Assembly (NCBI GenBank): GCA_964577825.1
Contig: CAZOBJ010000001.1
Coordinates: 11,421-75,420, forward strand
Direction: 5' to 3'
DNA from: an uncultured Planctomycetales bacterium
GTDB taxonomy: Bacteria; Planctomycetota; SZUA-567; JAFGNG01
DNA length: 64,000 bases
Notes under the pieces: model-generated
What the model was told of the DNA's origin: nothing
The model's input: the letters and a program-made list of their open reading frames with translations, nothing else
Databases searched by the model: none
Shown here: piece by piece, positions 1 to 64,000 of the stretch
Numbering within the stretch: position 1 is the first letter of the stretch
How the letters are laid out: each line of letters starts with the position of its first letter
Made by a program: the position numbers and the translations under genes

Positions 1-63
1 TTCGGCGGCACGAGGTCCACGCCCAGCGACCTGCCCAGCCGGCGCGACGGCACCGGCCCGTAA
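1..63 (+). CDS. 3' end of an unidentified CDS (partial, enters from upstream of the window)
   Basis: Frame 1 is open from base 1 to TAA at 61-63. All 20 codons end in G or C, matching the GC3 bias of the confident genes. Twenty residues are too few to name a product. Confidence 0.25.
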
Positions 64-109
64 GTGTATCTTGCCATTGGCTGGCTCCTGCCGCCCCGGC
101 AACCCGCCG

Positions 110-484
110 TCACGGGGCGACTTTGATGTCAACGACCGGCGATCCGTCCAACGCGTCCAGGCCCGTCACGGTCAGCTCGTTGCCGTGCACCGCTACGACC
201 TCGACCTCCGTGACGCCGATGGGGTTGGGCCGCATCGGGCTGCGGAGCGCGAAGACGCCGCGCTTCGGCCTCGACCGGTCGCCCCTCGGGTGGCATTGCA
301 GTATCTCCCGGTCGGCCTCGCCGAGCCCGTGCATCCAGTAAAGGATCTGGAGGCGGCTTCCCGGCTCGATGCCCAGCAGGGCCGGCTCCAGTTCCGGCCT
401 GACCCGGATGACGCACTCCGCGTTCGGCTGCTCCGCGTCGCGGCGGCGCACTGCGCCGACGGGGACTACACGGTAACTGCTCAT
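110..484 (-). CDS. trmO: tRNA (N6-threonylcarbamoyladenosine-37) methyltransferase TrmO / TsaA-YaeB family
   Basis: ORF 110..553(-) has TsaA/YaeB-like sequence ([50 protein letters not shown]). The start is trimmed to ATG 482-484 ([10 protein letters not shown]). Confidence 0.75.
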
Positions 485-680
485 GGCGCGATCTCGCCCG
501 AGGTGTAGTTCAGGTGAACCCGGCATTATAGGCCATGTCCTGCGGGGCTGCAAAAGCGGGCGTGCCCGTTGCCGGCCCCGGCGAGGTCATGTAGATTGGT
601 GGAGAGGGAACGGTGTTGGCTGGCCGAGCGTGGGGGACCGTCGCGTGTGCGCGGATGGCAGGCATGGGCGCCGCCTGGTC

Positions 681-1493
681 GTGCGGGAAGTGACGTGCAA
701 GACCGTGCTGAACCGCAGCAGCATCGGGCACTACTCGATGAACTGCTACACGGGCTGCGAGCACGGGTGCGTTTACTGCTACGCGCGGTTCATGCAGCGG
801 TTCCACCCGCACCCGGAGCCGTGGGGGGAGTTCGTGGACGTGAAGGTCAACGCCGCCGAGGCGCTCGCCCGGCAGCTCAAGCGGGCCGAGCCCGGCGACG
901 TGTTCGTCAGCAGCGCTTGCGACGCCTGGCAGCCTCTGGAGCGCGAATGGGAGCTGACGCGGCAGTGCTGCGGGATGCTGGTCGAGCACGGCTTCAAGGT
1001 CAACGCGCTGACCAAGAGCGCGCTGGTGCTGAGGGACCTGGACATCTTCCGGCCCGGCCTGGCGCGGGTCGGCACGACCATAACGACGCTTGACCCCCGG
1101 CTGGCGCGGCTCTGGGAGCCGCGAGCGGCCGCAGTCGAGCAGCGGTGGCACGTCCTGGAAGCCGCCAGGGAGGCCGGGCTGGAGACGTCCGTCATGTTCG
1201 GCCCGCTGCTGCCGGAGCTTTCCGACACGCGGGATTCCCTCCGCGCGCTGTTCGAGCGGGCCGCCGAGGTCGGCGTGGACGTCATCTGGGTGGACGCGCT
1301 GAACCCCCGCCCGCGCGTCTGGCCCTCGGTCGGCAGGCTCGTGCGCCGGCACTTCCCCGAACTGCACGACACCTACAGCCGGATGCTCCACCATCGCCGG
1401 ACACGGGACTCCTACCTGTCGGCGCTGCGGGAAAGGGTCAGGGCGGCCGCGCGGAGCGCCGGTCTCGCGGACCGCCTGGCCGGCTGCCCGTAG
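681..1493 (+). CDS. radical SAM protein (SplB/COG1533-like)
   Basis: The CxxxCxxC cluster motif is present in NCYTGCEHGCVYCYARF within ORF 483..1493. The first ~66 aa of the ORF are Arg-rich and not protein-like, so the start is placed at in-frame GTG 681 (GTG 690 is also possible). Confidence 0.7.
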   Translation: MREVTCKTVLNRSSIGHYSMNCYTGCEHGCVYCYARFMQRFHPHPEPWGEFVDVKVNAAEALARQLKRAEPGDVFVSSACDAWQPLEREWELTRQCCGMLVEHGFKVNALTKSALVLRDLDIFRPGLARVGTTITTLDPRLARLWEPRAAAVEQRWHVLEAAREAGLETSVMFGPLLPELSDTRDSLRALFERAAEVGVDVIWVDALNPRPRVWPSVGRLVRRHFPELHDTYSRMLHHRRTRDSYLSALRERVRAAARSAGLADRLAGCP

Positions 1494-1583
1494 GTTGCGC
1501 CCGCGCGGCGGGGCGGTTAGAGTGGACGTTCCGCTCGGGCGCGGACTGAGCGGCAAGCCTGGAAGCCATGCTGGAGGACGCAG

Positions 1584-2348
1584 ATGGGGAAACTGATGGT
1601 CGCCACCGGAAGGGGGGGCGTCGGCAAGAGCACGTTCGTCGCGCTTGCCGTGCGGCACCTGCCCTCGCCGCCCCTGCTCATCGACGCTGACCCGGACCAG
1701 AGCCTGGCCCAACTCCTGGGGGCGGACCTGGCCGGGGCGGGCGTGAACTCCATATCCGACGTCCTCTACAAGCTGCAGAAACCCGACGCCTACGGGGAAC
1801 TCCGGTCCATGCCGCTGGCGCAGAAGATGGAGTACCTGCTGAACCTCTCGTGCCTTTACGAATCCGAACGGTTCGATCTCGTTACGCTCGGCGTCAAGTG
1901 GACGCGCGGGTGCTACTGCCAGCCCAACAACGTGCTCCAGAGCCTGCTGCCCGCGCTGGCGAAGAACTACGCCTACACGGTCCTGGACTCCCCCGCCGGG
2001 CTGGAGCACGTGAACCGGCGCATCGTGCGCGACGTGGACGACGTGTTCGCGCTGATTGACCCCTCCGCGAAAGCCCTGCGCAATGCCCGCCGGCTGGCCG
2101 AGATCGCCGAGGCCATCGGGGTCAGCTTCAGCAACCTCTACCTCGTCGGAAACTGCCGGTTCTCGCCAAAGGCAGAACGCGAGCTTGCGGAGCTGGACGG
2201 CGCGACCTACCTGGGGCGACTCGCGCCCGACGAAGACGTTGAGGAGTTCGACTGGGAGGGACGCTCGTTGCTGGAACTCCCCGGAGATTCGCCGGCCAGC
2301 CTGTCAGTGAGGACCATTCTGCAGAAAGCCGGCTACGAGACGGCCTGA
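1584..2348 (+). CDS. CooC-type (MinD/ParA superfamily) metal-binding P-loop ATPase
   Basis: An N-terminal deviant Walker A (GRGGVGKST) and a CooC-like CxC motif (TRGCYCQPNN) are present. The length of 254 aa is typical of the family. Confidence 0.7.
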   Translation: MGKLMVATGRGGVGKSTFVALAVRHLPSPPLLIDADPDQSLAQLLGADLAGAGVNSISDVLYKLQKPDAYGELRSMPLAQKMEYLLNLSCLYESERFDLVTLGVKWTRGCYCQPNNVLQSLLPALAKNYAYTVLDSPAGLEHVNRRIVRDVDDVFALIDPSAKALRNARRLAEIAEAIGVSFSNLYLVGNCRFSPKAERELAELDGATYLGRLAPDEDVEEFDWEGRSLLELPGDSPASLSVRTILQKAGYETA

Positions 2349-2360
2349 GAGGCCGACGCG

Positions 2361-2390
2361 TTGCCGGGCGGTTCGGGCTTCTGCTATAAT
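2361..2390 (+). promoter_or_regulatory. putative sigma-70-type promoter of the ClC channel gene
   Basis: TTGCCG (2361-2366), an 18-nt spacer, then a perfect TATAAT (2385-2390). It lies about 38 nt upstream of ATG 2428, with a G-rich Shine-Dalgarno (GGGGGGAGGG) in between. Confidence 0.4.
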
Positions 2391-2427
2391 CGACTGCAGG
2401 CGAGAGGGGGGGAGGGACGGGGGGTGC

Positions 2428-4212
2428 ATGAGGCGGGCGTCTGATCACCTGAGACGGCTGTACCGCAAGCTCATCCCACCGCGCGCCGAGACGTCCGCCG
2501 TGGGGATGACCGTGTTGCTTGCGGGCGTCGTCGGCATCGGCGCCGGCCTGCTGGCGCTGCTGCTCGGCTGGCTCATAACGTGGCTGAACCGCCACCTGTT
2601 CTTCGGTATCGGCCACGGCCTCGACGCGCTTCCCGGTCCGTGGAACTACTGCCTCATCCTGATCCCCGCGGCCGTCTTCCTGCTCGTGGCGTGGGTGCTG
2701 CGCCGCTGGGCGCCGGAGGCGTACGGGGCGGGCATCAGCCACGTGATGAGCGCCGTGGGGCGCGGCGGGTACATCCGCAGGCGCGTCATGTTCATCAAGC
2801 CCCTGGCGACTGCGCTCTGCATCGGCGCCGGCGCCCCGCTGGGGATGGAGGGGCCGGTTGTCCAGGCGGGCGCAGCCGTGGGGAGCGCGGTCGGCGGACG
2901 CTTCAAGATGGGCGTTGAGAACATCCGCATCCTCGTGGCTGCCGGGGCGGCCGCCGGGCTGGCGGCCAAGTACGGCGCCCCCATCGGCGGGGCGGTCTTC
3001 AGCGCCGAGCTGATACTGGGCAGCGCCAGCACGGCCGCGCTGCTCCCGCTGATCGTCGCCTCCTTCCTGGCCGTGCTGACGCGCCACGCCGTCATGGGCG
3101 GGACCCCGGAGTACCAGATCGCCGCCGAACACTTCCATTTCGCGGGCGCGGACTACCTGGCTTTCCTGGTGCTGGGCGTGGCCTGCGGGCTGGCGGCAGT
3201 CTATTTCATCAAGACGATCTTCGCCGCCGAAGCGACGATGGACCGGCTCTTCTCCCAGTGGTGGGCGAAGGCGCTGTTCGGCGGCCTCGTCGTGGGGCTG
3301 GTCGGTTTCCTGTGCCGGGACCTGCTGGGCACCGGGCGGCCTGTTATCCAAACCTTGCTGACGGAGCCCGAGTACTCCCTGAAGCTGCTGCTGTTGTTCG
3401 TGGTCCTCAAGCCCTTGCTCTGCAGCACTGCGCTGGCGTCCGGGACGAGCGGGGGCATATTCGCGCCTTCGCTCTTCGCGGGGGCCGCGCTGGGGGCGCT
3501 CTTCGTGCGGGTCCTCTCCGGCGGCCTCTCGCTCGAGACGGCGCCGACGGCCGCTTACGTGATGGTGGGCATGGCCGCCGTGATGGGAGCCGTCATGCGC
3601 GCGCCGCTCCAGGCGATACTGGTCACCTTCGAGCTGGCGCACAACTACTCGCTGGTGCCGCCGCTGATGATCGCCTGCGTCGTCAGCCTGAAGGTCTCGG
3701 AGCTGTTCGAGCCCGAGTCGGCCTTCACGCGCTGGCTGGTGCGCAAGGGAGAGCGAATCAGGCGCGGGATGGACTTCGCCCTTCTCGACGGGATTCGAGT
3801 TCGGGACATCATGGACGAGCAGTACGTCGCGCTGCCGGCGGACGCTTCAATCGGCGAGATCGCGCCCCTTGTCCGGGCCTCCGAGAACCGGACCTTTCCG
3901 GTCGTTGGCGATGACGGTAAGCTCGCGGGAATCGTCATGCTGGCCGGCCTGATGGCGGCGGCCGTGCGTTCGGCTGCGGGGGCGCCCCAGCCCGCCGTGC
4001 GCGAATTGCTGGAGCCCGAACCCGTTTACCTCGGGCCGGACGATTCGCTGGCCAGGGCCTGGCGGGTCATGGGGAACTACGACTACGACTGCCTGCCGGT
4101 TTGCCTGTGGACCCCCGAGGGCCTCAACATCCTGGGCATCTGCGAGAAAGAGGCGATCGTCGAGATGCACGACCGGCAGGCGTTCGTTACTCTGAGCCGC
4201 CGGTCCCGGTAG
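2428..4212 (+). CDS. ClC-family voltage-gated chloride channel / H+-Cl- antiporter with C-terminal CBS pair
   Basis: ClC signature motifs GMEGP (GxEGP) and GGIFAPS (GxFxP) are present, along with multiple TM helices. The C-terminal ~140 aa look like tandem CBS repeats. Confidence 0.9.
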   Translation: MRRASDHLRRLYRKLIPPRAETSAVGMTVLLAGVVGIGAGLLALLLGWLITWLNRHLFFGIGHGLDALPGPWNYCLILIPAAVFLLVAWVLRRWAPEAYGAGISHVMSAVGRGGYIRRRVMFIKPLATALCIGAGAPLGMEGPVVQAGAAVGSAVGGRFKMGVENIRILVAAGAAAGLAAKYGAPIGGAVFSAELILGSASTAALLPLIVASFLAVLTRHAVMGGTPEYQIAAEHFHFAGADYLAFLVLGVACGLAAVYFIKTIFAAEATMDRLFSQWWAKALFGGLVVGLVGFLCRDLLGTGRPVIQTLLTEPEYSLKLLLLFVVLKPLLCSTALASGTSGGIFAPSLFAGAALGALFVRVLSGGLSLETAPTAAYVMVGMAAVMGAVMRAPLQAILVTFELAHNYSLVPPLMIACVVSLKVSELFEPESAFTRWLVRKGERIRRGMDFALLDGIRVRDIMDEQYVALPADASIGEIAPLVRASENRTFPVVGDDGKLAGIVMLAGLMAAAVRSAAGAPQPAVRELLEPEPVYLGPDDSLARAWRVMGNYDYDCLPVCLWTPEGLNILGICEKEAIVEMHDRQAFVTLSRRSR

Positions 4213-4230
4213 CTTTCGCACAGCCTGACA

Positions 4231-5343
4231 GTGGGAGCGCGCATGAAGGCGCACCGTGCCATCGTCGCAGCCCTGGCGTTCTGTGCGGTTGCCCCGGCGA
4301 GTGCGGCCGTCCGGTTGGCGCCCCCGCGCGGCCGGATCGCTCGGGAGGTGTTGCTGTACTGGGCCGTTTCGCAGCGCGCCGAACGGATCGCCGAGCCGGG
4401 CCACCACGAGTTCGAGTTCGCCCTCGCCGCCGAGGGCGAGGGGACCGTCAAGGTCCAAGTGGTGGTGACCCGTGAGCCCGTCCCCGGGCGCGAGCGGGAC
4501 GCCGCGTATCCCGAGCGCACGACTGCGCAGGTCCTTGAGATCGCCTCGGAGGGCAAGGCGGCCCAGGTACGCTTCAGTGACGCCTTTCGGGAGGGGGACG
4601 TCGGAGCACGGGACCAGCCCGTGCCCGTGCAGCTCCCGGACGGTCAGAGGATTCCCATCTGTCACAGTTTCGTGACCGAGGCGGGGATCACCTGCCTGGT
4701 GCCGGAGGGCGCCGCCGACCTGCAACTCGTCCGGGCCGCCATGGCCGGCGACGTGCTGACGATGCGGGGCCAGGTCTTCGGCGTGCAGGATCTGGGGCCG
4801 TGCGTCGTGATTGACGGGGTGAAGTTCGCAGGTGACGAGCACGCCGCGGACGAGCCGCCCTGGGCCGTCCGCGTGCTGGGGGGCGGGCGCGACGTGAGCC
4901 TGGGCAGCGAACCGGGCGATTACACGGTCCGCATACCGCGCGGCGACGGTCAGGGGGAGGGAAACGCGCTCCTGGTCCGGCAGCGCCAGTTCAAGGTCGT
5001 GGACCTGGAGGCGAACGGCCACAAGATCGTGGCCGAGCTGGCGGCCAGCCCGCGCGAGACGAGCTACGGCCTCCAGGGCCGGCGCGGACTGGAGACCGAC
5101 CACGGGATGCTCTTCTTCTTCGCCCGGCCGGGACACCCCGTTTTCGTCATGAAGACGGTCTCTTTCCCCATCTCCATCGCCTTCATCCGCGCCGACGGGA
5201 TCGTTACGAACATCGGGCGGATGAACCCGGGAGACCAGAGAGGCGTGACGTCGGTCGTGCCGGTCAACTACGTCCTGGAGATGGAGCAGGACTGGTTCGA
5301 GGAGCACGAGGTGAAGCCCGGGGACCGCCTGACTATGCCCTGA
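4231..5343 (+). CDS. secreted DUF192 domain-containing protein with long N-terminal extension
   Basis: A signal-peptide-like N-terminus (AIVAALAFCAVAPASAA) is present. The C-terminal ~110 aa match the DUF192 pattern (GLETDHGMLFFF...FVMKTVSFPISIAFI...NYVLEMEQDWF). Confidence 0.7.
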   Translation: MGARMKAHRAIVAALAFCAVAPASAAVRLAPPRGRIAREVLLYWAVSQRAERIAEPGHHEFEFALAAEGEGTVKVQVVVTREPVPGRERDAAYPERTTAQVLEIASEGKAAQVRFSDAFREGDVGARDQPVPVQLPDGQRIPICHSFVTEAGITCLVPEGAADLQLVRAAMAGDVLTMRGQVFGVQDLGPCVVIDGVKFAGDEHAADEPPWAVRVLGGGRDVSLGSEPGDYTVRIPRGDGQGEGNALLVRQRQFKVVDLEANGHKIVAELAASPRETSYGLQGRRGLETDHGMLFFFARPGHPVFVMKTVSFPISIAFIRADGIVTNIGRMNPGDQRGVTSVVPVNYVLEMEQDWFEEHEVKPGDRLTMP

Positions 5344-5356
5344 CGCCGCCCCTGCG

Positions 5357-7393
5357 TCACGTGCAGGGCTCCTCCAGGATGCGGACGCCGAAGGGCTCCA
5401 GTTCGAGCCCGCCCGTGCGCGGTTCCCCGGTCAGCATGTCGCGGTACTCGCCGTCGCCCAGCTCGATGCGTGCCGCCTCCCGGTTGTGGTTGAGCACGAA
5501 GAGGAAGCTGCGGTCCTTCTGGCTGCGGCGGCGCACCTCCACGCCCTCCGGGCTCTCCAGGACGCCTGAGATGCCGCAGTCCGCGCAGAGCCGCGCGTAG
5601 AAGTTGGACAGGAAGTCCTCCCCGACGTCGGCCCCAACGTAGTAGGCCAGACCGTCTCCGAGGCGGTTCTCGGTCACAACGGGCCGGCCCGCGTAGAAGT
5701 CGTCGCCGTAAGCGGCGAGCACGCGGGCGGTCTCGGCGTGGGCGAGTTCGCAGAGCCGGCGGCACTCGTAGGCGCCCTCGCACGGCCCGAAATCGGCCTG
5801 CATGACGACCTGGTTGGTCCAGTCCTCGAAGAGGGCGTCAATTTCCTCGACCCAGACGCCGAGCGTCCGGCGGAGCGCGCCCGGATAGCCGCCCAGGTAG
5901 GCCAGGTCGTGCTCGTCCACCCAGCCGGTCAAGAAGGTGGCGACGAAGCGCCCGCCGGACTCGACGAATTGCTCGATCCGCTCCGCCCATTCGCGGCGGA
6001 CCGAGTAGAGCATCGGCGCGATGACCAGGTCGTAACCGGACAGGTCCGCCCCGGCGTCGATCACGTGAACCGGCACGTTCCGCTCCCAGAGGGTGCGGTA
6101 GTGCTTGAAGGCGGTCTCGCGGTAGCGCTTCTCGCGGATCGGCCCGGCGGTGGCGTCGAGGGTCCACCAGTTCTCCCAGTCGAAGATGAGGGCGACGCGC
6201 GCCTCCACGCCGGAGCCGAGGACGCCGTCTTCCAGCCGCTCCAGCTCTGCGCCGAGCCGGGACACCTCGGCGAAAACGCGCGTGTTCTCGTGACCGGCGT
6301 GGGCGACGACGGCGCCGTGGAGCTTCTCGCACCCGCCCCGGCCGCGCCTCCACTGGAAATACATGACCGAGTCCGCGCCGTGCGCCACGGCCAGGTGGCT
6401 CCACAGCCGCATCTGGCCGGGCCTCTTCAGGGCGTTGACGGTCTGCCAGTTCTGGGAACTCGGCGTCTGCTCCATCAGCATGAACGGCTGCCCGCCGCCC
6501 TTCAGCCCGTACATCAGGTCGTGCTGGAAGGCCACGTCGGCGACGTCGCCCCGGATGCTGGGGTAGCAGTCCCACGAGACGACGTCCACGTGGGGCGCCC
6601 ACTTGTGGTAGTCCAGGGTGTAGTGGAAGCCCATCATGTTGGTCGTCACGGGCACCTCGGGGGTGACCTCGCGCAACACGCCGGCCTCGTTCAGGAAGCA
6701 TTCGAGCAGGGCGTCGCTGCTGAAGCGCCGGTAGTCCACGTTCACGGCGGGGATGCTCCCCTCGCCGTTTTCGCGGGGGGGCTCCACCTGCGACCAGTCG
6801 GTGTAGGTGTGGCTCCAAAACGGCGTGTACCAGTTGCGGTTGAGTTCGTCGAGCGAGCCGTGCCGGCGCTTGAGCCACTGGCGGAAGGCTTCGGCGCAGT
6901 TCTCGCAGTAACAGGCCCCCGAGTACTCGTTCGAGACGTGCCAGAGCACCAGCGCGGGATGGTCCCTGTATCGCTCCGCCAGCTTGCGGGCGATCGTCGC
7001 ACATGCCCCGCGGTAGGCCGTGGAGTTCGGGCAGAAGTTGACCCTGTGACCGTGGCCTTTGCGGCGCCCGGACGCGTCCGAGCGCAGGACCTCCGGGTGC
7101 TGCTGCGAGAGCCACGCGGGGTGCGCGGCGCTCGGCGTGGCGAGGACGGCGTAGAGCCCGTTGTCGGCCAGCTTGTCCATGATGGTGTCGAGCCAGCCGA
7201 ACTCGAACGTGTCCGGCGCCGGCTGGAGGCTGACCCAACTGAACACGCCCACGGTGGCGACGTTGACGTTGGCCAGCTTCATGAGGCGCACGTCCTCGTC
7301 CCACACGTCGTCCGGCCACTGTTCGGGGTTGTAGTCACCCCCGTGGAAGAAGCGCGGCAGCCTCGTGCTGATGAGCGGGTGCATTCTCTCCAT
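5357..7393 (-). CDS. beta-galactosidase, glycoside hydrolase family 42
   Basis: GH42 hallmarks are present (FFHGGDYNPEQWP, WHVSNEY, zinc site CYCENC). The start is set to ATG 7391-7393 (MERMHPLI), preceded by GGAGAA. The 50 aa upstream in the ORF are not family-like. Confidence 0.9.
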   Translation of the reverse strand: MERMHPLISTRLPRFFHGGDYNPEQWPDDVWDEDVRLMKLANVNVATVGVFSWVSLQPAPDTFEFGWLDTIMDKLADNGLYAVLATPSAAHPAWLSQQHPEVLRSDASGRRKGHGHRVNFCPNSTAYRGACATIARKLAERYRDHPALVLWHVSNEYSGACYCENCAEAFRQWLKRRHGSLDELNRNWYTPFWSHTYTDWSQVEPPRENGEGSIPAVNVDYRRFSSDALLECFLNEAGVLREVTPEVPVTTNMMGFHYTLDYHKWAPHVDVVSWDCYPSIRGDVADVAFQHDLMYGLKGGGQPFMLMEQTPSSQNWQTVNALKRPGQMRLWSHLAVAHGADSVMYFQWRRGRGGCEKLHGAVVAHAGHENTRVFAEVSRLGAELERLEDGVLGSGVEARVALIFDWENWWTLDATAGPIREKRYRETAFKHYRTLWERNVPVHVIDAGADLSGYDLVIAPMLYSVRREWAERIEQFVESGGRFVATFLTGWVDEHDLAYLGGYPGALRRTLGVWVEEIDALFEDWTNQVVMQADFGPCEGAYECRRLCELAHAETARVLAAYGDDFYAGRPVVTENRLGDGLAYYVGADVGEDFLSNFYARLCADCGISGVLESPEGVEVRRRSQKDRSFLFVLNHNREAARIELGDGEYRDMLTGEPRTGGLELEPFGVRILEEPCT

Positions 7394-7465
7394 CGCATTT
7401 CTCCGGTCTTGAGTGTGAAGGGGGGAAGTATAACGCTCGCGCGGCCTGCCGGCAAAGGGACTTCC

Positions 7466-7494
7466 TTGCGCGGCCACAGGCGGTTTGTTATAGT
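7466..7494 (+). promoter_or_regulatory. putative promoter of the NDK-like gene
   Basis: TTGCGC (7466-7471), a 17-nt spacer, then TATAGT (7489-7494), about 48 nt upstream of ATG 7542. Confidence 0.3.
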
Positions 7495-7541
7495 GCAGCG
7501 GCGATGTTTCTGGACGGTCCTGCGCGAGGGGGCTTCTGTCC

Positions 7542-8978
7542 ATGTCCGAAGAGGCGGAACTGGCCTACGCGCTTGTAACGCCCTACACCCTGCACAAGAG
7601 CCGTACGGGCGGCATACTGGCTCGCCTGCTCTGGGCGAACGTCCGTCTGGTCGCCGCCAGGATGTACGCTCCCCGGCCCGGAAGCGGGTTCATCGAGGAA
7701 TACTGCGACGCCATCTACGACCCGGACGAGCGGGACATCCCCCTCCGTTACCAGAAGCTGCTGATCGAATACGTCCTGGAGAACTTTGGCAAGCCCAACG
7801 CGCGGGGCATATCCAACCGCCTGGCCGTCCTGATCTTCCGCGGGCCGAATGCCCTGCACGACATCGTGGAAGCCGTCGGCCACGTCAGTCAGCGCGTCAA
7901 GGGGGACACCGTCCGCGGCACGTACGGCGACTACTTCCGGGCGAAGCGTGAGGACGTTGCGGATGACCCGGGTTATCGGGCGCGCAAGGGCCTGCTGGAC
8001 CGGTACGCGAGGCTGCGGGACGTTGACCCGGACGAGCCGACCGACGATTTCTTCGAGCCAGCCGTGCTGACCGGCGTCACGCCGAAGATGAACGAAGCCC
8101 ACCTTAAGGTGTTCCGCAAGTACGCGTACAGCGACGGGGGTTTTGTGCTGGACGCGCTGGACGGAGGGGCCGCGCAGGACGTGGAGCACTCCCTCGTGGT
8201 GCTCAAACCGGAGATATTCCGCAATCGCAACCCCTTGCCCGGGAACCTGGTGGACTTCTTTGCCCGGTCCGGGATGTTCATTACCGCAACGAAGGTTCTC
8301 GAACTGAGCGTGGCGGAGGCCAAGCAGTTCTACAGCCTGAAACTGGACCAGTTCCGCGAGCAACTCAAGGGGATGGTCGCGGACAGGGCGCGCCAGATCG
8401 TCGCCAGGGCGCGGCTGCTGGCCCGGCAGGGAGTCGAGCGCATGGGGGCCGGCACCGAGGCCGCCTTCGCGCCGCAGAACGCCCTGACCGCGGCGCAGGA
8501 GGCCGAAGGCATCTTCTGCGGCGAGGCCGGCCCCGGCGACGTGAAGCCAGCCGTCGTCGCGCGTATCTATGATGAGCTGCGCGCCAGACTGACGGACCTG
8601 GACCCGCCCGACTCTCTCTACGACGAGTTGGCCGAAGAGCTGAAGGACCTCAACGGACGCGCTGAGTTCGACGAGTTGATCCGTTACATGACCGGCAAAG
8701 ACCCCCACAGCGGCAAGCCCATCGAAGCCGGCCGAGAAACGCATTGCATGGCCCTGCTGTACTCGGGGCGGAATGCACTATCCGCCACCCGCAAGCGGCT
8801 CAAGGAGCTGCGGGAGGTTTACGGGCAGAACCTGTTGCAGAATCGGGCGCACGCGAGCGACCCGGAGGAGAACCCGCTGAAGGAGATGGAGGTGCTCGGC
8901 ATGCCCACCTCGCCGCACGGGGAGGGCAGGCCCTGTGACCTGGAACAGGTGGTCAACGAGTTCTACCCCCCGGAGTAA
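7542..8978 (+). CDS. tandem nucleoside-diphosphate-kinase-like domain protein
   Basis: The N-terminal half resembles an NDK fold (AYALVTPYTLHKSRTGGILARLL...DTVRGTYG). A second NDK-like unit starts at EHSLVVLKPEIFRN and ends with the active-site motif NRAHASD (the NxxH[GA]SD pattern). About 120 aa of charged, helical sequence is inserted in between. Confidence 0.6.
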   Translation: MSEEAELAYALVTPYTLHKSRTGGILARLLWANVRLVAARMYAPRPGSGFIEEYCDAIYDPDERDIPLRYQKLLIEYVLENFGKPNARGISNRLAVLIFRGPNALHDIVEAVGHVSQRVKGDTVRGTYGDYFRAKREDVADDPGYRARKGLLDRYARLRDVDPDEPTDDFFEPAVLTGVTPKMNEAHLKVFRKYAYSDGGFVLDALDGGAAQDVEHSLVVLKPEIFRNRNPLPGNLVDFFARSGMFITATKVLELSVAEAKQFYSLKLDQFREQLKGMVADRARQIVARARLLARQGVERMGAGTEAAFAPQNALTAAQEAEGIFCGEAGPGDVKPAVVARIYDELRARLTDLDPPDSLYDELAEELKDLNGRAEFDELIRYMTGKDPHSGKPIEAGRETHCMALLYSGRNALSATRKRLKELREVYGQNLLQNRAHASDPEENPLKEMEVLGMPTSPHGEGRPCDLEQVVNEFYPPE

Positions 8979-8983
8979 GGGCC

Positions 8984-9625
8984 GTGCTTGTCATCCGCCT
9001 GGTGCTGGGGCCTCTGGAGACGAACGTGTACCTGCTCAGGGACCCTGGCAGCGGGGCGGGAGCCGTCGTGGACCCGGCCGGCGAGGCCGGCCGCATCGTC
9101 GAGAGATGCCGCGAGGAGCGCCTGACGCCGGAGTACATCGTCAATACGCACGCACACGTGGATCACGTCGGCGCGAACGCCGGCCTGAAGGAGGCGTTCC
9201 CGGCGGCTGTGCTCTGCATGGGTGAAGAGGAGGCCGGCACACTCGCCGACCCGGTGGCGAACCTTTCCGCCGCTTTCGGGCTGGCGGCGGGCGGGCCGGA
9301 GCCCGATCTCTGGCTCAGGGAGGGCGACGAGCTTCGTTTCGGCACGGTCGTGATGGAGGTTCTGGAGACGCCGGGGCACACCCCCGGCGGGATAAGCCTG
9401 CTGGCGCGGGGCGGGGGCATCCCGCAGCTCTTCTGCGGCGATGTCCTGTTCCGCCGCGGCGTCGGCAGGACGGACCTGCCGGGCGGCGATTGGGCGGCCG
9501 TGGTCGATTCGATCCGTCGGAAGCTCTTCACGCTGCCCGATGGCACGGTCGTCTGGCCGGGACACGGTGAGAGGACGACAATCGGCGAAGAGAAACGGGA
9601 GAACCCGTTTGTGGCGGCGCTTTGA
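8984..9625 (+). CDS. MBL-fold metallo-hydrolase (hydroxyacylglutathione hydrolase-like)
   Basis: The HxHxDH metal motif is present (NTHAHVDHVGAN), followed later by PGHTPG. At 213 aa the size is typical of GloB-like enzymes. Confidence 0.85.
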   Translation: MLVIRLVLGPLETNVYLLRDPGSGAGAVVDPAGEAGRIVERCREERLTPEYIVNTHAHVDHVGANAGLKEAFPAAVLCMGEEEAGTLADPVANLSAAFGLAAGGPEPDLWLREGDELRFGTVVMEVLETPGHTPGGISLLARGGGIPQLFCGDVLFRRGVGRTDLPGGDWAAVVDSIRRKLFTLPDGTVVWPGHGERTTIGEEKRENPFVAAL

Positions 9626-9657
9626 CGCAGCTTCAGGCAGCGACCAGGAGGACGGCA

Positions 9658-11259
9658 GTGGCGAGGATCCAGACAGCTCTGATAACAGTCGCGGATAAGA
9701 CCGGGGTCGCGCAGTTTGCGCAGCGACTCGTCGGGCTCGGAGTTGAACTCCTTGCCACGGGAGGGACGGCTCGCTTGCTGCGTGAGAGAGAGCTCGAGGT
9801 GACCGACGTCAGCGAGTACACGGGCTTCCCGGAGATACTGGACGGCGGCCTGCGCGTGCTTCACCCCAAGGTGACCGGCGGCGTTCTGGCCCGGCGCGAT
9901 CAGCGGCACCTGCGCGAGTTGGAGAAGCTTGGCATCCGCACGATCGACATGGTGGTCGTGAACCTCTATCCGCACGTCAGCCTGATATCGCAGCCCGGCG
10001 TCCGGCAGATGCAGGCGATTGAGGACATCGACATCGCCGGGCCGACCGTCGTCCGGGCGGCCGCCAAGAACTACACCCACGTGGCAGTCGTCACCAACCC
10101 GGCCACGTACGACAGCGTGGCGGAGGAACTTGAGAGCAACGACGTGCACCTCTCCGAGGAGACGCACTTCAAGCTCGCCCTGGACGCGTTCCGCCACACT
10201 GCTCACTATGACGCGGCCATCGCGAGGTACTTCGCCAGCATCCACGGCGAGGTGGGGACCGCCCTGGAGCAGATCACGCTGGAATACGACAAGAGGCAGG
10301 ACCTGCGCTACGGCGAGAACCCGCACCAGCGGGCCGCCTTCTACGTCGAGCAGGACGTCAAGGAGCCCTCGGTGAGCGGCGCCAGGCAGGTCGCCGGCCC
10401 CGTGCTCTCCTTCAGCAACGCCCTGGACCTCGATGCCGGGATCGAGCTAGCCAAGGAGTTCGAGCGCCCGGTCGCAGTGATCGTCAAGCTGGCGAATCCG
10501 TGCGGCGTTGCAGTCGCGAAGTCGCTCACCCGGGCCTACGAGAAGGCCTATCTGGCGGACCCGCGGGCCGCGTTTGGCAGCGCCGTTGTGCTCAATCGCC
10601 CTCTTGACGCGGACACGGCCCGGGCCGTCGCCGGCCCCGTAGTTGAGGTGGATGGCAAACCCGTGCCCCGTTTGGTGGAGTGCCTGGCTGCTCCGGGCTT
10701 CGAGGACGGGGCGCTGGACGCCCTCCGCGAGAAGGCTGACTGGGCAGCCCGTACGCGCCTGCTCGAGGTCGGGCCTCTGGGGCCGCGCGCCCGCGACGAG
10801 GCCAGCAAGGACTTCAAGCGCGTCACTGGCGGCGTGCTGCTGCAGGATCGCGACCTGATTGGGCTCGATCCCGGGGGGCTGAAGGTTGTTACGGGAACCG
10901 CCCCCAGCGCGCAGCAGATGCGGAATCTGAAGTTCGCCTGGCTCTGCTGCAAGCACGTCACGTCCAACGCCATCGTCGTGGCCAAGGGCAAGACGCTGGT
11001 GGGCGTCGGCGCGGGGCAGATGAGTCGCCTCGACGCAACCGTCCTGGCCCTGACCAAGGCCGGCGCAAGGGCGCGCGGAGCCGTGCTGGCCAGCGACGGC
11101 TTCTTCCGGTTCCCCGACGCCGTCCAGCGTGCGGCCGAAGCGGGCGTGGCGGCGATCATCCAGTCCGGGGGGGCGGAGCACGACCAGGCAGTCATTGAAG
11201 CCGCCGAACAGGCCGGGATCGCCATGGTCTTCACCGGCATCCGGCACTTCCGCCATTGA
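9658..11259 (+). CDS. purH: bifunctional AICAR transformylase / IMP cyclohydrolase
   Basis: The protein is PurH-like over its full length (ALITVADKTGVAQFAQRLVGLGVELLATGGTARLL, ...MVFTGIRHFRH at the C-terminus). The start is placed at GTG 9658, 6 nt after AGGAGG. The ORF opens at TTG 9622. Confidence 0.93.
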   Translation: MARIQTALITVADKTGVAQFAQRLVGLGVELLATGGTARLLRERELEVTDVSEYTGFPEILDGGLRVLHPKVTGGVLARRDQRHLRELEKLGIRTIDMVVVNLYPHVSLISQPGVRQMQAIEDIDIAGPTVVRAAAKNYTHVAVVTNPATYDSVAEELESNDVHLSEETHFKLALDAFRHTAHYDAAIARYFASIHGEVGTALEQITLEYDKRQDLRYGENPHQRAAFYVEQDVKEPSVSGARQVAGPVLSFSNALDLDAGIELAKEFERPVAVIVKLANPCGVAVAKSLTRAYEKAYLADPRAAFGSAVVLNRPLDADTARAVAGPVVEVDGKPVPRLVECLAAPGFEDGALDALREKADWAARTRLLEVGPLGPRARDEASKDFKRVTGGVLLQDRDLIGLDPGGLKVVTGTAPSAQQMRNLKFAWLCCKHVTSNAIVVAKGKTLVGVGAGQMSRLDATVLALTKAGARARGAVLASDGFFRFPDAVQRAAEAGVAAIIQSGGAEHDQAVIEAAEQAGIAMVFTGIRHFRH

Positions 11260-11272
11260 GAGGTCGCCTGCC

Positions 11273-12433
11273 ATGGCTCAGCCGGCGGAAGAGCCGCAGG
11301 TGCTGCACCTTGACGAACAGCGGGGCTGGCGCGGCGGCGAGCAGCAGATGCTGTACCTGGCCAAAGGGCTGCGGGCCCGCGCCGTTCGCACCGCCGCTCT
11401 CGTGCAGCCGGGCTGCGCCGCTGCGGAGCGCGTCCGCGCCAGCGGCGTTGACGTTCTCCGAACCCGCATGGCAGGGGAGGTGGACCTGCCGGCGGCCTGG
11501 CACATCGCCCGGCTGGCGCGGTCCAGTGGGTTCAACATCCTGCATTCCCACACGGCTCACACGCACATGCTGGCGCTGCTCGCGGCCCGCATGAACGGCG
11601 GCCGGTGCAAGGTCGTCTCGCACCGCCGCATCGAGTACCCCGTCGGGCGGGCCTTCCTGGGCCTGGGCAGGGTCAAGTACCTCTTCGGCGTGGACGCCTA
11701 CGTCGCCATCAGCAACCGCGTCAAGGAGACCCTTCTGGAAGCCGGCGTGCCCGAGTGGCGGGTCTTCGTCGTGCGCAGCGCCACGGACCCGGAACGGTTC
11801 CTGCACGTCCGGCCGCGGGCCGGCCTGCGCGCCAGCCTGGGGGTCCCGGACGACGCCTTCGTCGTCGGCAACATCGCTGCGCTGGTGGGGCACAAGGACC
11901 ACCGCACGTTGCTGGAAGCCTGCCGCGTCGTGCGGGACAACATGCCCCAGACGTGGGTGGTCATTGTGGGCGACGGGCCGCTGCGCGAGGAAGTGCGTGC
12001 CAAGGCGCGCAGCATGCACATGGACGACCGCCTCGTGATGACCGGGTTTCGGGACGACGTGCCGGAGCTTATCCGCGCCTTCGACGTGTTCGCCCTGAGC
12101 AGCTCGGAAGAAGGCCTCTGCAGCACGCTGCTGGAGGTGGCTGCCAGCGGCTGTCCCATCGTGGCCACGGACGCGGGCGGCGTCCGGGAGGCCGTGCTTC
12201 CCGATCGGACCGGCGTCATCGTTCCCACGCGCAGTCCGCGCGCCCTGGCTCAGGGCGTGCTCCAGCTGGCAGCGCACCCGCAGCAGGCCCGGCAGATGGC
12301 GGCCCGCGGCAGGGAGCGGGTCCGAACGCACTTCAACACCGACGTCCTGGCCGAGCGAACGCTGGAGGTCTACCGGCGTGTGCTGGCCGGCCGGGTGGGG
12401 CCGCAGTGGGAGGCAGGGCTCTGCGAGGACTGA
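11273..12433 (+). CDS. glycosyltransferase family 4 (GT-B, RfaB-like)
   Basis: The C-terminal GT1/GT4 motif is present (FALSSSEEGLCSTLLEVAASGCPIVATDAGGVRE). The start is set to ATG 11273 (MAQPAEEPQV), because the upstream part of ORF 11129.. overlaps purH. Confidence 0.85.
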   Translation: MAQPAEEPQVLHLDEQRGWRGGEQQMLYLAKGLRARAVRTAALVQPGCAAAERVRASGVDVLRTRMAGEVDLPAAWHIARLARSSGFNILHSHTAHTHMLALLAARMNGGRCKVVSHRRIEYPVGRAFLGLGRVKYLFGVDAYVAISNRVKETLLEAGVPEWRVFVVRSATDPERFLHVRPRAGLRASLGVPDDAFVVGNIAALVGHKDHRTLLEACRVVRDNMPQTWVVIVGDGPLREEVRAKARSMHMDDRLVMTGFRDDVPELIRAFDVFALSSSEEGLCSTLLEVAASGCPIVATDAGGVREAVLPDRTGVIVPTRSPRALAQGVLQLAAHPQQARQMAARGRERVRTHFNTDVLAERTLEVYRRVLAGRVGPQWEAGLCED

Positions 12434-12440
12434 ATGGGCC

Positions 12441-14006
12441 TCACTGGCCGTCGAACGTCCGCCCGGACGTGTGTGCCAGATACACTATGCAGCGCTCGCA
12501 CCCGCGGCTTGTCCGGCAGCAATCACGGTAAATCTGGTGCAGTCCCTGCTGGCGCCGCGTGGAGCCGACCACCTTTCGCGCTTCCTCACGGCTGCCGAAG
12601 ATCACCTGGTTCATGCGGCGCGTGACGGCGTTGCCCGGGCGGGGTGGCATACGCTGCCACACGAGCTGCATGCGCTCGGCAGTCTCGGTGTCGCCCTCCG
12701 CCCGCGCGTGGGCCAGCAGCATCGGCAGCAGCACGTCCACCAGGATGCTTGTGGCGCGCTGACGGCCAACGAGCGCTCGGGGGTTGCCGAACTTCTTCGC
12801 GCCGAAGCCGTAGCGATGCGACCAGTAGGGATGGTCGAGCTGGAGGAAGGTGTCCAGCAAGGCCCCCCGAAGCGCCGTGTCGAGACGCCCCCTTCCCGTG
12901 GGACGAGAGACGCCGGCGACGCGGCGCAGGAGGTGCGAGAAAAGCCCTCCGTGCAGGTGTCCGGCGTAGAGGCGCGCCAGGGCCGCGATCCGCCTCGTGG
13001 GATAGTTGGCGGGCCTGGTGCCGGCGAAGTGCCAGTGTTCCGGGCCGAGATTGACCTGGGTCGGCGGCGCGCCGAAGTCCCGCCACCTGCGCCGCAACTC
13101 ACCCACATGGGCGACCGTCTCAGGGTCCGCGTCTTCCGGCTCCACTGCTGCCAGGAAGCCGGCCACGGAGAAGAGGGCCGCCTCCAGAATCAGGGACTTC
13201 TCCTCGAACGTGGCGTCGGCCGGCACGCGTTCTCGCAGCAGGTGCGCCGGCAGCAGGCCGGCGAGCTGCATGAAGGGCATCCGGTTGTTCTTGTAGCCCA
13301 GCGCCTCGGCTACTCGCTCGTAGAGCAGTTGCTCCCGGGGGTGGTTCTCGAACAGCCCTGCGCACGTCGCCGCCCGCGTGAAGAGACGATGGTCCCCCGC
13401 CGCGTCCAGCAGTCCGCCGAGCCACTCGGGGCCGATCTCACCGGACGCGTACGCGGGTCCGCAGTACCTGCCCTCGACGGCCGCGCGTGCGTAGAGGGGA
13501 GTCTCATCCTCCGGACCGATGACCTCGACCAGCTCTTCGAGGTCCTCCTCGATCACGTTGCTCAGGGTGAGCTGGGGTATCTGCTTGCCGTCCTGGGCGA
13601 GGACGCACGGCTCGTCCCGGTCGTTCCACATGACGACGTGGAGCGCCACGTCGTTGTATTCGGGCTGTCTGTCGTGGCCGTGCGCGTGCCAGGAGGAGGC
13701 GAGGGTGTGTACTTCGACGTCGCCGACGACCCTGCCGGTGCCCTCGAGGACGAACTCCGCCCGGATGAAATCCGGTCCGCCCTCGACGTTCCACCAGCCG
13801 GGGGAGAGCACCTCCATGCGCCGCCCGTCGTCGGTGGTCAGTCCCTCCGAGGGGAAGTGGCTGCCGAACCAGACGCACCGCACGATCTCTTCGCGCACGC
13901 TCCGGCCGGCCAGGCCGTAGGTGGACTGCTTCTCGCCGAGTTCGGCGGCGAACTGCTCCCGCAGTTGCCCGTACACGTCGCAGAAGTCGTTCCGCTTCTC
14001 AGGCAT
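12441..14006 (-). CDS. DUF2851 family protein
   Basis: The N-terminal region matches the DUF2851 pattern (VWFGSHF...GWWNVEGGPDFIRAEF...GDVEVHTLASSWHAHGHDRQPEYNDVALHVVMWND). Confidence 0.8.
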   Translation of the reverse strand: MPEKRNDFCDVYGQLREQFAAELGEKQSTYGLAGRSVREEIVRCVWFGSHFPSEGLTTDDGRRMEVLSPGWWNVEGGPDFIRAEFVLEGTGRVVGDVEVHTLASSWHAHGHDRQPEYNDVALHVVMWNDRDEPCVLAQDGKQIPQLTLSNVIEEDLEELVEVIGPEDETPLYARAAVEGRYCGPAYASGEIGPEWLGGLLDAAGDHRLFTRAATCAGLFENHPREQLLYERVAEALGYKNNRMPFMQLAGLLPAHLLRERVPADATFEEKSLILEAALFSVAGFLAAVEPEDADPETVAHVGELRRRWRDFGAPPTQVNLGPEHWHFAGTRPANYPTRRIAALARLYAGHLHGGLFSHLLRRVAGVSRPTGRGRLDTALRGALLDTFLQLDHPYWSHRYGFGAKKFGNPRALVGRQRATSILVDVLLPMLLAHARAEGDTETAERMQLVWQRMPPRPGNAVTRRMNQVIFGSREEARKVVGSTRRQQGLHQIYRDCCRTSRGCERCIVYLAHTSGRTFDGQ

Positions 14007-14036
14007 GCTTGCGCGCCCTGGAAGCCGTTGCGCCGG

Positions 14037-14594
14037 TCACGCCCGGCCGAGGAACTCGCCCGTGCGCGTGTCCACCTGCACCCTGTCGCCTGTCTTGATG
14101 TGCCCGGGGACCTTTACCGTCAGACCCGTCTCCAGTTCGGCGGGTTTGGTGACTGTGGTGGCCGTGTCGCCCCGGACGGCGGGGTCGGTCCGGGCCACCT
14201 CCAGCACCACGCTCGACGGCATCTCGATGGCGACGGGCTGCCCCTCGTGCAGGGCCAGCTCCGCACCCGCATTGTAGGTGAGGTAGGGCAGCGCGTCGGC
14301 CAGAAGGTCCTCGCCGACGTGAAGTTGCTCCCCGGACTGCGGGTCCATGAACACGTACGCCGTGCCGTCCTGGTAGAGATACTCCATGCGCCGCTTCTCC
14401 AGAAATGCCCTGTCCACCTCGTCGCTGGAGGAGAAGCGGTTCGTCTCGACGTGGCCGTCATCCAGGTTCTGAAGTTTCATCTGGATGTACGCGCCCCTCT
14501 TGCCGGTGAAGGTCTGCTGCGTGTCGGTGACGCGCCAGAGGGCCTCTCGCCATCGGATGACGTTGCCTCTTTTTATCTGCACAGCACGAACCAT
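14037..14594 (-). CDS. efp: translation elongation factor P
   Basis: MVRAVQIKRGNVIRWREALWRVTDTQQTFTGKRGAYIQMKLQNL... is EF-P-like and 185 aa long. The start is trimmed from ORF 14037..14774 to ATG 14594. Confidence 0.92.
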   Translation of the reverse strand: MVRAVQIKRGNVIRWREALWRVTDTQQTFTGKRGAYIQMKLQNLDDGHVETNRFSSSDEVDRAFLEKRRMEYLYQDGTAYVFMDPQSGEQLHVGEDLLADALPYLTYNAGAELALHEGQPVAIEMPSSVVLEVARTDPAVRGDTATTVTKPAELETGLTVKVPGHIKTGDRVQVDTRTGEFLGRA

Positions 14595-14655
14595 CGCCGC
14601 GATCCCTTTCACTGCATTCAGCGCGTGGTGGCGTTGCCCCTGCCGAAGACTCGAC

Positions 14656-14684
14656 ATGATAGCGCACAGCGCCCTGCCGCACAA
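14656..14684 (-). promoter_or_regulatory. putative promoter of efp
   Basis: On the minus strand: TTGTGC (14684-14679), a 17-nt spacer, then TATCAT (14661-14656). It lies about 60 nt upstream of the efp start. Confidence 0.3.
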
Positions 14685-14767
14685 GACGCGCAAGGCTGTC
14701 CTTGCCCTCCTCCGCGCGGAAGGTATAGAATCCATCGTCCCGCGAGTCCGCCCCGTGAGGCCGGTAA

Positions 14768-16111
14768 ATGGCAAGTGCTGAAGAAGGATACTGGGTCAAG
14801 CCGCTCTCGCGGCCCGAGTCTGCTCATGCGGACCTCGCTTCGATCGTCTTCGTGGGCGACTTCTATCTCGAGCCGGCCCCGGAGACGCGGTCCGTCTCCG
14901 ACCTGGCGGCAAGCCCCGTGATCGACGCCCTGCGAGGCGCCTCGGCGGCGATAGTGAACCTCGAAGGCCCCCTGGCCGGCAGTGGAGAGCCCATCCCCAA
15001 GGTCGGGTCGCACATGTCCCAGGACCGCACGGCGCCGGGACTGCTCGCCGCGATGGGGTTCGACGTGGCCTGCCTGGCGAACAACCACATCATGGACTAC
15101 GGGTTGCCGGCCCTCGTGGACACCGTCCGGGCCTGCTCGCAGAGCGGCGTGCTGACCGTCGGGGCGGGCGTGGACGCGCGGCAGGCGGCGGCGCCCGTGA
15201 GGCTGGAGACTCCCGGGGGGCGCCCCGTTCGCGTACTGTCGTTCTGCGAGCGGGAGTTCAACGTCGGGGAGGACGGCGCGGGCGCCGCGTGGGTATCCAG
15301 CCCGGAGGCCGAGCGACTTGTCAGGTCTGCCGCGGCGGAGGGCGACCTTGTCGTCGTCTGCGCGCACGGCGGCCAGATGGACGTGCCCTTTCCGCCCGTG
15401 CAGCGTTGCCGCCAACTGCGCCGGTTCGTTGACGCCGGGGCGGACCTGGTCATCGGGCACCATCCTCACGTCCCCCAGGGGTGGGAATCGTGGCGCGGCC
15501 GGTTCATCTTCTACAGCCTGGGCGACTTCCTCTTCGGCAGCGCCGTCCGTGCCCAGAAGCCCAATCGTGATTGGGGCCTGCTGGTCAGGGCCCTGGCCGG
15601 TGACGGCGGCATTGAGGGCCTCCAGGTGCTCCCCGTGGAGCGCGCCGGGCGCGGGGTGGCGTTCATCTCCGACGAGGGCCGGCTGCGCGCCTGCACGGAG
15701 TATCTGCTGCGCCTCTCGGCAATCACGCCTGGCGACGCTCTGGTGCCCTACTGGCAGGAGGTCGCGGTGCGCCTCACGGAGGGGACGTATTGCCGCGTGT
15801 TGGAGGACGCGGTCATCGGGACGCCGGGCCGGCAGCCGCGCCGGGGCGTGCGCCTTCACAGGACCGTCTGGCTGCTCCGGCGGATCCTCGACCTCTGGTT
15901 CGCGAAGGGGCGCGGGCCGGAGCCTGCCCTCATCGGGCCCGCGTCAGAGCGCCAGTGGCCGCGCCTGCTGAACGCCCTGCGTTGCGAATCGCACCGCTGG
16001 GCAATGGAGACGGCGCTCGAGGTCCTCGGGGGGCAGTGCGAGGACCGACGCTCGCCCGACGTGGCCGCCGACGTCGCCGACCTGCTCGCCTGGCGACGGC
16101 CCGGTCCGTGA
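14768..16111 (+). CDS. CapA-family (poly-gamma-glutamate synthesis-type) metallophosphatase domain protein
   Basis: CapA/PGA_cap-like motifs are present (IVFVGDFYL, DVACLANNHIMDYG, VVVCAHGG, LVIGHHPHV). Confidence 0.75.
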   Translation: MASAEEGYWVKPLSRPESAHADLASIVFVGDFYLEPAPETRSVSDLAASPVIDALRGASAAIVNLEGPLAGSGEPIPKVGSHMSQDRTAPGLLAAMGFDVACLANNHIMDYGLPALVDTVRACSQSGVLTVGAGVDARQAAAPVRLETPGGRPVRVLSFCEREFNVGEDGAGAAWVSSPEAERLVRSAAAEGDLVVVCAHGGQMDVPFPPVQRCRQLRRFVDAGADLVIGHHPHVPQGWESWRGRFIFYSLGDFLFGSAVRAQKPNRDWGLLVRALAGDGGIEGLQVLPVERAGRGVAFISDEGRLRACTEYLLRLSAITPGDALVPYWQEVAVRLTEGTYCRVLEDAVIGTPGRQPRRGVRLHRTVWLLRRILDLWFAKGRGPEPALIGPASERQWPRLLNALRCESHRWAMETALEVLGGQCEDRRSPDVAADVADLLAWRRPGP

Positions 16112-16121
16112 AACTACGCGC

Positions 16122-17441
16122 TCACATCCAGACCAGCCACAGGAACGCCGCGCCGGCCCCCACCGCCGCCAGCGTGAAAGGCAGTCCGATCTTTACGAAC
16201 CCGAGGAAGTCCAGGGATTCGTCCTCGGTCCTGTTGATGAGCCCGTAGGCCACGATGTTGGCCGATGCGCCGATGGGGGTGACGTTGCCGCCCAGGCAGG
16301 CGCCGATCAGGAGCCCGAAGGGCAGGATGAGGTTTGTCGGGGCGAGCCCCATGCCGGTCCCCACGGTCTCCACCAGGGGGAGCATGGCCGCCAGGTAGGG
16401 CACGTTGTCCACGAACGCGCTGATCAGCACGCTGAAACCCACGACCAGCAGGAACGCGCCCAGCACGCTCTGGCCGGTCAGAGCGGTGATCCCGCGGGCC
16501 GCGCCGGCCACGACGCCGGCTTTGTCCAGCGCATAGACCAGGGTGAAGACGCCCGCCAGGAAGAAGGTCGTGCTCCAATCGTAGGACGTGAGCACCCTGG
16601 CCGCCGTCTGGCGGTCACGCGCGTAGAGCCACGCGCAGGCGACGGCCGCGGCCGTCATGCAGACGGCCGCGCCGAACCACACGAAGCCGGGATCCACCCA
16701 CGAAGCCCCCGCCAGACCGACGATCATGAGGCCCAGCAGGGCCGTGGGGAACCAGCTGCGCGGCTGCTCGCGCTCCATGCGCACGATCGGCTGCTTGTGG
16801 CGCCGGAACATCAGCCAGAGCACGGTGAACCCCGCGACGGCCCCGACCTGGATGGCGAAGAATATGCCCGGTTTGCCATGGAGCCAGAAGAAATCGTTGA
16901 AGTTCAGGCTGAACCGGGCGGCCAGAATCATGCTCGGCGGGTCCCCGATCAGCGTGGCCGTGCCCTGAAGGTTCGAGGAGATGGCGATTCCGACGATGAA
17001 AGGCACGCTGGAGACCTTCAGCTTGCGGGCGAGGGCCATCGCGACCGGCGCCACGATGAGCACGGTTGCCACGTTCTCGGCGACGGCGCTGATGACGCTC
17101 GCCAGGGCGCAGACCGCCAGGATGGCCCAGCCGACGTTCGGGCTCCTGTCAATCAAGATGTCCGCGCAGTAAGCCGGCACGCCGCTGTAGATGAACGCCT
17201 CCGCCACGACCAGCGTGCCGCAGAAGATGCCCATGACATTCCAGTTGATCGATGCCCAGCGGCCGGCCTCGCGCCGGAAGAGGTCTGCCAGACCAACGAC
17301 GGACTCCCCGCCGAAGAGGCGGGGCAGCAGAAAGAGCACCCCTATGCCGATCCAGATCGCCTTCGCTCGGTGCCGGCGGCTGACGATCAACCATAGGTAA
17401 ACGAGGATGAAAACGGCGACTGTGAGGGTGGTTTCATTCAT
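16122..17441 (-). CDS. ArsB/NhaD-superfamily permease (SLC13/citrate-transporter-like)
   Basis: This is a 439-aa polytopic membrane protein with ArsB/NhaD-like repeats (LQGTATLIGDPPSMILA, GGNVTPIGASANIV). Confidence 0.75.
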   Translation of the reverse strand: MNETTLTVAVFILVYLWLIVSRRHRAKAIWIGIGVLFLLPRLFGGESVVGLADLFRREAGRWASINWNVMGIFCGTLVVAEAFIYSGVPAYCADILIDRSPNVGWAILAVCALASVISAVAENVATVLIVAPVAMALARKLKVSSVPFIVGIAISSNLQGTATLIGDPPSMILAARFSLNFNDFFWLHGKPGIFFAIQVGAVAGFTVLWLMFRRHKQPIVRMEREQPRSWFPTALLGLMIVGLAGASWVDPGFVWFGAAVCMTAAAVACAWLYARDRQTAARVLTSYDWSTTFFLAGVFTLVYALDKAGVVAGAARGITALTGQSVLGAFLLVVGFSVLISAFVDNVPYLAAMLPLVETVGTGMGLAPTNLILPFGLLIGACLGGNVTPIGASANIVAYGLINRTEDESLDFLGFVKIGLPFTLAAVGAGAAFLWLVWM

Positions 17442-17606
17442 GAGGGTTGCAGTCTAATGCGCCGGCGCGGGGGCGGTCAACCGTCGGTCTCACGACGCGC
17501 GGCCGCGGCGGGGCGTCGTTCCTGCGCGGCCCCACACCGGGCGGGCGGGGCTCGTCTGACCCCAAAAGGCAGACCTGCCGGGCCGCACAGGGCGCGAGAG
17601 TTGCAG

Positions 17607-17635
17607 TTGACAGGAAAGGCCCAATGTAATACACT
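17607..17635 (+). promoter_or_regulatory. putative promoter of pheA
   Basis: A perfect TTGACA (17607-17612), a 17-nt spacer, then TACACT (17630-17635), in the 277-bp divergent intergenic region. Confidence 0.4.
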
Positions 17636-17718
17636 CACAGACCGCACTGTGTATGTTGAGAGTCCCGGTGTCACTCCCGCCGGTTACTATGTGCCCACCC
17701 ACGCCGGAAACAGCGCCC

Positions 17719-18783
17719 ATGGGGCTGGACGAACTGCGCAAGAGAATTGACGAATTGGACGGGAAGATCGTTCGTCTCATCAACGAGCGGGCGGGGGTGG
17801 CGCGGCAGATCGGCAAGCTTAAGAGCGACGACGGGGCGGCCGCGTATGTTCCGGCCAGGCACGAGATGGTCTATGGGAATGTGGCCGCTGCCAATGAAGG
17901 CCCATTGCCGGACGCCGTTTTCCGGGCCATCTATCGGGAGATAATGAGCGGCTGCCTCGCACTTGAGATGCAGCTCCGCGTCGCCTACCTGGGCCCGGAA
18001 GGGACGTTCACGCACGTGGCCGCGAGGGCGAACTTCGGCGATTCCGTTCAGTACGTGCCGGTCGCGACCATCGACGACGTGTTCGGCGAGGTCGAGCGCG
18101 GTCGGTCGGATTACGGAGTCGTGCCCGTGGAGAACTCGACGGGCGGAGGCATTCACGAAACGCTCACCCGTTTCTTGAACAGCTCCGTGAAAGTATGCGC
18201 CGAGATCACCCAGGAGATCCACCACGCCCTGCTGGCACGCTGCCCGGCAGTGGAAGTGAAGAAGATATACAGCCGGGGTCAGGTCTTCGCGCAGACGCGG
18301 CGTTGGCTTCAGTCGCACATGCGGGATGCCGAACTCAGGGAGGTCAGCAGCACGAGCGTCGCCGCCGAGACGGCTGCCCGGGAACAGGGCGCGGCCGCAA
18401 TCGCCAATGCCAGCATGGCCGCGGTGCACGGTCTCAATGTGCTGTATGACCACATCGAGGACTATTCGCACAACGTGACGCGGTTCTTCGTGCTGGGCGA
18501 CCATGCCAGCGGTCCCACCGGGGACGACAAGACGGCGATCCTCTGCAGCGTTCGGGACAAGGTCGGCGCGCTGTACGACCTGCTGACGCCGTTCAAGGAA
18601 CACGGCATCAACATGACGAAGATCGAGTCCTTCCCCTCGCCAGACGCGCCCTGGCAGTACTACTTCTTTGTTGACTTCCTGGGGCACCCCGACCAGGAAG
18701 AGATCCGGCTCGCCCTGGAGCAGATGGAGCAGGAGTGTGTGACGTTCAAAGTCCTGGGGGCTTTCCCCCACGGCCAGGGCTGA
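17719..18783 (+). CDS. pheA: bifunctional chorismate mutase / prephenate dehydratase (P-protein)
   Basis: A chorismate mutase helix (LDELRKRIDELDGKIVRLINERA) is followed by a prephenate dehydratase domain (RVAYLGPEGTFTHVAA) and a C-terminal ACT domain. The start is at ATG 17719 (MGLDELRK). The alternative ATG 17653 would add 22 non-conserved aa. Confidence 0.9.
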   Translation: MGLDELRKRIDELDGKIVRLINERAGVARQIGKLKSDDGAAAYVPARHEMVYGNVAAANEGPLPDAVFRAIYREIMSGCLALEMQLRVAYLGPEGTFTHVAARANFGDSVQYVPVATIDDVFGEVERGRSDYGVVPVENSTGGGIHETLTRFLNSSVKVCAEITQEIHHALLARCPAVEVKKIYSRGQVFAQTRRWLQSHMRDAELREVSSTSVAAETAAREQGAAAIANASMAAVHGLNVLYDHIEDYSHNVTRFFVLGDHASGPTGDDKTAILCSVRDKVGALYDLLTPFKEHGINMTKIESFPSPDAPWQYYFFVDFLGHPDQEEIRLALEQMEQECVTFKVLGAFPHGQG

Positions 18784-18791
18784 GGTCTTCG

Positions 18792-19586
18792 ATGGCTCAG
18801 GTTTTTCGGGATTTAAACGCCATGAGAGAGTTTTTCGTCGCCGGCAACTGGAAGATGAACATGGACGGCCAGAGCAGCAGAGATCTGGCCGAAGCCCTGC
18901 GCAAGCAACTGGCCGACGTTGACAACGTGCGCATGGCGGTCTGTCCCCCCTTTGTGTACCTGGCGAGCGTCGCCGGGGTCTTGAGAGAGAGCAATATCGC
19001 CGTCGGCGCGCAGAACATGTACGTGGAGGCCAAGGGCGCCTTCACGGGCGAGACCGCCGGGCCCATGCTCACCGACGTGGGCTGTCGCTACGTCATCCTC
19101 GGTCACTCCGAGAGGCGCCACGTCATGGGCGAGAGCGACGAGTTCATCAACCGGAAGGTCCACAAGGCCCTTGAGTGCGGGTTGGAGCCCATCGTCTGCT
19201 TGGGCGAAAAGCTTGAGCAGAGGGAAGCCGGACAGACCGAAAGCGTCGTGTCCGCGCAGCTTACGGCGGCTCTGGCTGGCGTGGCTGCCGAGCAGATGGC
19301 GAAGATAACCGTCGCCTATGAGCCCGTTTGGGCCATCGGCACGGGGGTTACCGCCACTCCGGACCAGGCCGAGGAGGTCCACGCCTACCTGCGCAGCCTG
19401 CTCAGCGAACTCTACGACGGCGAGGTGGCGGAGAACACCATCCTCCAGTACGGCGGCAGCGTCAAGCCGGACAACGCGGCCGACCTGATGGGCATGGCCA
19501 ACGTGGACGGCGCCCTCGTGGGAGGTGCGAGCCTGAGCGCGGAAGCGTTCGTCCCCATCGTTCGGGCGGCGACAGAACTTGGATAG
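18792..19586 (+). CDS. tpiA: triosephosphate isomerase
   Basis: FFVAGNWKMN, ILGHSERR and AYEPVWAIGTG motifs are present. The start is ATG 18792 after a GAGG (ATG 18822 is also possible). Confidence 0.93.
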   Translation: MAQVFRDLNAMREFFVAGNWKMNMDGQSSRDLAEALRKQLADVDNVRMAVCPPFVYLASVAGVLRESNIAVGAQNMYVEAKGAFTGETAGPMLTDVGCRYVILGHSERRHVMGESDEFINRKVHKALECGLEPIVCLGEKLEQREAGQTESVVSAQLTAALAGVAAEQMAKITVAYEPVWAIGTGVTATPDQAEEVHAYLRSLLSELYDGEVAENTILQYGGSVKPDNAADLMGMANVDGALVGGASLSAEAFVPIVRAATELG

Positions 19587-19606
19587 GGACTCAGGAAGCA
19601 GACATC

Positions 19607-20056
19607 ATGGACCCTGAAGAATTCAGAGCGCTGGCCAAGAAGGGCCTCGTCATCGGAGCGTTCTTTGGGCTTGCGCTGTTGTTCTACGCAATGGGCTGGC
19701 GTTCCGCGCTGGTGGCCTACGTGATCGCGCTGGCAATCATCGCGATTCTGGCCATACTGATACAGAGCGGCCGCGGCGGGGGGCTGGCCGCGTCCTTGGG
19801 CGGGTTGGGCGGCGACTCCCTGCTCGGCGTCCATTCCGCGACACCTATTGCTAAGGCCACGTACGTGATGCTGGCGCTCTTCATCTTCATCCTGCTGCTC
19901 ACCGCCCGGCTCCGTCCGCCGGCCGATGAAGGTCAGGACCTGCTGGGACCTGTTTCTCCGGTGGCGCCTGTGACACGGGAGGAACTCCCCGAGGTCCCCG
20001 CCCCGGCGCCGCCCCTCGCGGAAGGCGAGACCTCCGCCCCCACGGAGACAGAGTGA
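19607..20056 (+). CDS. secG: preprotein translocase subunit SecG (with Pro/Glu-rich C-terminal tail)
   Basis: Two TM helices flank a Gly-rich loop (ILIQSGRGGGLAASLGGLGGDSLLG), and the gene sits in the conserved position just after tpiA. The start is ATG 19607 within ORF 19328... Confidence 0.8.
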   Translation: MDPEEFRALAKKGLVIGAFFGLALLFYAMGWRSALVAYVIALAIIAILAILIQSGRGGGLAASLGGLGGDSLLGVHSATPIAKATYVMLALFIFILLLTARLRPPADEGQDLLGPVSPVAPVTREELPEVPAPAPPLAEGETSAPTETE

Positions 20057-20057
20057 G

Positions 20058-20945
20058 ATGATCAGCAGTATGACCGGCTTCGGCCGAGGTCAGAGGGAGC
20101 GCGACCAGTGGGCGACCCGCGCCGAGGTCCGGTCGGTCAACCGCAAGGAATTGCAGCTTTCGTTGCGACTCCCGGAGGCTTTCAACCTGAAGGAGGGGGA
20201 CCTCCGCAAACTGGTGGCCGAGAGAATCCATCGCGGTCACGTCCACCTGTCAGTCAGCTGCGAACCGTCCTCCGAGGCCCAGTCGGTGGTCGTTGACGAG
20301 CGGCGCGTAGGGCAGTACCTGCGCGCCCTGAGACAGGTGGCGGAAAAGCAGGACCTCCCGGTCCAGGTGGACCTCGGATCGCTTCTTCGCCTGCCCGGGG
20401 CGTTGAAGGACCTGGCGGCCGACGAGGAGCTGCGCGATTCCCTCTGGGACGACGTGGTCGGGGCCGTGTGCGAGGCCCTGGACGGGCTGGTGCAGATGCG
20501 CCGCACCGAGGGCGAGAACCTGGCCGAGCAGCTTGAGGGGCTTTGCGAGGACCTCTCCCGGCTGACCGACGAGATCGAGCGGGCGCAGGAGGAGTTCGTC
20601 GTCGCCTACCGCGACAGGCTCCGGCAGAGGATTGACCGCCTGCTGGAGGGCACGGGCGTCGAAGTGGAGGAGCAGGCGCTGGCGCGGGAGGTGGCGTTCC
20701 AGGCGGAGCGCAGCGACGTCAGCGAGGAGATCACGCGGCTTCGCAGCCACGTCGAACAGTTCAAAGAGGCCCTCGGGGGGCCGGCGGAGCCCGTGGGCCG
20801 CAAGATGGAGTTCATCGGTCAGGAGATGCTCCGGGAGGCCAGCACGATGGGCGCGAAGGTCCCGGCGGGTCCGCAGGTCGAACAGGTGCTGGAGTTGAAG
20901 ACGGCTATCGAGCGGCTGCGAGAGCAGGTCCGCAACGTGGAATAG
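20058..20945 (+). CDS. yicC: YicC-family stress-induced protein (DUF1732)
   Basis: The N-terminus MISSMTGFGRG and the C-terminal motif KMEFIGQEMLREASTMGAK are typical of YicC. It sits in the conserved position upstream of gmk. Confidence 0.85.
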   Translation: MISSMTGFGRGQRERDQWATRAEVRSVNRKELQLSLRLPEAFNLKEGDLRKLVAERIHRGHVHLSVSCEPSSEAQSVVVDERRVGQYLRALRQVAEKQDLPVQVDLGSLLRLPGALKDLAADEELRDSLWDDVVGAVCEALDGLVQMRRTEGENLAEQLEGLCEDLSRLTDEIERAQEEFVVAYRDRLRQRIDRLLEGTGVEVEEQALAREVAFQAERSDVSEEITRLRSHVEQFKEALGGPAEPVGRKMEFIGQEMLREASTMGAKVPAGPQVEQVLELKTAIERLREQVRNVE

Positions 20946-20983
20946 ATGGGCCGGGCCCGCGAGCGGGCCCCTGGCGGCTGCAA

Positions 20984-21601
20984 ATGAGCAATCGGCGCGC
21001 CGAGCACGAGTTGTCCGACCCCGCCCGGGTCTTCGTGATTTCCGGGCCCAGCGGGGTGGGCAAGAACACGGTCGCCGACGCCCTGTGCAGCGAGAAGCGC
21101 GCCGTGCGGGCCGTGACGGCCACGACCCGGCCGCCCCGGGCCGGCGAGAAGGACGGAAAGGACTATCACTTCGTCAGCGATGAGCAGTTCGGCAGGTGGA
21201 TCGAGGAGGAACGCCTGCTTGAATACACGCGGTATGTGGGCAACTTCTACGGCACGCCGCTGGCGTCCGTGAACCGGGCCGCGGAGTCCGGCCTGCCGGT
21301 AATACTGACCATCGACGTGGACGGAGGCCTGCAGATAAAGCGCCGGTGGCCGGACGTGGCCCTGATCTTCCTGGTCCCTCCTTCGGAGGAGGAGCTGCGG
21401 CGCAGGCTGCTCGCCCGCGGGCGGGATGACGCGGGGAGCGTTCAGAAACGCCTCGAGCGGGCCCGGGAGGAGATGGAGTACGGCGACGATTACGATTTCT
21501 GTGTCGTGAACGACAACCTGAAGGAGGCGCTTGAAGAAATTGCTCGGATCATGGCAGGGAAGTGCGACCGGGACGGCAACCTTTCTCAGGCGGGAAGGTA
21601 G
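20984..21601 (+). CDS. gmk: guanylate kinase
   Basis: A P-loop (ISGPSGVGKNT) is present, with the GMP-binding YHFVS...F and NFYGT motifs. Confidence 0.92.
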   Translation: MSNRRAEHELSDPARVFVISGPSGVGKNTVADALCSEKRAVRAVTATTRPPRAGEKDGKDYHFVSDEQFGRWIEEERLLEYTRYVGNFYGTPLASVNRAAESGLPVILTIDVDGGLQIKRRWPDVALIFLVPPSEEELRRRLLARGRDDAGSVQKRLERAREEMEYGDDYDFCVVNDNLKEALEEIARIMAGKCDRDGNLSQAGR

Positions 21602-21605
21602 ATAT

Positions 21606-21857
21606 ATGAGGCGCAGTGAGGAAGGACGGGTTGAAGAGCTCAGCAAACGCATAGGCGGCAGGTTCAAACTCACTACTCTCGTACAGAGGCAGGCACGCGA
21701 CTACGTCCGCGGAGGCGGAGCTTTCATGCCGAAGGTGCGCAACCTGCACGAACTGTACCGCTACATCCTCGACGAAATCGACGCGGGCAAGATCGAGTTG
21801 CAGCTCCGCGGCGAAGTCGAGCAGGCTGAGGAAACCGAAGAGGAAGAAGGGGAGTAG
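21606..21857 (+). CDS. rpoZ: probable DNA-directed RNA polymerase omega subunit
   Basis: This is an 83-aa protein in the conserved gmk-rpoZ position, with a helical core (RFKLTTLVQRQARDY) and an acidic tail. The start is ATG 21606 inside ORF 21531... The sequence similarity is weak, so the call rests largely on synteny. Confidence 0.55.
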   Translation: MRRSEEGRVEELSKRIGGRFKLTTLVQRQARDYVRGGGAFMPKVRNLHELYRYILDEIDAGKIELQLRGEVEQAEETEEEEGE

Positions 21858-21887
21858 AGGGCGGCTTTGCCGGCCTGAGCTTCAATC

Positions 21888-22445
21888 ATGGGCAACTCGA
21901 CGGGCAGAAACGTGATCCTGGGCGTGACCGGCAGCATCGCGGCCTATAAGGCCGCTTCGGTGCTGCGCGGGCTCATGACGCGCGGCCACAAGGTTCAGGT
22001 CGTCATGACCGACTCGGCCCAGAAGCTGGTCACTCCGACCACTTTCCGCGCGCTCTCTGGGCGGCCGGTTGTCACGCGCATGTTCATCCCGGAGGATCAG
22101 GCGGGCCTCCAGCACATCGAGTTGGCCGAGTGGGCCGACGTTCTGGCCGTGGTGCCCGCGACGGCGAACTTCATCGGCAAGGCCGCCAACGGCATCGCGG
22201 ATGAGATCCTCAGTTGCACCTGGATGGCCTGCGACTGCCCGAAGCTCGTGGCGCCTGCGATGAACGACCGCATGTGGGCCAGCCCGCCCGTCCAGCGCAA
22301 CTGCGAGTACCTGCGCTTCCTGCCCGGGGTGCACTTCGTCGGCCCGGTCGAGGGCCAGCTTGCCAGCGGCAAGGTTGCCATGGGCCACCTGGCGCAGGTG
22401 GACGAGATCGTCAACGTGATCCACACCATCGCCATCGGGGGTTGA
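21888..22445 (+). CDS. coaC: phosphopantothenoylcysteine decarboxylase-type flavoprotein (CoaC domain only)
   Basis: The flavoprotein fold is recognisable (ILGVTGSIAAYKAASVLRGL...PAMNDRMW). At 185 aa there is no CoaB (synthetase) half. Confidence 0.8.
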   Translation: MGNSTGRNVILGVTGSIAAYKAASVLRGLMTRGHKVQVVMTDSAQKLVTPTTFRALSGRPVVTRMFIPEDQAGLQHIELAEWADVLAVVPATANFIGKAANGIADEILSCTWMACDCPKLVAPAMNDRMWASPPVQRNCEYLRFLPGVHFVGPVEGQLASGKVAMGHLAQVDEIVNVIHTIAIGG

Positions 22446-22455
22446 GGGGGCGGAC

Positions 22456-22926
22456 ATGTGCGAGGGTGGGGGCCCGGAGTCACCCAGACTGCTGGTTCGG
22501 CGCAGGGAAGGCTGCGAGGACCTGCCGGTCCCGAAGTACATGAGCGCCGGCGCCAGCGGGATGGACCTTCACGCTGCGGTTGAAGGCGAGATGGTGATCC
22601 CCGCCGGGGGCGTCCGGCTCGTTCCCACGGGCATCCACATCGCCCTTCCCGTCGGATACGAAGCCCAGATCCGGCCGCGCAGCGGGCTGGCGCTGAAGAG
22701 CCGCGTGACCGTCCTGAACTCCCCCGGCACGGTGGACAGCGACTACCGCGCCGAGGTTGGCGTCATCCTGGCCAACTTCGGGGACGAGCCCTTCGCCGTC
22801 ACGCGCGGGATGCGGATCGCCCAGATGGTGGTCTGCCGCACCTACCGCGCGGAGGTCGTCGAGGTCGAGGAGCTGGACGAGACGGACCGGCAGTTCGGGG
22901 GATTCGGCTCGACCGGATTGCATTGA
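22456..22926 (+). CDS. dut: dUTP diphosphatase
   Basis: dUTPase motifs are present: SAGASGMDL, RSGLALK, GTVDSDYR and a C-terminal GGFGSTG. Confidence 0.92.
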   Translation: MCEGGGPESPRLLVRRREGCEDLPVPKYMSAGASGMDLHAAVEGEMVIPAGGVRLVPTGIHIALPVGYEAQIRPRSGLALKSRVTVLNSPGTVDSDYRAEVGVILANFGDEPFAVTRGMRIAQMVVCRTYRAEVVEVEELDETDRQFGGFGSTGLH

Positions 22927-22985
22927 AGGCGACGGCCGCGGGAAGTAAGCTGTCAGGTCCGGCCCCATCACGGAAAGGCGCCACC

Positions 22986-24908
22986 ATGGCGGAGACCTTG
23001 ACCCGCAAGATACTCAAGGCGCACCTCGTCGACGGCTCGCTCGAACCGGGCCGGCCCCTGGCCCTGCGCATGGACCAGACGCTCACCCAGGACGCGACCG
23101 GCACGGTGGCATACCTGCAGTTCGAGACCATGGGCGTGGACCGCGTGCGGACCGAACTGTCCGTCAGCTACGTGGACCACAACACGCTTCAGAGCGGCCC
23201 GCAGAACGCGGACGATCACCGCTACCTCCAGTCAGTCGCCGCCCGTTACGGGATCGTGTTCAGCCGGCCGGGCAACGGCATCTGCCACCAGGTTCATCTG
23301 GAGCGCTTCGGCGCGCCCGGCAAGACGCTGCTGGGCAGCGACAGCCACACGCCGACCTGCGGCGGGCTCGGGATGATGGCGATCGGCGCCGGGGGGCAGG
23401 ACGTGGCCTGCGCCATGGCGGGACTGCCGTTCCGGCTGACCGCGCCTGCCGTGGTAAAGGTCCACCTGACGGGCCGGCTCGGCCCGTGGGCCAGCGCGAA
23501 GGACGTCATCCTGGAACTCCTGCGCCGACTGACCGTCAAGGGCGGCGTCGGGCGGGTCTTCGAGTACGCCGGGCCTGGCGTGGCGACGCTGGATGTTCCC
23601 GAGCGGGCGACGATAACGAACATGGGCACGGAGCTCGGCGCGACGACCAGCATATTCCCCGCCGACGAGGTCGTCGAGGCGTGGATGCGGGCCCAGGGGC
23701 GCGGCGAGGACTTCCGCCCGATCTGCGCCGGCCCCGGCGCCGACTACGACGAGGTCGTCGAGCTGGACCTGTCCTCCGTCGAGCCGCTCATCGCCCGGCC
23801 GCACAGCCCGGACAACGTGGTCCCCGTCCGGGAGGCGGCGGGCCAGCCCGTTGACCAGGTCTGCATCGGCAGTTGCACGAACTCGTCTTACAGGGACCTG
23901 GCGCTGACGGGAGCCCTGCTGGAGGGGCTGACGGTTCACCCGCGGGTCAGCCTGGCGGTCTCGCCGGGCTCGCGCCAGGCGTTCAGGATGATCGCGGACA
24001 GCGGGGTCCTGGGCGCCATGGTGGCCGCGGGTGCCCGAGTCCTGGAGGTGGCCTGCGGGCCGTGCATCGGAATGGGCCAATCGCCGCCCAGCGGCGGGGT
24101 CACGCTCCGCACGTTCAACCGGAACTTCGAGGGGCGCACGGGCACCGCCGACGCCCTCTGCTACCTGTGCAGCCCCGCCACGGCCGTGGCCTCGGCGCTG
24201 GCGGGATGCATCACCGACCCCCGCACGCTCGGCGACCCGCCCGCGGTCGAGGCGCCCGGGCGGTTCATCCTGGACGATTCCGGGTTCATCTTCCCGCCCG
24301 CGGACGGCGCCGGCGTGGAGGTCGTCAGGGGGCCGAGCATCAAGCCCATCCCGCGGCGCGGACCCCTGCCAGAGACGCTGGAGGGAGAGGTCCTGCTGAA
24401 GGTCGGGGACAACATCACGACCGATCACATCATGCCGGGCGGGAGCAGGATACTGCCGCATCGGTCCAACATACCGGCCCTGAGCGAGTTCGTGTTCGAG
24501 GGAGTGGACCCCGGGTTCGCGGGCCGGGCCAGGCAGAAGGGCGGTGGGCTCGTCGTGGCGGGGCAGAACTACGGGCAGGGCTCAAGCCGCGAGCACGCTG
24601 CACTGGCCCCCATGTACCTCGGGCTGAAGGCCGTCGTTGCGAAGAGCTTCGCCCGTATCCACCGGGCGAACCTGGTGAACTTCGGCATCATGCCGATCGT
24701 CTTCGAGGACGCGGCGGACTATGACAGGGTCGGCCAGGGAGACGAGCTGGTGATCGCCTCCGCGCGAGAGGGCCTGCCCGATGGGCGCCTCACCGTGCGG
24801 GACGAGACGGGCGGGTTCGAGTTCCCCGTCCGGGTCGAACTGAGCGAGACGGAACGGGAGATACTGCTGGCCGGCGGGCGGCTGAACCTGGTCAGCGGAA
24901 GCCAGTGA
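22986..24908 (+). CDS. aconitate hydratase (~640-aa type)
   Basis: The aconitase family is recognisable ([36 protein letters not shown], and a swivel domain with [14 protein letters not shown]). It lies adjacent to icd. The start is ATG 22986 ([10 protein letters not shown]). Confidence 0.88.
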
Positions 24909-24934
24909 CAGAGGAGCGATTTCGGACGAGAGCC

Positions 24935-26185
<1,251 letters not shown>

Positions 26186-26201
26186 GAGGCGCGAGGTGGA
26201 G

Positions 26202-27002
26202 ATGGACACGGTCCGCATGGGCAACTCGCAGGTAAGCCGGTTCATCCTCGGGAGCAACCCGTTCAGCGGGTTCTCCCACCAGGGGCGAGAGATGGACGCT
26301 CAGATGATCCACTACTACACCTGCGCGCGCATCAAGGAGGTGCTGCGCCAGGCCGAGGACCTGGGCATCAACACAATCATCGCTCGCGCCGACCATCACA
26401 TGCTGAGGGTCCTGATCGAGCACTGGGACGAGGGGGGCACGCTCCAGTGGTTCGCGCAGACCTGCCCCGAGATTGGCGCCCCGGAGCCGAGCATGGACCG
26501 CGCTGCGCGCGTCGGCGCCCCCGCCGCCCATATACACGGCGGCTATGCGGACCACCTGCTGGCCAACGGGCGCATCGAGGAACTGAGGCCCTCGGTCGAG
26601 CACGCCCGCAAGATGGGCCTGACGGTGGGCCTGGCCGGGCACAATCCGGACACGATCCGTTGGGCCGAGGAGAACCTGGACCTTGACTACTACATGTGCT
26701 CCTACTACAACCCCATCCCGCGACACAAAGAGGCCCAGCACCGACCCGGCACCGACGAGCGCTACCGCGCGGAGGACCGGGGAGCCATGACGGAGTTGAT
26801 CCAGGGCCTGTCGCGCCCCGTTATCCACTACAAGGTGATGGCCGCCGGCCGGAACGACCCCGAAGAGGCCCTCGACTGCGTGGCGCGCACCATGCGGCCC
26901 GGGGACGCCGTCTGCGTGGGCATCTTCAACGGGGGCAACCCCGACGTGCTGCGCGAGGACGTGGAGATCTTCCAGCAGGCCACCGCCCGGTACGGGAAGT
27001 AG
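26202..27002 (+). CDS. conserved hypothetical protein (no family recognised)
   Basis: This is a 266-aa ORF with coding-like composition and GC3 bias, starting 17 nt after the icd stop. I recognised no diagnostic motif. Confidence 0.55.
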   Translation: MDTVRMGNSQVSRFILGSNPFSGFSHQGREMDAQMIHYYTCARIKEVLRQAEDLGINTIIARADHHMLRVLIEHWDEGGTLQWFAQTCPEIGAPEPSMDRAARVGAPAAHIHGGYADHLLANGRIEELRPSVEHARKMGLTVGLAGHNPDTIRWAEENLDLDYYMCSYYNPIPRHKEAQHRPGTDERYRAEDRGAMTELIQGLSRPVIHYKVMAAGRNDPEEALDCVARTMRPGDAVCVGIFNGGNPDVLREDVEIFQQATARYGK

Positions 27003-27017
27003 GGACGCGCCGCGCGC

Positions 27018-28010
27018 TCACCACTCGAAGACGACCGTCATGTGCCTGTCGGGGTTCTCGAGCAGTTCCCGAATCGCTTCTCCCGCGTCTTCCGGCCTCG
27101 CCCTGAGCGTGATAAGGTCGCCGACGCGCAGCGAACCGCAGCGGATCATCGCCGCGGCCCCGGCTAGGTCGCGCGAGACCGTGTCCCGGCTGTTCAGCAG
27201 CACGTACTCCTTCATGAACAGCTCTCTGCAGTCCACGCTGATGCGCCCGTGGATCGAACTCTGGACCAGCAGGACGGGCAGGGGGCCGTCCTCGTCCCAC
27301 GGGCGTTCGTGAAGGAGGCGGGCGCAGAGGTCTATCCCCTCCTGGCGGGAGCTGGCCTCGACGGCGGCCTGGACGCCCTCGGGCCAGAGGTCCCGCACTG
27401 CCTCCTCGACATCCTCCTCCTCCGCGTTGATGACGTGGCGCACGGCACCGGCGGCGGAACGCTCCAGCCGCCACGGCAGGATGTCGGCCGCCGCGACCTG
27501 CCGGCCCATCGCGGCCTGGATGCGCGCGTGAAGCTGCCCTATGAGGCCCTGCCCGATGACGACGACGCGGTCGCCAGGCCCGGTGCAGGTGCGGCGCACG
27601 CCGTGCAGGGCGATGGCCGCGACTTTCGTGAAGACGTACTCCTCCTGCGGGCGGCCCTCGTCCAGCGGCAGGAGGGCGGCCGCGGGCTTGACGCAGTGCC
27701 GTGCCTGCGCGCCCCACTGGCGGCCGATGCCGACCAGCGCCTTCGGCGCCCCGGCGAACACCACGTCCCCTTCCTGCACGCCGCCGCAGTTGCCGACGAG
27801 TTCCTCCACGATTCCGACCGAGCTGTACCCGGGCACAAGGGGGAAGGGGCTCTGCGGGTCGCCCCCGCGCAGCACCCGCGTGTCGGTGCCGGTGCTCAGG
27901 ACGGTCCGGGTGACGCGGACGACTGCGTCGCCGGGGGCCGGGTCGGCGACCTCGACCTCGCCGAACGTGATCTGATCGGGTTCCGGAAAGATGATTGCCT
28001 CCGTCTTCAC
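27018..28010 (-). CDS. zinc-type alcohol dehydrogenase / MDR-superfamily oxidoreductase
   Basis: A GroES-like N-terminus (PAPGDAVVRVTRTVLSTGTD) is followed by a Rossmann motif (VVVIGQGLIGQL). Confidence 0.8.
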   Translation of the reverse strand: MKTEAIIFPEPDQITFGEVEVADPAPGDAVVRVTRTVLSTGTDTRVLRGGDPQSPFPLVPGYSSVGIVEELVGNCGGVQEGDVVFAGAPKALVGIGRQWGAQARHCVKPAAALLPLDEGRPQEEYVFTKVAAIALHGVRRTCTGPGDRVVVIGQGLIGQLHARIQAAMGRQVAAADILPWRLERSAAGAVRHVINAEEEDVEEAVRDLWPEGVQAAVEASSRQEGIDLCARLLHERPWDEDGPLPVLLVQSSIHGRISVDCRELFMKEYVLLNSRDTVSRDLAGAAAMIRCGSLRVGDLITLRARPEDAGEAIRELLENPDRHMTVVFEW

Positions 28011-28120
28011 AGCAGTGCCTCCTTTTCGTGGCGGTCTGGCTCAAGGGATTATACGGCGGGCGGCCGGGCTGTCAAAAGGCGCGTTTGACTTGCCCCGCCC
28101 GCCGGCTAAAATGGCGGTCC

Positions 28121-28702
28121 ATGGCCTCCCATCACACCACGGCGCGGCTGCTGGCGACGCCTCTGAGCGAAGAGGACGTCCTGTCGGTGCGCTGCGGGGA
28201 CAGCGTGCTGCTGAGCGGCGTGATCTACTCGGCGCGGGACGCTGCCCACCGCAGGATGGTCGAGGCGCTCGACGCGGGCGGCTCCCTGCCGTTCGATCCC
28301 GTCGGCCAGGTGATCTACTACGTGGGTCCCAGCCCCGCGCCGGCGGGGGTCGTCATAGGGGCGGCTGGGCCGACGACGAGCGGGCGGATGGACCCCTACG
28401 CGCCGCGTCTCTATGAGGCAGGCATCAAGGCGACCATCGGGAAAGGACAGCGCTCGCCGATCGTCCGGGAGGCCCTGATGCGGTTTGCCGCCCTCTACCT
28501 GGCGGCCATCGGGGGGGCCGGCGCGCTCCTGGCGCAGGCTGTCAAGGAAGTGGAGGTGGTCGCCTATCCGGAACTGGGCCCCGAGGCCGTGCGGCGAATG
28601 GTGGTCGAGCGACTGCCGGTCATCGTGGCCAACGACGCGTACGGGAGGGACCTCTACGAAGAGGCACGCCGGCGCAGTCATCCCGGACCCGAGCACGGGT
28701 GA
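28121..28702 (+). CDS. Fe-S hydro-lyase beta subunit (class I fumarate hydratase / tartrate dehydratase beta type)
   Basis: GVIYSARDAAHRRM, YYVGPSPAP, GPTTSGRMD and IKATIGKGQRS match the FumA C-terminal / TtdB domain. The start is ATG 28121 (MASHHTTARL). Confidence 0.8.
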   Translation: MASHHTTARLLATPLSEEDVLSVRCGDSVLLSGVIYSARDAAHRRMVEALDAGGSLPFDPVGQVIYYVGPSPAPAGVVIGAAGPTTSGRMDPYAPRLYEAGIKATIGKGQRSPIVREALMRFAALYLAAIGGAGALLAQAVKEVEVVAYPELGPEAVRRMVVERLPVIVANDAYGRDLYEEARRRSHPGPEHG

Positions 28703-28709
28703 ACGCGCC

Positions 28710-29399
28710 ATGCCTCCCCGCGACCAGGCTTGCCGTCTCGTCCCGGCCAGGAAGGTCCTCCCCGTCCTCCGCGCGCTGGACAAGCATTACGGGCGCAAGG
28801 AGCGGTCTGGCACGAGGGACCCGCTGGACGTCCTCGTGCATGGAGTCCTGTCGCAGAACACGTCAGACGTCAACAGCGGCAGGGCGTTCCGGTCGCTCAT
28901 GGCCCGTTTCGGCACGTGGGCCGAACTGGCCAGGGCCGCCCCCCGGGAGATAGAGCGTGCCATCGAGAGCGGGGGCCTGGCTCCGCAGAAGACCGCGACC
29001 ATCCGCGCCATCATGCGATGGCTGGGCGAGCGTGGGGCATATTCGCTTGATTTCCTGGCGAACCTGGACAACGAGGAGGTCGAGTCGTGCCTGACGCGCA
29101 TCAAGGGCGTGGGCATCAAGACGGCTCGGCTGGTGCTGCTGTTCGGCCTGGGAAGGCCCGTGTTCGTGGTGGACACGCACGTGCACCGCGTGAGCCGGAG
29201 ATTGGGCCTGATCCCGGACCGCGCGACCCGCCGCAAGGCGCACGAACTGCTTGATGAGGTCATACCGGACGCGCAAAAGTACAGCGGCCATCTGAACCTG
29301 ATCGAGCACGGCCGCCGGACGTGCAGGTCGCAGTCCCCGCTGTGTGAGGGCTGCCCCGTGCGGCGGTGGTGCCTTTACGTGCGGGGCGAGGCGGCGTGA
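28710..29399 (+). CDS. endonuclease III-like HhH-GPD DNA glycosylase
   Basis: The HhH-GPD fold is present (LVHGVLSQNTSD, IKGVGIKTARLVLLFGLGRPVFVVDTHVHRV), with a C-terminal 4Fe-4S cysteine cluster (CRSQSPLCEGCPVRRWC). The start is ATG 28710. Confidence 0.85.
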   Translation: MPPRDQACRLVPARKVLPVLRALDKHYGRKERSGTRDPLDVLVHGVLSQNTSDVNSGRAFRSLMARFGTWAELARAAPREIERAIESGGLAPQKTATIRAIMRWLGERGAYSLDFLANLDNEEVESCLTRIKGVGIKTARLVLLFGLGRPVFVVDTHVHRVSRRLGLIPDRATRRKAHELLDEVIPDAQKYSGHLNLIEHGRRTCRSQSPLCEGCPVRRWCLYVRGEAA

Positions 29400-29402
29400 G
29401 CG

Positions 29403-30203
29403 TCACTCTGCGGGCAGTTGGCTCTCCAGGCGCCCCACTCTGTCCGCCAGGTGCGAGTGCGCGTTCCTCAGGTCCAGGAAGACGCGGCTCGTGATGTACA
29501 ACCTGTGGCGATCCTCGAGCCGGTCAATGTCGTCCTCCAGGTCCTCGACTTTCTCATCCAGGTACTCCACCTTATCTTCCAGTCGGTCCAGCCTGTCGTC
29601 CAGCTTCTCGACTATGTCGCGGAGTTCCTGTATGAGGCGTTCGTGGCGGCGCACGGAGGCGAGTTCCTCCTCGGCGAGGTCTCTCTCGATGCGCGCCTTC
29701 TCCGCTTCCTGCTCGGCTTTCTTCACTTCCTCTTTTCTCAGGGCCTCCCGGTGCCACTCGTCGCGTTCTTCGGCAAGCGCTTCCAGCTTGGCCTCGATGC
29801 GGTCCCGGGCTTCCTGGCCGGTGACCTGTTGGAGGGCTTTCTCGTAGGCCCGCCGCGCCTTGACCACCATCGCCGGCCCGTCTTCGACTTCCCATATCCG
29901 ATCGTTGTAGGCGTCTCCCACCTGCTCGTGGTACTCGTACAGGGGGATGCTGAACCGCTTCAAGTCCCTTATCGTGTCCTTCGGGTAGGCTACGGTTGCC
30001 TGAGCGGGCGGCTCGACGTGGATCATCGCTTCCGTCTCCATCACGAGCCTTCCGGTGAGCACACGGCTGCTGAGGGCGATCTCAACCATCTCCACGCTCG
30101 CGGGCGCCTCCGGGGCTTCCCCCTGTTCCCCGGCCAGAAGGATAGGTCCATAGACCGACGACAGGACGGAGCACAGCACGATCACGCGGCGGACGGATTT
30201 CAT
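29403..30203 (-). CDS. secreted coiled-coil protein, function unknown
   Basis: The start is ATG 30203 (MKSVRRVIVLCSVLSSVYGPILLA, signal-like) after a G-rich SD. The C-terminal half is highly charged heptad-like sequence (DRLDRLEDKVEYLDEKVEDLEDDIDRLEDR). Confidence 0.6.
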   Translation of the reverse strand: MKSVRRVIVLCSVLSSVYGPILLAGEQGEAPEAPASVEMVEIALSSRVLTGRLVMETEAMIHVEPPAQATVAYPKDTIRDLKRFSIPLYEYHEQVGDAYNDRIWEVEDGPAMVVKARRAYEKALQQVTGQEARDRIEAKLEALAEERDEWHREALRKEEVKKAEQEAEKARIERDLAEEELASVRRHERLIQELRDIVEKLDDRLDRLEDKVEYLDEKVEDLEDDIDRLEDRHRLYITSRVFLDLRNAHSHLADRVGRLESQLPAE

Positions 30204-30425
30204 GGTCTCTCCCCCCGTTACCGGAATCTGCCATCTTGTATTATACGCTGCCCCGGCCGGCCGGGACAGCCGGTCATTCCATCCCGGGGTTTTGGCGCGG
30301 CTCAGGCACAAGCCGGCGGGACGGGTCGTCTCTGGCGGGAGAGACACAGAAATCGCCGGGCGTTGTGCCCGGCGCTACCCGCGAAAAGGGCCGGGAATTC
30401 AGCCTTTCTACAAGGCGGCCCCGCC

Positions 30426-30890
30426 TCAATGGTCCTTTCGGGCCTTCTTGAGCGCCGTTACGATCTTGCCGGCCAGGTCCTTGGCAAGCTGCGCGGTGTT
30501 CTCCCCGAAGGACATCTCGCGCAGCAGTTCCGTGCACGCCCCGGCGATCACCAGGTTGACGCCTCGGTCCTGGCTCTCGCGGTAGTCGGTGCGGACGCCG
30601 ATGATCGGCACCTGCCTCTCGTATGCGATGCCCATCTCGAGGGCCGTCCCGCTGTCCACGTCCGGACCGTCCAGCACGGCGACCAGCACGTCGGCGTCCC
30701 GCAGTCTGCTGATGCACGTGCGGAAGATTTGAGGGAAATCCGCCGGGTCGTTGTAGGAGTGGTCGAACTTGAAGTCCTGTGGAAGGATGACCTCCGCGCC
30801 CTCGATGCGTTTCTCCAGCTCTTGCGCCAGTGCGCGGTTCCAGCGCCGCTGGGCCTCCGTGAAAAGCGGTCCGGACAGATAGACCTTCAC
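30426..30890 (-). CDS. nucleoside 2-deoxyribosyltransferase-family protein
   Basis: VKVYLSGPLFTEAQRRWN...DSGTALEMGIAY matches the N-deoxyribosyltransferase-like fold. The start is placed at GTG 30890, directly abutting the nnrE stop (30892-30894). Confidence 0.65.
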   Translation of the reverse strand: MKVYLSGPLFTEAQRRWNRALAQELEKRIEGAEVILPQDFKFDHSYNDPADFPQIFRTCISRLRDADVLVAVLDGPDVDSGTALEMGIAYERQVPIIGVRTDYRESQDRGVNLVIAGACTELLREMSFGENTAQLAKDLAGKIVTALKKARKDH

Positions 30891-30891
30891 C

Positions 30892-31611
30892 TCAGCTGCC
30901 CTCCGATTGCGCCTGCTCGAGCTGCTGCTGGATGACGCTGCGCGGGATGCTGATCTCGGCCACCTCCACGTCCCCCGTGAACCGGTGCGCCCCCGGCCGC
31001 GTGAATCCTGTCTTGTTGACCGCGAAAGTGACGGTGCGCTGGGCACGCACGGCGACGCCGAGCGGCTCGCCGGTGTCGCAGTCCAGGCCCGACGGCACGT
31101 CCACGGCCAGCACGGGCCGGCCGGACCGGTTTATCGCCGCGATGGCCGACCGGAACGGCTCGCGCACTTCACCCTTGACCCCCGTCCCCAGCAGCGCGTC
31201 GACGATCAGGTCGCACTCCGCACAGGCATCAAAGACGGCGGCGTCCTGCTGCGAGTTTGCCTCCCTCACCGCGATGCCCATGTTGAGCGCGATTCGCAGG
31301 TTCACGACGGCGTCGCCGGCTTGGTCGAGTGCCTGCTGAAGGCGGGCCAGCAGGGGCACGAACACGTTTGCACCCCAGTTCGTGAGGTGCCGCGCCGCGA
31401 CGAAGCCATCCCCGCCGTTGTTGCCCCTGCCGCACAGTACGGCGACCCTCTTGCCCTCGACGCCGTCCAGCATCTCGCGCGCCGCCGCCGCGCAGGCCCG
31501 GCCGGCGTTCTCCATGAGGAGTATGCCCGGAATGCCGTACTGCTCAATGGCAATGCGGTCCAGTTGTCGGATTTGCTCCGCTGTGGCGGCGAGCGTGGGC
31601 ATCATGTTCAT
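30892..31611 (-). CDS. nnrE: NAD(P)H-hydrate epimerase (YjeF N-terminal domain only)
   Basis: ENAGRACAAAA...VAVLCGRGNNGGDGFVAARHL...VDALLGTG is the YjeF_N signature. No C-terminal dehydratase domain is present. Confidence 0.85.
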   Translation of the reverse strand: MNMMPTLAATAEQIRQLDRIAIEQYGIPGILLMENAGRACAAAAREMLDGVEGKRVAVLCGRGNNGGDGFVAARHLTNWGANVFVPLLARLQQALDQAGDAVVNLRIALNMGIAVREANSQQDAAVFDACAECDLIVDALLGTGVKGEVREPFRSAIAAINRSGRPVLAVDVPSGLDCDTGEPLGVAVRAQRTVTFAVNKTGFTRPGAHRFTGDVEVAEISIPRSVIQQQLEQAQSEGS

Positions 31612-32276
31612 GTTGCGACCGGGGCACGGGCCGGCACTGACGCAGCCCCGTCACCCGTCGGCGGGCGGGCCTGTTCTGCGCGCAACTGTTCGACGAACGC
31701 CGCCGCCTCAGCGACGATGCGGTCCACGCTCGCGGCCGTGACGGCGAAGTCAACGCGCGGCACTTCCTGAGCCGCGCCCTCCGCAGGGCCCTTCTCGGAG
31801 TCTCTCATCTCCTGATAGGCCTCCAGGAGTCCGTTGAGCTGGGTTTTCTTCTCCACAAGCCGGACCACCGCCCCCAGCAGTCGGTCCCTGCGTTGCGTGA
31901 ACTCCGTGACTGTGATGTCCGCCCGGTTGTGTCGCTCGCAGAGGTCCGCCAGGAGCCCCACGACGGGCTGGACAGTGGCGTTCCAGCGGAGCTGGGCGTT
32001 GAAGATGAAGCCCTCCGACGGGCGGCTCCGACCGCGAGCATAGCCTATCGGCAGCTCGATGACGTACAGCATCGGTCGGTAATGAGGGATGAAGCTGCGG
32101 GCGGAGACGGGGTCGCGCCACTCGTGCCGGGCCAGGTCGTCGCTGACGCGCACGCGGACCTGGTTGCGGTGGCACGCTGTCAGAAGAGCGATGAGCACGA
32201 GGCCCGCACAACAGAGCAGTGGCGCACGACGACACGAGCGGACACGGGCATGAAAGACAGCGGACTCGCCGGGCAT
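31608..32276 (-). CDS. lipoprotein, function unknown
   Basis: A signal peptide with lipobox is present (LVLIALLTAC). The stop overlaps the nnrE start (ATGA at 31608-31611). No family was recognised. Confidence 0.55.
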   Translation of the reverse strand: MPGESAVFHARVRSCRRAPLLCCAGLVLIALLTACHRNQVRVRVSDDLARHEWRDPVSARSFIPHYRPMLYVIELPIGYARGRSRPSEGFIFNAQLRWNATVQPVVGLLADLCERHNRADITVTEFTQRRDRLLGAVVRLVEKKTQLNGLLEAYQEMRDSEKGPAEGAAQEVPRVDFAVTAASVDRIVAEAAAFVEQLRAEQARPPTGDGAASVPARAPVAT

Positions 32277-32291
32277 TCGCAGCAGCTTCCA

Positions 32292-33512
32292 CTACATGAC
32301 GACTTCCTCGGTCAGGTCGATCTTCGACAGGTCGAGGCTCTTCACGGCCCTCTCGTAGCCGTGTCGCCGCAGCCTGTTGAGCATGTCGGGCCGGAAGAAC
32401 GACTGCTTGACCGCGTCGGCCGGGCTCAGTTGCTTGCTCTCGACCTGCGCGAGCAGGTAGTTGTTGACCCGGTCGTTCATGTCCTGCTTCTCGACCGATC
32501 TCGAGTAAGCCTCGTCCAGCGTGATGAATCCCTCCTCCACCAGGTTAAGCAGGGACTCGTTCATGGTCACCATGCCGTATTTCTTGCCGGTCTGGATGAC
32601 TGAGGGGAGCTGGTAGGTCTTCTGCTCGCGGATCAGGTTGCTCACGGCACTGTGAACGACCAGTATCTCGAACGCGGCGATCCGGCCCTTCACCTTCCGC
32701 CGGCAGAGCGTCTGGGCGATGACGGCCTTGAGCGTTTCGGCAAGCATGGTCCGGATCTGCGCCTGCCTGTCCGGCGGGAACTGGTCGATGATCCGGTCCA
32801 CCGTGCTGGTGGCGGTTGTGGTATGGACGGTGCCCAGCACGAGGTGTCCTGTCTCGGCGGCGGTGATGGCCAGTGCCATGGTCTCCAGGTCACGCATCTC
32901 GCCCACGAGAATAATGTCGGGGTCTTCGCGGAAGGCCGCCCTGAGCGCACGCTTGAAACTGTCCGTGTGCAGGCCCACCTGGCGGTGGCTGAATATGCAG
33001 TTGAGGTTGCTGTGCACGAACTCAACCGGGTCCTCGATGGTGATAACGTGGTCTGACCTTTGCTCGTTGGCGTGGTGCAGCAGCGCCGCCAGCGTTGTGC
33101 TCTTGCCGCAGCCCGTCGGCCCCGTGCACAGGATAATGCCCTTCGGCAGCATCACCAGGTCCACGACCGTCTTGGGCAGCCCCAGATCCTCGACCGTCAT
33201 GATATCGAACGGAATGAGGCGCTGAGCCATGGCTGGCCCGTTGATGTCGCAGTAGATGTTGGTCCTGAATCGAGCGACGTTGGGGATCTCATAGGCGAAG
33301 TCGCTGTCGTGCGTCGCCTCGTACTCCCGCCGGTTCCTTTCGGGCACTATCTCGTAGACCAACGCTTTGACCTGCTCCGCCGTCAGGGACGGGAGCTTCA
33401 TCTTCTGAAGGGCGCCGTCGATGCGTACTATGGGCGGCGAGCCGGTAGCCAGGTGCAGGTCAGAGCCGCTGTTCTTTATCAGGAAGTTCAGGAACTTGTC
33501 TACTTGAGCCAT
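32292..33512 (-). CDS. pilT: type IV pilus retraction (twitching motility) ATPase PilT
   Basis: SDLHLATGSPPIVRIDG, Walker A GPTGCGKSTT, the Asp box, and the GEMRD / VLGTVHTT motifs characteristic of PilT/PilU are all present. Confidence 0.9.
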   Translation of the reverse strand: MAQVDKFLNFLIKNSGSDLHLATGSPPIVRIDGALQKMKLPSLTAEQVKALVYEIVPERNRREYEATHDSDFAYEIPNVARFRTNIYCDINGPAMAQRLIPFDIMTVEDLGLPKTVVDLVMLPKGIILCTGPTGCGKSTTLAALLHHANEQRSDHVITIEDPVEFVHSNLNCIFSHRQVGLHTDSFKRALRAAFREDPDIILVGEMRDLETMALAITAAETGHLVLGTVHTTTATSTVDRIIDQFPPDRQAQIRTMLAETLKAVIAQTLCRRKVKGRIAAFEILVVHSAVSNLIREQKTYQLPSVIQTGKKYGMVTMNESLLNLVEEGFITLDEAYSRSVEKQDMNDRVNNYLLAQVESKQLSPADAVKQSFFRPDMLNRLRRHGYERAVKSLDLSKIDLTEEVVM

Positions 33513-33558
33513 GGCTCACCCCTCCGCTCGGGTCCCACGAACGTTACATGCGGGGATT

Positions 33559-33587
33559 ATGTTAGCACCGTCGGCCGTCAGCGTCAA
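33559..33587 (-). promoter_or_regulatory. putative promoter of pilT
   Basis: On the minus strand: TTGACG (33587-33582), a 17-nt spacer, then TAACAT (33564-33559). The -35 overlaps the waaA stop. Confidence 0.25.
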
Positions 33588-34903
33588 GCTGGATGGACGC
33601 GGCCTTTCTCCCGGGACAGCTCAGCCTGGCGGAAGACTCCCTCCAGCTTCGTCAGCGTCCGCTCGGTAGCCCCCTGACTTTCCAGGATCACCGATCGGGC
33701 GGCGCGCCCGATCGTCCCGGCCTGATCGGGATTGCTGAGTAGGCGGTCCAACTCCCTGACCAGTTCGGCGCGATCCCGGACTGCCAGGACGGCGTCGTTC
33801 TCCCTGAGGAGTCTCATCTCCGGGCGGAAGTTCCCCGTGTGCGGGCCGACCAGCACCGGTTTGCCCAGCGCAGCGGGCTCCATCATGTTCTGGCCGCCCC
33901 CGGGCGGGTTAAGGCTGCGCCCAACGAAGGCACACGTGGCGAGCGCATAGCACTTGGTCAACTCGCCGATGGTGTCCAGCAGGATGACGGCGTCCTCCGG
34001 CGCGCTCCTTTGCTCCGCGTCAAGGACGGTTTTCTCGGCTATGCTGAAGCCACGTGAACGTAGAGCAGCCCTGATCTGCGCGGCGCGCTCGATGTGGCGG
34101 GGGGCGATGATGAGTCTGAGCCGGCGGTGCTTTATCTTCAGGTCTCTGTAGGCGCCGGCAAGCGCGGCCTCCTCGCCCCGATGCGTGCTGCCGGCGACCA
34201 GGACGGGATCCCCCGGCTCGATGGCGAAGGTGCGGGCCATCTGCTCCAGTTCCGCGGGCCTGAAGTCGGTCCTGAGCGCGTCGTACTTCAGGGAGCCGGA
34301 CGTGCAAACGGCCTCCTCGCACATGCCGACCGCCCTGAATCCCGCCGCGTCCTCGCGGCTCCTGGCGCAGCAGATGCGCACGCCGTCCCACAGGTGCGGC
34401 CACAGCCGGTTGAGGACCCGGAGCAGGCGACGAGAGCCTCTCCCTATCCGGCCGCTGACGATTGCCACCGGCACGTGACGTGCGCGGCAGGCCTCCAGAA
34501 AGTTCGGCCAAATCTCCAGCTCAACCAGCAGAACCATGCTCGGCCTGACCCGCTCCAGAGCCCGCCCCACGCAGAAGGAGAAGTCCAGCGGCATGTAGAA
34601 GACCCTTGACTCGGGGTAGAGTTCTTCCAGCCGTCGCGCGCCGGTGTCGGTGTTCGTTGAGAAGACGATCTCCCAGCCCGGCCGCCGGCGTCTGATCTCC
34701 GCCACGAGGCGACGCGGTATGGCGGCCTCGCCGACGCTGGCGCAGTGTAACCACAGCCGCGGGGAGGTAGGCAGGTGAGGGACGAACCCCAGCCGCTGCA
34801 GGATGCCTGCCCGGTAGCGCCGGCCCTGAGGAAGCTTCCACAGCCAGTACGGCACCAGACATGCCGCAGCAGCGCCAAACACGCAGTTGAAGACCCAGCT
34901 CAT
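33584..34903 (-). CDS. waaA: 3-deoxy-D-manno-octulosonic acid (Kdo) transferase
   Basis: An N-terminal membrane anchor is followed by LWLHCASVGEA and the GT30 C-terminal motif (GGSL-type region FVGRSLNPPGGGQNMMEPAALGKPV). Confidence 0.88.
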   Translation of the reverse strand: MSWVFNCVFGAAAACLVPYWLWKLPQGRRYRAGILQRLGFVPHLPTSPRLWLHCASVGEAAIPRRLVAEIRRRRPGWEIVFSTNTDTGARRLEELYPESRVFYMPLDFSFCVGRALERVRPSMVLLVELEIWPNFLEACRARHVPVAIVSGRIGRGSRRLLRVLNRLWPHLWDGVRICCARSREDAAGFRAVGMCEEAVCTSGSLKYDALRTDFRPAELEQMARTFAIEPGDPVLVAGSTHRGEEAALAGAYRDLKIKHRRLRLIIAPRHIERAAQIRAALRSRGFSIAEKTVLDAEQRSAPEDAVILLDTIGELTKCYALATCAFVGRSLNPPGGGQNMMEPAALGKPVLVGPHTGNFRPEMRLLRENDAVLAVRDRAELVRELDRLLSNPDQAGTIGRAARSVILESQGATERTLTKLEGVFRQAELSREKGRVHPA

Positions 34904-34992
34904 TCCTTTCTCCAGGACAATCCCACAGCCAGTTAGGATACATGCTTTGCCACGCGGTATTCAATTGGGCACGCGGTGTGGTGGCTTCGGTC

Positions 34993-35021
34993 TTGACAGC
35001 CCGGCGGTCGCAACTTACACT
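34993..35021 (+). promoter_or_regulatory. putative promoter of the Ser/Thr kinase gene
   Basis: A perfect TTGACA (34993-34998), a 17-nt spacer, then TACACT (35016-35021). These are the same hexamers as the pheA promoter candidate. Confidence 0.4.
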
Positions 35022-35149
35022 GTTGTGGCGCCGAAAGGCGCGGTGGGGGTCGGAGGCGACTGTCTGAGAGGTTCCTCTGTCTCTGCCTCTACCGCCAAGA
35101 GTTGAAGGTCGTGCGCTTCGGTGTCCTGTTGTCCGGCGGGAGGGTGGGC

Positions 35150-36652
35150 ATGTCAACGCCTCAGGAAAGGCGTTTTGTTCGGCTGGCCCTGGCGCGCAAG
35201 GCGTTGACTCGCGAGCAGATGGAGGCCTGCCAGCAGTTACAGGCGCAGAAGCAGAAGGAAGGCACCAAGGCGCCCCTGTGGGACTGCGCCGTGCTGCAGA
35301 ACATGCTCTCCCAGGACGATGCGGAGAAGCTGGAGGATGATGCGGGCGATCTGACGGTCGATAAGCTGGGGGAATTCACGATCGTCCGCAAGCTCGGCGA
35401 GGGGGGCATGGGGGCCGTTTACCTCGGGATCGGCTCGGACAAGAACCGCTCCGCCATAAAGATCATGGCTCCCCACCTGTCCAAGCAGAGGCCCTTTCTG
35501 ACCCGGTTCTTCCGGGAGGGACAGGCCTCTATGAAGCTCCAGCACCAGAACCTGGTCCGCGGCTACGACATTGGCGAGGACGCGGGTTACTACTTCTTCG
35601 CCCTGGAGTTCGTGGACGGCAAGAGCCTTAGCCAGATAATCCGGGACGGCGGGCCCCTTCCGCCCGAGAAGGCGACCGAGATCATACTGTCAGTGGCTGA
35701 GGCCTTGGCCTACGCTCACGAGAATCATGTCGTCCACCGCGACATAAAGCCCGAGAACATCATGCTCACCAGGGACGGCGTGGCCAAGTTGATGGACCTC
35801 GGCCTGGCGCGCCAGACGGACAGCGAGGTCACTGCCCTGACGCGCACGGGCACGGCCATGGGCACGCCTTATTACATGGCGCCCGAGCAGGCGCAGGACG
35901 CCAAGCGGGCCGACGAGCGCAGTGACATCTATTCCCTGGGCGCTTCGTGGTATCACATGGTGACTGGCAAGGTTCCCTTCGAGGGCGCCACCTCCTATGA
36001 GGTCTTCCAGAAGCACCTGAAGGAGCCGCTCAGGCCACCCCAGGCGCTGGAAAGCAAAGTGCCGCGCGCCGTGTCTCTCAGCATCGAACGCATGATGGCG
36101 AAAGAGCCTGACCGGCGGTTCCAGAGCGCCACGGAGGTCTGTGAGCATATCCGGGAGCACTGCCTCGGCAAGCGAGATATCAAGAAAGAGCTGGGCGTCG
36201 GCGCGGAAGCCAAGACAGAGGCCAAAGAGGACCTCTGGGACATGAAGGTCGCGGTCAAGGGCAGGGTCGAAAAGCGGCGTTTCTCCCTGGCCGAACTGCG
36301 CGCGAGGATACGCAAGGGGCAGATCGGCCGCGAAACACCGGCCAAACGCGTCGGGGAGTCGGGTCCATACCAGCCTGCCGGTTCCTACAGCGAACTGGAG
36401 AGGGAGTTTCCCCGCGACTATGCTATGGCCGCTGCCGGGCAGAAGGATGGCGATGCACCCTCCAGCAGGTCCGAACTGCGCAGCCTGCTGACCCACTACG
36501 ATGAATCCGCCCGCTCATATCACCGCAAGCGCGGCCTGAAGAAGCTTGTGCCGCTGCTCATCAAGCTCGGGATTGCGGCGGTCGTGGCGCTGGTCATCTG
36601 GCTCTTCTGGGACAGCATCTCGGGCGTGCTCTCTGGCTTTATGGGCGACTGA
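35150..36652 (+). CDS. Hanks-type serine/threonine protein kinase with C-terminal TM anchor
   Basis: The kinase subdomains are present: GEGGMGAVY, AIK, HRDIKPEN, DLGLA, and GTPYYMAPE. A C-terminal hydrophobic helix follows (LIKLGIAAVVALVIWLFW). The start is ATG 35150 (MSTPQERR). Confidence 0.9.
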   Translation: MSTPQERRFVRLALARKALTREQMEACQQLQAQKQKEGTKAPLWDCAVLQNMLSQDDAEKLEDDAGDLTVDKLGEFTIVRKLGEGGMGAVYLGIGSDKNRSAIKIMAPHLSKQRPFLTRFFREGQASMKLQHQNLVRGYDIGEDAGYYFFALEFVDGKSLSQIIRDGGPLPPEKATEIILSVAEALAYAHENHVVHRDIKPENIMLTRDGVAKLMDLGLARQTDSEVTALTRTGTAMGTPYYMAPEQAQDAKRADERSDIYSLGASWYHMVTGKVPFEGATSYEVFQKHLKEPLRPPQALESKVPRAVSLSIERMMAKEPDRRFQSATEVCEHIREHCLGKRDIKKELGVGAEAKTEAKEDLWDMKVAVKGRVEKRRFSLAELRARIRKGQIGRETPAKRVGESGPYQPAGSYSELEREFPRDYAMAAAGQKDGDAPSSRSELRSLLTHYDESARSYHRKRGLKKLVPLLIKLGIAAVVALVIWLFWDSISGVLSGFMGD

Positions 36653-36836
36653 CCCCTTGCGCGCGCCATCTTGACGGCTGTCCGCTGCACGTCCCCGCTT
36701 CCCTGGCCTGATCTCTGACCCGGCGCAGCTTCGTGCCCCCCTCCAAGTTGCCGCCGATCATCCTGCGCCTGCCGTCCAGAACCGGCCGCAGGCTTCATGC
36801 CATCGGTGCCTCCCGCCGGCCTCTCCACTGGGGCGA

Positions 36837-39398
36837 TCAACCGTGTTGGTGGTCGGCCGGCGTGCCGTGTCCGTGGGTGTGGTAGGGGCCGCTGCCGTGG
36901 TGGAGTTCATGGTCGGCCTCCACCAGGAGCCGTCCCTTCAGTTCCTGCTGCGCATCTTTGAACAACTTGACCATCCGTTTCCTGGCCTTCTCGTCGAACG
37001 CGGTGGCCATCGTATTCAGGTACTCCATGCCGCCTTCGACCAGCGCCAGCATGTGTTGGGCGGCCGGGCCGTTGAAGGCGCGCGCGTCGCCGCACTTCAG
37101 GTAAACGGGGGAGGTGTGGGCGGCGATGTACTCCGCTGGATGCTTCTCCCAGCCGGTGCAGCGGGCGGCGATCCATCCGCTGCCGGGCACCTTGACCCTT
37201 GCCCGCGCCTTGAGCGAGCGAGCGCCCCTCGACGCGCTGCGCGAGGCGACGACGTGGCCGTTGCGCACAATCTCTATCCTGCCCAGCGGCCAGACGCTCT
37301 CGGCCCGCGCCTCGACCTCGAGCGTGCCGCCCGACGGCGGAAGCTGGACTGTCTCCCCGATGGCCTTGCCCTCCACAGCCAGGTCGATCAACGGGCCGGT
37401 GCTGCTGAAGGTGCGCCCGGCCCGCACGGCCTCCGCCCAGCTCTCGTAGTCGAAGGGCCGCCGCGGGTCCAGCAGGGCGTATGTCCTCAGCCAGCCGATG
37501 GGGCAGTAGGCCCCCATCTTGTCGGTCCCGCCGACGACGGCGACCCGGTAGCCGCAGTTCAGGTACCTATACCATTCCTGGGTGGAGAAGTCGCCGCCGC
37601 GCAAGCCGCTGATCTCCAGGGCGTCCACCAGTTCGGTCAGGATGGGCACGGGGTCCTCAGTGTGGCCGCAGTACGGGTAGTGCGGCCGGATGACAACGCC
37701 GCCCTTGCGCTTGTTCTCGCGGGCCCACTCGGCCAGGGCGAGGAAGTCCGGGTCGCCCACGAACGATTCCGTCGGCCCGCCGCAGCACATCGGGAAGACA
37801 GGCAGGCCCTTCGTGCCGAGCATGGACATGTGGCCCAGCATGTGGTTGCGGTTCTCAGTGCCCACATAGACGATCGTATCGTCGCCGACGACGTTGGCGC
37901 CGCCGATGTAGTCGCCTACGTTCGTGAACAGGCGGCCCCACTGCGAGGCGAGCAGGTTGACGATGTTGACACCCTCGCACTGGGCCTCCAGGTGGGCCGT
38001 GTGGGGGCTGATGAAGTGCACGTGCGTGTCGGCCGTCACCCAACCCTTGCTTCGCCAGTCGAGTCGGCGGTTGACGGTCAGCTCCAGGACCTTCTGGCCG
38101 GGCGTGACCGTGGCCTCCATCCTCTCCGGCGCGTACTCGAAGCCCTTGAAAACCTCGACGTAGACGTCACCCACCGGCAGGTCCGTCGTGAACTCTCCGG
38201 GGACGTATGCGAAGTTCCGCCCTCCCGCGACCACGTCGGCCCCGTAGTCCATGAACCAGCCGGCGTTGATCTGCGCGTGGTGGCCGTACGGCGCGATGTA
38301 CTCGCCGCGGGGGCCCTGCATGTGGACGCGCGCGGGCGTCGGCCTGCCCGTGGACGAATCGCGCACCACGACCTTCATCCACTGCCGCGTCTTGCCCAGC
38401 ACGCGCAGTTCGGCCTGTCCCTTCTGCTCCGCGCTTCGCCCTTTGTGGAATGCCTGGCCCAGCGAGAACCTGCGCCGCTTCCGCTCGCCTTCCAGCCGCA
38501 CGGACAGCGTGGCGTCTTCCGCGCCGAACGCCTCGACGAGCGTCTCCACGCCGTCGTCGGGGTCCCCTGCCCGCGTCAGGCCGGCGTGTCGCGCGTTGAG
38601 CCAGCGTTTGCCGCTGGGGCCTTTCGTCTGTTCCAGGCGTGCGACGCCGCCGAGGTCCACCCCGGCCTCGGCGACCCGGGCCGGCTTGCCCAGCCCCGCG
38701 ACGCGGTACGTGCGACGCGGCAGGTGCCTCAGCGGGTGCGAGCGGCCCCGGTAGAGCGTCAGGCCGGCGACCAGGAGCGGCGACCTGCACAGCCCGGTTA
38801 TCGTCAGCGCCTTCAGGGCCTTGCCCGCAGAGGGGTTCGGCATGGCGTGGACGTGCGGCACACCCCACCGTGTCTTGACGCCTGTCTGTGCATGTGCCCA
38901 ATCCATGTCCTTCGGGTAATCCGTTGGGTCAACCGCCTCCCACAGGTTGAACGACTGCGCGAGCCAGACCGGTCCGGGGCTCTCCTTCATGGGCACTTCG
39001 AAACGCGCCCGCACGGGCTGGCAGTGCGCAGTGCCGTCCGCGTAGGCCAATCGGTACTCGGCCACGACCAGCCCCTCCAACGGGTCTTCCTGGTTGACCT
39101 CTTCGGGGACCTGCAGCCATTCGTGCAGCAGGCAGATGAAGTCGGCCTTGCCGCGCAGGGGCACCGTGACGGCGGGCCGGCCCTTGCTGACCAGGATCAC
39201 GCGGGCCTGTTTGCCTTCCCCCATGCTGAACGGAATGCCCCACGATTCCTGCGCGCCCTCGGGGTACTTGCGGACGCGCCCGGCCAGGTCCCGCCACCAC
39301 TCGAGCCTGACCGAGCGGTTCGGCCAGTTGAAGAGCCGCTCCAGGCTGACCTGCGTGAAGCTCGCCCCGAAAGGTTTCTCCCCGGACCTCTTGCCCAT
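36837..39398 (-). CDS. large CehA/McbA-like (PHP-type) metallohydrolase domain protein
   Basis: This is an 853-aa ORF with a strong SD (GGGAGGTGACAG-ATG). The central region carries a PHP/CehA-like metal motif (VTADTHVHFISPH...GTENRNHMLGH). The C-terminal tail is His-rich (HELHHGSGPYHTHGHGTPADHQHG). Confidence 0.6.
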   Translation of the reverse strand: MGKRSGEKPFGASFTQVSLERLFNWPNRSVRLEWWRDLAGRVRKYPEGAQESWGIPFSMGEGKQARVILVSKGRPAVTVPLRGKADFICLLHEWLQVPEEVNQEDPLEGLVVAEYRLAYADGTAHCQPVRARFEVPMKESPGPVWLAQSFNLWEAVDPTDYPKDMDWAHAQTGVKTRWGVPHVHAMPNPSAGKALKALTITGLCRSPLLVAGLTLYRGRSHPLRHLPRRTYRVAGLGKPARVAEAGVDLGGVARLEQTKGPSGKRWLNARHAGLTRAGDPDDGVETLVEAFGAEDATLSVRLEGERKRRRFSLGQAFHKGRSAEQKGQAELRVLGKTRQWMKVVVRDSSTGRPTPARVHMQGPRGEYIAPYGHHAQINAGWFMDYGADVVAGGRNFAYVPGEFTTDLPVGDVYVEVFKGFEYAPERMEATVTPGQKVLELTVNRRLDWRSKGWVTADTHVHFISPHTAHLEAQCEGVNIVNLLASQWGRLFTNVGDYIGGANVVGDDTIVYVGTENRNHMLGHMSMLGTKGLPVFPMCCGGPTESFVGDPDFLALAEWARENKRKGGVVIRPHYPYCGHTEDPVPILTELVDALEISGLRGGDFSTQEWYRYLNCGYRVAVVGGTDKMGAYCPIGWLRTYALLDPRRPFDYESWAEAVRAGRTFSSTGPLIDLAVEGKAIGETVQLPPSGGTLEVEARAESVWPLGRIEIVRNGHVVASRSASRGARSLKARARVKVPGSGWIAARCTGWEKHPAEYIAAHTSPVYLKCGDARAFNGPAAQHMLALVEGGMEYLNTMATAFDEKARKRMVKLFKDAQQELKGRLLVEADHELHHGSGPYHTHGHGTPADHQHG

Positions 39399-39467
39399 CT
39401 GTCACCTCCCTTGCCCACGCTACCCGTTGTCCGTGCCAGCACATCTTGGCCCTGCCCGCGCTCCCCG

Positions 39468-40370
39468 TCAGCCCTGGTCGCTGGCGGGGAATGCCCGCGC
39501 CAGGGCCCTGTGGAGCAGTTCGAACGTCCCGTCCCGGCTCACGTGATAGACACGCATCATGCTGCCGTGCGTGCGGCTGAAGTCGTAGCTGTTGTCCGCC
39601 GGCCGCACGCTCGGCGCGGCGGTTATCTCCCACTCGGCTAGTGAAGGATCGACGAGGAACGCTACGTCGCCCAGGTCGAAGAAGCCCTTCGTCGGGCTCC
39701 GGAAGTGCGGCGCGCTGGCACGGATCCCGTGCAGGTACTCGCCCAACGGGCCGTGGGGGCGGATCTTCTCCTCCGAGACTTCTATCGGCCAGCGGATGTA
39801 GGTCCCTGTGTCGAACAGGACCAGGGGGAGATCGGACTTGTAGATGTTGCGCACCGCCTTGATGTCCATCCACGCATTCGCGTTGAAGCAGGAGACCGGC
39901 CAGCGGGAGCGCCCGTGCCAGACGACTATGACGCGATCGGCTATCTGCGGCTCTTTCATATAGGCACACGCGATGTTGGTGGCCGCACCCAGGCCCACGA
40001 CGAAAAGCGGGTTCTCCGCATCGCCGGCCATGGCTCGCTCGATGATGAAATCCACCCCTTCGGATTCTTCCGGGAAGTCGATGTACTGGATCGGGTCGGA
40101 GCCGCGCCTGACGGGATACTTCCCGGCCATGCCGGCTTTCTCAAGGACCGTCTCTATCTCTCGGACCGTCCTGTCCAGCGTGTCGGGCGAACCCCACTGC
40201 ACGGACACGAAGCCCTCGATGTCGAACCGTTCGGGCGACAACACCGCGAGTGCGATTGCATACTGGTCGTCGATCTCGCAACCCGCGTCCGTGTCAATCA
40301 GCAGGCGGATCTTCCGGCCGGCCAGCGGGATCTCCGGCACGGGCCGGCTGCTGGTATTCGCGTCCGGCAT
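39468..40370 (-). CDS. nucleoside hydrolase (inosine/uridine-preferring family)
   Basis: The N-terminal aspartate cluster is present (LLIDTDAGCEIDDQYAIALAV, the DxDxxxDD pattern). Confidence 0.8.
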   Translation of the reverse strand: MPDANTSSRPVPEIPLAGRKIRLLIDTDAGCEIDDQYAIALAVLSPERFDIEGFVSVQWGSPDTLDRTVREIETVLEKAGMAGKYPVRRGSDPIQYIDFPEESEGVDFIIERAMAGDAENPLFVVGLGAATNIACAYMKEPQIADRVIVVWHGRSRWPVSCFNANAWMDIKAVRNIYKSDLPLVLFDTGTYIRWPIEVSEEKIRPHGPLGEYLHGIRASAPHFRSPTKGFFDLGDVAFLVDPSLAEWEITAAPSVRPADNSYDFSRTHGSMMRVYHVSRDGTFELLHRALARAFPASDQG

Positions 40371-40387
40371 TTCGGCTCCTTTCTGAG

Positions 40388-40858
40388 CTACTCTTCGGGC
40401 ACGCTCAGTCCCAGCTCTTCCTCCATGTTGCGGATGAGGCCGAGGGATATCTCGTGGCGGCCGCCGATGTAATCGTTTTCCAGCCAGGCGTCCACGATCT
40501 CCAGCAGTTCGTAGATGCCCGTGATCTTGCCGCCCAGGCAGAGGACGTTCGAGTCGTTGTGCTGGCGGGTCATCTTGGCCATGTAGTGGCTGGTGCAGAC
40601 GCTGGCGCGGATGCCCTTGACCTTATTGGCGGCGATGGACATACCGATGGCGGTGGAGCAGATCAGGATGCCCCGCTCGAACTCGCCGCGGGCCACCGCG
40701 CCGGCGACCTGCCGCGCGTAGTGCGGGTAGCGCACGATCTCTGTCGAGTCGCAGCCGACGTCCTCGACCTCGGTGCCACGCTCCTTCAGGTGCTTGACGA
40801 TCTCCTGCTTCGCCTCGTAGCCGCCGTGGTCATTGCCGATGATGATTCTGCGGGCCAC
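40388..40858 (-). CDS. rpiB: ribose-5-phosphate isomerase B (RpiB/LacAB family)
   Basis: IIIGNDHGGYEAKQ...GILICSTAIGMSIAANK...ARQHNDSNVLCLGG is RpiB-like. The start is placed at GTG 40858, preceded by GGAGGA; the ORF opens further upstream. Confidence 0.85.
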   Translation of the reverse strand: MARRIIIGNDHGGYEAKQEIVKHLKERGTEVEDVGCDSTEIVRYPHYARQVAGAVARGEFERGILICSTAIGMSIAANKVKGIRASVCTSHYMAKMTRQHNDSNVLCLGGKITGIYELLEIVDAWLENDYIGGRHEISLGLIRNMEEELGLSVPEE

Positions 40859-40916
40859 CTGTCTTCCTCCGGACCTCCGAGTTCCTGTCGTTTCCGGTCG
40901 CGCCGCCGGTGGGCGC

Positions 40917-41633
40917 TCAGTGTTTCTTGTGATTCCCTTGCCTGGCGAAGGCATGGCGGATATGTATGGAAACGGCCACGAGCAGGACGAACCCCACGAA
41001 GACGAAGGGGACGTAGTATCCCAAATGCCTCATTGCCTCGTGCATGCGCCGGAGCAGAATGCCCCAGCACAATATGGCCAGCCACGTTCCGGCCAGCACG
41101 ACGCCCAGGTTCAGCCACGTTCGCAGGCCGATCAGGAACCCGATCACCGAACCCACCAGCGGTCCGGTCATCCAGAAGGGGAACCAGACGAACAGCAGCA
41201 GGCCCGGTATGCCGAACTTCATGATCGTCTTCTGCCGCGCCTCGGCGCCACGTCGTATACGCGCCATCGTGTCCTCCAGGGGGCCTATGACGATCAGCCT
41301 TCGGTAGGAGAACACGAACAGCCCGTAGAAGATCAGCACGAGGAAGGTCTCTATCGCCATATTAGCCAGCACCACGGCCGAGTGTGGGATGTTCGCAGCG
41401 TACCCGGAGGTCATCCCGGCCGCCCGCCCGCCCAGCAGGTGGGCCAGGGTCATGGTCAGCATATTGTGGAACCGCTCCGGCGAGCGGAACTTCAGCAGCC
41501 CGAGCACGACGGCATACGAGGTTAGCAGCACGACCCCCGCCAGGAGGAGGTTCCCCTCGGCAGTGGGTACCGCGCGGCGCCACAGGGATTCCCTGTCGCA
41601 CGTGCTTTGCTCGGTTTCGGGATCGCCGCCCAA
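40917..41633 (-). CDS. integral membrane protein (small multidrug-export-like, COG2426-type)
   Basis: Five to six predicted TM helices are present, and FGIPGLLLFVWFPFWMTGPLVGSVIG resembles the small multidrug export protein family. The start is uncertain (TTG at 41633). Confidence 0.5.
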   Translation of the reverse strand: MGGDPETEQSTCDRESLWRRAVPTAEGNLLLAGVVLLTSYAVVLGLLKFRSPERFHNMLTMTLAHLLGGRAAGMTSGYAANIPHSAVVLANMAIETFLVLIFYGLFVFSYRRLIVIGPLEDTMARIRRGAEARQKTIMKFGIPGLLLFVWFPFWMTGPLVGSVIGFLIGLRTWLNLGVVLAGTWLAILCWGILLRRMHEAMRHLGYYVPFVFVGFVLLVAVSIHIRHAFARQGNHKKH

Positions 41634-41690
41634 GAGCTCGGCCTCCGGTAATCGTCCTTACACCCATTCTTTGCCGGGCCGGCCCGTTTG

Positions 41691-42602
41691 TCAATCGGCC
41701 GTCGGAAGCGGCGGCCCGTCCGACACCGACAGCCTGCAGACAATCGCGCCCCCGATGACCAACAGGCAGGCCACCCAGAGCATTGCGCCGGGCGCGACCC
41801 TCAGGTAGATGCAACTGATCGCCGTCGAGAGAAGCGGCGTGGAATACGAGAGCGACGCGACGAACACGACGTTGCCCTTTCTCATGGCTGCTTCCCAGAA
41901 GCTGTAAGCCGCCAGCGTTGGGAGCGTGGCCATGTAGAGGAGCTCCGCGGCGGCCCGGGGCGTCCAGTGCGCCTGCTCCGGCCGCAGGCAGCGCAACGCC
42001 GCCCAGACGATCCCGGAGGCCAGCAAGAAGACCGGCACGGCCGTGCCCTCCGCCTCGCCCGCCCACCGCCGGCTCAGGTTCGAGTAGAGGGCCCACGAGA
42101 GCGCCGCGCCCAGCGCCCAGACGTACGAGGCCGAGCCGGAAGTCAGGTCCGCCGCGAACGCCGTCCAGGAGAAGGCGCCCCCGTGCGCTACGGCCAGCGC
42201 CGCCCCCGCGAACGCCGCGACCGCCCCCGGCAGCAGCCAGAGCCGCGCCTTCTTCTTGAGGATCGGGACGGAGAACGCCAGCGTCAGCCCCGGCCACAGG
42301 TAATTGATGATGCCCGCACCGATCACGTGCAGGCGGCTGGCGGCCGACCCGACCGCCGAATAGATGCAGACCATGTAGAGCACGAACAGCGCGCCGCAGC
42401 CGACCAGGTAAGCGCGCGGCAATCGGCGTACGGCCCCGATCTGCCTGGTGACGACGAGATACGCGCACCCGATTCCGCCGCTTATCAGGAAGATGGCTGC
42501 CGCCGCCGTCCCCGTTCCGAGCCGCTCGGTCAGGCTCCTGGTGAACGCGATGGTGCTGCTCCAGAGCAGGAGCGCCAGGATGCCCAGGACGGTGTGTCTC
42601 AT
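41691..42602 (-). CDS. EamA/DMT-superfamily transporter
   Basis: The protein is 303 aa with 10 TM-like segments forming two EamA repeats. Its start overlaps the upstream gene's stop (ATGA at 42599-42602). Confidence 0.8.
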   Translation of the reverse strand: MRHTVLGILALLLWSSTIAFTRSLTERLGTGTAAAAIFLISGGIGCAYLVVTRQIGAVRRLPRAYLVGCGALFVLYMVCIYSAVGSAASRLHVIGAGIINYLWPGLTLAFSVPILKKKARLWLLPGAVAAFAGAALAVAHGGAFSWTAFAADLTSGSASYVWALGAALSWALYSNLSRRWAGEAEGTAVPVFLLASGIVWAALRCLRPEQAHWTPRAAAELLYMATLPTLAAYSFWEAAMRKGNVVFVASLSYSTPLLSTAISCIYLRVAPGAMLWVACLLVIGGAIVCRLSVSDGPPLPTAD

Positions 42603-43738
42603 TGCGCACCCGCGCGAAAGCCCGTGCTCTCCAGGTAGCGCCGAAGCGCCCGCGCCAGGTCATGCCCGAAGGCCCGGGCCGTCTCCGCGTTCACCTCCGC
42701 GCCGCCGGCGTTGGCGTAGGGCACCTCGAAGCTCGAGGGCAGCCGGACGCCCGGCAGCTCGGCCGCCCAGCGCGAGCAGCCCTTGCCCCCGCTGTAGTTG
42801 CCACCCGTGTTCCACGCCTGTCCGAACGGCAGGTCGTCGGATGTCTGGTAGGGCAGGGGACCCGACACTGCGCCCTCCAGGATCTCGCCGAACCGGCACT
42901 GCTCGCGGGAGGCGCACACATCCGGGTGCCCCACCTGGTAGATGACCTCGTTGTGCGGACCGCGGATGTGCGGGCAGTGCAGGTCGAGCGCGACGCGCAG
43001 CCGCCCCTCGGACCATGCCGGCACGAGCCGCCGGATGGCGCCGGTGGACGCGTAGATGCTCTCGTCGGCGTAGTCGCGGCCGTGGTCGCGGGGGCGGCGG
43101 CTCTTGCCCTGGTCGCCGTCCTCGACGCCGTCCTTGTCCACGAACGGCACGACGAGCAGTTCGACGTTCCCCCGCAGCCAGGCGCCGTCGTCATCCCCGT
43201 GCAGCACCTGCTCCAGGAGGCCCTCCAGGACGTAGCTGGCCATCATCTCGCAGCAGTGGTGGCGGCACGTGATGAGGACGCGATGCTCGGGCTTGCCGCG
43301 CAGCCTGCCCACGTGGAGCCGCTCCACGGTCCGTCCCCTGCGCGTAACGCAGAGCGTCTCCTCGCGCAGGGCCGGGTTGCCCCTGTGGCGCTCCAGGAAC
43401 GTCCTCAGGTCCGATGCCATGTACGGCATCCCGAAGCTGAACCGGACGTCGTCAGCCCCGGGGCCGAACGCATAGCTGAAGGAGTTCTCCTGCACCGCGT
43501 CCGCCCCCAGCCACTGCCATGTCTTCCCGCCGTCCAGGCTCAGGGCCGGACCTCGCACGCCGATGACGTTCCCCGCCGTGAAGCGGAAGGTCAGCGCGCG
43601 CCCGGCCGGCCCCCGCACGCGGAAGCACCAGTAGAACCAGTCGCCCTCGGTGTCCCGCAGGTCCTGGCGCAGGTACACGTCGTCGCCGTCCACACGCTCG
43701 ACGATGATGTTGCCGCCCGGGAAGTCGCAGTCGATCAT
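42599..43738 (-). CDS. M14-family zinc carboxypeptidase-like protein
   Basis: An N-terminal beta domain is followed by an HxxE zinc motif (CRHHCCEMMASY) and VVPFVDKDGVEDGD..., as in cytosolic-carboxypeptidase-like M14 enzymes. Confidence 0.65.
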   Translation of the reverse strand: MIDCDFPGGNIIVERVDGDDVYLRQDLRDTEGDWFYWCFRVRGPAGRALTFRFTAGNVIGVRGPALSLDGGKTWQWLGADAVQENSFSYAFGPGADDVRFSFGMPYMASDLRTFLERHRGNPALREETLCVTRRGRTVERLHVGRLRGKPEHRVLITCRHHCCEMMASYVLEGLLEQVLHGDDDGAWLRGNVELLVVPFVDKDGVEDGDQGKSRRPRDHGRDYADESIYASTGAIRRLVPAWSEGRLRVALDLHCPHIRGPHNEVIYQVGHPDVCASREQCRFGEILEGAVSGPLPYQTSDDLPFGQAWNTGGNYSGGKGCSRWAAELPGVRLPSSFEVPYANAGGAEVNAETARAFGHDLARALRRYLESTGFRAGAQ

Positions 43739-43810
43739 TGCGTGCCTTTCAGAGATCGTCCAGCATCGCTCCGCCCAGGGTCAGTCCGGCGGGCGGGGCG
43801 TTGGATTCCG

Positions 43811-44074
43811 TTAGAATATCTCGCCCACCAGTCGCGCCAGGCCGTCCAGGTCGCGGGCCGCCACCAGGCGCTCGGCCTGCCCCTCGTGCACGCCGGCGTT
43901 GACGAGCGCCGTGCGCACGCTCTTCCACAGCCGGGCCGCCTTCTTGTCGTCCGCGCAGAGGTAAAGGTCGGAGACGATCTCCGACAGCTTCTGGTGCACC
44001 AGGTCGTCCTTGTGCTCGTAGTATCGCCTGACGATCCCCTTCTGGTGGGGCGTCAGCCAATCTCCCTTGGCCAT
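43811..44074 (-). CDS. small conserved hypothetical protein (87 aa)
   Basis: The start is ATG 44074 (MAKGDWLTPHQKGIVRRYYEHKDDLVHQKL...). The composition is protein-like, but no family was recognised. Confidence 0.45.
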   Translation of the reverse strand: MAKGDWLTPHQKGIVRRYYEHKDDLVHQKLSEIVSDLYLCADDKKAARLWKSVRTALVNAGVHEGQAERLVAARDLDGLARLVGEIF

Positions 44075-44248
44075 ACGCGCGCCTTCCCCGGCTCGTGGTA
44101 TCTTGCCTGTGCGGCACCGGGCGGCTATTCTATCGCGACGGCCGGCCCTTGCCAAAAGCCCGGCACGTTCCCGCACCACGGAGAGAGCCCGACGCCCGAC
44201 GAGAGCCACCAATCCGAATGGGAAGAGTTGAACGAGGGGAACCGGCGC

Positions 44249-45147
44249 ATGTGGGACGCCAACGCCGAGTGGTGGGATGACCGCATCGGCGATGGCAACG
44301 ACTTCCAGGAGGAACTGATCGAGCCGGCCACGGAGCGACTGCTGGAGATCTGGCCTGGCTCAACCGTGCTCGACGTCGGCTGTGGGGCGGGGAGGTTCGC
44401 CCGCAGGATGGCCGAACTCGGCGCCCGTGTCTTGGCGTGCGACTACAGCGAGCGGTTCATCGAGCGCGCCAGGTCGCGCACGGCCTCGGCCGGCGTCGAG
44501 AACATCGAGTACCGTCTCGTCGACGCGACGGACCGGGGCCCGCTCCTCGCGCTCGGCGCCGGGTGCTTCGACGGTGCGGTCGCCACGATGTGCCTGATGG
44601 ACATGGCGGCCATCGAGCCGCTGTTCGGTGCCCTGCCGGTGCTCCTGAAGCCGGCCGGCTGGTTCGTCTTCTCGGTCACGCACCCGTGCTTCCAGGCGCC
44701 CGGTTTCGTCAAGTTCGCCGAATCGGTGGACTCCGACGGCCGCTACTCGGAACGGACGGGCGTGAAGGTGAGCCACTACCTGAGGCCCTCTGCGCGGAAA
44801 GGAGAGGGGATCATCGGGCAGCCGCAGCCGCAGTATTACTTCGATCGACCGCTGCACGTGCTCCTAGCAGCCCGTTGAAGAAGGAGGATTCCCCGGAGAG
44901 TGCCTGCGCGAGGGGCCGTGTCGGTGTAGCACAGGCGCCCTCGCCTGTGCCGTTCTCAGCCGGGGGCGGCTGAGCTACATTTTTCAACGGGCTGCTAGGG
45001 GCGGGGTTCCGCCAGGGCTTCGTTGTGGACGCCCTGGAGGAGCCGGGCTTCCGCCCGGGAGAGGAGCGGCCGCCGTGCCTGCGCTGGTGCAATATGCCTG
45101 AGATACCACCCGTGCTGGTCGTTCGGATGCGCCTGGCCAGACCGTGA
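44249..45147 (+). pseudogene. class I SAM-dependent methyltransferase, disrupted by a 129-bp insertion
   Basis: The SAM-binding motif VLDVGCGAGRFA is present. The frame ends at TGA 44876-44878, yet the family's C-terminus (GAGFRQGFVVDALEEPGF...PPVLVVRMRLARP*) continues in another frame to 45147. Removing 131 bp restores a 255-aa ORF. The start is ATG 44249 or TTG 44228. Confidence 0.75.
44867..44995. mobile_element. MITE-like non-autonomous element (129 bp, 13-bp TIRs, TA target-site duplication)
   Basis: The element has a left end GCAGCCCGTTGAA and a right end TTCAACGGGCTGC, which are perfect inverted repeats. It is flanked by TA at 44865-66 and 44996-97. Internal hairpins lie at 44929-44950 and 44955-44974. 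It encodes no ORF of its own. Confidence 0.7.
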
Positions 45148-45166
45148 GCGGAGACGTCCCGCCCCC

Positions 45167-46051
45167 TTACAGCGTGCGATTCTCGAGGAGCTGGCGCCTG
45201 GTCGCGCCGTTCAGCAGCCGGTCGTTGCTGCACTCCATCCAGTCCACCAGGCGCTGCCGGAGGCGGGAGAGTTCGCCGGCGCACGAGGGACCGCGCGCAC
45301 GGTTGCGCAGCTCCCACAGGTCGGACTCCAGGTCGTACAGCTCGTCCTCCGCCGTGGCGTTCCAAACGTACTTCCAGCGCCGGTCGCGGACCATGCGCTG
45401 GCTGAACAGGCCGAACTGGTTGCCGTGATAGCCGGCGAAGATGTCCGGGCGACCGTTCTCGCGCCCGCCCGCGAAGAGGGGCAGCAGGCTCTGCCCGTGG
45501 AAGGTCTCCGGCACCGGCACGCCCGCCGCCTGGAGGGACGTCACGGGCAGGTCAATCGAGTTGGAGACGAAAGCGTCGCACTGCGTGCCCGCCTCGATGC
45601 TGCCCGGCCGGCGCGCGATGAAGGGCACGTGCACCACGTCGTGGTACATGATGAAATGCTTGTCTATCATGCCGTGGCTGCCGCACATGTCGCCGTGGTC
45701 GGTCGTGTAGATGACCAGCATGTCCTCGGCGAGGCCGAGTTCATCCAGCGCCGCCAGGACGCGCCCGATCTGTGCGTCCATGAGGCTGATCTCGCCCAGG
45801 TAGCGGGACACGACGGGGGCCCACTGCTCCCAGGTCCAATCCTCTATATTCCAGGTGCGCAGCTGCTGGGCCTGGGCGTAGGGCTTGCCCTGGAAATCGT
45901 CGCCGAAGCTCCCCCATGGCTCGATCTCGGACGGGTCGTGCATGGAGGCGTAAGGCTCGGGCGGGTGGTTCGCCAGGTGTGGCTCCGGCGGGTTCCAACG
46001 GATGAAGAACGGCTCCGCCGCCCCGGCACGCGCCCGGAGCATGGAGATCAC
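45167..46051 (-). pseudogene. sulfatase (arylsulfatase A family), 5'-truncated remnant
   Basis: The 294 aa correspond to the C-terminal two-thirds of a sulfatase (EPFFIRWNPPEPH..., LVIYTTDHGDMCGSHGM, ...YDLESDLWELRN). The N-terminal ~150-200 aa, which carry the C/S-x-P-x-R formylglycine motif, are absent. A plus-strand promoter and gene occupy that space instead. Confidence 0.65.
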
Positions 46052-46072
46052 CTGGTCGCGCGGGTCAAGCCT

Positions 46073-46102
46073 TTGACTCCGCGGCGGCGGGCAGAATAGA
46101 AT
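46073..46102 (+). promoter_or_regulatory. putative promoter of the DUF401 membrane protein gene
   Basis: TTGACT (46073-46078), an 18-nt spacer, then TAGAAT (46097-46102), 33 nt upstream of the start at 46136. Confidence 0.4.
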
Positions 46103-46135
46103 GCTAGACTCCCCTTTGCCCTGGACGGATACCGG

Positions 46136-47473
46136 ATGTTGGGAGGACTGCGGTTGATCGATTTGCTTCTGGGAATGCCCGTGCTGGTGAAGGTGCTGGG
46201 CGCGCTCTCACTGATCCTGGCGTTGAGCCGCGTCTGCAAGCACCTGACCATCGCGGTGTTGGTGGCGGCGGTGGTGCTCGGGCTCTGGTCGGGCCATTCG
46301 CCGGCCTCGATGCTGGACATAGCCTGGCAGCGGGTCAGTTCCTTTGAGGACCTCGTGCTCCTGTTCGTCGTGTTGGAGGTGATCTGGCTCAGTTCGCAGA
46401 TGGCCGCCACGGGCGTGATGGAGGACCTCGTGAAGTCCGTGCGCGGCCGGGTCTCGCGCCGGACCTCGATGGCGGTGCTTCCTGCTGTCATCGGCCTGTT
46501 GCCCATGCCGGGAGGCGCGCTCTTCTCGGCACCGCTGGTGGACAGGTGCGACGAGAACGGTGAGGTGCACCCCGGCCTGAAGGCGCAGACCAACCACTGG
46601 TTCCGTCACATCTGGGAGTACTGGTGGCCCCTGTACCCAGGCGTGCTCCTGGCGATGCAGGAGGCGAAACTGGACATCTGGCAGTTCGTGCTGCTCCAAC
46701 TGCCCCTGACCCTCTTCGCCATCGGCGCCGGCTACCTCTTTCTGCTCCGGCGGATAGAGGGCGGTACGCGAAGAGCCTCTGGGCTGGCCGGCGAGGACGT
46801 GCCGGCCTTCCTGCCCCTGGTACTGCCCATCATAGTGGTCATCGCCTCTTATGCTGTCGTCAGGCTGTCTTACTGGGGAGTTCGGACGGCGTGGATGGGG
46901 GTCCCGGAGATGAACCGCTATCTCCCGATGGCGCTGGGCCTGCTGGCGGCGATTCTTGTGCTTCAGGCCCGCCGGCCCATCGACAGCAGGCGATGGTGGA
47001 AGATACTGTTTGCCCGGCGGGCGATGGCCATGCTCATCATAGTGGCCGCTGTCCGCGTTTACGGGGCGTTCATCGACGCTGAGTTGCCGGGAGGCCAGCC
47101 GCTGGCCGAATTGCTGCGTTTCGAGATGGCCGCCTGGGGCATTCCCCTGATAGCGATCGTGATGCTGCTTCCCCTCGTCAGCGGGCTGGCCACGGGGCTG
47201 TCCATCGGCTTCGTCGGGGCGAGCTTCCCCATCATCGTGAGCCTGCTCGGCCCGGCGCCCTCAACCGGGGCGCTTCTTTCCACCGTGGTGCTGGCCTACG
47301 GGTTCGGATACATGGGGATGCTGCTCTCGCCCGTGCACGTCTGCCTGGTCGTCACGAGCGAGCACTTCGAGACGCGCCTGCTGCGCAACATGGCGGGGCT
47401 GCTGATGCCGGCCATAGCGATGTTGATAGCAGCGTTCTGCATGCACTCCGCCGTGGCGTGGATCTTCCACTGA
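46136..47473 (+). CDS. DUF401-family integral membrane protein (TIGR00529-like)
   Basis: The protein is 445 aa and polytopic. The motif LPAVIGLLPMPGGALFSAPLV is as I recall for DUF401 proteins. Confidence 0.6.
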   Translation: MLGGLRLIDLLLGMPVLVKVLGALSLILALSRVCKHLTIAVLVAAVVLGLWSGHSPASMLDIAWQRVSSFEDLVLLFVVLEVIWLSSQMAATGVMEDLVKSVRGRVSRRTSMAVLPAVIGLLPMPGGALFSAPLVDRCDENGEVHPGLKAQTNHWFRHIWEYWWPLYPGVLLAMQEAKLDIWQFVLLQLPLTLFAIGAGYLFLLRRIEGGTRRASGLAGEDVPAFLPLVLPIIVVIASYAVVRLSYWGVRTAWMGVPEMNRYLPMALGLLAAILVLQARRPIDSRRWWKILFARRAMAMLIIVAAVRVYGAFIDAELPGGQPLAELLRFEMAAWGIPLIAIVMLLPLVSGLATGLSIGFVGASFPIIVSLLGPAPSTGALLSTVVLAYGFGYMGMLLSPVHVCLVVTSEHFETRLLRNMAGLLMPAIAMLIAAFCMHSAVAWIFH

Positions 47474-47488
47474 CACGGGAGCCGGCGC

Positions 47489-48628
47489 TCACCCGAGCGC
47501 CTGCGCCAGGTCGTCCAGCAGCTCCTGCGTGTCGCCGGTCCCCGCGGAGAGCCTGACGGTGTTGGGCTTGACGCCGAAGACGGTCCGCCGCTCCTCGGGC
47601 AGATAGAGCAGAGTACTCACCACGGGAATGCAGGCAAGTGTCTCCGTGCAGCCCAGGCTGACGGCGTGGTAGATCACCCGGAGCTTTTCCACGAACTCCA
47701 TCGCCTCCTGCTGCGTCTCGCCGACGTCGAACGCGAGCATCCCGCCGAAGCCGTCCCGCATCTGGCGGGCGGCTATCTCGTGGCCGGGGTCGGACGGCAG
47801 GCCGGGGTAATAGACCCGGCTGACCCGCGGGTGCTCGGAGAGGAACTCGGCGATGGCCATGGCGTTCTCGGCCATCCTGGGCACGCGCACGTCGAGCGTC
47901 TTCAGTCCCGTGTCCAGGAGCGACGCCGCGAAGGGGCCCAGGCAGGGGCCGATCGCCTGGCGCGTGAACCACAGTTCGTCGTACTGCTCCTTCGTGCGGC
48001 AGACCACCACGCCGGCCATCAGGTTGTTGTGTCCGCCGAGCGCCTTGCTCGCGCTGTGCACGACCAGGTCGGCGCCTAACTCAAGTGGTCGCTGGTGCAG
48101 GGGCGTGGCGAACGTGTTGTCCACGACCAGCCTGGCCCCCACGCCGTCCGCTATCTCCCTGAGCCGCGCGATGTCCACCACCTTCACCAGCGGGTTGCTC
48201 GGCGTCTCGCAGTAAATCATCCGCGTGTTCTGGTGGACGCGCTCAGCGGCCTTGTCTTGATCCCAGGCGTCGAGCCAGGTTACCTCAACGCCGAACTTCT
48301 CCAGGAGCAGGGAGACCTTATAGTTGGCGCCGTAGGTATCGTGGAAGATCAGCAGGTGGTCGCCGGCATTGAGGTAGGTCAGATAGGCCAGGGTTATGGC
48401 GGCCATGCCCGTGCTGGCGATCACGCAGTCGGCGCCGCCCTCCATCGCGGCGATCTGGCGCTCGACGGCGCGGCAGGTCGGGTTGTCGTCGCGCTGGTAG
48501 GTGTAGCCCTCGACGTCGCCCTCGGTTATCCGGTGCAGCAGGTCGAAGGAGCCGAACTCGTAGTTGATCGCCGTCACGATCGGCGTGACCATGGGCCTGT
48601 CGCCCGGCGGCAGGAACGGTTTCTCCAT
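47489..48628 (-). CDS. PLP-dependent trans-sulfuration enzyme (cystathionine gamma-synthase / beta-lyase / gamma-lyase family)
   Basis: This is a Cys/Met-metabolism PLP family member, with the PLP-lysine motif HSASKALGGH and N-terminal YQRDDNPT. Exact specificity cannot be assigned by eye. Confidence 0.85.
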   Translation of the reverse strand: MEKPFLPPGDRPMVTPIVTAINYEFGSFDLLHRITEGDVEGYTYQRDDNPTCRAVERQIAAMEGGADCVIASTGMAAITLAYLTYLNAGDHLLIFHDTYGANYKVSLLLEKFGVEVTWLDAWDQDKAAERVHQNTRMIYCETPSNPLVKVVDIARLREIADGVGARLVVDNTFATPLHQRPLELGADLVVHSASKALGGHNNLMAGVVVCRTKEQYDELWFTRQAIGPCLGPFAASLLDTGLKTLDVRVPRMAENAMAIAEFLSEHPRVSRVYYPGLPSDPGHEIAARQMRDGFGGMLAFDVGETQQEAMEFVEKLRVIYHAVSLGCTETLACIPVVSTLLYLPEERRTVFGVKPNTVRLSAGTGDTQELLDDLAQALG

Positions 48629-48699
48629 GATTCCCGGTCTCCTCAGGGTTGCGGGGGCCGCCCGGCAGCGTTGCCACCAGAGGCGAAAGGTGCGGCGGC

Positions 48700-48727
48700 A
48701 TTATACCGCGCAAAGGCGTCTCATCAA
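48700..48727 (-). promoter_or_regulatory. putative promoter of the trans-sulfuration gene
   Basis: On the minus strand: TTGATG (48727-48722), a 16-nt spacer, then a perfect TATAAT (48705-48700). This gives a ~65-nt leader containing GAGGAG. Confidence 0.4.
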
Positions 48728-48765
48728 GTCCGGGGCCGCCGTTGCGGGAACGAAGCCGCCGTCGT

Positions 48766-50814
48766 TCAGGGGGCGTTCGTCGCGAACTGGATGATCACGT
48801 GATCCGATTCGGCCCCGTCACGGACCTCGATGGGGATACGCACCCGGCCGCCGGATATGTAGCAGAGCCCCGCGTCGTCCGATTCGCAGTGATAGACGGC
48901 GAAGTCCGCCGTCAGTTCAGTGTGGCCGGCTCTGGCCCGGAGGGACAGGCTCAGCCGTACGTCGCCGAGCGTAACCGGCTTCGCGGGCACGCCTGCAAGG
49001 ACGGATTCGTCCGTGGTCTCCAGGGAGACCGAGGACGGCGCGTCGGGCGTCAGTTTCTGCCCGGCGGGCAGATCGACCTCGATGACCAGCTCGACCTGCC
49101 CGGCCCGCACGGCCTGCGCCGGCAGCTCGACCGCCTCCGGCCCGGTCCGGCGTGGCGCGGGCGCCGCGGGCGCCTGGAGCCCCTTGATCTGGAGCGTGCC
49201 GACCCGTCTGCTTGCCAGGTCGGCGACGCGGACGGCGTGGTTGCCCGTGTCCGCGACATAGAGCTTCCCGCCGGCAATGCTGACGCCGCCCGGTTCGTCG
49301 AAGGCAGCCTCCGCGCCGTCCCGCAGCCCGGCCTCACCCGTGCCGAGGAAGGTCTCGGATCGGCGCTCGTCGATGGCTATGCGCTTGATCTTGTTGTTGT
49401 AGGTGTCGGCCACGTAGAGCGCACCCTCGTGGTAGGCGATGCCGAGTGGGTGCTGGAACCGGGCCTGCAGGCCGACGGCGTCCACGTCACCGAAGTCGAA
49501 CAGGTCCCCGCCCGCGATGGTGTCCACGCGTTTCGCGCCGTCCAGGTCGGCGGAGCGGATCGCGCTGACCTCGCTGTCGGCGAAGTAGAGCCTGCGGCCA
49601 TCCGTGGTGATGCCGGACGGCTGGGCAAGCGCGGCCCCGAGCAAGGAGCCGTCCCACCGGGCTTCCCTCCCGGAGCCGGCGTGCGCCTCCAGCACGGCAC
49701 GGGGAGGGGCCAGGCGCCATATCTGGTGCGCGCCCGCCATGGCGATGTAGAGGCCCCCGTCGTGCAGCACCAGGTCCCAGGGCGAGGTGAGCGCGGTCGT
49801 CCTCCCCGGCGCGCTGCCGTCCAGGTAGTGGCCCTGTTCACCCGTCCCGGCGATGGTCGTCACCGTTCGTTCGCGCAGGTCGGCCAGGCGGATGACGTGG
49901 TTCTCGGTGTCGGCGATGTAGAGCCGGTCGCCGTCCAGGGCCATGCCCTGCGGGTGGCGGAAGGCAGCTTGCTCGAACGGGCCGTCGACGAGCCCCTCGG
50001 CCCCGCCGCCGATGGTGTCGAGCAGGCTCCCGTCGGAGAGGGCGACGACGAGGATGCGGTTGTGGTTGGAGTCCGCGACGAACAGCCGCCCGGACGCCTC
50101 GTCCGCCAGCACCTTGCCCGGGAAGGAGAGACCCGTCGCCGGCGGTGCCTGCTCCTCGCCGACGAGCCGCAGCCGTTTCCGGTCCATGAGCCCGCGGGCG
50201 TCGAACTGTGCGACCAGGTCGCGGATTGCGCCGGCGTACGCGTCGTAGACGCCCTCGCCGGAGCGCGGGGGGGCGGCGATCTTGCCGGCAGGGTCGATCA
50301 GGACGGCCGTGGGCCACGCGCGCACGCCGTACAGGTCCCAGACCTCCATGTCGCGGTCGTTGACCACCGCGTGCTCTATCCCGTATCGCAGGATGGCCTG
50401 GCGGATGTTCTCGGTCTGTTGCTCGGCGGTGAACTTGGCCGAGTGGACGCCGATGACGACAAGCTCGTCGGCGAACTCGGCCTCCAGGCGCTTCAGGTCC
50501 GGGATGACGTGCATGCAGTTGATGCAGCAGTAGGTCCAGAAGTCCAGGAGCACGACCTTGCCGCGCAGCTCGTGCAGGTTGAGCGGCCTGCCCGTGTTGA
50601 GCCACGCCAGCCCGGCCGGGAACTCCGGCGCGCTCACGGCCCCGCTGCCCGCCATTGTCTGCTCCCTCCCCGTAAACCCTTGCGAAGCAAGAAACTGCAG
50701 CGCCAGAAGCGTCAGAGTCGCCAGAGCCGCGACGCACGCTGTTCCCCTGATTGACCGCGATACGGCCCCTCGGCAGGACACTGCCATAGCGATTTCCCCG
50801 GACATAACCCCCAT
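48766..50814 (-). CDS. thioredoxin-like (redoxin) domain fused to NHL-repeat beta-propeller, secreted/anchored
   Basis: A hydrophobic N-terminus is followed by a redoxin domain with a CxxC (VVLLDFWTYCCINCMH). Repeated NHL-like units follow (LYVADTGNHAVRV, LYIADTENHVIRL, LFVADSNHNRILV, LYVADTYNNKIKR). The true start may be ATG 50805 or 50787. Confidence 0.8.
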   Translation of the reverse strand: MGVMSGEIAMAVSCRGAVSRSIRGTACVAALATLTLLALQFLASQGFTGREQTMAGSGAVSAPEFPAGLAWLNTGRPLNLHELRGKVVLLDFWTYCCINCMHVIPDLKRLEAEFADELVVIGVHSAKFTAEQQTENIRQAILRYGIEHAVVNDRDMEVWDLYGVRAWPTAVLIDPAGKIAAPPRSGEGVYDAYAGAIRDLVAQFDARGLMDRKRLRLVGEEQAPPATGLSFPGKVLADEASGRLFVADSNHNRILVVALSDGSLLDTIGGGAEGLVDGPFEQAAFRHPQGMALDGDRLYIADTENHVIRLADLRERTVTTIAGTGEQGHYLDGSAPGRTTALTSPWDLVLHDGGLYIAMAGAHQIWRLAPPRAVLEAHAGSGREARWDGSLLGAALAQPSGITTDGRRLYFADSEVSAIRSADLDGAKRVDTIAGGDLFDFGDVDAVGLQARFQHPLGIAYHEGALYVADTYNNKIKRIAIDERRSETFLGTGEAGLRDGAEAAFDEPGGVSIAGGKLYVADTGNHAVRVADLASRRVGTLQIKGLQAPAAPAPRRTGPEAVELPAQAVRAGQVELVIEVDLPAGQKLTPDAPSSVSLETTDESVLAGVPAKPVTLGDVRLSLSLRARAGHTELTADFAVYHCESDDAGLCYISGGRVRIPIEVRDGAESDHVIIQFATNAP

Positions 50815-50817
50815 TCC

Positions 50818-50846
50818 ATTGTAGCGGTTGCCTGCGCCATCGCCAA
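50818..50846 (-). promoter_or_regulatory. putative promoter of the Trx-NHL gene
   Basis: On the minus strand: TTGGCG (50846-50841), a 17-nt spacer, then TACAAT (50823-50818). The -10 lies only 4 nt from ATG 50814, which argues for a downstream ATG as the real start. Confidence 0.25.
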
Positions 50847-50911
50847 CGCTGGAAGGAAACAGGGCGCGGGGTCGGGAGAGGCGTGCAATCGACGGCCGGC
50901 GGGGGAGGGGC

Positions 50912-52042
50912 TCAGTAGCAGCCGTATTCCTCGCAGACCTCGACCAGCCGGACGATGTTCTCGTCGGGCGTGTCGCGCCCGCACTGGTCGCCTGTGGACA
51001 GGATGTACCCGCCGCCTTCCATGGCGGCGTCGAGGCACTTGCGCGCCTCGCGCTCGACGCCCTGGGGGTCCATGCGCAGCATCACTTCCGTGGTGTGCAG
51101 GTTGCCCTTCAGGGCGAGCTTGTGCCCGAACTCCTGTTTGACCTCGCGCAGATCGCAGTCGCCCATGGGGGGGGCTTCCAGCGGGTCTATGCAGTCCAGG
51201 TCCGTCTCGTTCGCGGCGAGCTCGACCAGGGCCCGCTCTTTGCCGCAGGAGTGCAGTGACGTGACGATCCCCGCCGCCTTGAACATGCGGGTCAACTCCA
51301 CGACGGCAGGCAGGGAAATCTCCTTCATGATCTCCACGGACTGCATGGTGATAAGGCCTGAGTTGGGGAAGAAGACGAAGTCGGGCCGCACGTCCTGCTC
51401 GATGACCTGCCGCGCGATGCGCACGAGCCGGTCCGTGACCATCCGGGCGTATTCGACGACGAGGTCGTGATGGTCGTAGTAGTCGTAGAACGCCGCTTCG
51501 GCGGGCTCGCGCATCTGGAACATCAGCATGGGCAGGTCCATGCAGAGCCCGACGACGCCGTCCTCGCCCATGTCGGCCTGGACCTTCCTGTAGCCCTCGA
51601 AGGTGGCCCGGTCCGGGTCCCCCAGCAGGTATTGGAGGCAGTCGAACTGCGCCTCCAGGTCATCTATCCACTTCTTGGTGGGCGTCGGCGCCTCGTCCCG
51701 GAGGAAGGTCTCCTCCTGGGTCAGCTCGCCCGCGGGGCAGCGGAAGTGGTTGCGCACGACGAGCCGTTCGTCCGTCTGCTCCACGATCTCCCGCCGGCCT
51801 TCGGCGTCCGGGCGGCCTGGGACGCCGGGGTAGCCGTGGTGCGAGAAGCCGTCCACGCCGTAATAGCGGACGCAGTCGTTGTATGCCTTCCAGAGGGGCG
51901 GGTCGTGGTAGTAATAGACCTGCCAGAAGGGCACGCTGAGCAGCCGGACGGGGATGAGCCAGTTCGTGTCCGGAGAGGCCGGCACGCGGTCGGGCACGCC
52001 GCCGGTCATCGCGGTCAGCATCCTCTGCCGTCGGGTCATCAT
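50912..52042 (-). CDS. uroporphyrinogen decarboxylase (URO-D) family protein (MtaA/CmuA-like, not HemE by context)
   Basis: The URO-D-like fold is recognisable by eye (MMTRRQRMLTAMTGGVPDRVP... IDPLEAPPMGD...ILSTGDQCGRDTP). The start ATGATGA overlaps the AKR stop. Confidence 0.65.
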   Translation of the reverse strand: MMTRRQRMLTAMTGGVPDRVPASPDTNWLIPVRLLSVPFWQVYYYHDPPLWKAYNDCVRYYGVDGFSHHGYPGVPGRPDAEGRREIVEQTDERLVVRNHFRCPAGELTQEETFLRDEAPTPTKKWIDDLEAQFDCLQYLLGDPDRATFEGYRKVQADMGEDGVVGLCMDLPMLMFQMREPAEAAFYDYYDHHDLVVEYARMVTDRLVRIARQVIEQDVRPDFVFFPNSGLITMQSVEIMKEISLPAVVELTRMFKAAGIVTSLHSCGKERALVELAANETDLDCIDPLEAPPMGDCDLREVKQEFGHKLALKGNLHTTEVMLRMDPQGVEREARKCLDAAMEGGGYILSTGDQCGRDTPDENIVRLVEVCEEYGCY

Positions 52043-52935
52043 CGCGTTCGCCGCTCCGGCCCCGCGGCCTGCGGGTGGATGAACCACGCCCTGCCGGGCT
52101 CCTTCTCGTAGAGGCGCTTGACCCTGTCCAGCAAGTCCCGGCGCTCGGCCTCCGAGAGCGCGCGGCCCTCGCGGGTCACACGCACGTTCTGTTCGAGCTG
52201 CTCCACGTCGTCCACGCCGACAAGCGCCGTCGAGACATCCGGCAGGTCCAGGACAAACCGGAGCGCATCCTCGGCCAGCCCCGCCTCGCCGAACCAGCCG
52301 TGTGCCATCACCTTCATCCCGATCACGCCCACGCCGCGTTCGAGGGCAGCCGGCATGACAGTCTCGTAGAACGGCCGCACGGCGGCCTGCATCGCGCCGA
52401 GGGACACGAGCAGGATGTCGAACGGGTACTCCTCCAACGCCCTGACCAGTATCTCCGGGTTCCGGTGCCCCGTCACGCCGACGAATCGCACGGCGCCGGC
52501 CTGTCGGGACTCCTCAATGGCCCTCAGGGCGCCGTTTGGCCCCATGACCTCCGACAGCTCCTCCTCCCGCGCCAGGTCGTGTATCTGGACGCAGTCGAGC
52601 CTGTCCGTTTGCAGGCGTTCGAGGCTCTGCTCGATCTCGGCGGCCATCCCGTCCCGGTCGCGGCGCAGGCTCTTGGTGGCGAGGAACACCTCGTCGCGCC
52701 GCTCCGCCATTACCAGGCCGATCTTGCGCTCGCTGCCGCGGTAGGTGTGCGCGGTGTCGATGTAGTTGATGCCCAGGTCGAGGGCGCGGTGCACGACGGC
52801 CGCCGCGTGCGCGTCGCTGCGCTGGTTGTACTTGACCCCGCCCAGCGCCACGCAGGTCACGTTGAACCCCGTCCTGCCGAGCGGCCGTGTTGGGAGCCCG
52901 TTAGCCCCTTCCGTCCGTGCCGGTCCCGCACTCAC
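52039..52935 (-). CDS. aldo/keto reductase
   Basis: RPLGRTGFNVTCVALGG...INYIDTAHTYRGSERKIG...FLATK is the AKR N-terminal signature. The start is placed at GTG 52935, overlapping the GH130 stop (GTGA). The rest of ORF 52039..53592 is an antisense or overlap artefact. Confidence 0.8.
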   Translation of the reverse strand: MSAGPARTEGANGLPTRPLGRTGFNVTCVALGGVKYNQRSDAHAAAVVHRALDLGINYIDTAHTYRGSERKIGLVMAERRDEVFLATKSLRRDRDGMAAEIEQSLERLQTDRLDCVQIHDLAREEELSEVMGPNGALRAIEESRQAGAVRFVGVTGHRNPEILVRALEEYPFDILLVSLGAMQAAVRPFYETVMPAALERGVGVIGMKVMAHGWFGEAGLAEDALRFVLDLPDVSTALVGVDDVEQLEQNVRVTREGRALSEAERRDLLDRVKRLYEKEPGRAWFIHPQAAGPERRTR

Positions 52936-54131
52936 CGGAGCCCCATCTCCTTCATGGCCTTCAGGTTCCGGCCTATCAACTCGTCCCTCTGCCGCACGCA
53001 GGCGCAGGAACGCAGTGGGTCCTCCGGCGTGTGGAGGACGTAGTCCAGCAGCCGCTCGACTGTCGTCGTGGCGACGAAGATGCGCGTGTCGGCCGAGCCG
53101 TAGTAGATGAAGACCCGGCCGTCGTCGCGCATCACGGCGCCGTTGCAGAAGACGGCGTTGGAGACGTCGCCCACGCGCTCCTCGTAGCGCGGTGCGATCA
53201 GGTAGCCACCCGGCCGGTGCGTGACGACGCTCGGATCGTCCGGGGAGCAGAGGAACGCGTATAGCACGTAGCGCATCCCGGCTGCCGTGCCGCGCACGCC
53301 GTGCGCGACGTGGAGCCAGCCCTCCTCGGTCTTCAGCGGGGGAGGGCCGTCGCCGTTCTTGGACTCGTTGATCGTGTGGTAGGTCCTGGGGTCGATGACT
53401 TTCTCCTCGTGGACGACGGCGTGCTCGACGTCGTCGCAGAGGGCCCAGGCGATGCCCGCGCCCCTGCCGACCCCCGCGAAGCCCTCCTGCGGGCGCGTGT
53501 AGAAGGCGTAGCGCCCGTCCACGAACTCCGGGTGCAGGACGACGTTGCGCTGCTGCGGGGAGGGCGACTTCAGGTCTTCGAGCCTCTCCCATTCCTCGAG
53601 GTCATGCGTGCGGGCGATGCCGCACTGCGCCACGGCGGAGGACTCGTCCCCGGGCGGCGCGTCCGGGTCCTTGCGCTCGACGCAGAAGACGCCGTAAGTC
53701 CAGCCGTCCTCGTGGCGGGTCAGGCGCATGTCATAGAGATTCGTCCCGGGGGCCTCCGTCTCGGGCATGAGGATGGGATGATCCCGGAAGCGGAATCCGT
53801 CCACGCCGCTCTCGCTCTCGGCGACGGCGAAGAAGGACTTGCGGTCGAGTCCCTCGACTCGGCAGACCAGGCAGATGCGGCCGTCCAGCTCGATGGCGCC
53901 GGGGTTGAAGACGGAGTTCACGCCGAGCCGCTCGATCAGAAGCGGGTTCGTTTCATAGTCGAGGTCGTAGCGCCAGAAGACGGGGACGTGCTCGCGCGTG
54001 ACGACGGGATGCCTGTAACGCTCGTAGAGGCCGTTGAACCAGCGCCCGTCAACATCGTTCCTGCGGCCGAGAAACGCCTCCTGCTCGCGGAACAGCTCCC
54101 GGACCCTTTCCGTGAACGTCTCTCTGTCCAT
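52932..54131 (-). CDS. GH130 beta-mannoside phosphorylase (4-O-beta-D-mannosyl-D-glucose phosphorylase-like)
   Basis: The protein is 399 aa. The N-terminal helix plus five-bladed propeller sequence (NPLLIERLGVNSVFNPGAIELDGRICLVCRVEG...YYGSADTRIFVATTT) matches GH130 subfamily-1 enzymes as I remember them. Confidence 0.8.
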   Translation of the reverse strand: MDRETFTERVRELFREQEAFLGRRNDVDGRWFNGLYERYRHPVVTREHVPVFWRYDLDYETNPLLIERLGVNSVFNPGAIELDGRICLVCRVEGLDRKSFFAVAESESGVDGFRFRDHPILMPETEAPGTNLYDMRLTRHEDGWTYGVFCVERKDPDAPPGDESSAVAQCGIARTHDLEEWERLEDLKSPSPQQRNVVLHPEFVDGRYAFYTRPQEGFAGVGRGAGIAWALCDDVEHAVVHEEKVIDPRTYHTINESKNGDGPPPLKTEEGWLHVAHGVRGTAAGMRYVLYAFLCSPDDPSVVTHRPGGYLIAPRYEERVGDVSNAVFCNGAVMRDDGRVFIYYGSADTRIFVATTTVERLLDYVLHTPEDPLRSCACVRQRDELIGRNLKAMKEMGLR

Positions 54132-54259
54132 CTCTCTTTGATCCCTTTCCGGATGTAGCGGATGTCCGCAACGTCAAAGTAGCGGGTCCAGCGTGTTGGG
54201 GCAAGTGCTGGTCCGGCTGGCAGTGTCGCGCCTGCCTGACGGCGAAGGAGGGTTGCGTC

Positions 54260-54913
54260 TCAGGAATCCCTGCCCGGCAGGCGCCTGCACATTCGGCCGA
54301 CGATCTTCTCGGCGACGCGCTGACGCTGGGGTGAGAGCTCGCCCCCGATGACGGCGCCCGCAATGCCCCCGCCGACGCCCCCGGCGGTCTTGCCCTCCCG
54401 GTCGCCGCCGACCGCCCAGCCGATGCTCGCGCCGATGACGGCGCCCGTCGCCTCGAAGATGGTCCGGTTCGTGCTGCCCGCGCCCGAAGCAGTCCAGAGG
54501 ACTCGCGCGTCGTCCACGTCCACCATCTGCGCCGTGACGGACATCTTGTCGCCGGCGATGGTGAGTTCCCCGTACAGCACCGCGTCCGCGTCGAGCAGGC
54601 GCCGCGCGCGGGCCAGCGCCTCGGGGACGAGCCCGGCGATTTCCTGGAAGTCGCGCTCCTCGAACACAGCCTTCACGTTGCGCCGCTCGACCACGTCGTA
54701 GCCCCTGTCGAGCAGTTCGATGGTGAAGAAATGCGCTATCTGGTTCTTGGCGGCCTCGCTCCACAGGTCGCCGCCGACGTCCACGACGGCGATCTTCCGC
54801 ACCCGCGCGGGGTCGTAGTCCCGCGCGACGGAACTCCGGGTCGAGCCGCACCCGCAGAGCATCCCGGCCAGCAAGACCAGCGCGACGAGCACGGTCGGGC
54901 GGTCGGCCATCAT
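54260..54913 (-). CDS. CsgG/LpoB-like lipoprotein with C-terminal glycine-zipper segment
   Basis: The start ATGATG at 54913 overlaps the upstream stop. A lipobox is present (LAGMLCGCGS). KIAVVDVGGD...FFTIELLDRGYDVVERRNVKAVFEE follows the CsgG/HfaB/LpoB pattern. The tail GAVIGASIGWAVGG...GGVGGGIAGAVIGG is glycine-zipper-like. Confidence 0.6.
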   Translation of the reverse strand: MMADRPTVLVALVLLAGMLCGCGSTRSSVARDYDPARVRKIAVVDVGGDLWSEAAKNQIAHFFTIELLDRGYDVVERRNVKAVFEERDFQEIAGLVPEALARARRLLDADAVLYGELTIAGDKMSVTAQMVDVDDARVLWTASGAGSTNRTIFEATGAVIGASIGWAVGGDREGKTAGGVGGGIAGAVIGGELSPQRQRVAEKIVGRMCRRLPGRDS

Positions 54914-56085
54914 TCCTCCATTCCGGCCAGTGTGTGCAGGCAGTTGCGCAGTGCGCCGCGTACGGCGGTCCTCGCGGCGCTCTCCTCGGATGATGTACGG
55001 TCCGGCTTCAGGCCGCGGGCGGACGCCGAGGCATTGGCCAGCGGGCTGCCGTCCCGGGGGTCGAACGCCGTCACGGTGCACTCGACGCGGGCCTCGAAGG
55101 CCCGCAGGCCGTATGCCTCGATCCAGCCTCTGGCGGCCACAGTGCGGAGCCGCACGGCAAGCAGCCAGTCCGCCTCGGCCTCGATGGCGGCGACGCGGAG
55201 ATGGCTCAGCGCTGCGGGGTCCTCGATCCATGCCCTGGCCATTGCCGGCGCCGCGTCGTCCGTTGGCCGGGGCTCGACCACGAAGTACGCCGACCTCCCG
55301 GTCAGGTCGGGGAAGACGCCCTCCAGCCGCTCCAGGCGCTCCGCGATGCGCGTGAGGGCCGCCTCGTCCTCGGTCAGGTCTAGGGCCGCCTCCAGTACGA
55401 GGGCCGCCCGGTCGGGCATTCCCGCCTCCTCGTGGGCTCGGGCCAGCGTCAGCCGCACCGGCGCGGGCGCGTCGGGCTGCTCGTCGAGCAGCCCATCCAG
55501 GACCTCTGCCGCATCGCCCGGCCGGCCCTCGCCCAGCAGGTCGATGGCGCGCTCCAGGTCAACCGCCACCCGCGTGAGGCGGCGGATGTTGCGCTCATAC
55601 TCCTCCCGCGGGTATCCCGCGAGCACGTAGTACTTGTAGCGGACGAAGGAACGGCTGAGCAGGCCCGGATCGACGTGCCACTTCTCCCAGTAGCTTTCCT
55701 TCTGGGCGACGCCGCGAATGCTCTGCCGCACGCTGGTCCGCAGTTCGCGCACGTACTCGGCGTCGTTGGTGTCACTGCCTCGGGGTGCATAGCCGCGCTC
55801 GCGGATGGTCTCCTGGCTTAGGACCTCGACCTCGGTCTGGCGCAGCGCGGCGGCCTGCTCCCGCGCGTGCTCCATGGCCCGACTGCGCATGGCCCGCTCA
55901 TCCAGCACGTTCCTGCCGACGGCGAGGCCGACCAGCAGCATTTCGGTGTCCGTGTCGGCCGGCGTGCGGGTCACCCATTCGGGCGTCGTCCTGGACTGGC
56001 CCTGAAGCGTCTCGGATGCGCACGAAACCGTCAGCGCGCACGAGACGACGCACGCGATGAGCTGCGTGTACCGGCGTGCCGTCAT
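54910..56085 (-). CDS. lipoprotein: LPP20-like N-terminal domain + helical (TPR-like) linker + C-terminal domain of unknown function
   Basis: The start is ATG 56085 (MTARRYTQLIACVVSCALTVSCAS). Residues ~30-190 are paralogous to the upstream 181-aa lipoprotein (PEWVTRTP / PIWVVQTP, RAMEHAREQ / RAMEDVRDQ, YWEKWHV / YWEKWKV, KYYV, YER). Confidence 0.6.
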   Translation of the reverse strand: MTARRYTQLIACVVSCALTVSCASETLQGQSRTTPEWVTRTPADTDTEMLLVGLAVGRNVLDERAMRSRAMEHAREQAAALRQTEVEVLSQETIRERGYAPRGSDTNDAEYVRELRTSVRQSIRGVAQKESYWEKWHVDPGLLSRSFVRYKYYVLAGYPREEYERNIRRLTRVAVDLERAIDLLGEGRPGDAAEVLDGLLDEQPDAPAPVRLTLARAHEEAGMPDRAALVLEAALDLTEDEAALTRIAERLERLEGVFPDLTGRSAYFVVEPRPTDDAAPAMARAWIEDPAALSHLRVAAIEAEADWLLAVRLRTVAARGWIEAYGLRAFEARVECTVTAFDPRDGSPLANASASARGLKPDRTSSEESAARTAVRGALRNCLHTLAGMEE

Positions 56086-56116
56086 GGCCAGGTCCCCGGA
56101 TGCAGAGTACGGGCCG

Positions 56117-56662
56117 TCAGGCCCCACGCTCCAGGTCGGCCGCTACGTTCTCGGCGAGCGCCTTGAGCAGGCGCTCGTAGATCGCCTTCGGCATGACCGC
56201 CTTGACGTAGTACTTGTATTTCGTGTAGCCGAAGAGGCCGAAGCCCTGCTTGACCTTCCATTTCTCCCAATAGTGCGCGTCCTGCTTGACCCCCGGCATG
56301 GCCTGGTCAACTCTGCTCTTGACCTCGGCAGTGTAGGCCGCATTGTCGACGTCCTTGCCCAGGTGCGGGGCGCCCCTCTGTTCGACGATGTCGATAGCCT
56401 CGCGGACCATGTCGGTCTGGAGGGAGGAGGCTATCTGGTCCCGCACGTCCTCCATGGCGCGGTTGCGGGCGTTCTTCTCGTCAAGGATGTTGTCAGCCAG
56501 GGACATGCCGACGAACACCTTGCTTTCCTGCGTATCCTCCGGGGTCTGTACCACCCAGATGGGCGGCCCCGGGTGACTGGATTCGAGCCTCTTCTCGTAG
56601 GTGCAGCCTGCGAGGGCCGCGGCACAGACCAGCACGGCCAGGACACCGATCCTGCCTTTCAT
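56117..56662 (-). CDS. LPP20-like lipoprotein
   Basis: A strong SD (GGAGAAGGAGG) and a perfect lipobox (ALAGC) are present. The architecture resembles H. pylori Lpp20 as I recall it: a P-x-WV motif, then a helical A/R/Q-rich segment, then a C-terminal beta segment. Confidence 0.6.
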   Translation of the reverse strand: MKGRIGVLAVLVCAAALAGCTYEKRLESSHPGPPIWVVQTPEDTQESKVFVGMSLADNILDEKNARNRAMEDVRDQIASSLQTDMVREAIDIVEQRGAPHLGKDVDNAAYTAEVKSRVDQAMPGVKQDAHYWEKWKVKQGFGLFGYTKYKYYVKAVMPKAIYERLLKALAENVAADLERGA

Positions 56663-56748
56663 AGTGCCACCTCCTTCTCCAGCAAGTCACGTTGCGATTC
56701 CGGACGCAACTGCCGCGCGTCCCCGCATTTGCACGGCGCGCTCCAACA

Positions 56749-56777
56749 ACTGTATGGGCTGGGTCGGGCATTGTCAA
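56749..56777 (-). promoter_or_regulatory. putative promoter of the lipoprotein operon
   Basis: On the minus strand: a perfect TTGACA (56777-56772), a 17-nt spacer, then TACAGT (56754-56749), about 85 nt upstream of ATG 56662. Confidence 0.4.
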
Positions 56778-56869
56778 CACCTCATCCGGGCCGACCGTGC
56801 CCCGGTGCTTGTGTTCCGCCCGGGGACCGGGTACATTTCCCGCTCCGCATTGTTGGGAGAGGAGCACAC

Positions 56870-57709
56870 ATGATCTGGGGTTACGCCGGTGTCTGGCCGG
56901 GGGAGTTCAGGGTCTGGGAAGGCGATCCGTCGATGAACCAGTTGCGGTTCATCATCGAGCATGGGTTCCAGTCCACGGGCTTCAATCTCTCGGAGATGCG
57001 CGATCCCGCGCGCCGGGACGAGGTGGCGGCGCTGGTCGAGCAGCACGACCTTCGGCTCACGGCTCACGCGCACGTCAGGTGGTTCGATCCGGACGTCGAC
57101 GAGGCGAGGCGCCAGACGGACGCCTTCCTGGAGGACCTGGCCGCCTACGGCGACCTGCTGCGCGTCCCCATCGTCACCATGGTGGCCGGGCGGTGCCACC
57201 GCTTCATGGACAGCCCGTCCCTGGCGGAGCAGATGGACTGCCTGGCGCAAGTCCTGCCGTACGCGGCGCAGGCGTGCTACGAGATGGGCCGCCCGCTGGG
57301 CATCGAGAACCACGGCGACTACTATTGCAGCGACCTCGTCGAGCTTTGCCAGAGGGTCCCCCACCTGGGCATCTTCCTGGACACGGGGAACACTTACCTG
57401 ATAGGCGAGAAGAGCATCCCCGCCTGTCGCGAGGCCGCGCCCTACACCATCGGCACGCACTTCAAGGACCACTACGTGCATCCCGAGCCGCAGGACGGGC
57501 TGAAGTTCGTCATCGGGGGCGCCCCGCTCGGCGAGGGCCACGTCGGCCTGGAACAGGTCTACAGGGACCTGCTGGACCTGGCGCCCGAGCCGGACAAGCT
57601 GGTGATGCACTGGGAGATGGTGCCGCCGAAGGGCATGGACGGGTTCGAGTGCCTGGAGCGGAGCTGGCGATTCGTGCGGCGGATCACGGGCCAGCCGGAG
57701 GCCGCGTAA
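56870..57709 (+). CDS. sugar phosphate isomerase/epimerase (xylose-isomerase-like TIM barrel)
   Basis: The start is ATG 56870 after GGGAGAGGAG. LGIENHGDYYCS, IFLDTGN and THFKD are typical AP-endonuclease-2 / XI-like TIM-barrel metal-site segments. The upstream 271 aa of ORF 56057.. are antisense to the lipoprotein gene. Confidence 0.75.
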   Translation: MIWGYAGVWPGEFRVWEGDPSMNQLRFIIEHGFQSTGFNLSEMRDPARRDEVAALVEQHDLRLTAHAHVRWFDPDVDEARRQTDAFLEDLAAYGDLLRVPIVTMVAGRCHRFMDSPSLAEQMDCLAQVLPYAAQACYEMGRPLGIENHGDYYCSDLVELCQRVPHLGIFLDTGNTYLIGEKSIPACREAAPYTIGTHFKDHYVHPEPQDGLKFVIGGAPLGEGHVGLEQVYRDLLDLAPEPDKLVMHWEMVPPKGMDGFECLERSWRFVRRITGQPEAA

Positions 57710-57724
57710 GGGAGCCGAGCGCAT

Positions 57725-58840
57725 TCACCAATCGGCCACCGAACCGTCCTCGTGCCAGAGCCGCGGGTTCTCCCACGAGCCGTCGTAGAGCTTCTCCTCC
57801 AGGGCCTCCTCGTCGATCTCAATGCCGAGCCCGGGCGCCGTCGGCACGTCCACGTGGCCCTTCGAGACGACGAAGGGCGTCTTCAGGTAGCCCTCGCCGA
57901 GGCAGACCTGCTCCTGGCAGAGGAAGTTGGGCGTGCAGGCGTCCAGTTGCAGTGAAGCGGCCAGCGCGATCGGCCCGAGGGGGCAGTGGGGCGCCACTGC
58001 CGCGTAGCAGGCCTCCGCCATGGCGGCGATCTTGCGCACCTCGAAGATGCCGCCCGCGTGAGAGAGGTCCGGTTGGAGGATCGCCGCGGCGCGCTTCTCG
58101 AGCACCTCTCGGAACGCCCACTTCGTGAAGAGCCGCTCCCCCGTAGCGATCGGCACGGTCGTGCTCCGGGCGATCCCCGCCAGGGCGTCCACGTCCCCGG
58201 GCAGGCAGGGCTCCTCGACGAACATCGGGCGGTACGGCTCCAGGGCCTTGATGAGTTGCAGGGCGAGCGCGGGGCTCACGCGGCCGTGGAAGTCAATGCC
58301 GATGTCCACCTCCGCTCCCACGGCCTCGCGGAGGGCGGCGATCCGGGCGACGGCCTCCCGCACGAACTCCCCGCTCTCGACGAACCGCGCTGCGCCGAAG
58401 GGGGCCGTCTTGACGGCCGTTATTCCTGCGGCAGCGGCCTCCCGTCCCGACGCGGCATATTCGTCGGGGCTCTTGCCGTGGACGTGGCCGTAGACCCGTA
58501 TCCTGTCGCGCACGGCCCCGCCGAGGAGTTGGTAAACAGGCACGCCGAGCCACTTGCCCGTGATGTCCCACATCGCCTGCTCGATGCCGCTGAGGGCGCT
58601 CGTCAGGACCGGGCCGCCCCGATAGAAGCCGCCCCGGTAGATGGCCTGCCAGTGTCGCTCGATGCGGCGCGGGTCCTTGCCGATGAGGTAGCGCCCCATC
58701 TCCTGGACGGCGGCCGCGGTGCTGCGCGACCAGCCCTCGACGACCGGCTCGCCCCAGCCGGCGATCCCCTCGTCCGTGTGGGCCTTCAGGAACACCCAGC
58801 GGGGCCTGACGTAGAAAGTCTCAAGCTTTGTGATCTTCAC
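57725..58840 (-). CDS. dgoD: D-galactonate dehydratase (enolase superfamily)
   Basis: The protein is near-colinear with E. coli DgoD as I recall it (MKITK...RWVFLK..TDEG..GWGEPV.EG..., QPDLSHAGGI, APHCPLGPIALAA, C-terminal HEDGSVADW). It has a GTG start at 58840. Confidence 0.9.
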   Translation of the reverse strand: MKITKLETFYVRPRWVFLKAHTDEGIAGWGEPVVEGWSRSTAAAVQEMGRYLIGKDPRRIERHWQAIYRGGFYRGGPVLTSALSGIEQAMWDITGKWLGVPVYQLLGGAVRDRIRVYGHVHGKSPDEYAASGREAAAAGITAVKTAPFGAARFVESGEFVREAVARIAALREAVGAEVDIGIDFHGRVSPALALQLIKALEPYRPMFVEEPCLPGDVDALAGIARSTTVPIATGERLFTKWAFREVLEKRAAAILQPDLSHAGGIFEVRKIAAMAEACYAAVAPHCPLGPIALAASLQLDACTPNFLCQEQVCLGEGYLKTPFVVSKGHVDVPTAPGLGIEIDEEALEEKLYDGSWENPRLWHEDGSVADW

Positions 58841-58938
58841 AGGCCGTCTCCCAGCAAACAGGGCAGGGCCGTTGCCTTCCCGATGCCCGACGGGGAGCCC
58901 GTGACGATGATGGCCTTTCCCTCGAACCGCTTGTCCAT
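58837..58938 (-). pseudogene. 33-codon remnant of a short-chain dehydrogenase/reductase N-terminus, stop overlapping the dgoD start
   Basis: This feature is not in the ORF track because it is under 60 aa. ATG 58938 follows AAGGGAG and encodes MDKRFEGKAIIVTGSPSGIGKATAL-PCLLGDGL*. The first 25 aa are a classic SDR Rossmann start (TGxxxGIG). Similarity is lost thereafter, and TGA overlaps the dgoD GTG (GTGA). Confidence 0.45.
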
Positions 58939-59115
58939 GCCTTTGCGCTCCCTTCGCTGGCGGGTCCGGAGCCGTGCGGACCGGACACCGGGGAGGTTAT
59001 ACCGGCGCCGCAAGCGGCCAGCAAGTGCGCCCCGCCCGGCGGCGCTTTCCTTGAACGGGCGGACGAAAGCAGTTAGTCTGCCACGTCGTGTTGGTCATCG
59101 GGCCGGCTGTGAGGG

Positions 59116-59781
59116 ATGAGGACCATGTTTGACGAGCAGATCGCGAGCAGGATCGAGAAATGCGGCGTCGTGGCCGTTCTGACGGTCGAGCGGCCGGAGG
59201 ACGCCGCCCCCCTGGCGCGGGCGCTGCTGGAGGGCGGCGTCGAGGCGATGGAGCTGACGCTGCGCACGGAGGCTGCCGTCGAGGCCCTCAAGGCCGTCGT
59301 CGCCGAGGTGCCTGAGATGCTGGCGGGGGTCGGCACGGTGCTGACGCCCGAGCAGGTAGCGCTCGTCAGCCAGGCCAGGGCGGCCTTCGCGGTGGCGCCC
59401 GGGACTAACCCGCGCGTCATCGAGGCCGCGCGCGAGCTGGGCCTCTCTTTCGCGCCCGGCGTGGCGACGCCGTCGGACGTCGAGCGCGCGTTGGAGTTCG
59501 GGTGCCGCACGCTCAAGTTCTTCCCCGCCGAACGTATCGGCGGCCTGCCTTACCTGAAGAGCATGGCTGCCCCGTACGCCCACCTCGGTCCGCGCTTCAT
59601 GCCGCTCGGGGGCGTCAACGCGGACAATATGTCCGACTACCTGACCAGCCCGCTGATACTGGCCGTGGGCGGCTCGTGGATAGCCCCGAAAGACGGCATC
59701 CGCAACCGCGACTGGCCGGGCATCGCACGGACGGCCCGCGAGGCGACCGCAATCGTCCGGCGCGTGCGCGGCTCCGGCTGA
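59116..59781 (+). CDS. eda: 2-dehydro-3-deoxy-phosphogluconate / -phosphogalactonate aldolase (KDPG/KHG aldolase family)
   Basis: VVAVLTVERPEDAAPLARALLEGGVEAMELTLRT...GVGTVL...LKFFPAE...GGV is Eda/DgoA-like. ATG 59125 is an alternative start. Confidence 0.88.
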   Translation: MRTMFDEQIASRIEKCGVVAVLTVERPEDAAPLARALLEGGVEAMELTLRTEAAVEALKAVVAEVPEMLAGVGTVLTPEQVALVSQARAAFAVAPGTNPRVIEAARELGLSFAPGVATPSDVERALEFGCRTLKFFPAERIGGLPYLKSMAAPYAHLGPRFMPLGGVNADNMSDYLTSPLILAVGGSWIAPKDGIRNRDWPGIARTAREATAIVRRVRGSG

Positions 59782-59810
59782 CCGCCAACTTTCAGAAAGG
59801 CGCGGCTGCA

Positions 59811-60902
59811 ATGAGCAAGATAGTCACGTTCGGCGAAATTATGGCCAGGATGGCGGCGCCGGGGTTCCTGCGCTTCGGGCAGACGATGCCCGGGCGCATG
59901 GACGTGACGTTCGCCGGCGCGGAGGCCAACGTCGCCGCGTCCGTCGTCCTGCTGGGCGGCGAGGCGGCTTTCGTCACGGCCCTGCCGGCCAATCCCCTCG
60001 CCGACGCCTGCCTGGCCTCCCTGCGCGCCGTCGGCGTTGACGTGTCGCACGTCCTGCGCCGGGACGAGGGCCGGCTCGGCCTCTACTTCCTCGAAACCGG
60101 CGCCAACCAGAGGCCCAGCCGGGTCGTCTATGACCGCGCCGGCTCGACCGTCTCGCTGACGCCCGCCGACGCCTACCCGTGGGCGGAGGTCTTCGCGGGC
60201 GCCGGCTGGTTCCACGTCACCGGCATCACGCCTGCTATCTCGAAGTGCGCCGCCGACGCGACGCTCGCCGCTGTCCAGGCCGCCAGGGCCGCCGGCCTGA
60301 CCGTCTCCTGCGACCTGAACTTCCGCAAGAAGCTCTGGCGGTGGGAGCCGGGCACGGAGCCCCGCGCCCTCGCCGAAAGGGCGATGCGCCGCGTGCTGCC
60401 GTTCGTTGACCTCGTCGTAGCCAACGAGGAGGACGCCGCCAAAGTCCTCTCCATCGAGGCCGAAGAGACGGACGTCGAGGCCGGCCGCCTCGCCGTCGAG
60501 CGCTACCCCGAGGTCGCCCGCGCCGTCGTCGCCCAGTTCGCCAACGTCAGCCGCGTCGGCATCACCCTGCGCGAGAGCGTCTCGGCCTCGCACAACAACT
60601 GGGGCGCCATGCTCTACGACGCCGCCGAGGACGCCGCCTACTTCGCCCCGACCGAGGGCGGCGCATATCGGCCCTACCAGATCAGGAACATCGTGGACCG
60701 CGTCGGCGGCGGGGACGCCTTCGCGGCGGGGCTCATCCACGCGCTGATGACGCCCGAACTCGCCGCGCCCGGGACGGCCGTTGCCTTCGCCGCGGCGTCG
60801 TCCTGCCTGGCGCACTCCATCCTGGGGGATCTCAACGTGTCGAGCCGCGCCGAGGTCGAGGCGCTCATGAAGGGGTCCGGCTCGGGCCGCGTCGTCCGCT
60901 GA
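59811..60902 (+). CDS. kdgK: PfkB-family 2-dehydro-3-deoxy-gluconate/galactonate kinase
   Basis: The start is ATG 59811 (MSKIVTFGEIMARM). The C-terminal PfkB motif VDRVGGGDAFAAGLI is present. The context sits between an aldolase and a dehydratase. Confidence 0.8.
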   Translation: MSKIVTFGEIMARMAAPGFLRFGQTMPGRMDVTFAGAEANVAASVVLLGGEAAFVTALPANPLADACLASLRAVGVDVSHVLRRDEGRLGLYFLETGANQRPSRVVYDRAGSTVSLTPADAYPWAEVFAGAGWFHVTGITPAISKCAADATLAAVQAARAAGLTVSCDLNFRKKLWRWEPGTEPRALAERAMRRVLPFVDLVVANEEDAAKVLSIEAEETDVEAGRLAVERYPEVARAVVAQFANVSRVGITLRESVSASHNNWGAMLYDAAEDAAYFAPTEGGAYRPYQIRNIVDRVGGGDAFAAGLIHALMTPELAAPGTAVAFAAASSCLAHSILGDLNVSSRAEVEALMKGSGSGRVVR

Positions 60903-60944
60903 GGCGCGCCGCTCCGGCCGACCCCCATGCGAAGGGAGGCGGGG

Positions 60945-62075
60945 ATGAAGATAACCGGCATCCGCACGTTCCTCATCGGCAATCCGTGGAAGAACTGGGT
61001 GATCGCGCGCGTCGAGACGGACGAGGGCCTCAGCGGCCTCGGCGAGGCCACGTCCCCGACGGCCGGGGCGCTGGCGGCCGAACTGAAGGAACTGAGCCGC
61101 TTCGTCGTCGGCATGGACCCCCGCGAGCCCGTGCGCGTCTATGAGGCGATGTACAAGGGCGTCTTCCTGCGCAACACCCCCGGCATCTGCGCCATCGAGA
61201 TCGCCTGCTGGGACATCCTGGGCAAGAGCCTCGGTGCGCCGCTCTGGCGGCTTCTCGGCGGCAGGGCGCAGGGCCGGCTCCGCGCCTACGCCAACGGCTG
61301 GTACAAGTGCCCCCGCGAGCCCGCCGCTTTCGCCGAACGCGCCGTCGCCGTGAAGGAGATGGGCTACACGGCCCTGAAGTTCGACCCCTTCGGCGCGGCC
61401 TACCTCGACCTCGACACGGCCGAACAGAAGCTCTCGCTCTCGCTGGTGCGGGCCGTGCGCGACGCCGTGGGGGAGGGCGTGGACCTGCTGATCGAGGGGC
61501 ACGACCGCTTCAGCACGAGCACGGCGGTCCGGGTCGGCCGGGCGTTGGAGGAGTTCCGTCCGGCGTGGTTCGAGACCCCCGTGCACTCGGCGGATCTCAA
61601 GGCCACGGTCGAGGTTGCGCGGGCGATCCCGGTGCCGGTGGCCAGCGGGGAGCGCCTCTCGCGTCTGAGCGAGTTCGCCGACCTGCTCGCGCCGAGGGCC
61701 GTTTCCATCGTCCAGCCGGAGCCGTTGCGTTGCGGGGGCGTGGGCGGCACGGTGCGGGTGGCGGCGCTGGCCCGGGCGCACGGCGCGCTGGTCGCCTGCC
61801 ACCAGGCGCAGAGCCCCCTGAGCACCGCCCTGAACGCCCACCTGCACGCTGCCATGCCGAACTTCATGATCCAGGAGTGCTTCGACGACTTCCTGGAGCC
61901 CTGGGCGCGGGACCTGTTCCCCGGCGTGCCGCGCGTGGTGGACGGCTGCATCGAGCCGCCCGACGCATCCGGCATCGGCGTCGAGCTGAACGAGGAAGAG
62001 GCCGCCCGGCACCCGTATGGCGAGGACAAGTTCATCCGCCTCTTCGAGCCCGGCTGGGAGCGCCGCCGGCGCTAG
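60945..62075 (+). CDS. mandelate racemase/muconate lactonizing enzyme-family acid-sugar dehydratase (second enolase-superfamily member)
   Basis: The start is MKITGIRTFLIGNPWKNWVIARVETDEGLSGLGEAT. Metal-ligand regions are present (LIEGHDRF, SGERL, IVQPEPLRCGG). The substrate cannot be assigned by eye. Confidence 0.8.
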   Translation: MKITGIRTFLIGNPWKNWVIARVETDEGLSGLGEATSPTAGALAAELKELSRFVVGMDPREPVRVYEAMYKGVFLRNTPGICAIEIACWDILGKSLGAPLWRLLGGRAQGRLRAYANGWYKCPREPAAFAERAVAVKEMGYTALKFDPFGAAYLDLDTAEQKLSLSLVRAVRDAVGEGVDLLIEGHDRFSTSTAVRVGRALEEFRPAWFETPVHSADLKATVEVARAIPVPVASGERLSRLSEFADLLAPRAVSIVQPEPLRCGGVGGTVRVAALARAHGALVACHQAQSPLSTALNAHLHAAMPNFMIQECFDDFLEPWARDLFPGVPRVVDGCIEPPDASGIGVELNEEEAARHPYGEDKFIRLFEPGWERRRR

Positions 62076-62225
62076 TGGCCCGTTCAACCGATAACCTTGC
62101 ACTCCGGGCCCACCCCCGGCGAGACGCCGGGGGCTACCCATAGGGGTAGGCGGGGCGTCTCGCCCCGCTGCCTGGTTCAGACATAACTCGCAAAACGCAA
62201 GGTGACTTCCTCATCAGGCCACTAG
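62072..62225. repeat. palindromic/structured element bounded by 9-bp inverted repeats (possible second MITE-like element)
   Basis: CTAGTGGCC (62072-62080) and GGCCACTAG (62217-62225) are exact inverted repeats, each containing TA. A bipartite hairpin lies inside: GGCGAGACGCC at 62118-62128 pairs with GGCGTCTCGCC at 62154-62164, and an inner CTACCC/GGGTAG stem spans 62134-62149. The left end resembles the 44863 MITE end in 12 of 16 positions. Confidence 0.4.
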
Positions 62226-62319
62226 GCGACGGCCAGGGCACAACGCCCGGAGCCGCCGCTCCCGCTGCGGGCCCTGTCCGGGCGGACAATTTGTCAAAGA
62301 GCATCACCCCACCACAGGC

Positions 62320-62351
62320 CCCAGGGATGCCGTTCCTGGGAGTTTTGTTTT
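62320..62351 (+). terminator. intrinsic-terminator-like hairpin plus T-tract
   Basis: CCCAGG (62320-62325) pairs with CCTGGG (62335-62340), and the stem is extendable by A-U/G-U pairs. It is followed by AG-TTTTGTTTT (62343-62351). T-runs like this are rare in this G+C-rich sequence. Confidence 0.45.
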
Positions 62352-62532
62352 GTCAGGAGCCTTTACTGGGGGGTGACAAGACGGACATGCCAAGCCGCGC
62401 CCAAAGGCGCGCGGGGTGGATAGTCGACGGTTGATAGTTGACAGTTAACGACGCGTGTGCCCTGATCGTTCTCGAAGGATGTTGTTTGTTTCTTGTTGCT
62501 TGCTGTCTGTTCTCTCGTTCCGCTGCGTTGTG

Positions 62533-62559
62533 CCTTCGTGTTCTTCGTGTCCTTCGTGG
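62533..62559. repeat. 3 x 9-bp tandem repeat (YCTTCGTGK) inside an 82-nt A-free tract
   Basis: CCTTCGTGT / TCTTCGTGT / CCTTCGTGG are contiguous at 62533-62559. The plus strand has no A at all from 62480 to 62561. Confidence 0.8.
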
Positions 62560-62710
62560 TGAAAGCCCTTGCCGTTCCATTCCGCATTCCCCGATCCACA
62601 TTCGCATCGCCGCTGCCTTCCCTCAATCCTCATGCCTGCCGTACGGCGGACCGTGGCCTACCGTTCCCGTTGCTGCCTTTCGTCGTTACTTCGGACTTCA
62701 GCCTTCTGCC

Positions 62711-62746
62711 TTCGCACTTCCGCACGGAACGAGTATACTCGTTCCG
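62711..62746 (+). promoter_or_regulatory. 22-bp perfect palindrome (candidate operator) overlapping a promoter-like TTCGCA-17-TATACT
   Basis: CGGAACGAGTATACTCGTTCCG (62725-62746) equals its own reverse complement. Its centre TATACT (62734-62739) lies 17 nt downstream of TTCGCA (62711-62716). Confidence 0.4.
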
Positions 62747-62824
62747 CGCGGCTCATGTGTCCGATCTGGGCGCTACTGACCGATCTTTTCGTTACTGACG
62801 GATCCGGGCGCCCGGGCGGAGCCA

Positions 62825-62853
62825 TTGACTTCCACATTTCGTGCTATTAGTAT
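62825..62853 (+). promoter_or_regulatory. putative promoter of the S24-peptidase-like gene
   Basis: TTGACT (62825-62830), a 17-nt spacer, then TAGTAT (62848-62853). It lies 30 nt upstream of ATG 62884, which is preceded by AGGAGA. Confidence 0.45.
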
Positions 62854-62883
62854 CGTTGCCGTATCAGACAGGAGAAAGGGAAC

Positions 62884-63211
62884 ATGTGCCCTCGCCCCAA
62901 GCCGTCAAACCGCCCCCTCGCAACTTTCAACTGCCGTCAACTGGAGTTCAACTCCGCCTTCTGTGCGCAGGCCGGGTTTGAGGAACGGTGTGTGGAGTAC
63001 GCCACGCCGTCCCTGGGTGAGACCAGCCCGGGACGGAGACATCGTCGTGGTTGAGACATGGGACGGGCGGATCCTGACCAAGCGGTTCTACCGGCGGGGG
63101 GGCAACGTCACACTGACGTCCGTCAACCCCGTGGATCGCCAGGAGCCGATCCACCTCAAGTCGAAGCAGGTCAAGGAAGTTCGCGTCGTGGTGGGAGCGC
63201 TCTTCGAGTAG
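62884..63211 (+). pseudogene. stand-alone S24 (LexA/UmuD-type) peptidase domain gene, apparently frameshifted
   Basis: ATG 62884 opens a 56-aa frame (…AQAGFEERCVEYATPSLGETSPG…) that stops at 63052-63054. The overlapping ORF 62825..63211 supplies the typical S24 C-terminus (RDGDIVVVETWDGRILTKRFYRRGGNVTLTSVNP...VVGALFE). The two join at the CCCGGG run, 63027-63032. Confidence 0.45.
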
Positions 63212-63242
63212 AGAAACGTCGCTCTAACTGGAGGGAAGGGCT

Positions 63243-64000
63243 ATGCTAGGCCGATGGGCATGCGTATGTATGATGGTCGTGGTCTTCGGTTCCGTCGCTG
63301 CAAAGCGTGTGCGGAGTGCTGAGGAAGGGACGGCGTCCGTGGAGGAGCTGAAAGCGCAAGTCGCGCAACTTGAGGCACGGGTCGCCGAACTGGAGACTGC
63401 GGTGGCAAAGGCCGAGGAGGAGGCCAAGGAGGTTCGTAAGCGCAACGGGGGGTTGCTCCTGGAAGTCCGGCGCCTCGGAAGGCTTTGTCGAGAAGCAGGC
63501 GTACAGACCGAGGAGAAGAAGCAACCGGCGCCCAGACCTCCAGCCCAAGAGGACTCTACCTCGCCAGACAAATCGCCATGGGATGGCTTCCGGGGCCTGA
63601 AATGGGGACAGCAGCTCGACCAATGCAAGGGCATGGGCCTGTGGCTGTCCGACAAGGATAGCCCACTATTGTCCAAGAGCGATAGCAGACTATACCATCG
63701 CGGGGAGCAGATGTCCATTGGCAATGCCAAACTCACCAGGGTGCTATATGGTTTCTATAGGGGTAAGTTCTATAGGTACGTGGTGATCACTAGTGGCTAC
63801 AGCAATTTCACTGCCCTGAAGTTGGCGGTCGAAGCGCGCTATGGCCGCGGCAAGCAGGAGAATGAGACCATCGATGAGTGGCGCTGGACCGGCAATACCA
63901 GCAGCGGCCAGATGATCGTCATGACGCTGGAATACAACGAGTTCGACGAAGAAGCTCTCTGGTATGCGTTACATGTGCCGACCCTCCAACAGGAACGGCG
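63243..64000 (+). CDS. secreted coiled-coil protein, function unknown (partial, runs off window end)
   Basis: This feature is absent from the ORF track because it has no stop inside the window. ATG 63243 follows GGAGGG, and I read the frame as open to base 64000. It has a signal-like N-terminus (MLGRWACVCMMVVVFGSVAA), a coiled coil (VEELKAQVAQLEARVAELETAVAKAEEEAKE), a Pro-rich linker, and then a globular domain (RVLYGFYRGKFYRYVVI...). Confidence 0.6.
   Translation, partial: MLGRWACVCMMVVVFGSVAAKRVRSAEEGTASVEELKAQVAQLEARVAELETAVAKAEEEAKEVRKRNGGLLLEVRRLGRLCREAGVQTEEKKQPAPRPPAQEDSTSPDKSPWDGFRGLKWGQQLDQCKGMGLWLSDKDSPLLSKSDSRLYHRGEQMSIGNAKLTRVLYGFYRGKFYRYVVITSGYSNFTALKLAVEARYGRGKQENETIDEWRWTGNTSSGQMIVMTLEYNEFDEEALWYALHVPTLQQER

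Follow-up and report, generated by a model that had tools for sequence, protein, structure and literature searches.

The gene described here occupies positions 7542..8978 (+ strand) of the window, the 64 kb stretch of DNA that was analysed. It is an open reading frame with an ATG start that encodes a protein of 478 residues, coordinates and length being exactly those given in the initial annotation. From its homologues it was assigned as the long form of a two-unit nucleoside-diphosphate kinase (NDK)-like protein. An identical protein is encoded on 10 independent public contigs (JGI, ENA, Logan and NCBI), and long-form homologues share 50–72% identity with the window protein. The gene heads a housekeeping cluster with purH, in which the order on the same strand is kinase gene, MBL, purH and glycosyltransferase. 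The MBL gene (8984..9625, + strand) starts 6 nt past the kinase stop codon and encodes a glyoxalase-II-like MBL-fold hydrolase of 213 residues (Pfam Lactamase_B, E = 2.6e-31), for which the top NCBIfam match, GloB, is below the cutoff. It lies directly downstream of the kinase gene in 31 of the best 80 GTDB loci, these being from long-form genomes, anammox Brocadiales and Phycisphaerae. The purH gene (AICAR transformylase/IMP cyclohydrolase; 9622..11259, + strand) was identified by Pfam AICARFT_IMPCHas (E = 1.8e-99) and MGS. In long-form genomes it comes third in the cluster, and the synteny is kept at loci L005, L009–L013 and L015. No terminator-like sites were found in 7300–12600, and nothing was found when the window was scanned for tRNAs and Rfam families. 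PADLOC gave no defence match for either the kinase protein or its MBL neighbour, and a role in a defence system was rejected on this basis. A tblastn search using an approximate E. coli NDK sequence gave no match in the 64 kb window; at the fetched loci the same query matched nothing but unit 2 of the family genes.

The protein had been read as a tandem of two NDK-like units, the second of which is split by an insert. The PF00334 match, the AF2 model, Foldseek and the unit-1 profile agree on the tandem, and in the AF2 model unit 2 shows the full succession of strands and helices around the insert. The whole protein was modelled with a pLDDT of 85.9 and a pTM of 0.85, and the NDK order of strands and helices is complete in both units. 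The NDK ferredoxin-like fold (β-α-β-β-α-β with the αA–α2 hairpin and the Kpn loop) was thus recovered by both AF2 and Foldseek, and PF00334 scored the whole protein above its cutoff (44.1 bits against 27; E = 2.4e-11), so that the absence of an NDK fold, which would have spoken against the reading, was not what was found. The PF00334 match consists of two stretches in unit 2. The better one covers residues 215–269, equivalent to profile positions 1–53, while residues 371–452 align to the remaining half of the NDK profile. Both halves of unit 2 are in register with solved NDKs and with E. coli NDK.

The N-terminal half of unit 2 (residues 214–265; 8181..8336, + strand), delimited by Pfam and by alignment to E. 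coli NDK, comprises β1, α1, β2 and αA and carries K222, the catalytic lysine position, and Y264. Its C-terminal half (residues 371–455; 8652..8906, + strand), delimited by phmmer and BLAST, comprises α2 (F376), β3, α3 (R417), a shortened Kpn loop (R424), β4 (N434-R-A-H437-A-S439-D440) and α4 (E448). The two landmarks originally given for the unit were located as described: EHSLVVLKPEIF begins at residue 214 and NRAHASD spans residues 434–440. Unit 2 therefore contains the canonical motif N-x-x-H-[GA]-S-D together with the Lys, the Tyr, two Arg residues and the supporting Glu. K222, Y264, R417, R424, N434, H437, S439, D440 and E448 are each conserved to 97% or more in 85 genome-derived sequences, across which overall identity is about 30%, and F376 is invariant in a set of 81 sequences. 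Canonical Ndk (EC 2.7.4.6, PF00334; E. coli Ndk, PDB entry 2HUR) shares the ferredoxin-like fold with unit 2 and presents its catalytic residues in the same order, namely a Lys after β1, the Tyr of FY, a base-stacking Phe, two Arg, Asn, His-x-Ser-Asp and a supporting Glu. The two proteins differ in size (a single domain of ~140 residues against two units in 478 residues). In unit 2 the canonical fold is augmented by a 105-residue helical insertion at the αA/α2 turn and a 17-residue loop before β3, whereas in the long form it is short of 10 Kpn-loop residues, a conserved Thr among them.

Neither the loop nor the deletion was noticed in the initial annotation. The extra loop of ~17 residues (residues 384–401; 8691..8744, + strand), recognized by alignment to E. 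coli NDK and not present in canonical NDK, is not shared by the three outlying long forms P0089, P0090 and P0092. The deletion of 10 residues falls between L420 and K421 (8799..8804, + strand), as seen in alignments to the short forms described below and to E. coli NDK. It takes out GxTxPxxAxxG, including the canonical Thr, such that the Kpn loop of the window protein is not intact. In the sequences compared, the gap occurs in all long forms and LGxTDPxKAxxG is retained in all short forms. The lowest confidence of the AF2 model is found at residues 421–440 (pLDDT 58–60), around R424–H437.

The helical insert of unit 2 (residues 266–370; 8337..8651, + strand) lies at the turn of the αA/α2 hairpin, after Y264, and was delimited by the gap relative to E. 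coli NDK and by AF2. A charged helical insert splitting the unit had been predicted and is present, but measured against E. coli NDK it comprises ~105 residues rather than ~120. Charged residues make up 31% of it and Ala 17%, and its net charge is −5. Where an inserted coiled coil had been suggested, AF2 models four to six helices (265–274, 276–301, 305–308, 311–325, 336–349 and 357–384) at pLDDT 82–96, so the insert is a folded helical subdomain and not a simple coiled coil. It is modelled as an excursion from an otherwise complete NDK fold. Assignment to a known domain or coiled-coil family was rejected, as the best Pfam match was the sub-threshold SRP54_N (E = 0.14) and PDB matches had E values of about 1. 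The distal part of the insert (residues 291–352; 8412..8597, + strand), defined by gaps in the family alignment, is specific to the long form. It is gapped in more than half of 85 family members and in all short forms aligned, and its mean identity among long forms is 42%, compared with ~70% for the cores.

Unit 1 (residues 1–208; 7542..8165, + strand) is a histidine-less NDK-fold pseudo-unit according to AF2, Foldseek, profile comparisons and family conservation, the NDK fold itself covering about residues 6–195. Its topology in the AF2 model is β1-α1-β2-hairpin-β3-α3-loop-β4-α4. When unit 1 alone was submitted to Foldseek, all 50 listed matches were NDK structures, with TMt values of 0.46–0.73, mostly 0.6–0.7. 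Searched against the PDB, the unit-1 profile matched NDK in 30 of 33 cases, in the correct register, and against E. coli NDK hhalign gave a probability of 72.5%. Units 1 and 2 are homologous to each other (hhalign probability 93.8%, E = 1.7e-7) and have the loop before β3 in common. PF00334 scored 13.1 bits on unit 1 alone (E = 0.089, cutoff 27). Single-sequence comparisons of unit 1 gave only noise, with BLASTP E values of 0.025 against unit 2 and 0.25 against E. coli NDK, so that more widely sampled profiles were needed; an earlier hhalign run with 81 sequences had reached a probability of 46%.

The fold-signature strings first named for unit 1, TVRGTYG among them, are present, and NxxH[GA]SD is absent from it, as had been noted. 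No His column is conserved at 50% or more in 85 family members, Thr13 stands where the catalytic Lys should be, and no equivalent of the Lys, Asn or His is conserved. Unit 1 thus has the fold of canonical Ndk without its catalytic His or Lys, and because there is no conserved His and a Thr replaces the Lys, it is unable to form the phospho-histidine. Residues that are invariant in the family are P14, Y15, K19-S20-R21-T22-G23-G24, R28, Y54, Y77, R93, R125, D130, F171-E172-P173 and D198-G199-G200. Across the 85 sequences, conservation reaches 97% or more at approximately 25 unit-1 positions, of which many are polar or basic. Conservation of polar residues this strong goes beyond the requirements of a passive partner with a structural role. 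The patch formed by K19, S20, R21, T22, R28, R93, R125, D130 and E172 suggests ligand binding or a contact with unit 2. Beyond the RGTYGD motif the sequence alignment of unit 1 is untrustworthy and does not reliably place the His equivalent; an AF2 strand at residues 170–172 and a manually set register would put E172 near the phospho-His position. Unit 1 also contains a long-form-only insert that does not feature in the initial annotation (residues 138–166; 7953..8039, + strand), recognized from alignments and AF2. Its 29 residues include two short helices (143–154 and 156–160 in AF2), are missing from all short forms and have a mean identity of only 29% among long forms.

The architecture is not unique to the window. 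Members of the family are encoded in at least 578 GTDB species genomes from the PVC superphylum (Planctomycetota–Verrucomicrobiota–Chlamydiota). Among 1.84 billion cluster representatives, 399 were matched by the unit-1 profile. In the full-length matches (~350–490 residues) the unit is N-terminal, a few being offset by 30–150 residues, and the many shorter matches are probably fragments. The signatures of the PVC family, namely KSRTGG, F-E-P, D-G-G, a His-less N-terminal unit and an extended hairpin, are all found in the window protein. In a short form of ~385–400 residues, unit 1 is equally dead and the hairpin is extended by less. This form is carried by the anammox genera Ca. Brocadia and Ca. 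Jettenia and by Phycisphaerae, Chthoniobacter, Limisphaerales and Kiritimatiellia; MBI2560573.1 and MCX5673028.1, both automatically annotated as nucleoside-diphosphate kinase, are examples. In common with the window protein, short forms have the unit-1 signature TPY, KSRTGG, SNR/xR, VRGTYGD, FEP and DGG, a split unit 2, the hairpin extension, the pre-β3 loop and the catalytic set, and those of Planctomycetota share the downstream MBL gene with the window locus. They are 28–34% identical to the window protein by tblastn (38–43% over aligned columns), do not contain its residues 138–166 and 291–352, retain an intact Kpn loop and score 93–97 bits with PF00334 compared with 44.1 bits for the window protein.

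The markers of the long form, i.e. the 29-residue insert in unit 1, the 62-residue distal hairpin insert and the 10-residue Kpn-loop deletion, co-occur in a comparison of 21 long with 10 short full rows, and the gap profile of 85 genome-derived sequences agrees. The long-form clade is a single cluster at 50% identity and accounts for seven of the best 80 GTDB loci. The long form is derived and occurs in a narrow clade of Planctomycetota, and a hairpin version of ~45 residues was already present in the ancestor of the entire PVC family.

Among proteins of known structure, the best Foldseek match is NME7, a group II NME protein (PDB entry 7UNG, chain 5), over ~470 columns with E = 9e-7. NME7 also has tandem NDK folds in one chain, but its identity to the window protein is 8–14%, the TM-score is only 0.28–0.50 and phmmer matches were weak (E from 0.0015 to ~1.2). 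One of the two NME7 NDK domains has been reported to be inactive; in the window protein, unlike in NME7, the dead unit comes first. NME7 is a eukaryotic, ciliary microtubule inner protein with a DM10 domain and has no hairpin insertion, whereas the window protein is bacterial and cytoplasmic and is without DM10 in Pfam. Independent origin of NME7 and the PVC two-unit protein is the simplest reading. The NDK of Pyrobaculum aerophilum (PDB entry 1XQI; 195 residues, 182 in the chain) was among both the sequence and the fold matches. It is a single domain exceeding the usual ~140 residues, although its extra length, which we take to represent lineage-specific insertions tolerated by the NDK fold, is far below that of the window protein.

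Neither Pfam nor NCBIfam has a model specific to the two-unit PVC proteins, which annotation pipelines currently name NDK or hypothetical protein. No family member scored attains any NCBIfam ndk equivalog cutoff: for NF001908 and its relatives (cutoff 155 bits) the window protein scores 34.5 bits and the short forms P0100 and P0121 score 81–91 bits. Our literature search found no paper on a two-unit PVC NDK-like family, and with only automatic names in use the proteins do not correspond to a named and characterized family. The review PMC7554756 describes the NDKs of prokaryotes as single-domain proteins of ~140 residues, and a 2026 paper on two ndk genes in Waddlia is concerned with canonical proteins of 15–18 kDa.

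Fold, conserved residues, distribution and synteny were established directly, and from them we infer, with somewhat better than even confidence, that the window protein is a lineage-specific two-unit nucleoside-diphosphate kinase in which unit 2 is catalytic and unit 1 serves as a built-in partner. Unit 2 would transfer the γ-phosphate of an NTP to an NDP via a phospho-His437 intermediate, as in canonical NDK, using K222, Y264, F376, R417, R424, N434, S439 and E448. Unit 1, a diverged copy of the same fold that probably arose by internal duplication, would stand in for the other subunit of a canonical NDK dimer. The insert extends the αA–α2 hairpin, which forms one wall of the nucleotide cleft. 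The long-form clade has gained ~62 residues at the hairpin tip and 29 residues in unit 1 and has lost 10 residues of the Kpn loop, changes that most likely remodel access to the cleft and/or oligomer contacts. Observations that run against a two-unit kinase of this kind are the loss in the long form of the Kpn segment with the canonical phosphate-binding Thr, the low AF2 confidence exactly around R424–H437, the failure of all family members scored to attain the NCBIfam ndk equivalog cutoff and the polar conservation of unit 1, which is stronger than expected of a passive partner.

The window has a GC content of 60–72% and many long spurious open reading frames in other frames and strands, as might be expected if the gene were a chance open reading frame in GC-rich DNA, or two neighbouring ndk-like genes joined by an assembly or gene-calling error. 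Such an artefact is ruled out for practical purposes by the 10 independent contigs with an identical protein, by the occurrence, in 578 or more species genomes, of full-length homologues that share its start and its arrangement of two units, and by a confident AF2 fold as a single compact protein. The initial annotation favoured a regulatory or scaffolding role over NTP homeostasis, and tandem NDK folds with a helical insert could indeed form a non-catalytic platform of this type, as in some ciliary group II NME proteins. The best structural matches are the NME7 microtubule inner proteins, unit 1 is catalytically dead, the insert carries no enzymatic signature and the Kpn loop of the long form is truncated. 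A complete unit-2 catalytic set conserved across phyla, in a family of only ~30% identity, is nevertheless hard to explain without catalysis. The NME7 match, given its low identity, reflects the tandem arrangement, and Pfam detected neither DM10 nor another interaction domain. The insert elaborates a hairpin that is ancestral throughout PVC, its long-form-only segments being the least constrained parts, and the gene lies in a biosynthetic, housekeeping context with purH. The evidence does not support a role confined to regulation or scaffolding, and we consider a non-catalytic platform improbable.

Catalysis with another specificity deserves somewhat more attention. Phospho-His437 might still be formed while a remodelled cleft and a basic unit-1 pocket select a different donor or acceptor, such as a particular nucleotide, a sugar-nucleotide, polyphosphate or a protein, and the activity might be functionally coupled to MBL. 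The immediate downstream position of MBL in 31 of the best 80 GTDB loci, the highly conserved polar and basic residues of unit 1, the absence of the Kpn-loop Thr from the long form and the unreached ndk equivalog cutoffs are consistent with this. On the other hand, no Verrucomicrobiota locus among the best 80 shows the MBL linkage; the neighbours there, judged by the first residues of their open reading frames only, look like unrelated housekeeping genes. The MBL is itself generic, glyoxalase-II-like and under every equivalog cutoff, and unit 2 has lost none of the residues by which canonical NDK contacts the phosphates and base of the nucleotide. We regard a specialized phosphotransferase as rather unlikely. 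To return to the two-unit nucleoside-diphosphate kinase, a bolder version may be put forward tentatively, by analogy with pseudokinase–kinase tandems. Much of PVC might use a single-chain `heterodimeric' NDK that has replaced canonical ndk, in which a dead unit with its own ligand pocket and E172 allosterically controls the active unit, and the long form might be further remodelled in substrate access or oligomeric state.

The two-unit PVC protein is an uncharacterized variant of the housekeeping nucleoside-diphosphate kinase in which unit 2 is probably active. Its occurrence in hundreds of Planctomycetota and Verrucomicrobiota genomes indicates a real, overlooked enzyme variant and not a one-off oddity. 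Since no dedicated model exists and the family members are named nucleoside-diphosphate kinase or hypothetical protein, the presence of NDK may be mis-scored when the metabolism of these phyla is reconstructed. The chemistry is probably ordinary; what makes the protein interesting is its architecture and evolution, not a novel type of system. In bacteria, a conserved pairing of one dead with one live NDK unit departs from the textbook single-domain NDK of ~140 residues, and its presence in hundreds of species would independently parallel the multi-domain NME proteins of eukaryotes. It may also offer a simple model for the tuning of a very simple phosphotransfer enzyme by a pseudo-enzyme copy and an inserted hairpin.

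The NDK-like ORF lies at 7542..8978 on the forward strand, starts with ATG and encodes 478 residues, exactly as read in the initial annotation. This region is ~67% GC and is overlapped by many long ORFs in other frames, so evidence that the gene is real had to come from outside the window. An identical protein is encoded on ten independent public contigs (JGI, ENA, Logan and NCBI). Homologues of 476–490 residues with 50–73% identity form ~97 clusters, without exception from MAGs of Planctomycetota or 'Candidatus Brocadiia', and are annotated at source as 'hypothetical protein' or 'nucleoside diphosphate kinase'. An artefact (mis-assembly or spurious ORF) was excluded. One 455-residue homologue on a 2.4 kb ENA contig (P0094) carries IF3 domains (PF00707, PF05198) besides NDK, probably because a gene call or the assembly fused it with the adjoining infC; it is unlikely to be a real architecture.

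The whole protein was modelled in AF2 with 81 homologues (pLDDT 85.9, pTM 0.85), and the model has the complete NDK order of strands and helices in both units. In Foldseek the best PDB matches of this model are to NME7, a microtubule inner protein of eukaryotes with tandem NDK domains; they extend over ~470 columns (E as low as 9e-7), with 8–14% identity and TM scores of 0.28–0.50.

Pfam NDK (PF00334) matches the window protein with 44.1 bits (gathering score 27), split over two stretches, of which the better covers residues 215–269 (profile positions 1–53); the second half of the fold aligns to residues 371–452. Unit 2 is thus an NDK split by an insert, as had been proposed. In an alignment to E. 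coli NDK, the residue numbering of which is provisional, the join directly follows Y264 (the Tyr of αA 'FY') and precedes G371-R-A-E-F376. Residues 266–370, at the αA–α2 hairpin turn, therefore make up the insert, which is ~105 residues long, not ~120 as first estimated. Its helical character was borne out by AF2 (helices 265–274, 276–301, 305–308, 311–325, 336–349 and 357–384; block pLDDT 82–96), and it is predicted to be a folded excursion from an intact NDK fold, neither a disordered linker nor the plain coiled coil first envisaged. The insert alone has no sequence relative in Pfam or the PDB. Two further departures from E. coli NDK had been overlooked: an extra loop of ~17 residues ahead of strand β3 (384–401) and a deletion of ten residues from the Kpn loop (the G-x-T-x-P-x-x-A-x-x-G segment) between L420 and K421. 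AF2 confidence is lowest (pLDDT 58–60) at residues 421–440, which hold the shortened Kpn region and the catalytic strand. None of the catalytic residues is missing, and they are conserved (K222, Y264, F376, R417, R424, N434, H437, S439, D440 and E448). In three outlying long forms (P0089, P0090 and P0092; 50–54% identity) the hairpin insert is long and the Kpn loop carries the deletion, but the 384–401 loop is missing and is therefore dispensable.

Unit 1 alone scores 13.1 bits (E 0.089) against Pfam NDK, and its pairwise BLAST matches are noise. When a profile of 28 unit-1 sequences was searched against all PDB sequences, 30 of the 33 matches were NDKs, correctly aligned in register (best E 7e-4), and hhalign aligned this profile to E. 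coli NDK over 115 columns with a probability of 72.5% (E 3e-5). AF2 of unit 1 alone gave pLDDT 78 and pTM 0.81, and only NDK structures occur among the 50 Foldseek matches listed for this model (target-normalised TM 0.46–0.73, mostly 0.6–0.7). Units 1 and 2 align to each other in hhalign (85 genome-derived sequences; probability 93.8%, E 1.7e-7) over a stretch that takes in the unusual pre-β3 loop common to both, which is suggestive of an internal duplication. The absence of the catalytic His noted initially was upheld: no His column reaches 50% conservation among the 85 genome-derived sequences. Thr13 stands where the β1 Lys would be, and invariant F171-E172-P173 probably corresponds to the x-H-[GA] motif, as we infer from the modelled strand 170–172 and a manual register. 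About 25 residues of unit 1 (P14, Y15, K19, S20, R21, T22, G23, G24, R28, Y54, Y77, R93, G101, A104, G113, G121, R125, G129, D130, F171, E172, P173, D198, G199 and G200) are at least 97% conserved across the 85 genomes, as many as in unit 2. The polar and basic residues of unit 1 are therefore under strong selection, which, judged from the alignment, would exceed the need of a passive spacer.

GTDB was scanned with one genome per species, and relatives occur in at least 578 of these genomes. The long form is found in seven of the best 80 loci (55–68% identity), and the remainder encode short forms of ~385–400 residues (28–34% identity) labelled Ca. Brocadia, Ca. Jettenia, Brocadiales, Phycisphaerae, Chthoniobacter, Limisphaerales/Limisphaera, Pedosphaera, other Verrucomicrobiota and one Kiritimatiellia. 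A unit-1 profile search (E ≤ 1e-3) retrieved 399 representatives among 1.84 billion 50%-identity clusters; in full-length matches (~350–490 residues) the unit is at the N-terminus, and the long form is one representative. In short forms unit 1 is dead in the same way, unit 2 is also split, by a hairpin extension of ~45 residues and the pre-β3 loop, and the Kpn loop is intact (93–97 bits to Pfam NDK). The 'tandem plus split' architecture is therefore ancestral to a family spanning the Planctomycetota–Verrucomicrobiota–Chlamydiota superphylum. The window protein is a derived elaboration, with 29 residues added in unit 1 (138–166), 62 added at the hairpin tip (291–352) and ten lost from the Kpn loop. 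These long-form-only additions are the least conserved segments (29 and 42% mean identity, respectively, versus ~70% for the cores), whereas the hairpin's proximal helices, which short forms also have, are conserved like the core (71 and 64%). Two family members occur in MAGs labelled Anaerolineales and Actinomycetota (L033, L073); since L073 has a Planctomycetota-type neighbour encoding a metallo-β-lactamase-fold (MBL) hydrolase, the labels are probably due to mis-binning or mis-classification and not to transfer. No Pfam or NCBIfam model is specific to the family, all NCBIfam ndk equivalogs score far below cutoff, and no description was found in the literature searched. A Waddlia paper on two ndk paralogues was ruled out as a prior description, the enzymes there being canonical (15–18 kDa).

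Upstream and divergent is a GH42 β-galactosidase gene (5357–7543, reverse strand), a single open frame in the window. It is called as two genes (148 and 517 residues) on a JGI contig (L001, 7818–9852, reverse), probably through a frameshift or sequencing error in that assembly, and as one 678-residue gene on ENA/Logan contigs (L002, 7816–9852, reverse). Six nucleotides past the NDK-like stop codon begins the MBL gene (8984–9625, forward; 213 residues, glyoxalase-II-like, Pfam Lactamase_B; nearest NCBIfam model GloB, below cutoff), followed on the same strand by purH and a GT4 glycosyltransferase gene, with no terminator-like site in 7300–12600. DUF2851 and then efp (elongation factor P) lie on the opposite strand, a few kilobases downstream of the NDK-like gene, in all three long-form loci examined (L001 14900–17152, L005 10360–12528 and L006 11634–13449, all reverse), and are kept in L006 although other genes stand in for purH and the glycosyltransferase. 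With E. coli NDK as the tblastn query, the 64 kb window gave zero matches, so a canonical ndk is absent from it; matches in the fetched loci were confined to unit-2 regions of family genes. There were no defence-system matches, no tRNA or tmRNA genes in 1–64000 (ARAGORN) and no Rfam family at gathering score in the whole 64 kb. GC falls to 0.604 at 62001–64000, versus 0.63–0.72 elsewhere in the window.

The regulatory or scaffolding role initially favoured, in which the protein would be non-catalytic, is improbable: the catalytic set of unit 2 is invariant and the gene context is biosynthetic. Somewhat less remote, if still unlikely, is that the enzyme would be a specialised phosphotransferase and might be coupled to its MBL neighbour. 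The MBL gene lies directly downstream in 31 of the best 80 GTDB loci (including L005, L006, L007, L009–L013 and L015–L017), in long-form genomes as well as in anammox Brocadiales and Phycisphaerae, and 30 of the 31 are labelled Planctomycetota-type; it is found in none of the Verrucomicrobiota loci among these 80. In those inspected, the neighbouring ORFs vary by locus and, judged by first residues only, resemble housekeeping genes (PilT/GspE-like ATPases, TsaD-like, aspartate-aminotransferase-like). The MBL protein could be a functional partner, or its position merely old synteny.

The simplest account of the sequence is that the window protein would be a functional NDP kinase. Unit 2 would run phospho-His437 catalysis, with the insert as an elaboration of the αA–α2 hairpin, which lines one side of the nucleotide cleft. 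Unit 1 would be a duplicated, catalytically dead partner that probably stands in for the other subunit of a canonical NDK dimer, giving a pseudo-dimer, and may bind a ligand.

Follow-up and report, generated by a model that had tools for sequence, protein, structure and literature searches.

The plant Stowaway elements are an example of MITEs of the IS630/Tc1-mariner type. The Correia/NEMIS elements of Neisseria are approximately 100-155 bp long, carry terminal inverted repeats (TIRs), duplicate TA, occur in many copies, and combine a strong hairpin potential with possible effects on transcripts. Members of the IS427 group of the IS5 family, such as IS1301, duplicate TA at the target AYTAG; they are approximately 0.85 kb long and encode a frameshifted two-ORF transposase without DUF772. 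Transposition by HUH enzymes leaves no target duplication and does not need TIRs. Insertion sequences (ISs) of the IS1182 family are approximately 1.3-1.9 kb in ISfinder. The Correia/NEMIS elements have been counted among the bacterial MITEs, and GTAG REPs occur in PVC bacteria (PMC3733652). IS1182-derived MITEs have been documented in Methanosarcina acetivorans, where one of the two MITE families derived from ISMac2 has 4-bp repeats (PMC3852290). As to the target, the IS1182-family ISPsy36 uses GGCC and the IS630-family ISPsy32 uses CTAG (PMC8027508).

The locus considered here lies in a 64-kb window, by which we mean the whole stretch of DNA that was analysed. Sequence inspection agreed with the coordinates that a preliminary description had given for a 129-bp element with a perfect 13-bp TIR, TA/TA flanks, and two stem-loops. 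The element occupies positions 44867-44995; its first bases are GCAGCCCGTTGAA (left TIR, 44867-44879, + strand) and its last bases are TTCAACGGGCTGC as read on the + strand (right TIR, 44983-44995, - strand). Both TIRs are presumed to be the ends bound and cleaved by a transposase, since the same sequences terminate ~1.5-kb transposase-encoding ISs. The element is bordered by two copies of TA. The left copy (44865-44866) forms CTAG with C44864 and the element's first G, and the right copy (44996-44997) forms CTAG with the element's last C and G44998. Since the CTAG target is palindromic, the inverted repeat in the window is in fact 17 bp long (CCTA+13 / 13+TAGG); when the TIR was extended inward instead, 15 of 17 positions matched. 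The sole reading frames in the 129 bp are read-through from the flanks, so that the element has no coding capacity, and its size falls below the ~300 bp usually set for MITEs.

Sequence and folding located internal hairpin 1, GCACAGGCG-CCCT-CGCCTGTGC, at 44929-44950 (+ strand). It is directly preceded by GTA, which gives it a likeness to a GTAG-tagged REP, and its stem is 9 bp in the window copy vs 8 bp in the copies of the MAG CAZQEQ01, where one base is different. Internal hairpin 2, CTCAGCCG-GGGG-CGGCTGAG (44955-44974), is followed by CTACATTTTT; the whole feature (44955-44984, + strand), recovered by a consensus scan and by folding, resembles an intrinsic terminator on the + strand. The element folded better than its shuffles on both strands (z of -4.9 and -5.5). 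An Rfam covariance search of the element returned best matches of at most 21 bits with E of at least 0.68, far under the gathering scores.

As a bare statistic the 13-bp TIR is weak and, alone, not beyond chance: a perfect 13-bp inverted repeat spanning 60-300 bp was present in ~48% of Markov-simulated 64-kb windows. The feature was judged real because copies recur elsewhere and the alignment with orthologues is colinear. Within the 64-kb window itself there was only the one copy, and matches to the 13-mer with two mismatches occurred in about the expected number. CTAG is scarce in the window, with 11 sites, two of which were created by the element.

The gene that carries the insertion had been described as a SAM-dependent methyltransferase with the rest of its C-terminus in a different reading frame, and this was upheld by ungapped orthologues of ~70% identity. 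The 5' part (44249-44878, + strand), recognised from the ORF list, its translation, and Pfam, runs three codons into the element and then meets TGA at 44876-44878 (...LLAAR*), as had been reported, giving the 209-aa truncated product P0001. The stranded 3' remnant (44998-45147, + strand), placed by ungapped alignment to orthologues, consists of 49 codons and a stop (GAGFRQGF...EIPPVLVVRMRLARP*). The insertion site corresponds to codons 206/207 (CTC CTA GGG). Removal of the element together with one TA, 131 bp in all, yielded CTC CTA GGG GCG and the clean 255-aa ORF foreseen in the preliminary description, beginning with ATG 44249 and closed by the stop at 45147. Among the deletions tried (129, 131, 133, and 135 bp), only that of 131 bp restored the orthologous frame and spacing. 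Therefore, the TA is a true 2-bp target-site duplication at the methyltransferase site, as had been proposed, and TA flanks are frequent across the element family.

Once repaired, the protein belongs to the class I SAM-dependent methyltransferases (Pfam Methyltransf_11/25/31, E ~1e-15) and has more than 2,400 homologues, the best intact ones being 62-71% identical over 96-100% coverage. In 12 orthologues (62-70% identity) there was no gap at the junction (...RPLHVLLGAGFRQGF...). None of them ends at ...LLAAR; all 12 run ~49 residues past the truncation, to a conserved ...EIPPVLVVRMRL C-terminus. Since the orthologues have ~20 extra N-terminal residues compared to the methyltransferase read from ATG 44249, the true start may lie upstream, for example at TTG 44228. 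An intact close allele was not found in a collection of 5.8 billion proteins, in which the best match after P0001 was 71% identical. A close relative with an empty site was likewise absent from the collections, and the empty site (uninterrupted ...CTCCTAGGGGCG... / ...CACGTGCTCCTAGGGGCGGGG...) was reconstructed at the protein level only.

An AlphaFold model of the repaired protein (pLDDT 76.6, pTM 0.78) assigned the missing segment (residues 207-255) to the last part of helix 202-211 and to the core strands 214-220 and 245-252. In the class I methyltransferase topology, these strands are the last two of the core sheet. Since, in this model, two core strands and a portion of a helix are lost, the insertion most likely inactivates the enzyme. 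The 3' remnant was 0.51-0.65 identical to the orthologues, vs a mean of 0.55 among the orthologues themselves in the same region. By this comparison the remnant is free of decay, and the insertion is therefore evolutionarily recent. For annotation, the gene is best called a MITE-disrupted pseudogene rather than a short methyltransferase.

Repeats are known to cause mis-joins, and two Logan contigs end within the element; an assembly artefact or chimeric join, with the 129 bp not truly inside the gene, was therefore weighed. The gene of P0001 was located on eight contigs, and five places were retrieved. The exact insertion with identical flanks was present in three assemblies (ENA ERZ27256770, ENA ERZ27256778, and JGI 3300017987), which differ in pipeline and sample, and both junctions have the structure canonical for the family, CTA/G...C/TAG. 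The two Logan contigs stop exactly 26 nt into the element. Together with the 4-nt flank CCTA this makes 30 nt, which equals k-1 for the k of 31 that we take Logan to use. Since several other copies share the CCTA flank, a break at that point marks a genuine repeat that is multicopy in those samples. An artefact is thus hardly credible, and the repeat itself accounts for contig breaks in short-read assemblies of such organisms.

Further copies were searched for with the pattern GCAGCCCGTTGAA-N(88-118)-TTCAACGGGCTGC in one genome per species; since perfect TIRs were required, the counts are lower bounds. The element, which the preliminary description had called MITE-like, is multicopy: at least 77 further loci in 36 MAGs carried the identical TIR pair, at total lengths of 114-143 bp. 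The MAG CAZQEQ01 alone had 12 copies on 12 contigs, 92.6-99.3% identical to the window element. The hosts were mostly Planctomycetota (Thermoguttaceae, Pirellulales, Gemmataceae, Planctomycetaceae, and Phycisphaerales), with a few in Kiritimatiellae, Victivallales, Verrucomicrobia, Binatia, Polyangia/Sandaracinus, Desulfobulbaceae, and one Bacteroidetes bin; some of the non-PVC hosts could be binning errors. Being small and non-coding, with TIRs, a target-site duplication, dispersed copies, and termini in common with a transposase-encoding element, the 129-bp sequence is a true MITE.

The flanks were compared across 78 copies, the window copy included. TA was present on the left in 64 (82%) and on the right in 59 (76%), on both sides in 53, and CTA...TAG flanked 37; the preferred target is thus CTAG. 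A 4-bp duplication of CTAG was ruled out by copies flanked by TTA...TAA, CTA...TAA, or ATA...TAG. Such flanks show that the G and the C at the two extremities belong to the element, and with them an insertion re-creates CTAG on either side. The MITE sites showed no preference for stop codons or gene ends, 41.5% of them, vs 41.7% of baseline CTAG sites, being located where a long open frame ends.

The subfamilies have only ~17 nt per end in common (consensus GCAGCCCGTTGAAAAAG). Their interiors are unrelated yet hairpin-rich, and their lengths are alike at 114-143 bp. A foldback origin, with the whole element palindromic, was rejected for most copies: the self-complementarity of the interiors had a median of 0.48 vs 0.41 for shuffles, and was 0.42 for the window copy. 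The terminal 13-mer was not found in the literature searched; shorter substrings of the terminus matched primers or a Cas12b sgRNA scaffold (TTTTTCAACGGG), matches that we judged coincidental.

Viral contigs scanned with the 17-nt terminus yielded a 1,515-bp element at the locus L084, arranged as TA/GCAGCCCGTTGAAAAAGTCAG...CTTCTTCAACGGGCTGT/TA. Its one long frame is interrupted by an in-frame TAG, and the encoded protein matched DUF772 (2e-16), DDE_Tnp_1 (7e-8), and DDE_Tnp_1_6; its best NCBIfam model was IS1182 (5e-48), followed by IS5_4. In protein collections, all 8,000 scored candidates of this transposase family were significant. The best 120 of the 8,000 were mostly full-length (~459 aa) and 70-90% identical, with a few truncated, and most came from contigs of 1.5-2 kb, as is typical of assembled repeats.

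From metagenomes, 80 loci were retrieved via the protein only. Since they were chosen through the protein and not the DNA, they provide an unbiased test of the IS ends. In 62 of the 80, a 1.43-1.67-kb element was bounded by GCAGCCCGT.../...ACGGGCTGC. When L084 was added to these, TA was found on both sides in 57 of 63 and CTA...TAG in 38 of 63. Over 114 IS ends, the flanking TA was conserved at 98-100% and the first 9 nt at 89-100%; the end was exactly GCAGCCCGTTGAA in 23, and the termini can be written as GCAGCCCGTTGAA(A/G)AAG. Moreover, five NCBI/ENA loci encoded intact transposases of 459-463 aa in elements of 1,511-1,522 bp with TA flanks; the TIRs were exact in four, and the right end of the fifth (L170) was one base off. 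An identical IS encoding the transposase P0121 was flanked by CCTA...TAAG as well as by CCTA...TAGG, and thus occupied two or more sites in three assemblies. Altogether, ~1.5-kb ISs with the ends of the window MITE and TA flanks were found at 68 loci, and all of them encode a transposase with DUF772 and DDE_Tnp_1 domains (Pfam matches PF05598, PF01609, and PF13751). The termini, the TA flanks, and the preference for CTAG are therefore common to the MITEs and to transposase-encoding ISs.

At the left end of the IS, a TTGACA...TATAAT-like promoter precedes the transposase gene; the right end has the sequence ...CGACTTCTTCAACGGGCTGC. Relative to the IS, the window MITE is inverted: its left end is of the GAAGAAG type, as at the right end of the IS, and its right end is of the GAAAAAT type, as at the left end of the IS. 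Since the window MITE and the IS have only ~17 nt per end in common, the MITE is not a simple internal-deletion derivative. Transposase relatives of ~52% identity lie on proteobacterial plasmids, annotated as 'transposase' or 'IS5 family transposase', and the copy on pLB1 has the same architecture, TA/ACAGGCCGTTGACGAAGTCGG...CGCGCTGC/TA.

The preliminary description had attributed the element to an IS630/Tc1-mariner-type transposase, on the basis of the TA duplication, and had suggested looking for further copies and for an IS630 transposase with matching ends. The copies were many; the transposase found with these ends was IS1182/IS5-like, and none was of IS630. The expectation was reasonable beforehand, because the IS630-family ISPsy32 targets CTAG (PMC8027508) and a TA duplication with a CTAG preference is classic for IS630. 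The present element does duplicate TA at an NTAN/CTAG target, but the ISs that carry its termini lack a DDE_3 transposase: no IS630 or DDE_3 model was among the Pfam/NCBIfam matches of the partner transposase, and a six-frame search of ~660 kb of MITE-bearing DNA for the YSPxLNPIE-type signature of IS630/Tc1 returned nothing. With all 68 full-length elements encoding the DUF772 and DDE_Tnp_1 (IS1182/IS5-like) enzyme, an IS630 parent for the MITE is not supported, and derivation from and mobilisation by such a transposase is very improbable. A TA/CTAG duplication alone cannot assign a MITE to IS630/Tc1-mariner, and it is not diagnostic here.

For the parent IS, four intact transposases were scored against family models. 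The best hit was the IS1182 model NF033551 (E of 1e-48 to 1e-49), at 165-170 bits against a cut-off of 270; the IS5_4 model gave 78-87 bits against a cut-off of 140, and other IS5 models scored lower. The curated thresholds of IS1182 and IS5 were thus reached by none of the four proteins. The architecture is nevertheless of the IS1182 type, with DUF772 and a DDE_Tnp_1-type domain in a single ORF within 1.43-1.67 kb bounded by TIRs. Since ~168 bits stand against a cut-off of 270, the placement as IS1182-related is approximate and stops short of the NCBI membership criterion.

Some features of the element are also found in REPs and structured RNAs. The GTAG-tagged hairpin of the interior, the GTAGC...GCTAC paired hairpins of other subfamilies, and the occurrence of GTAG REPs in PVC bacteria (PMC3733652) would suit an element of the REP/REPIN type that a RAYT/TIRYT (HUH tyrosine) transposase mobilises; the terminator-like hairpin with its T-run and the strong folding would suit a structured RNA or terminator module selected by the host. 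Both would replace a DDE-mobilised MITE. However, TIRs and the TA duplication are nearly universal in the element family, and the likeness to a GTAG REP is limited to the interior hairpin. The subfamilies have nothing but the terminus of the DDE-encoding IS in common, the interior of the window subfamily was not found alone outside MITEs, there was no Rfam match, and no association of the element copies with RAYT was seen. A terminator role, for its part, fits a MITE as well and is perhaps a secondary effect. We consider a REP-type or RNA-type origin most unlikely.

The best explanation is, with a probability of about 0.88, that the 129 bp are a non-autonomous MITE mobilised in trans by the DDE transposase of a ~1.5-kb IS1182/IS5-related IS and inserted in the methyltransferase gene. 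In the proposed mechanism, a trans-acting DDE transposase would recognise the ~17-bp ends, excise the element by cut-and-paste, and cut the TA of CTAG with a 2-bp stagger. Gap repair would then duplicate the TA, and the G...C ends of the element would restore CTAG at both junctions. We infer the mobilisation in trans and the staggered-cut chemistry from the arrangement of ends and flanks. No full-length IS turned up in the window or across ~560 kb of MITE-bearing MAG loci, and any source of the transposase within the same genome would thus be putative. When the TIR match was relaxed, pairs separated by 500-2000 bp within the 77 MAG loci enclosed selD, an HtrA-type protease, or degraded extra MITEs, and a solitary exact end at L060 was rejected as an IS end. 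The IS at L140, which has matching ends, belongs to a contig whose number resembles that of a sibling sample (Ga0180435 vs Ga0180431).

The MITE and its parent IS share properties with each of the systems named at the outset. Like IS1182 ISs and their MITEs, they combine a parent of ~1.5 kb with DUF772 and DDE_Tnp_1/DDE_Tnp_1_6, a short palindromic target, and non-coding derivatives of 114-143 bp; the score of the transposase sets them apart from that family. Unlike ISPsy36 with its GGCC target and the ISMac2 MITE family with its 4-bp repeats, the target here is CTAG and the duplication is the 2-bp TA. In contrast to the IS1182 systems, the hosts are mainly Planctomycetota/PVC, and the 52%-identical relatives lie on proteobacterial plasmids. 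The TA duplication, the NTAN target with its CTAG preference, and the short TIR-bounded non-coding derivatives are as in IS630/Tc1-mariner elements such as ISPsy32, but the transposase is unrelated and the likeness is confined to target choice. On these comparisons, the present lineage joins an IS1182-like enzyme to IS630-like target behaviour.

The size, TIRs, TA duplication, copy number, hairpins, and possible transcript effects recall the Correia/NEMIS elements, whereas the termini are unrelated, the host phylum is another, and an autonomous partner is identified here. With the IS427 group (IS1301), the lineage has in common a DDE transposase of the IS4/IS5 superfamily, a TA duplication at a (C/T)TAG-like target, and termini in the style of G...GTT...AAAA. 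It differs from that group in that the transposase is a single ORF of ~459 aa with DUF772, and the IS5 models stayed below their cut-off. The insertion is an ordinary MITE insertion that leaves known principles unchanged. The analysis documents an abundant IS lineage with many MITE derivatives in Planctomycetota and neighbouring phyla, of which we found no description in the literature searched.

A broader proposal is speculative, and we put it forward as a possibility that is rather less than even: the elements may form an undescribed, PVC-centred MITE superfamily with a ~17-bp IS1182-related terminus that has converged on IS630-style CTAG/TA targeting. Dozens of unrelated hairpin-rich cores, some of them REP-like, would be held to a length of 114-143 bp, and the A-rich and T-rich inner flanks of the TIRs in most, though not all, subfamilies would make them look like portable bidirectional terminators. 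The cores would have been repeatedly captured or re-invented, and retained partly for functions at transcript ends. In most of the other subfamilies, a long G+C-rich hairpin lies between the A5 and T5 of the TIRs. Hairpins bracketed in this way would resemble a terminator in both orientations, possibly as a secondary effect.

Besides the MITE that lies inside the methyltransferase gene, the window carries another element with MITE-like features (62075-62222), 148 bp in length, which is flanked by TA (62073-74 and 62223-24) and has CTAG at both edges. It begins with GTGGCCCGTTCAACC and finishes with CATCAGGCCAC. Its terminal inverted repeat (TIR) is imperfect, and 3 mismatches to the TIR of the main MITE were found within the first 13 nt. 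The fold of the element (-80.5 kcal/mol, z -7.0) contained three hairpins, GGCGAGACGCC/GGCGTCTCGCC among them. Moreover, the TAG stop of a 382-aa enolase-superfamily ORF (60927..62075) is the exact point at which the element starts.

In L059 (5489-5671), a locus of MAG CAZQEQ01, a copy of the main MITE coincides with the TAG stop that terminates a 905-aa ORF, and this stop is regenerated by the first G of the copy. The 52 nt immediately adjoining the copy exhibited 98% identity to window 62174-62225, where the second MITE-like element ends. The arrangement looks like an adjacent insertion into the regenerated CTAG. A similar nested or tandem arrangement was observed in a further locus, L036.

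The CTAG tetranucleotide, at which the family preferentially inserts, was found 11 times in the 64-kb window. When the window and the MAG loci were taken together (approximately 600 kb), 175 non-junction CTAG sites were present, whereas a rough estimate from base composition gave an expectation of approximately 1,800, about ten-fold more than observed. CTAG is thus strongly depleted, and the targets available to the IS/MITE family are therefore few.

Hairpin modules of 24-29 nt from the interiors of some MITEs were also found standalone in other genomes. Modules from the MITE interiors in L007, L030, L039 and L070 matched L047 at 3994-4018, and modules from the L035 interior matched L071 at 1595-1618 and 4299-4327. 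Furthermore, several MITE subfamilies contain GTAGC...GCTAC paired hairpins, which resemble GTAG-tagged REPs. Since such modules occur standalone and the paired hairpins are REP-like, the comparison suggests that other small repeats may be building blocks from which the MITE cores were assembled.

The transposase frame of the first full-length IS found, on the viral contig L084, is interrupted by a single in-frame TAG (5497-5499). Intact relatives carry a sense codon at this position (consensus E), so that the L084 copy is probably not active. The terminus of the main MITE shares the 12-mer TTTTTCAACGGG with the AapCas12b/AacCas12b sgRNA scaffold as printed in several diagnostic papers, a match that was judged to be a coincidence.

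The convergent neighbour of the methyltransferase gene is a sulfatase-domain ORF (Sulfatase and SGSH_C; 45167-46051, minus strand). Since its 291-294 aa are short by sulfatase standards and a DUF401 gene begins just beyond it, at 46136, the ORF may be a 5'-truncated gene fragment.

Follow-up and report, generated by a model that had tools for sequence, protein, structure and literature searches.

A 64,000-nucleotide stretch of DNA from an uncultured Planctomycetales bacterium (the window) carries three adjacent genes, here called A, B and C, whose products were singled out in a first-pass annotation as a candidate uncharacterised envelope complex. The locus raises the question of what three lipoproteins encoded side by side might do together, and whether their known relatives hint at a shared function.

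The open reading frames of the window place A, B and C in one compact unit on the minus strand (Table 1), with a 31-nucleotide gap between A and B and a 4-nucleotide ATGA overlap between B and C, in which the ATG of C (54913-54911) runs into the TGA of B (54912-54910). No minus-strand terminator was found within the unit, and none was found 3' of gene C. The three genes form a single operon, as first proposed. An alternative GTG start for gene B at 56127 would yield a product of 405 amino acids, but would create an overlap with A, and on public contigs of identical sequence the gene is called from the ATG adopted here. For gene C, public gene calls begin one codon later (216 amino acids).

The strong Shine-Dalgarno sequence described for gene A is present. 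The promoter reported upstream is the sole match to a sigma-70-like consensus in 3.2 kb (53900-57100), where shuffled sequences lead one to expect 0.1. However, this match is not consistently kept in related loci: a plausible site exists in L021, whereas none was found on the right strand in L013 or L005 among the related loci inspected. We therefore treat it as a consensus match only. Neither the 128-nucleotide spacer nor the 5' UTR folds better than shuffled sequences, an Rfam search of the window gave zero matches, and no signal of horizontal transfer was detected, with GC content being even across the region.

Table 1. Features of the A-B-C operon, numbered from the first nucleotide of the window.
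Feature	Coordinates	Strand	Basis
Sigma-70-like promoter match, TTGACA-17 nt-TACAGT (10/12)	56749..56777	-	Motif search
Shine-Dalgarno GGAGG, 7 nt 5' of gene A ATG	56670..56674	-	Direct reading
Gene A, 181-aa lipoprotein, divergent LPP20/FlgP-like domain	56117..56662	-	ORF
Gene B, 391-aa three-domain lipoprotein (Cys22)	54910..56085	-	ORF, homologues, AlphaFold2 model
B residues 22-185, LPP20-like domain, paralogous to A	55531..56022	-	Identity, invariant columns, predicted secondary structure
B residues 186-257, short TPR-like helical stretch, five helices	55315..55530	-	TPR_19, PDB TPR matches, model
B residues 258-391, putative alpha/beta domain of PqiC/LptE/PelC/CsgG fold class	54913..55314	-	Foldseek and topology
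Gene C, 217-aa lipoprotein (lipobox LCGC, Cys22)	54260..54913	-	ORF, family alignment
C residues 24-154, PelC/GNA1162/LpoB/FlgO-like alpha/beta domain	54452..54844	-	Pfam, Foldseek
C residues 155-191, glycine-zipper hairpin, ATGAVIGASIGWAVGG-DREGKT-AGGVGGGIAGAVIGG	54341..54451	-	Sequence motif
C residues 193-217, conserved basic C-terminal helix (LSPQ...K.C..LP.R)	54263..54337	-	Family alignment, model

All three products carry lipoprotein signal peptides. That of A ends in LAGC, with Cys20 as the lipobox cysteine, and the lipobox of B is TVSC, which takes the form L-x-S-C in most orthologues. The lipobox cysteine is invariant in 31 of 31 A and B sequences and is also invariant in the C family. 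The description of three lipoproteins, including their lengths, the LAGC of A and the ATGA start of C, thus proved correct. Pfam searches revealed no enzymatic, ATPase or beta-barrel domain in A, B or C.

Protein A aligns with the first ~165 mature residues of B at 37% identity over 174 amino acids (E 2e-37). This result upholds the paralogy initially noticed between the two proteins and refutes an origin in low-complexity similarity; judged from the alignment, A and the N-terminal portion of B are true paralogues. The predicted order of elements in the shared domain of B is beta-alpha-alpha-beta-beta-alpha, and the motifs YWEKW and RYKYYV, both invariant, lie in the last two of its strands. 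An AlphaFold2 model of B (mean pLDDT 87.3) has a strand at residues 48-58, a helix at 63-97, an inserted helix at 105-122, and strands at 127-139 and 147-159. This order fits an SHS2-like fold as described in PMC12222027, although the Helicobacter pylori Lpp20 structure (PDB 5OK8) falls outside the top 50 Foldseek matches.

The first-pass annotation had called this domain LPP20-like, and the claim stands at the level of the family. Pfam LPP20 does not match A or B even at E 10, and a PDB sequence search with a narrow A plus B profile returned TPR proteins only, such that the link needs a profile of the wider family. With that wider profile, Lpp20 (5OK8) is the top PDB sequence match (E 6.6e-4). 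The gene A family comprises 21 proteins. Two orthologues of A, P0018 and P0019 (55% and 51% identical to A), exceed the Pfam LPP20 cutoff over residues 34-136 (31.9 and 28.3 bits versus 25.9), and an LPP20 match is present in 10 of 93 distant relatives. Mature-only profiles, which leave out the signal peptide and make the homology independent of it, were compared with mature Lpp20, whose sequence was checked against the PDB entry. The wider-family profile scored 21.9 bits, versus 7.5 for the best of 2,000 shuffles, and the narrow-family profile scored 17.7, versus 16.9 for shuffles. On these profile comparisons, the domain shared by A and B is a divergent branch of the LPP20/FlgP family, a statement that holds at family level only.

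The resemblance to Lpp20 (HP1456) extends to a small LPP20-type lipoprotein with P-x-W-V, an FVG strand and a long helix thereafter. In contrast, sequence similarity to Lpp20 is marginal, the partner proteins differ, and YWEKW and RYKYYV are specific to the planctomycetal family. The role of Lpp20 is itself poorly defined; the Lpp20 operon contains a gene for another protein of this fold. FlgP, which forms rings, shares the SHS2-like fold of Lpp20, and the formation of FlgP-type rings goes together with a beta-hairpin inserted after the helix and ahead of the second strand (PMC12222027). At this position the model of B has a helical insert, and the FlgP-type hairpin is not predicted.

The remainder of B comprises two further regions. 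The TPR-like stretch originally reported is borne out by TPR_19 (28.4 bits versus a cutoff of 25, residues 183-244), and a PDB profile search matches it to BamD and other TPR chains. A C-terminal domain is also present as had been claimed, but it spans ~134 amino acids rather than ~110. Its topology in the model is beta-alpha-beta-beta-beta-alpha. Foldseek matches to the model of B include 2IQI (E 2.8e-5), 7RXU, 4KWY, 4UV2, 5T11 and LptE (E 3e-5 to 2e-3), with the PqiC-like XCC0632 best, followed by LptE, CsgG and PelC, and with FlgT also among the matches. Because the Foldseek output gives no matched residue range, residues 258-391 were assigned to a fold class by topology, and the position of the CsgG/FlgO domain in a longer relative (P0097) provides a second basis. 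These two lines of evidence suggest that the domain belongs to the PqiC/LptE/PelC/CsgG fold class. The same list of fold matches is reported for PA3214, a PqiC-like ring-forming lipoprotein (PMC13631591). Unlike PqiC/XCC0632 (DUF330), LptE and the CsgG alpha/beta core, however, the putative domain of B ends a three-domain lipoprotein, has no MCE, Lpt or curli partners nearby, and lacks the barrel-forming hairpins of CsgG. Profile-profile comparison of the C-terminal domain of B, the domain of C and the LPP20-like domain gave no significant similarity, and we therefore do not claim common ancestry for the first two. A disulfide between Cys336 and Cys382 of B was considered and dropped, as the two cysteines show no clean co-variation across homologues.

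Gene C had been assigned a core of the CsgG/LpoB class, and this assignment needs to be refined. Pfam CsgG (PF03783) matches C at 27.8 bits (gathering score 20.8), covering only model positions 32-99 of 210. An overlapping match to Pfam FlgO (PF17680; residues 57-144, model positions 39-123 of 130) is marginal at 23.6 bits versus 22.6. When the model of C (mean pLDDT 73.8) was compared with known structures by using Foldseek, the best matches were PelC (E 3.6e-8 to 1e-6, target-normalised TM-score 0.57-0.68), including its dodecamers and the PelBC complex, and GNA1162 (E 2.6e-7). The LpoB C-terminal domain (E 1.2e-5), the TolB N-domain and FlgT were also matched, and CsgG is absent from the top 50. 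The folded domain is only ~130 amino acids in length and lacks the two membrane-spanning beta-hairpins that build the 36-strand CsgG pore; no csg genes, csgE and csgF included, lie near the window operon. Sequence similarity of C to PelC and GNA1162 is insignificant (E 0.08-0.25). According to the model, the nearest relatives of C by fold are PelC, GNA1162 and LpoB, and not CsgG.

The glycine zipper noted at the end of C is evident as nine overlapping GxxxG motifs within 37 residues, interrupted by the DREGKT loop. However, the match of C itself to Pfam zipper families falls just below threshold (21.7 bits each for Gly-zipper_Omp and Rick_17kDa_Anti, versus cutoffs of 25 and 24.2), and YiaD_Gzip_OmpA is likewise matched weakly, below its curated cutoff. 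Most relatives of C carry zipper families PF05433, PF13441 and PF13488 in precomputed annotation. The hairpin is modelled with low confidence in the AlphaFold2 monomer (pLDDT below 50). Beyond it lies a tail in which P194 and P212 are invariant and a cysteine is present in 13 of 15 family sequences; its helix (194-209) is modelled at pLDDT 86-93. The combination of a lipoprotein anchor with a two-helix GxxxG hairpin is also a feature of SlyB, YfgH and YiaD; for SlyB and YfgH, assembly into outer-membrane discs is either established or predicted (bioRxiv 10.64898/2025.12.22.696046). Unlike in these proteins, the zipper of C comes after a PelC-like domain, rather than before a small beta-domain or an OmpA domain.

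The structural matches to LpoB and the TolB N-domain, together with the MltA gene that adjoins stand-alone C homologues in L009 and L010, might indicate that C reaches a peptidoglycan synthase or hydrolase as a regulator of cell-wall enzymes, with A and B as adaptors. We consider this very unlikely. LpoB, which binds PBP1B UB2H, depends on a long disordered linker to reach across the periplasm, whereas the first strand of C begins two residues after the lipidated cysteine in the model, and the glycine zipper would pin C to the membrane as well. Furthermore, PelC and GNA1162 outscore LpoB structurally, and the A-B-C loci have no conserved peptidoglycan enzyme in their vicinity.

Co-occurrence of the genes in other genomes had been suggested as a check on the candidate module, and it was found: several Planctomycetota lineages share A-B, in part with C, although the genes on either side are unrelated. 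Adjacent A and B genes are present in nine lineages, of which the named ones are all Planctomycetota MAGs, and the adjacency holds wherever the contig is long enough. C follows B in six lineages (the window, L005/L014, L013, L015, L019 and L021/22), each with different flanking genes, and the start/stop overlap of B and C is kept in the window, L005 and L021/22. In L017 and L018, where C is absent, a CsgG-like/TPR lipoprotein related to the domain of C is encoded just upstream of A-B. The LPP20-like pair thus keeps a CsgG-class partner in either arrangement. In P0097, LPP20-like, TPR and CsgG/FlgO domains are fused in one chain, and B-like architectures recur. As a separate observation, a URO-D-like neighbour recurs in L008, L013 and L019; the copy in the window is only 21% identical, and the window holds no orthologue. 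We treat this neighbour as residual synteny.

The genes are not obligate partners, since L008 has a solitary A-like gene, and in other contigs C-like genes occur on their own, with MltA or housekeeping genes as neighbours. Such cases, and the presence of A-B without C in L017, L018 and probably L023, would be expected if there were no joint complex at all, with C alone serving as an outer-membrane stabiliser of the SlyB/YfgH type and A and B being separate LPP20-type lipoproteins that share its transcript. Glycine-zipper lipoproteins can indeed work as homo-oligomers. We nevertheless regard this explanation as quite unlikely, given the other CsgG-class lipoprotein encoded directly upstream of A-B where C is missing, the retained B-C overlap in several lineages, and the fusion of LPP20-like and CsgG-like domains in relatives.

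Among the closest known parallels is the H-ring of the Vibrio flagellar motor, in which two lipoproteins, FlgO and the LPP20-family member FlgP, associate 1:1 via beta-sheet contacts, forming concentric outer-membrane-bound rings of C58 symmetry (bioRxiv 10.64898/2025.12.02.691832). As with FlgO and FlgP (with FlgT), LPP20-family and FlgO/CsgG-clan lipoproteins with N-terminal cysteine anchors are encoded together. Therefore, by analogy, we favour a reading in which A, B and C act together as a lipoprotein scaffold anchored in the outer (rather than the inner) membrane, on its periplasmic face, as a non-flagellar analogue of the FlgO/FlgP rings. We place the probability of this reading at about 0.5. 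The lipidated N-terminal cysteine would tether each protein, and the glycine-zipper hairpin would pin C further, as in the outer-membrane insertion and disc-like oligomers of SlyB/YfgH. The operon would supply one LPP20/FlgP-type domain in A and another at the N-terminus of B, as well as two alpha/beta domains of the FlgO/PelC/PqiC/CsgG class (the C-terminus of B and C), with the TPR of B as a spacer or adaptor. Through sheet-to-sheet contacts like those of FlgO and FlgP, the three proteins might co-assemble into a ring or lattice that, unconnected with flagella, stiffens or organises a local area of the outer membrane.

These same likenesses could instead mean that the proteins are a planctomycetal counterpart of the FlgO/FlgP/FlgT H-ring or of the FlgP basal disk, and thus accessories of a flagellar motor. 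C does exceed the Pfam FlgO cutoff, A and B fall in the LPP20/FlgP family, and both B and C match FlgT in fold. However, no flagellar gene was found within ~6 kb at any locus examined. The architectures differ as well: A-B-C contains a pair of LPP20-like paralogues where the H-ring has a single such protein, B joins LPP20-like, TPR and alpha/beta domains in one chain, and C has a zipper and a conserved tail, whereas FlgO and FlgP have neither TPR nor glycine zipper. We judge a motor role to be highly improbable.

A role in export is a further alternative. PelC and GNA1162 (DUF799), the best structural matches of C, are both lipoproteins of the outer membrane, beneath which PelC assembles into a 12-mer ring for export of the Pel polysaccharide. 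PelC, PqiC-like proteins, LptE and CsgG all serve to move material across the outer membrane or into it (PMC13631591). C, and perhaps the C-terminal domain of B, might accordingly build a periplasmic ring of the PelC/PqiC type that docks onto an outer-membrane barrel or trans-envelope conduit encoded elsewhere and guides a polymer or lipid across the outer membrane, with the TPR of B in the role of the PelB TPR. The window operon sits among sugar-handling genes such as GH130, which would suit such a function, but flanking genes vary between lineages and a tie to these neighbours was rejected. In addition, no gene for a barrel, MCE protein, synthase or glycosyltransferase is conserved beside the module at the loci examined, no pel genes or PelB-type TPR-barrel lie nearby, and C adds a glycine-zipper hairpin to the PelC-like domain while lacking the membrane hairpins of CsgG. 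We therefore view export as unlikely.

The scaffold reading can be taken further. A, B and C could constitute an unseen ring or disc under the planctomycetal outer membrane, as a free-standing relative of the FlgO/FlgP H-ring that marks or supports an envelope structure such as a pore, a pit or the base of a fibre. This more specific version is improbable in our estimation; if true, FlgP/FlgO-type ring scaffolds would predate flagella or exist independently of them.

A-B-C is a real envelope module of modest novelty that has never been studied and that recurs in a few uncultured Planctomycetota. Its rarity, its presence in metagenomes only and a functional hint limited to architecture will restrict its immediate impact. 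However, several large rings beneath the outer membrane are built from LPP20/FlgP-type and FlgO/PelC/PqiC-type lipoproteins, and the pairing of LPP20-like proteins with a CsgG-class partner in two gene arrangements, and as fusions in relatives, is a clue that the two types may generally work jointly. If the scaffold reading is true, the planctomycetal envelope would gain a defined protein complex, and a free-standing, non-flagellar module of this kind could show the function of such scaffolds before their recruitment to motors and exporters.

Three consecutive lipoprotein genes, here called A, B and C, form an operon in which A and B are separated by 31 nt and, in the ORF map, the TGA of B overlaps the ATG of C as ATGA. 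The promoter match is the only sigma-70-like one in 3.2 kb, where 0.1 would be expected by chance. No terminator-like sites were found on the minus strand within or after the A-B-C unit, and the 128-nt spacer between C and a GH130 gene folds no better than shuffled sequences, so transcription may continue from C into GH130. GC content is even throughout the operon region, and the 64-kb window yields no Rfam matches. On the plus strand and in alternative frames, many long ORFs (100-550 aa) run across the three genes. These are rich in Arg, Pro and Gly, as is typical for chance ORFs in 65-72% GC DNA, and none is called as a gene on public contigs.

Coordinates of the operon and of related features in the window and on other contigs (L numbers)
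Feature	Location	Position	Strand	Remarks
Gene A	window	56117-56662	minus	ORF, 181 aa
Gene B	window	54910-56085	minus	ORF, 391 aa from ATG; same ATG in public gene calls
Gene C	window	54260-54913	minus	ORF, 217 aa; 216 aa in public calls
Shine-Dalgarno GGAGG	window	7 nt 5' of gene A ATG	minus	sequence
Sigma-70-like promoter match TTGACA-17-TACAGT	window	56777-56749	minus	consensus search
Overlapping alternative ORFs	window	54174-56166	plus and alternative frames	
Example of overlapping ORF	window	56057-57709	plus	550 aa
Sugar or sugar-acid utilisation cluster	window	50912-54131 and 56871-about 62500		
URO-D-like gene	window	50912-52042		downstream of operon
Second arrangement	L017; L018	2133-6828; 446-5147		metagenome contigs; 620-636-aa lipoprotein, CsgG-like/TPR lipoprotein, A, B
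Lone C-like lipoproteins	L009/L010; L011; L012	3336-5639; 5001-5639; 3963-6895		PelC-like domain and glycine zipper, 36-39% identical
URO-D-family gene	L013; L019; L008	4010-5047; 3222-4304; 1994-3022		orthologous, 63-69% identical between loci
Thioredoxin-TPR fusion gene	L005; L006	7491-8354; 3220-4083		
Contig of P0097	L026	1-10257		

The A family comprises 21 clusters among 5.8 billion sequences; for B, a word search gave about 10 clusters and an exhaustive search about 14-20 full-length representatives. Only four loci were found among 185,579 species representatives, each in a Planctomycetota MAG, labelled Ca. Brocadiia, Planctomycetota, 'Brocadiaceae' (a record title) and Phycisphaeraceae (a 25%-identical hit); metagenomes supplied six further loci. 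When the loci were compared by ORF-level BLAST and gene tables, A was directly followed by B in 9 of 9 lineages with sufficient contig, and B by C in six (the window, L005/L014, L013, L015, L019 and L021/22), with B-C gaps of at most 11 nt or a 4-nt overlap (L005, L021/22). The flanks vary by lineage: GH130, aldo-keto reductase and xylose-isomerase-like genes in the window, isocitrate-dehydrogenase-family and thioredoxin-TPR genes in L005, and phosphoesterase and ABC transporter genes in L013.

Two contigs, L017 and L018, lack C and carry a CsgG-like/TPR lipoprotein (318-340 aa) 5' of A-B, a domain of which is recognised by the C profile (E ~1e-6). Its gene overlaps that of a 620-636-aa lipoprotein that has no Pfam match and contains four internal aromatic-motif repeats, roughly YP-x-Y-x-WFG...P...Y; no homologues of these two lipoproteins were found in the 64-kb window. 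The LPP20-like pair, A and B, retains a CsgG-class partner in two arrangements, and the two domain types are fused in relatives, which forms our main argument that LPP20-like and CsgG-class proteins act together. Exceptions are a lone A-like gene in L008 and lone C-like genes in other contigs.

All three products begin with a basic n-region and a hydrophobic core followed by a cysteine, and the signal peptides end in LAGC (A), TVSC (B) and LCGC (C). This cysteine is present in every one of the 31 A/B and 15 C sequences aligned; in A/B, the invariance extends to the residues just behind it (C-x-x-E). Because a strand is modelled directly after the invariant cysteine, the A/B-type domain is suggested to lie close to the membrane. 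Altogether, the operon encodes two domains of the LPP20 type, two of the PelC/FlgO type (the one in B putative), a TPR and a glycine zipper, and no enzyme, ATPase or barrel was found among these domains. We hypothesize, at about even odds (roughly 0.5), that A, B and C would assemble into a hetero-oligomeric scaffold anchored in the outer membrane, with ring or lattice geometry and a structural or organising role.

A and the N-terminal region of B are paralogues, 37% identical across 174 residues (E 2e-37), with the following invariant motifs in common: P-x-W, G, N-x-L-D-E, YWEKW and RYKYYV. Neither matches in a Pfam LPP20 search; A orthologues that are 55% and 51% identical exceed the LPP20 gathering score at residues 34-136, and 10 of 93 remote relatives from an exhaustive profile search match LPP20. 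The best PDB match for the 93-relative profile is H. pylori Lpp20 (5OK8, E 6.6e-4). With signal peptides removed, the wider-family profile scored 21.9 bits against the verified, mature Lpp20 sequence, whereas 2,000 shuffles reached 7.5 bits at most. In the AlphaFold2 model, B (mean pLDDT 87.3) has an N-terminal beta(48-58)-alpha(63-97)-alpha(105-122)-beta(127-139)-beta(147-159)-alpha order, and this predicted topology fits the SHS2-like beta-alpha-beta-beta core of FlgP and Lpp20 (PMC12222027), with a helical insert where ring-forming FlgP has a beta-hairpin (PMC12222027). Given the consistent family-level profile evidence and this model, we file A and the B N-domain as a divergent LPP20-family branch and not as FlgP.

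B continues with a short TPR at residues 186-257 (TPR_19, 28.4 bits versus a cutoff of 25), for which BamD-type chains are among the PDB matches in a profile search, and with a predicted beta-alpha-beta-beta-beta-alpha domain at residues 258-391. The best Foldseek match of the whole B model in the PDB is XCC0632/DUF330 (E 2.8e-5); Cj1090c, CC_3750, CsgG, PelC, LptE, GNA1162 and FlgT are also listed. This list essentially equals that published for PA3214, a PqiC-like, ring-forming lipoprotein, and the proteins concerned are described as outer-membrane lipoproteins with one common alpha/beta core (PMC13631591). Foldseek output does not give the aligned query residues, and we provisionally assign these matches to residues 258-391 because the modelled topology equals that of the C domain and because longer relatives such as the 618-aa P0097 are arranged as LPP20 - TPR - CsgG/FlgO - DUF4384. 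Sequence-level comparison of the B C-terminal domain with C gave no significant similarity.

C scores 27.8 bits against Pfam CsgG (cutoff 20.8), with an alignment limited to positions 32-99 of the 210-position model, and 23.6 bits against FlgO (cutoff 22.6). Its model (mean pLDDT 73.8; folded domain mostly 80-95) matches PelC (E 3.6e-8, target-normalised TM-score 0.6-0.68), GNA1162 (E 2.6e-7) and the LpoB C-domain (E 1.2e-5), with the TolB N-domain and FlgT also among the matches; CsgG is not found among the best 50. Unlike CsgG, the C domain spans about 130 aa and is without pore-forming hairpins; C is a PelC/FlgO-class lipoprotein and not a CsgG channel. A role in cell-wall regulation would draw on the LpoB match, which ranks behind PelC and GNA1162, and we regard such a role as highly doubtful.

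The nearest functional precedent for A-B-C is the Vibrio H-ring, in which FlgP (LPP20 family) and FlgO, both lipidated at the N-terminal cysteine, associate 1:1 via beta-sheets in two concentric C58 rings on the outer membrane (bioRxiv 10.64898/2025.12.02.691832). PelC, PqiC and CsgG also form rings (PMC13631591). The A-B-C combination is located outside any flagellar or export locus. An export accessory of the PelC/PqiC type, to which the fold matches of B and C point, is unlikely, if foremost among the alternatives; a flagellar accessory, to which the H-ring likeness points, is the least probable.

Residues 155-191 of C comprise two GxxxG-rich segments flanking a polar loop (nine overlapping GxxxG), followed by a conserved basic C-terminal helix, LSPQ...K.C..LP.R. 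Glycine-zipper Pfam scores fall slightly under cutoff for C, and most relatives carry these families in precomputed annotation. SlyB and YfgH, two lipoproteins with glycine zippers, assemble into outer-membrane discs or are predicted to do so (bioRxiv 10.64898/2025.12.22.696046). Separate functions for the three proteins, with C a SlyB-like stabiliser, would suit this zipper and the lone C-like genes; set beside the retained CsgG-class partner, we consider this rather improbable and continue to favour a joint scaffold. In L009 and L010 the C-like gene and a gene for an MltA lytic transglycosylase point away from each other, and in L012 the C-like gene is flanked by genes for a multi-pass membrane protein and a 394-aa lipoprotein, both without a Pfam match.

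Around the window operon, the gene table of identical contigs shows a cluster for the utilisation of sugars or sugar acids. GH130, aldo-keto reductase and URO-D-like genes lie on the downstream side; the upstream side begins with a divergent xylose-isomerase-like TIM-barrel gene and goes on to a pair of enolase-superfamily (MR_MLE) genes and to genes for a KDPG-type aldolase and a PfkB kinase. A URO-D-family gene occurs 0.1-3 kb upstream of A in three lineages (L013, L019, L008); the window has no orthologue of it, its own URO-D-like gene being about 21% identical, and the linkage is probably residual synteny and not functional. In Planctomycetota MAG JAGHAF01, the next gene after C, at a distance of 60 nt and in the same orientation, encodes a 287-aa thioredoxin-TPR fusion; no such gene was found beside the module in other lineages. 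P0097 neighbours an FGE-sulfatase protein, a FlgT_N-containing protein, two caspase-like Peptidase_C14 proteins and a CHAT-TPR protein. DUF4384 occurs in 14 of 93 remote relatives of the A domain. These relatives suggest that LPP20-TPR lipoproteins make up a wider, as yet unstudied class with links to caspase-like proteases.

Our literature search found no paper on the A-B-C combination, and Pfam-based annotation of the products would read 'hypothetical', 'TPR' and 'CsgG family'. The module is real and conserved, yet rare and so far seen only in MAGs. Each domain falls in an established superfamily; what is undescribed is their combination and its conservation, namely a pair of LPP20-like proteins, one of them extended by a TPR and a putative PqiC/PelC-class domain, together with a PelC-class glycine-zipper lipoprotein.
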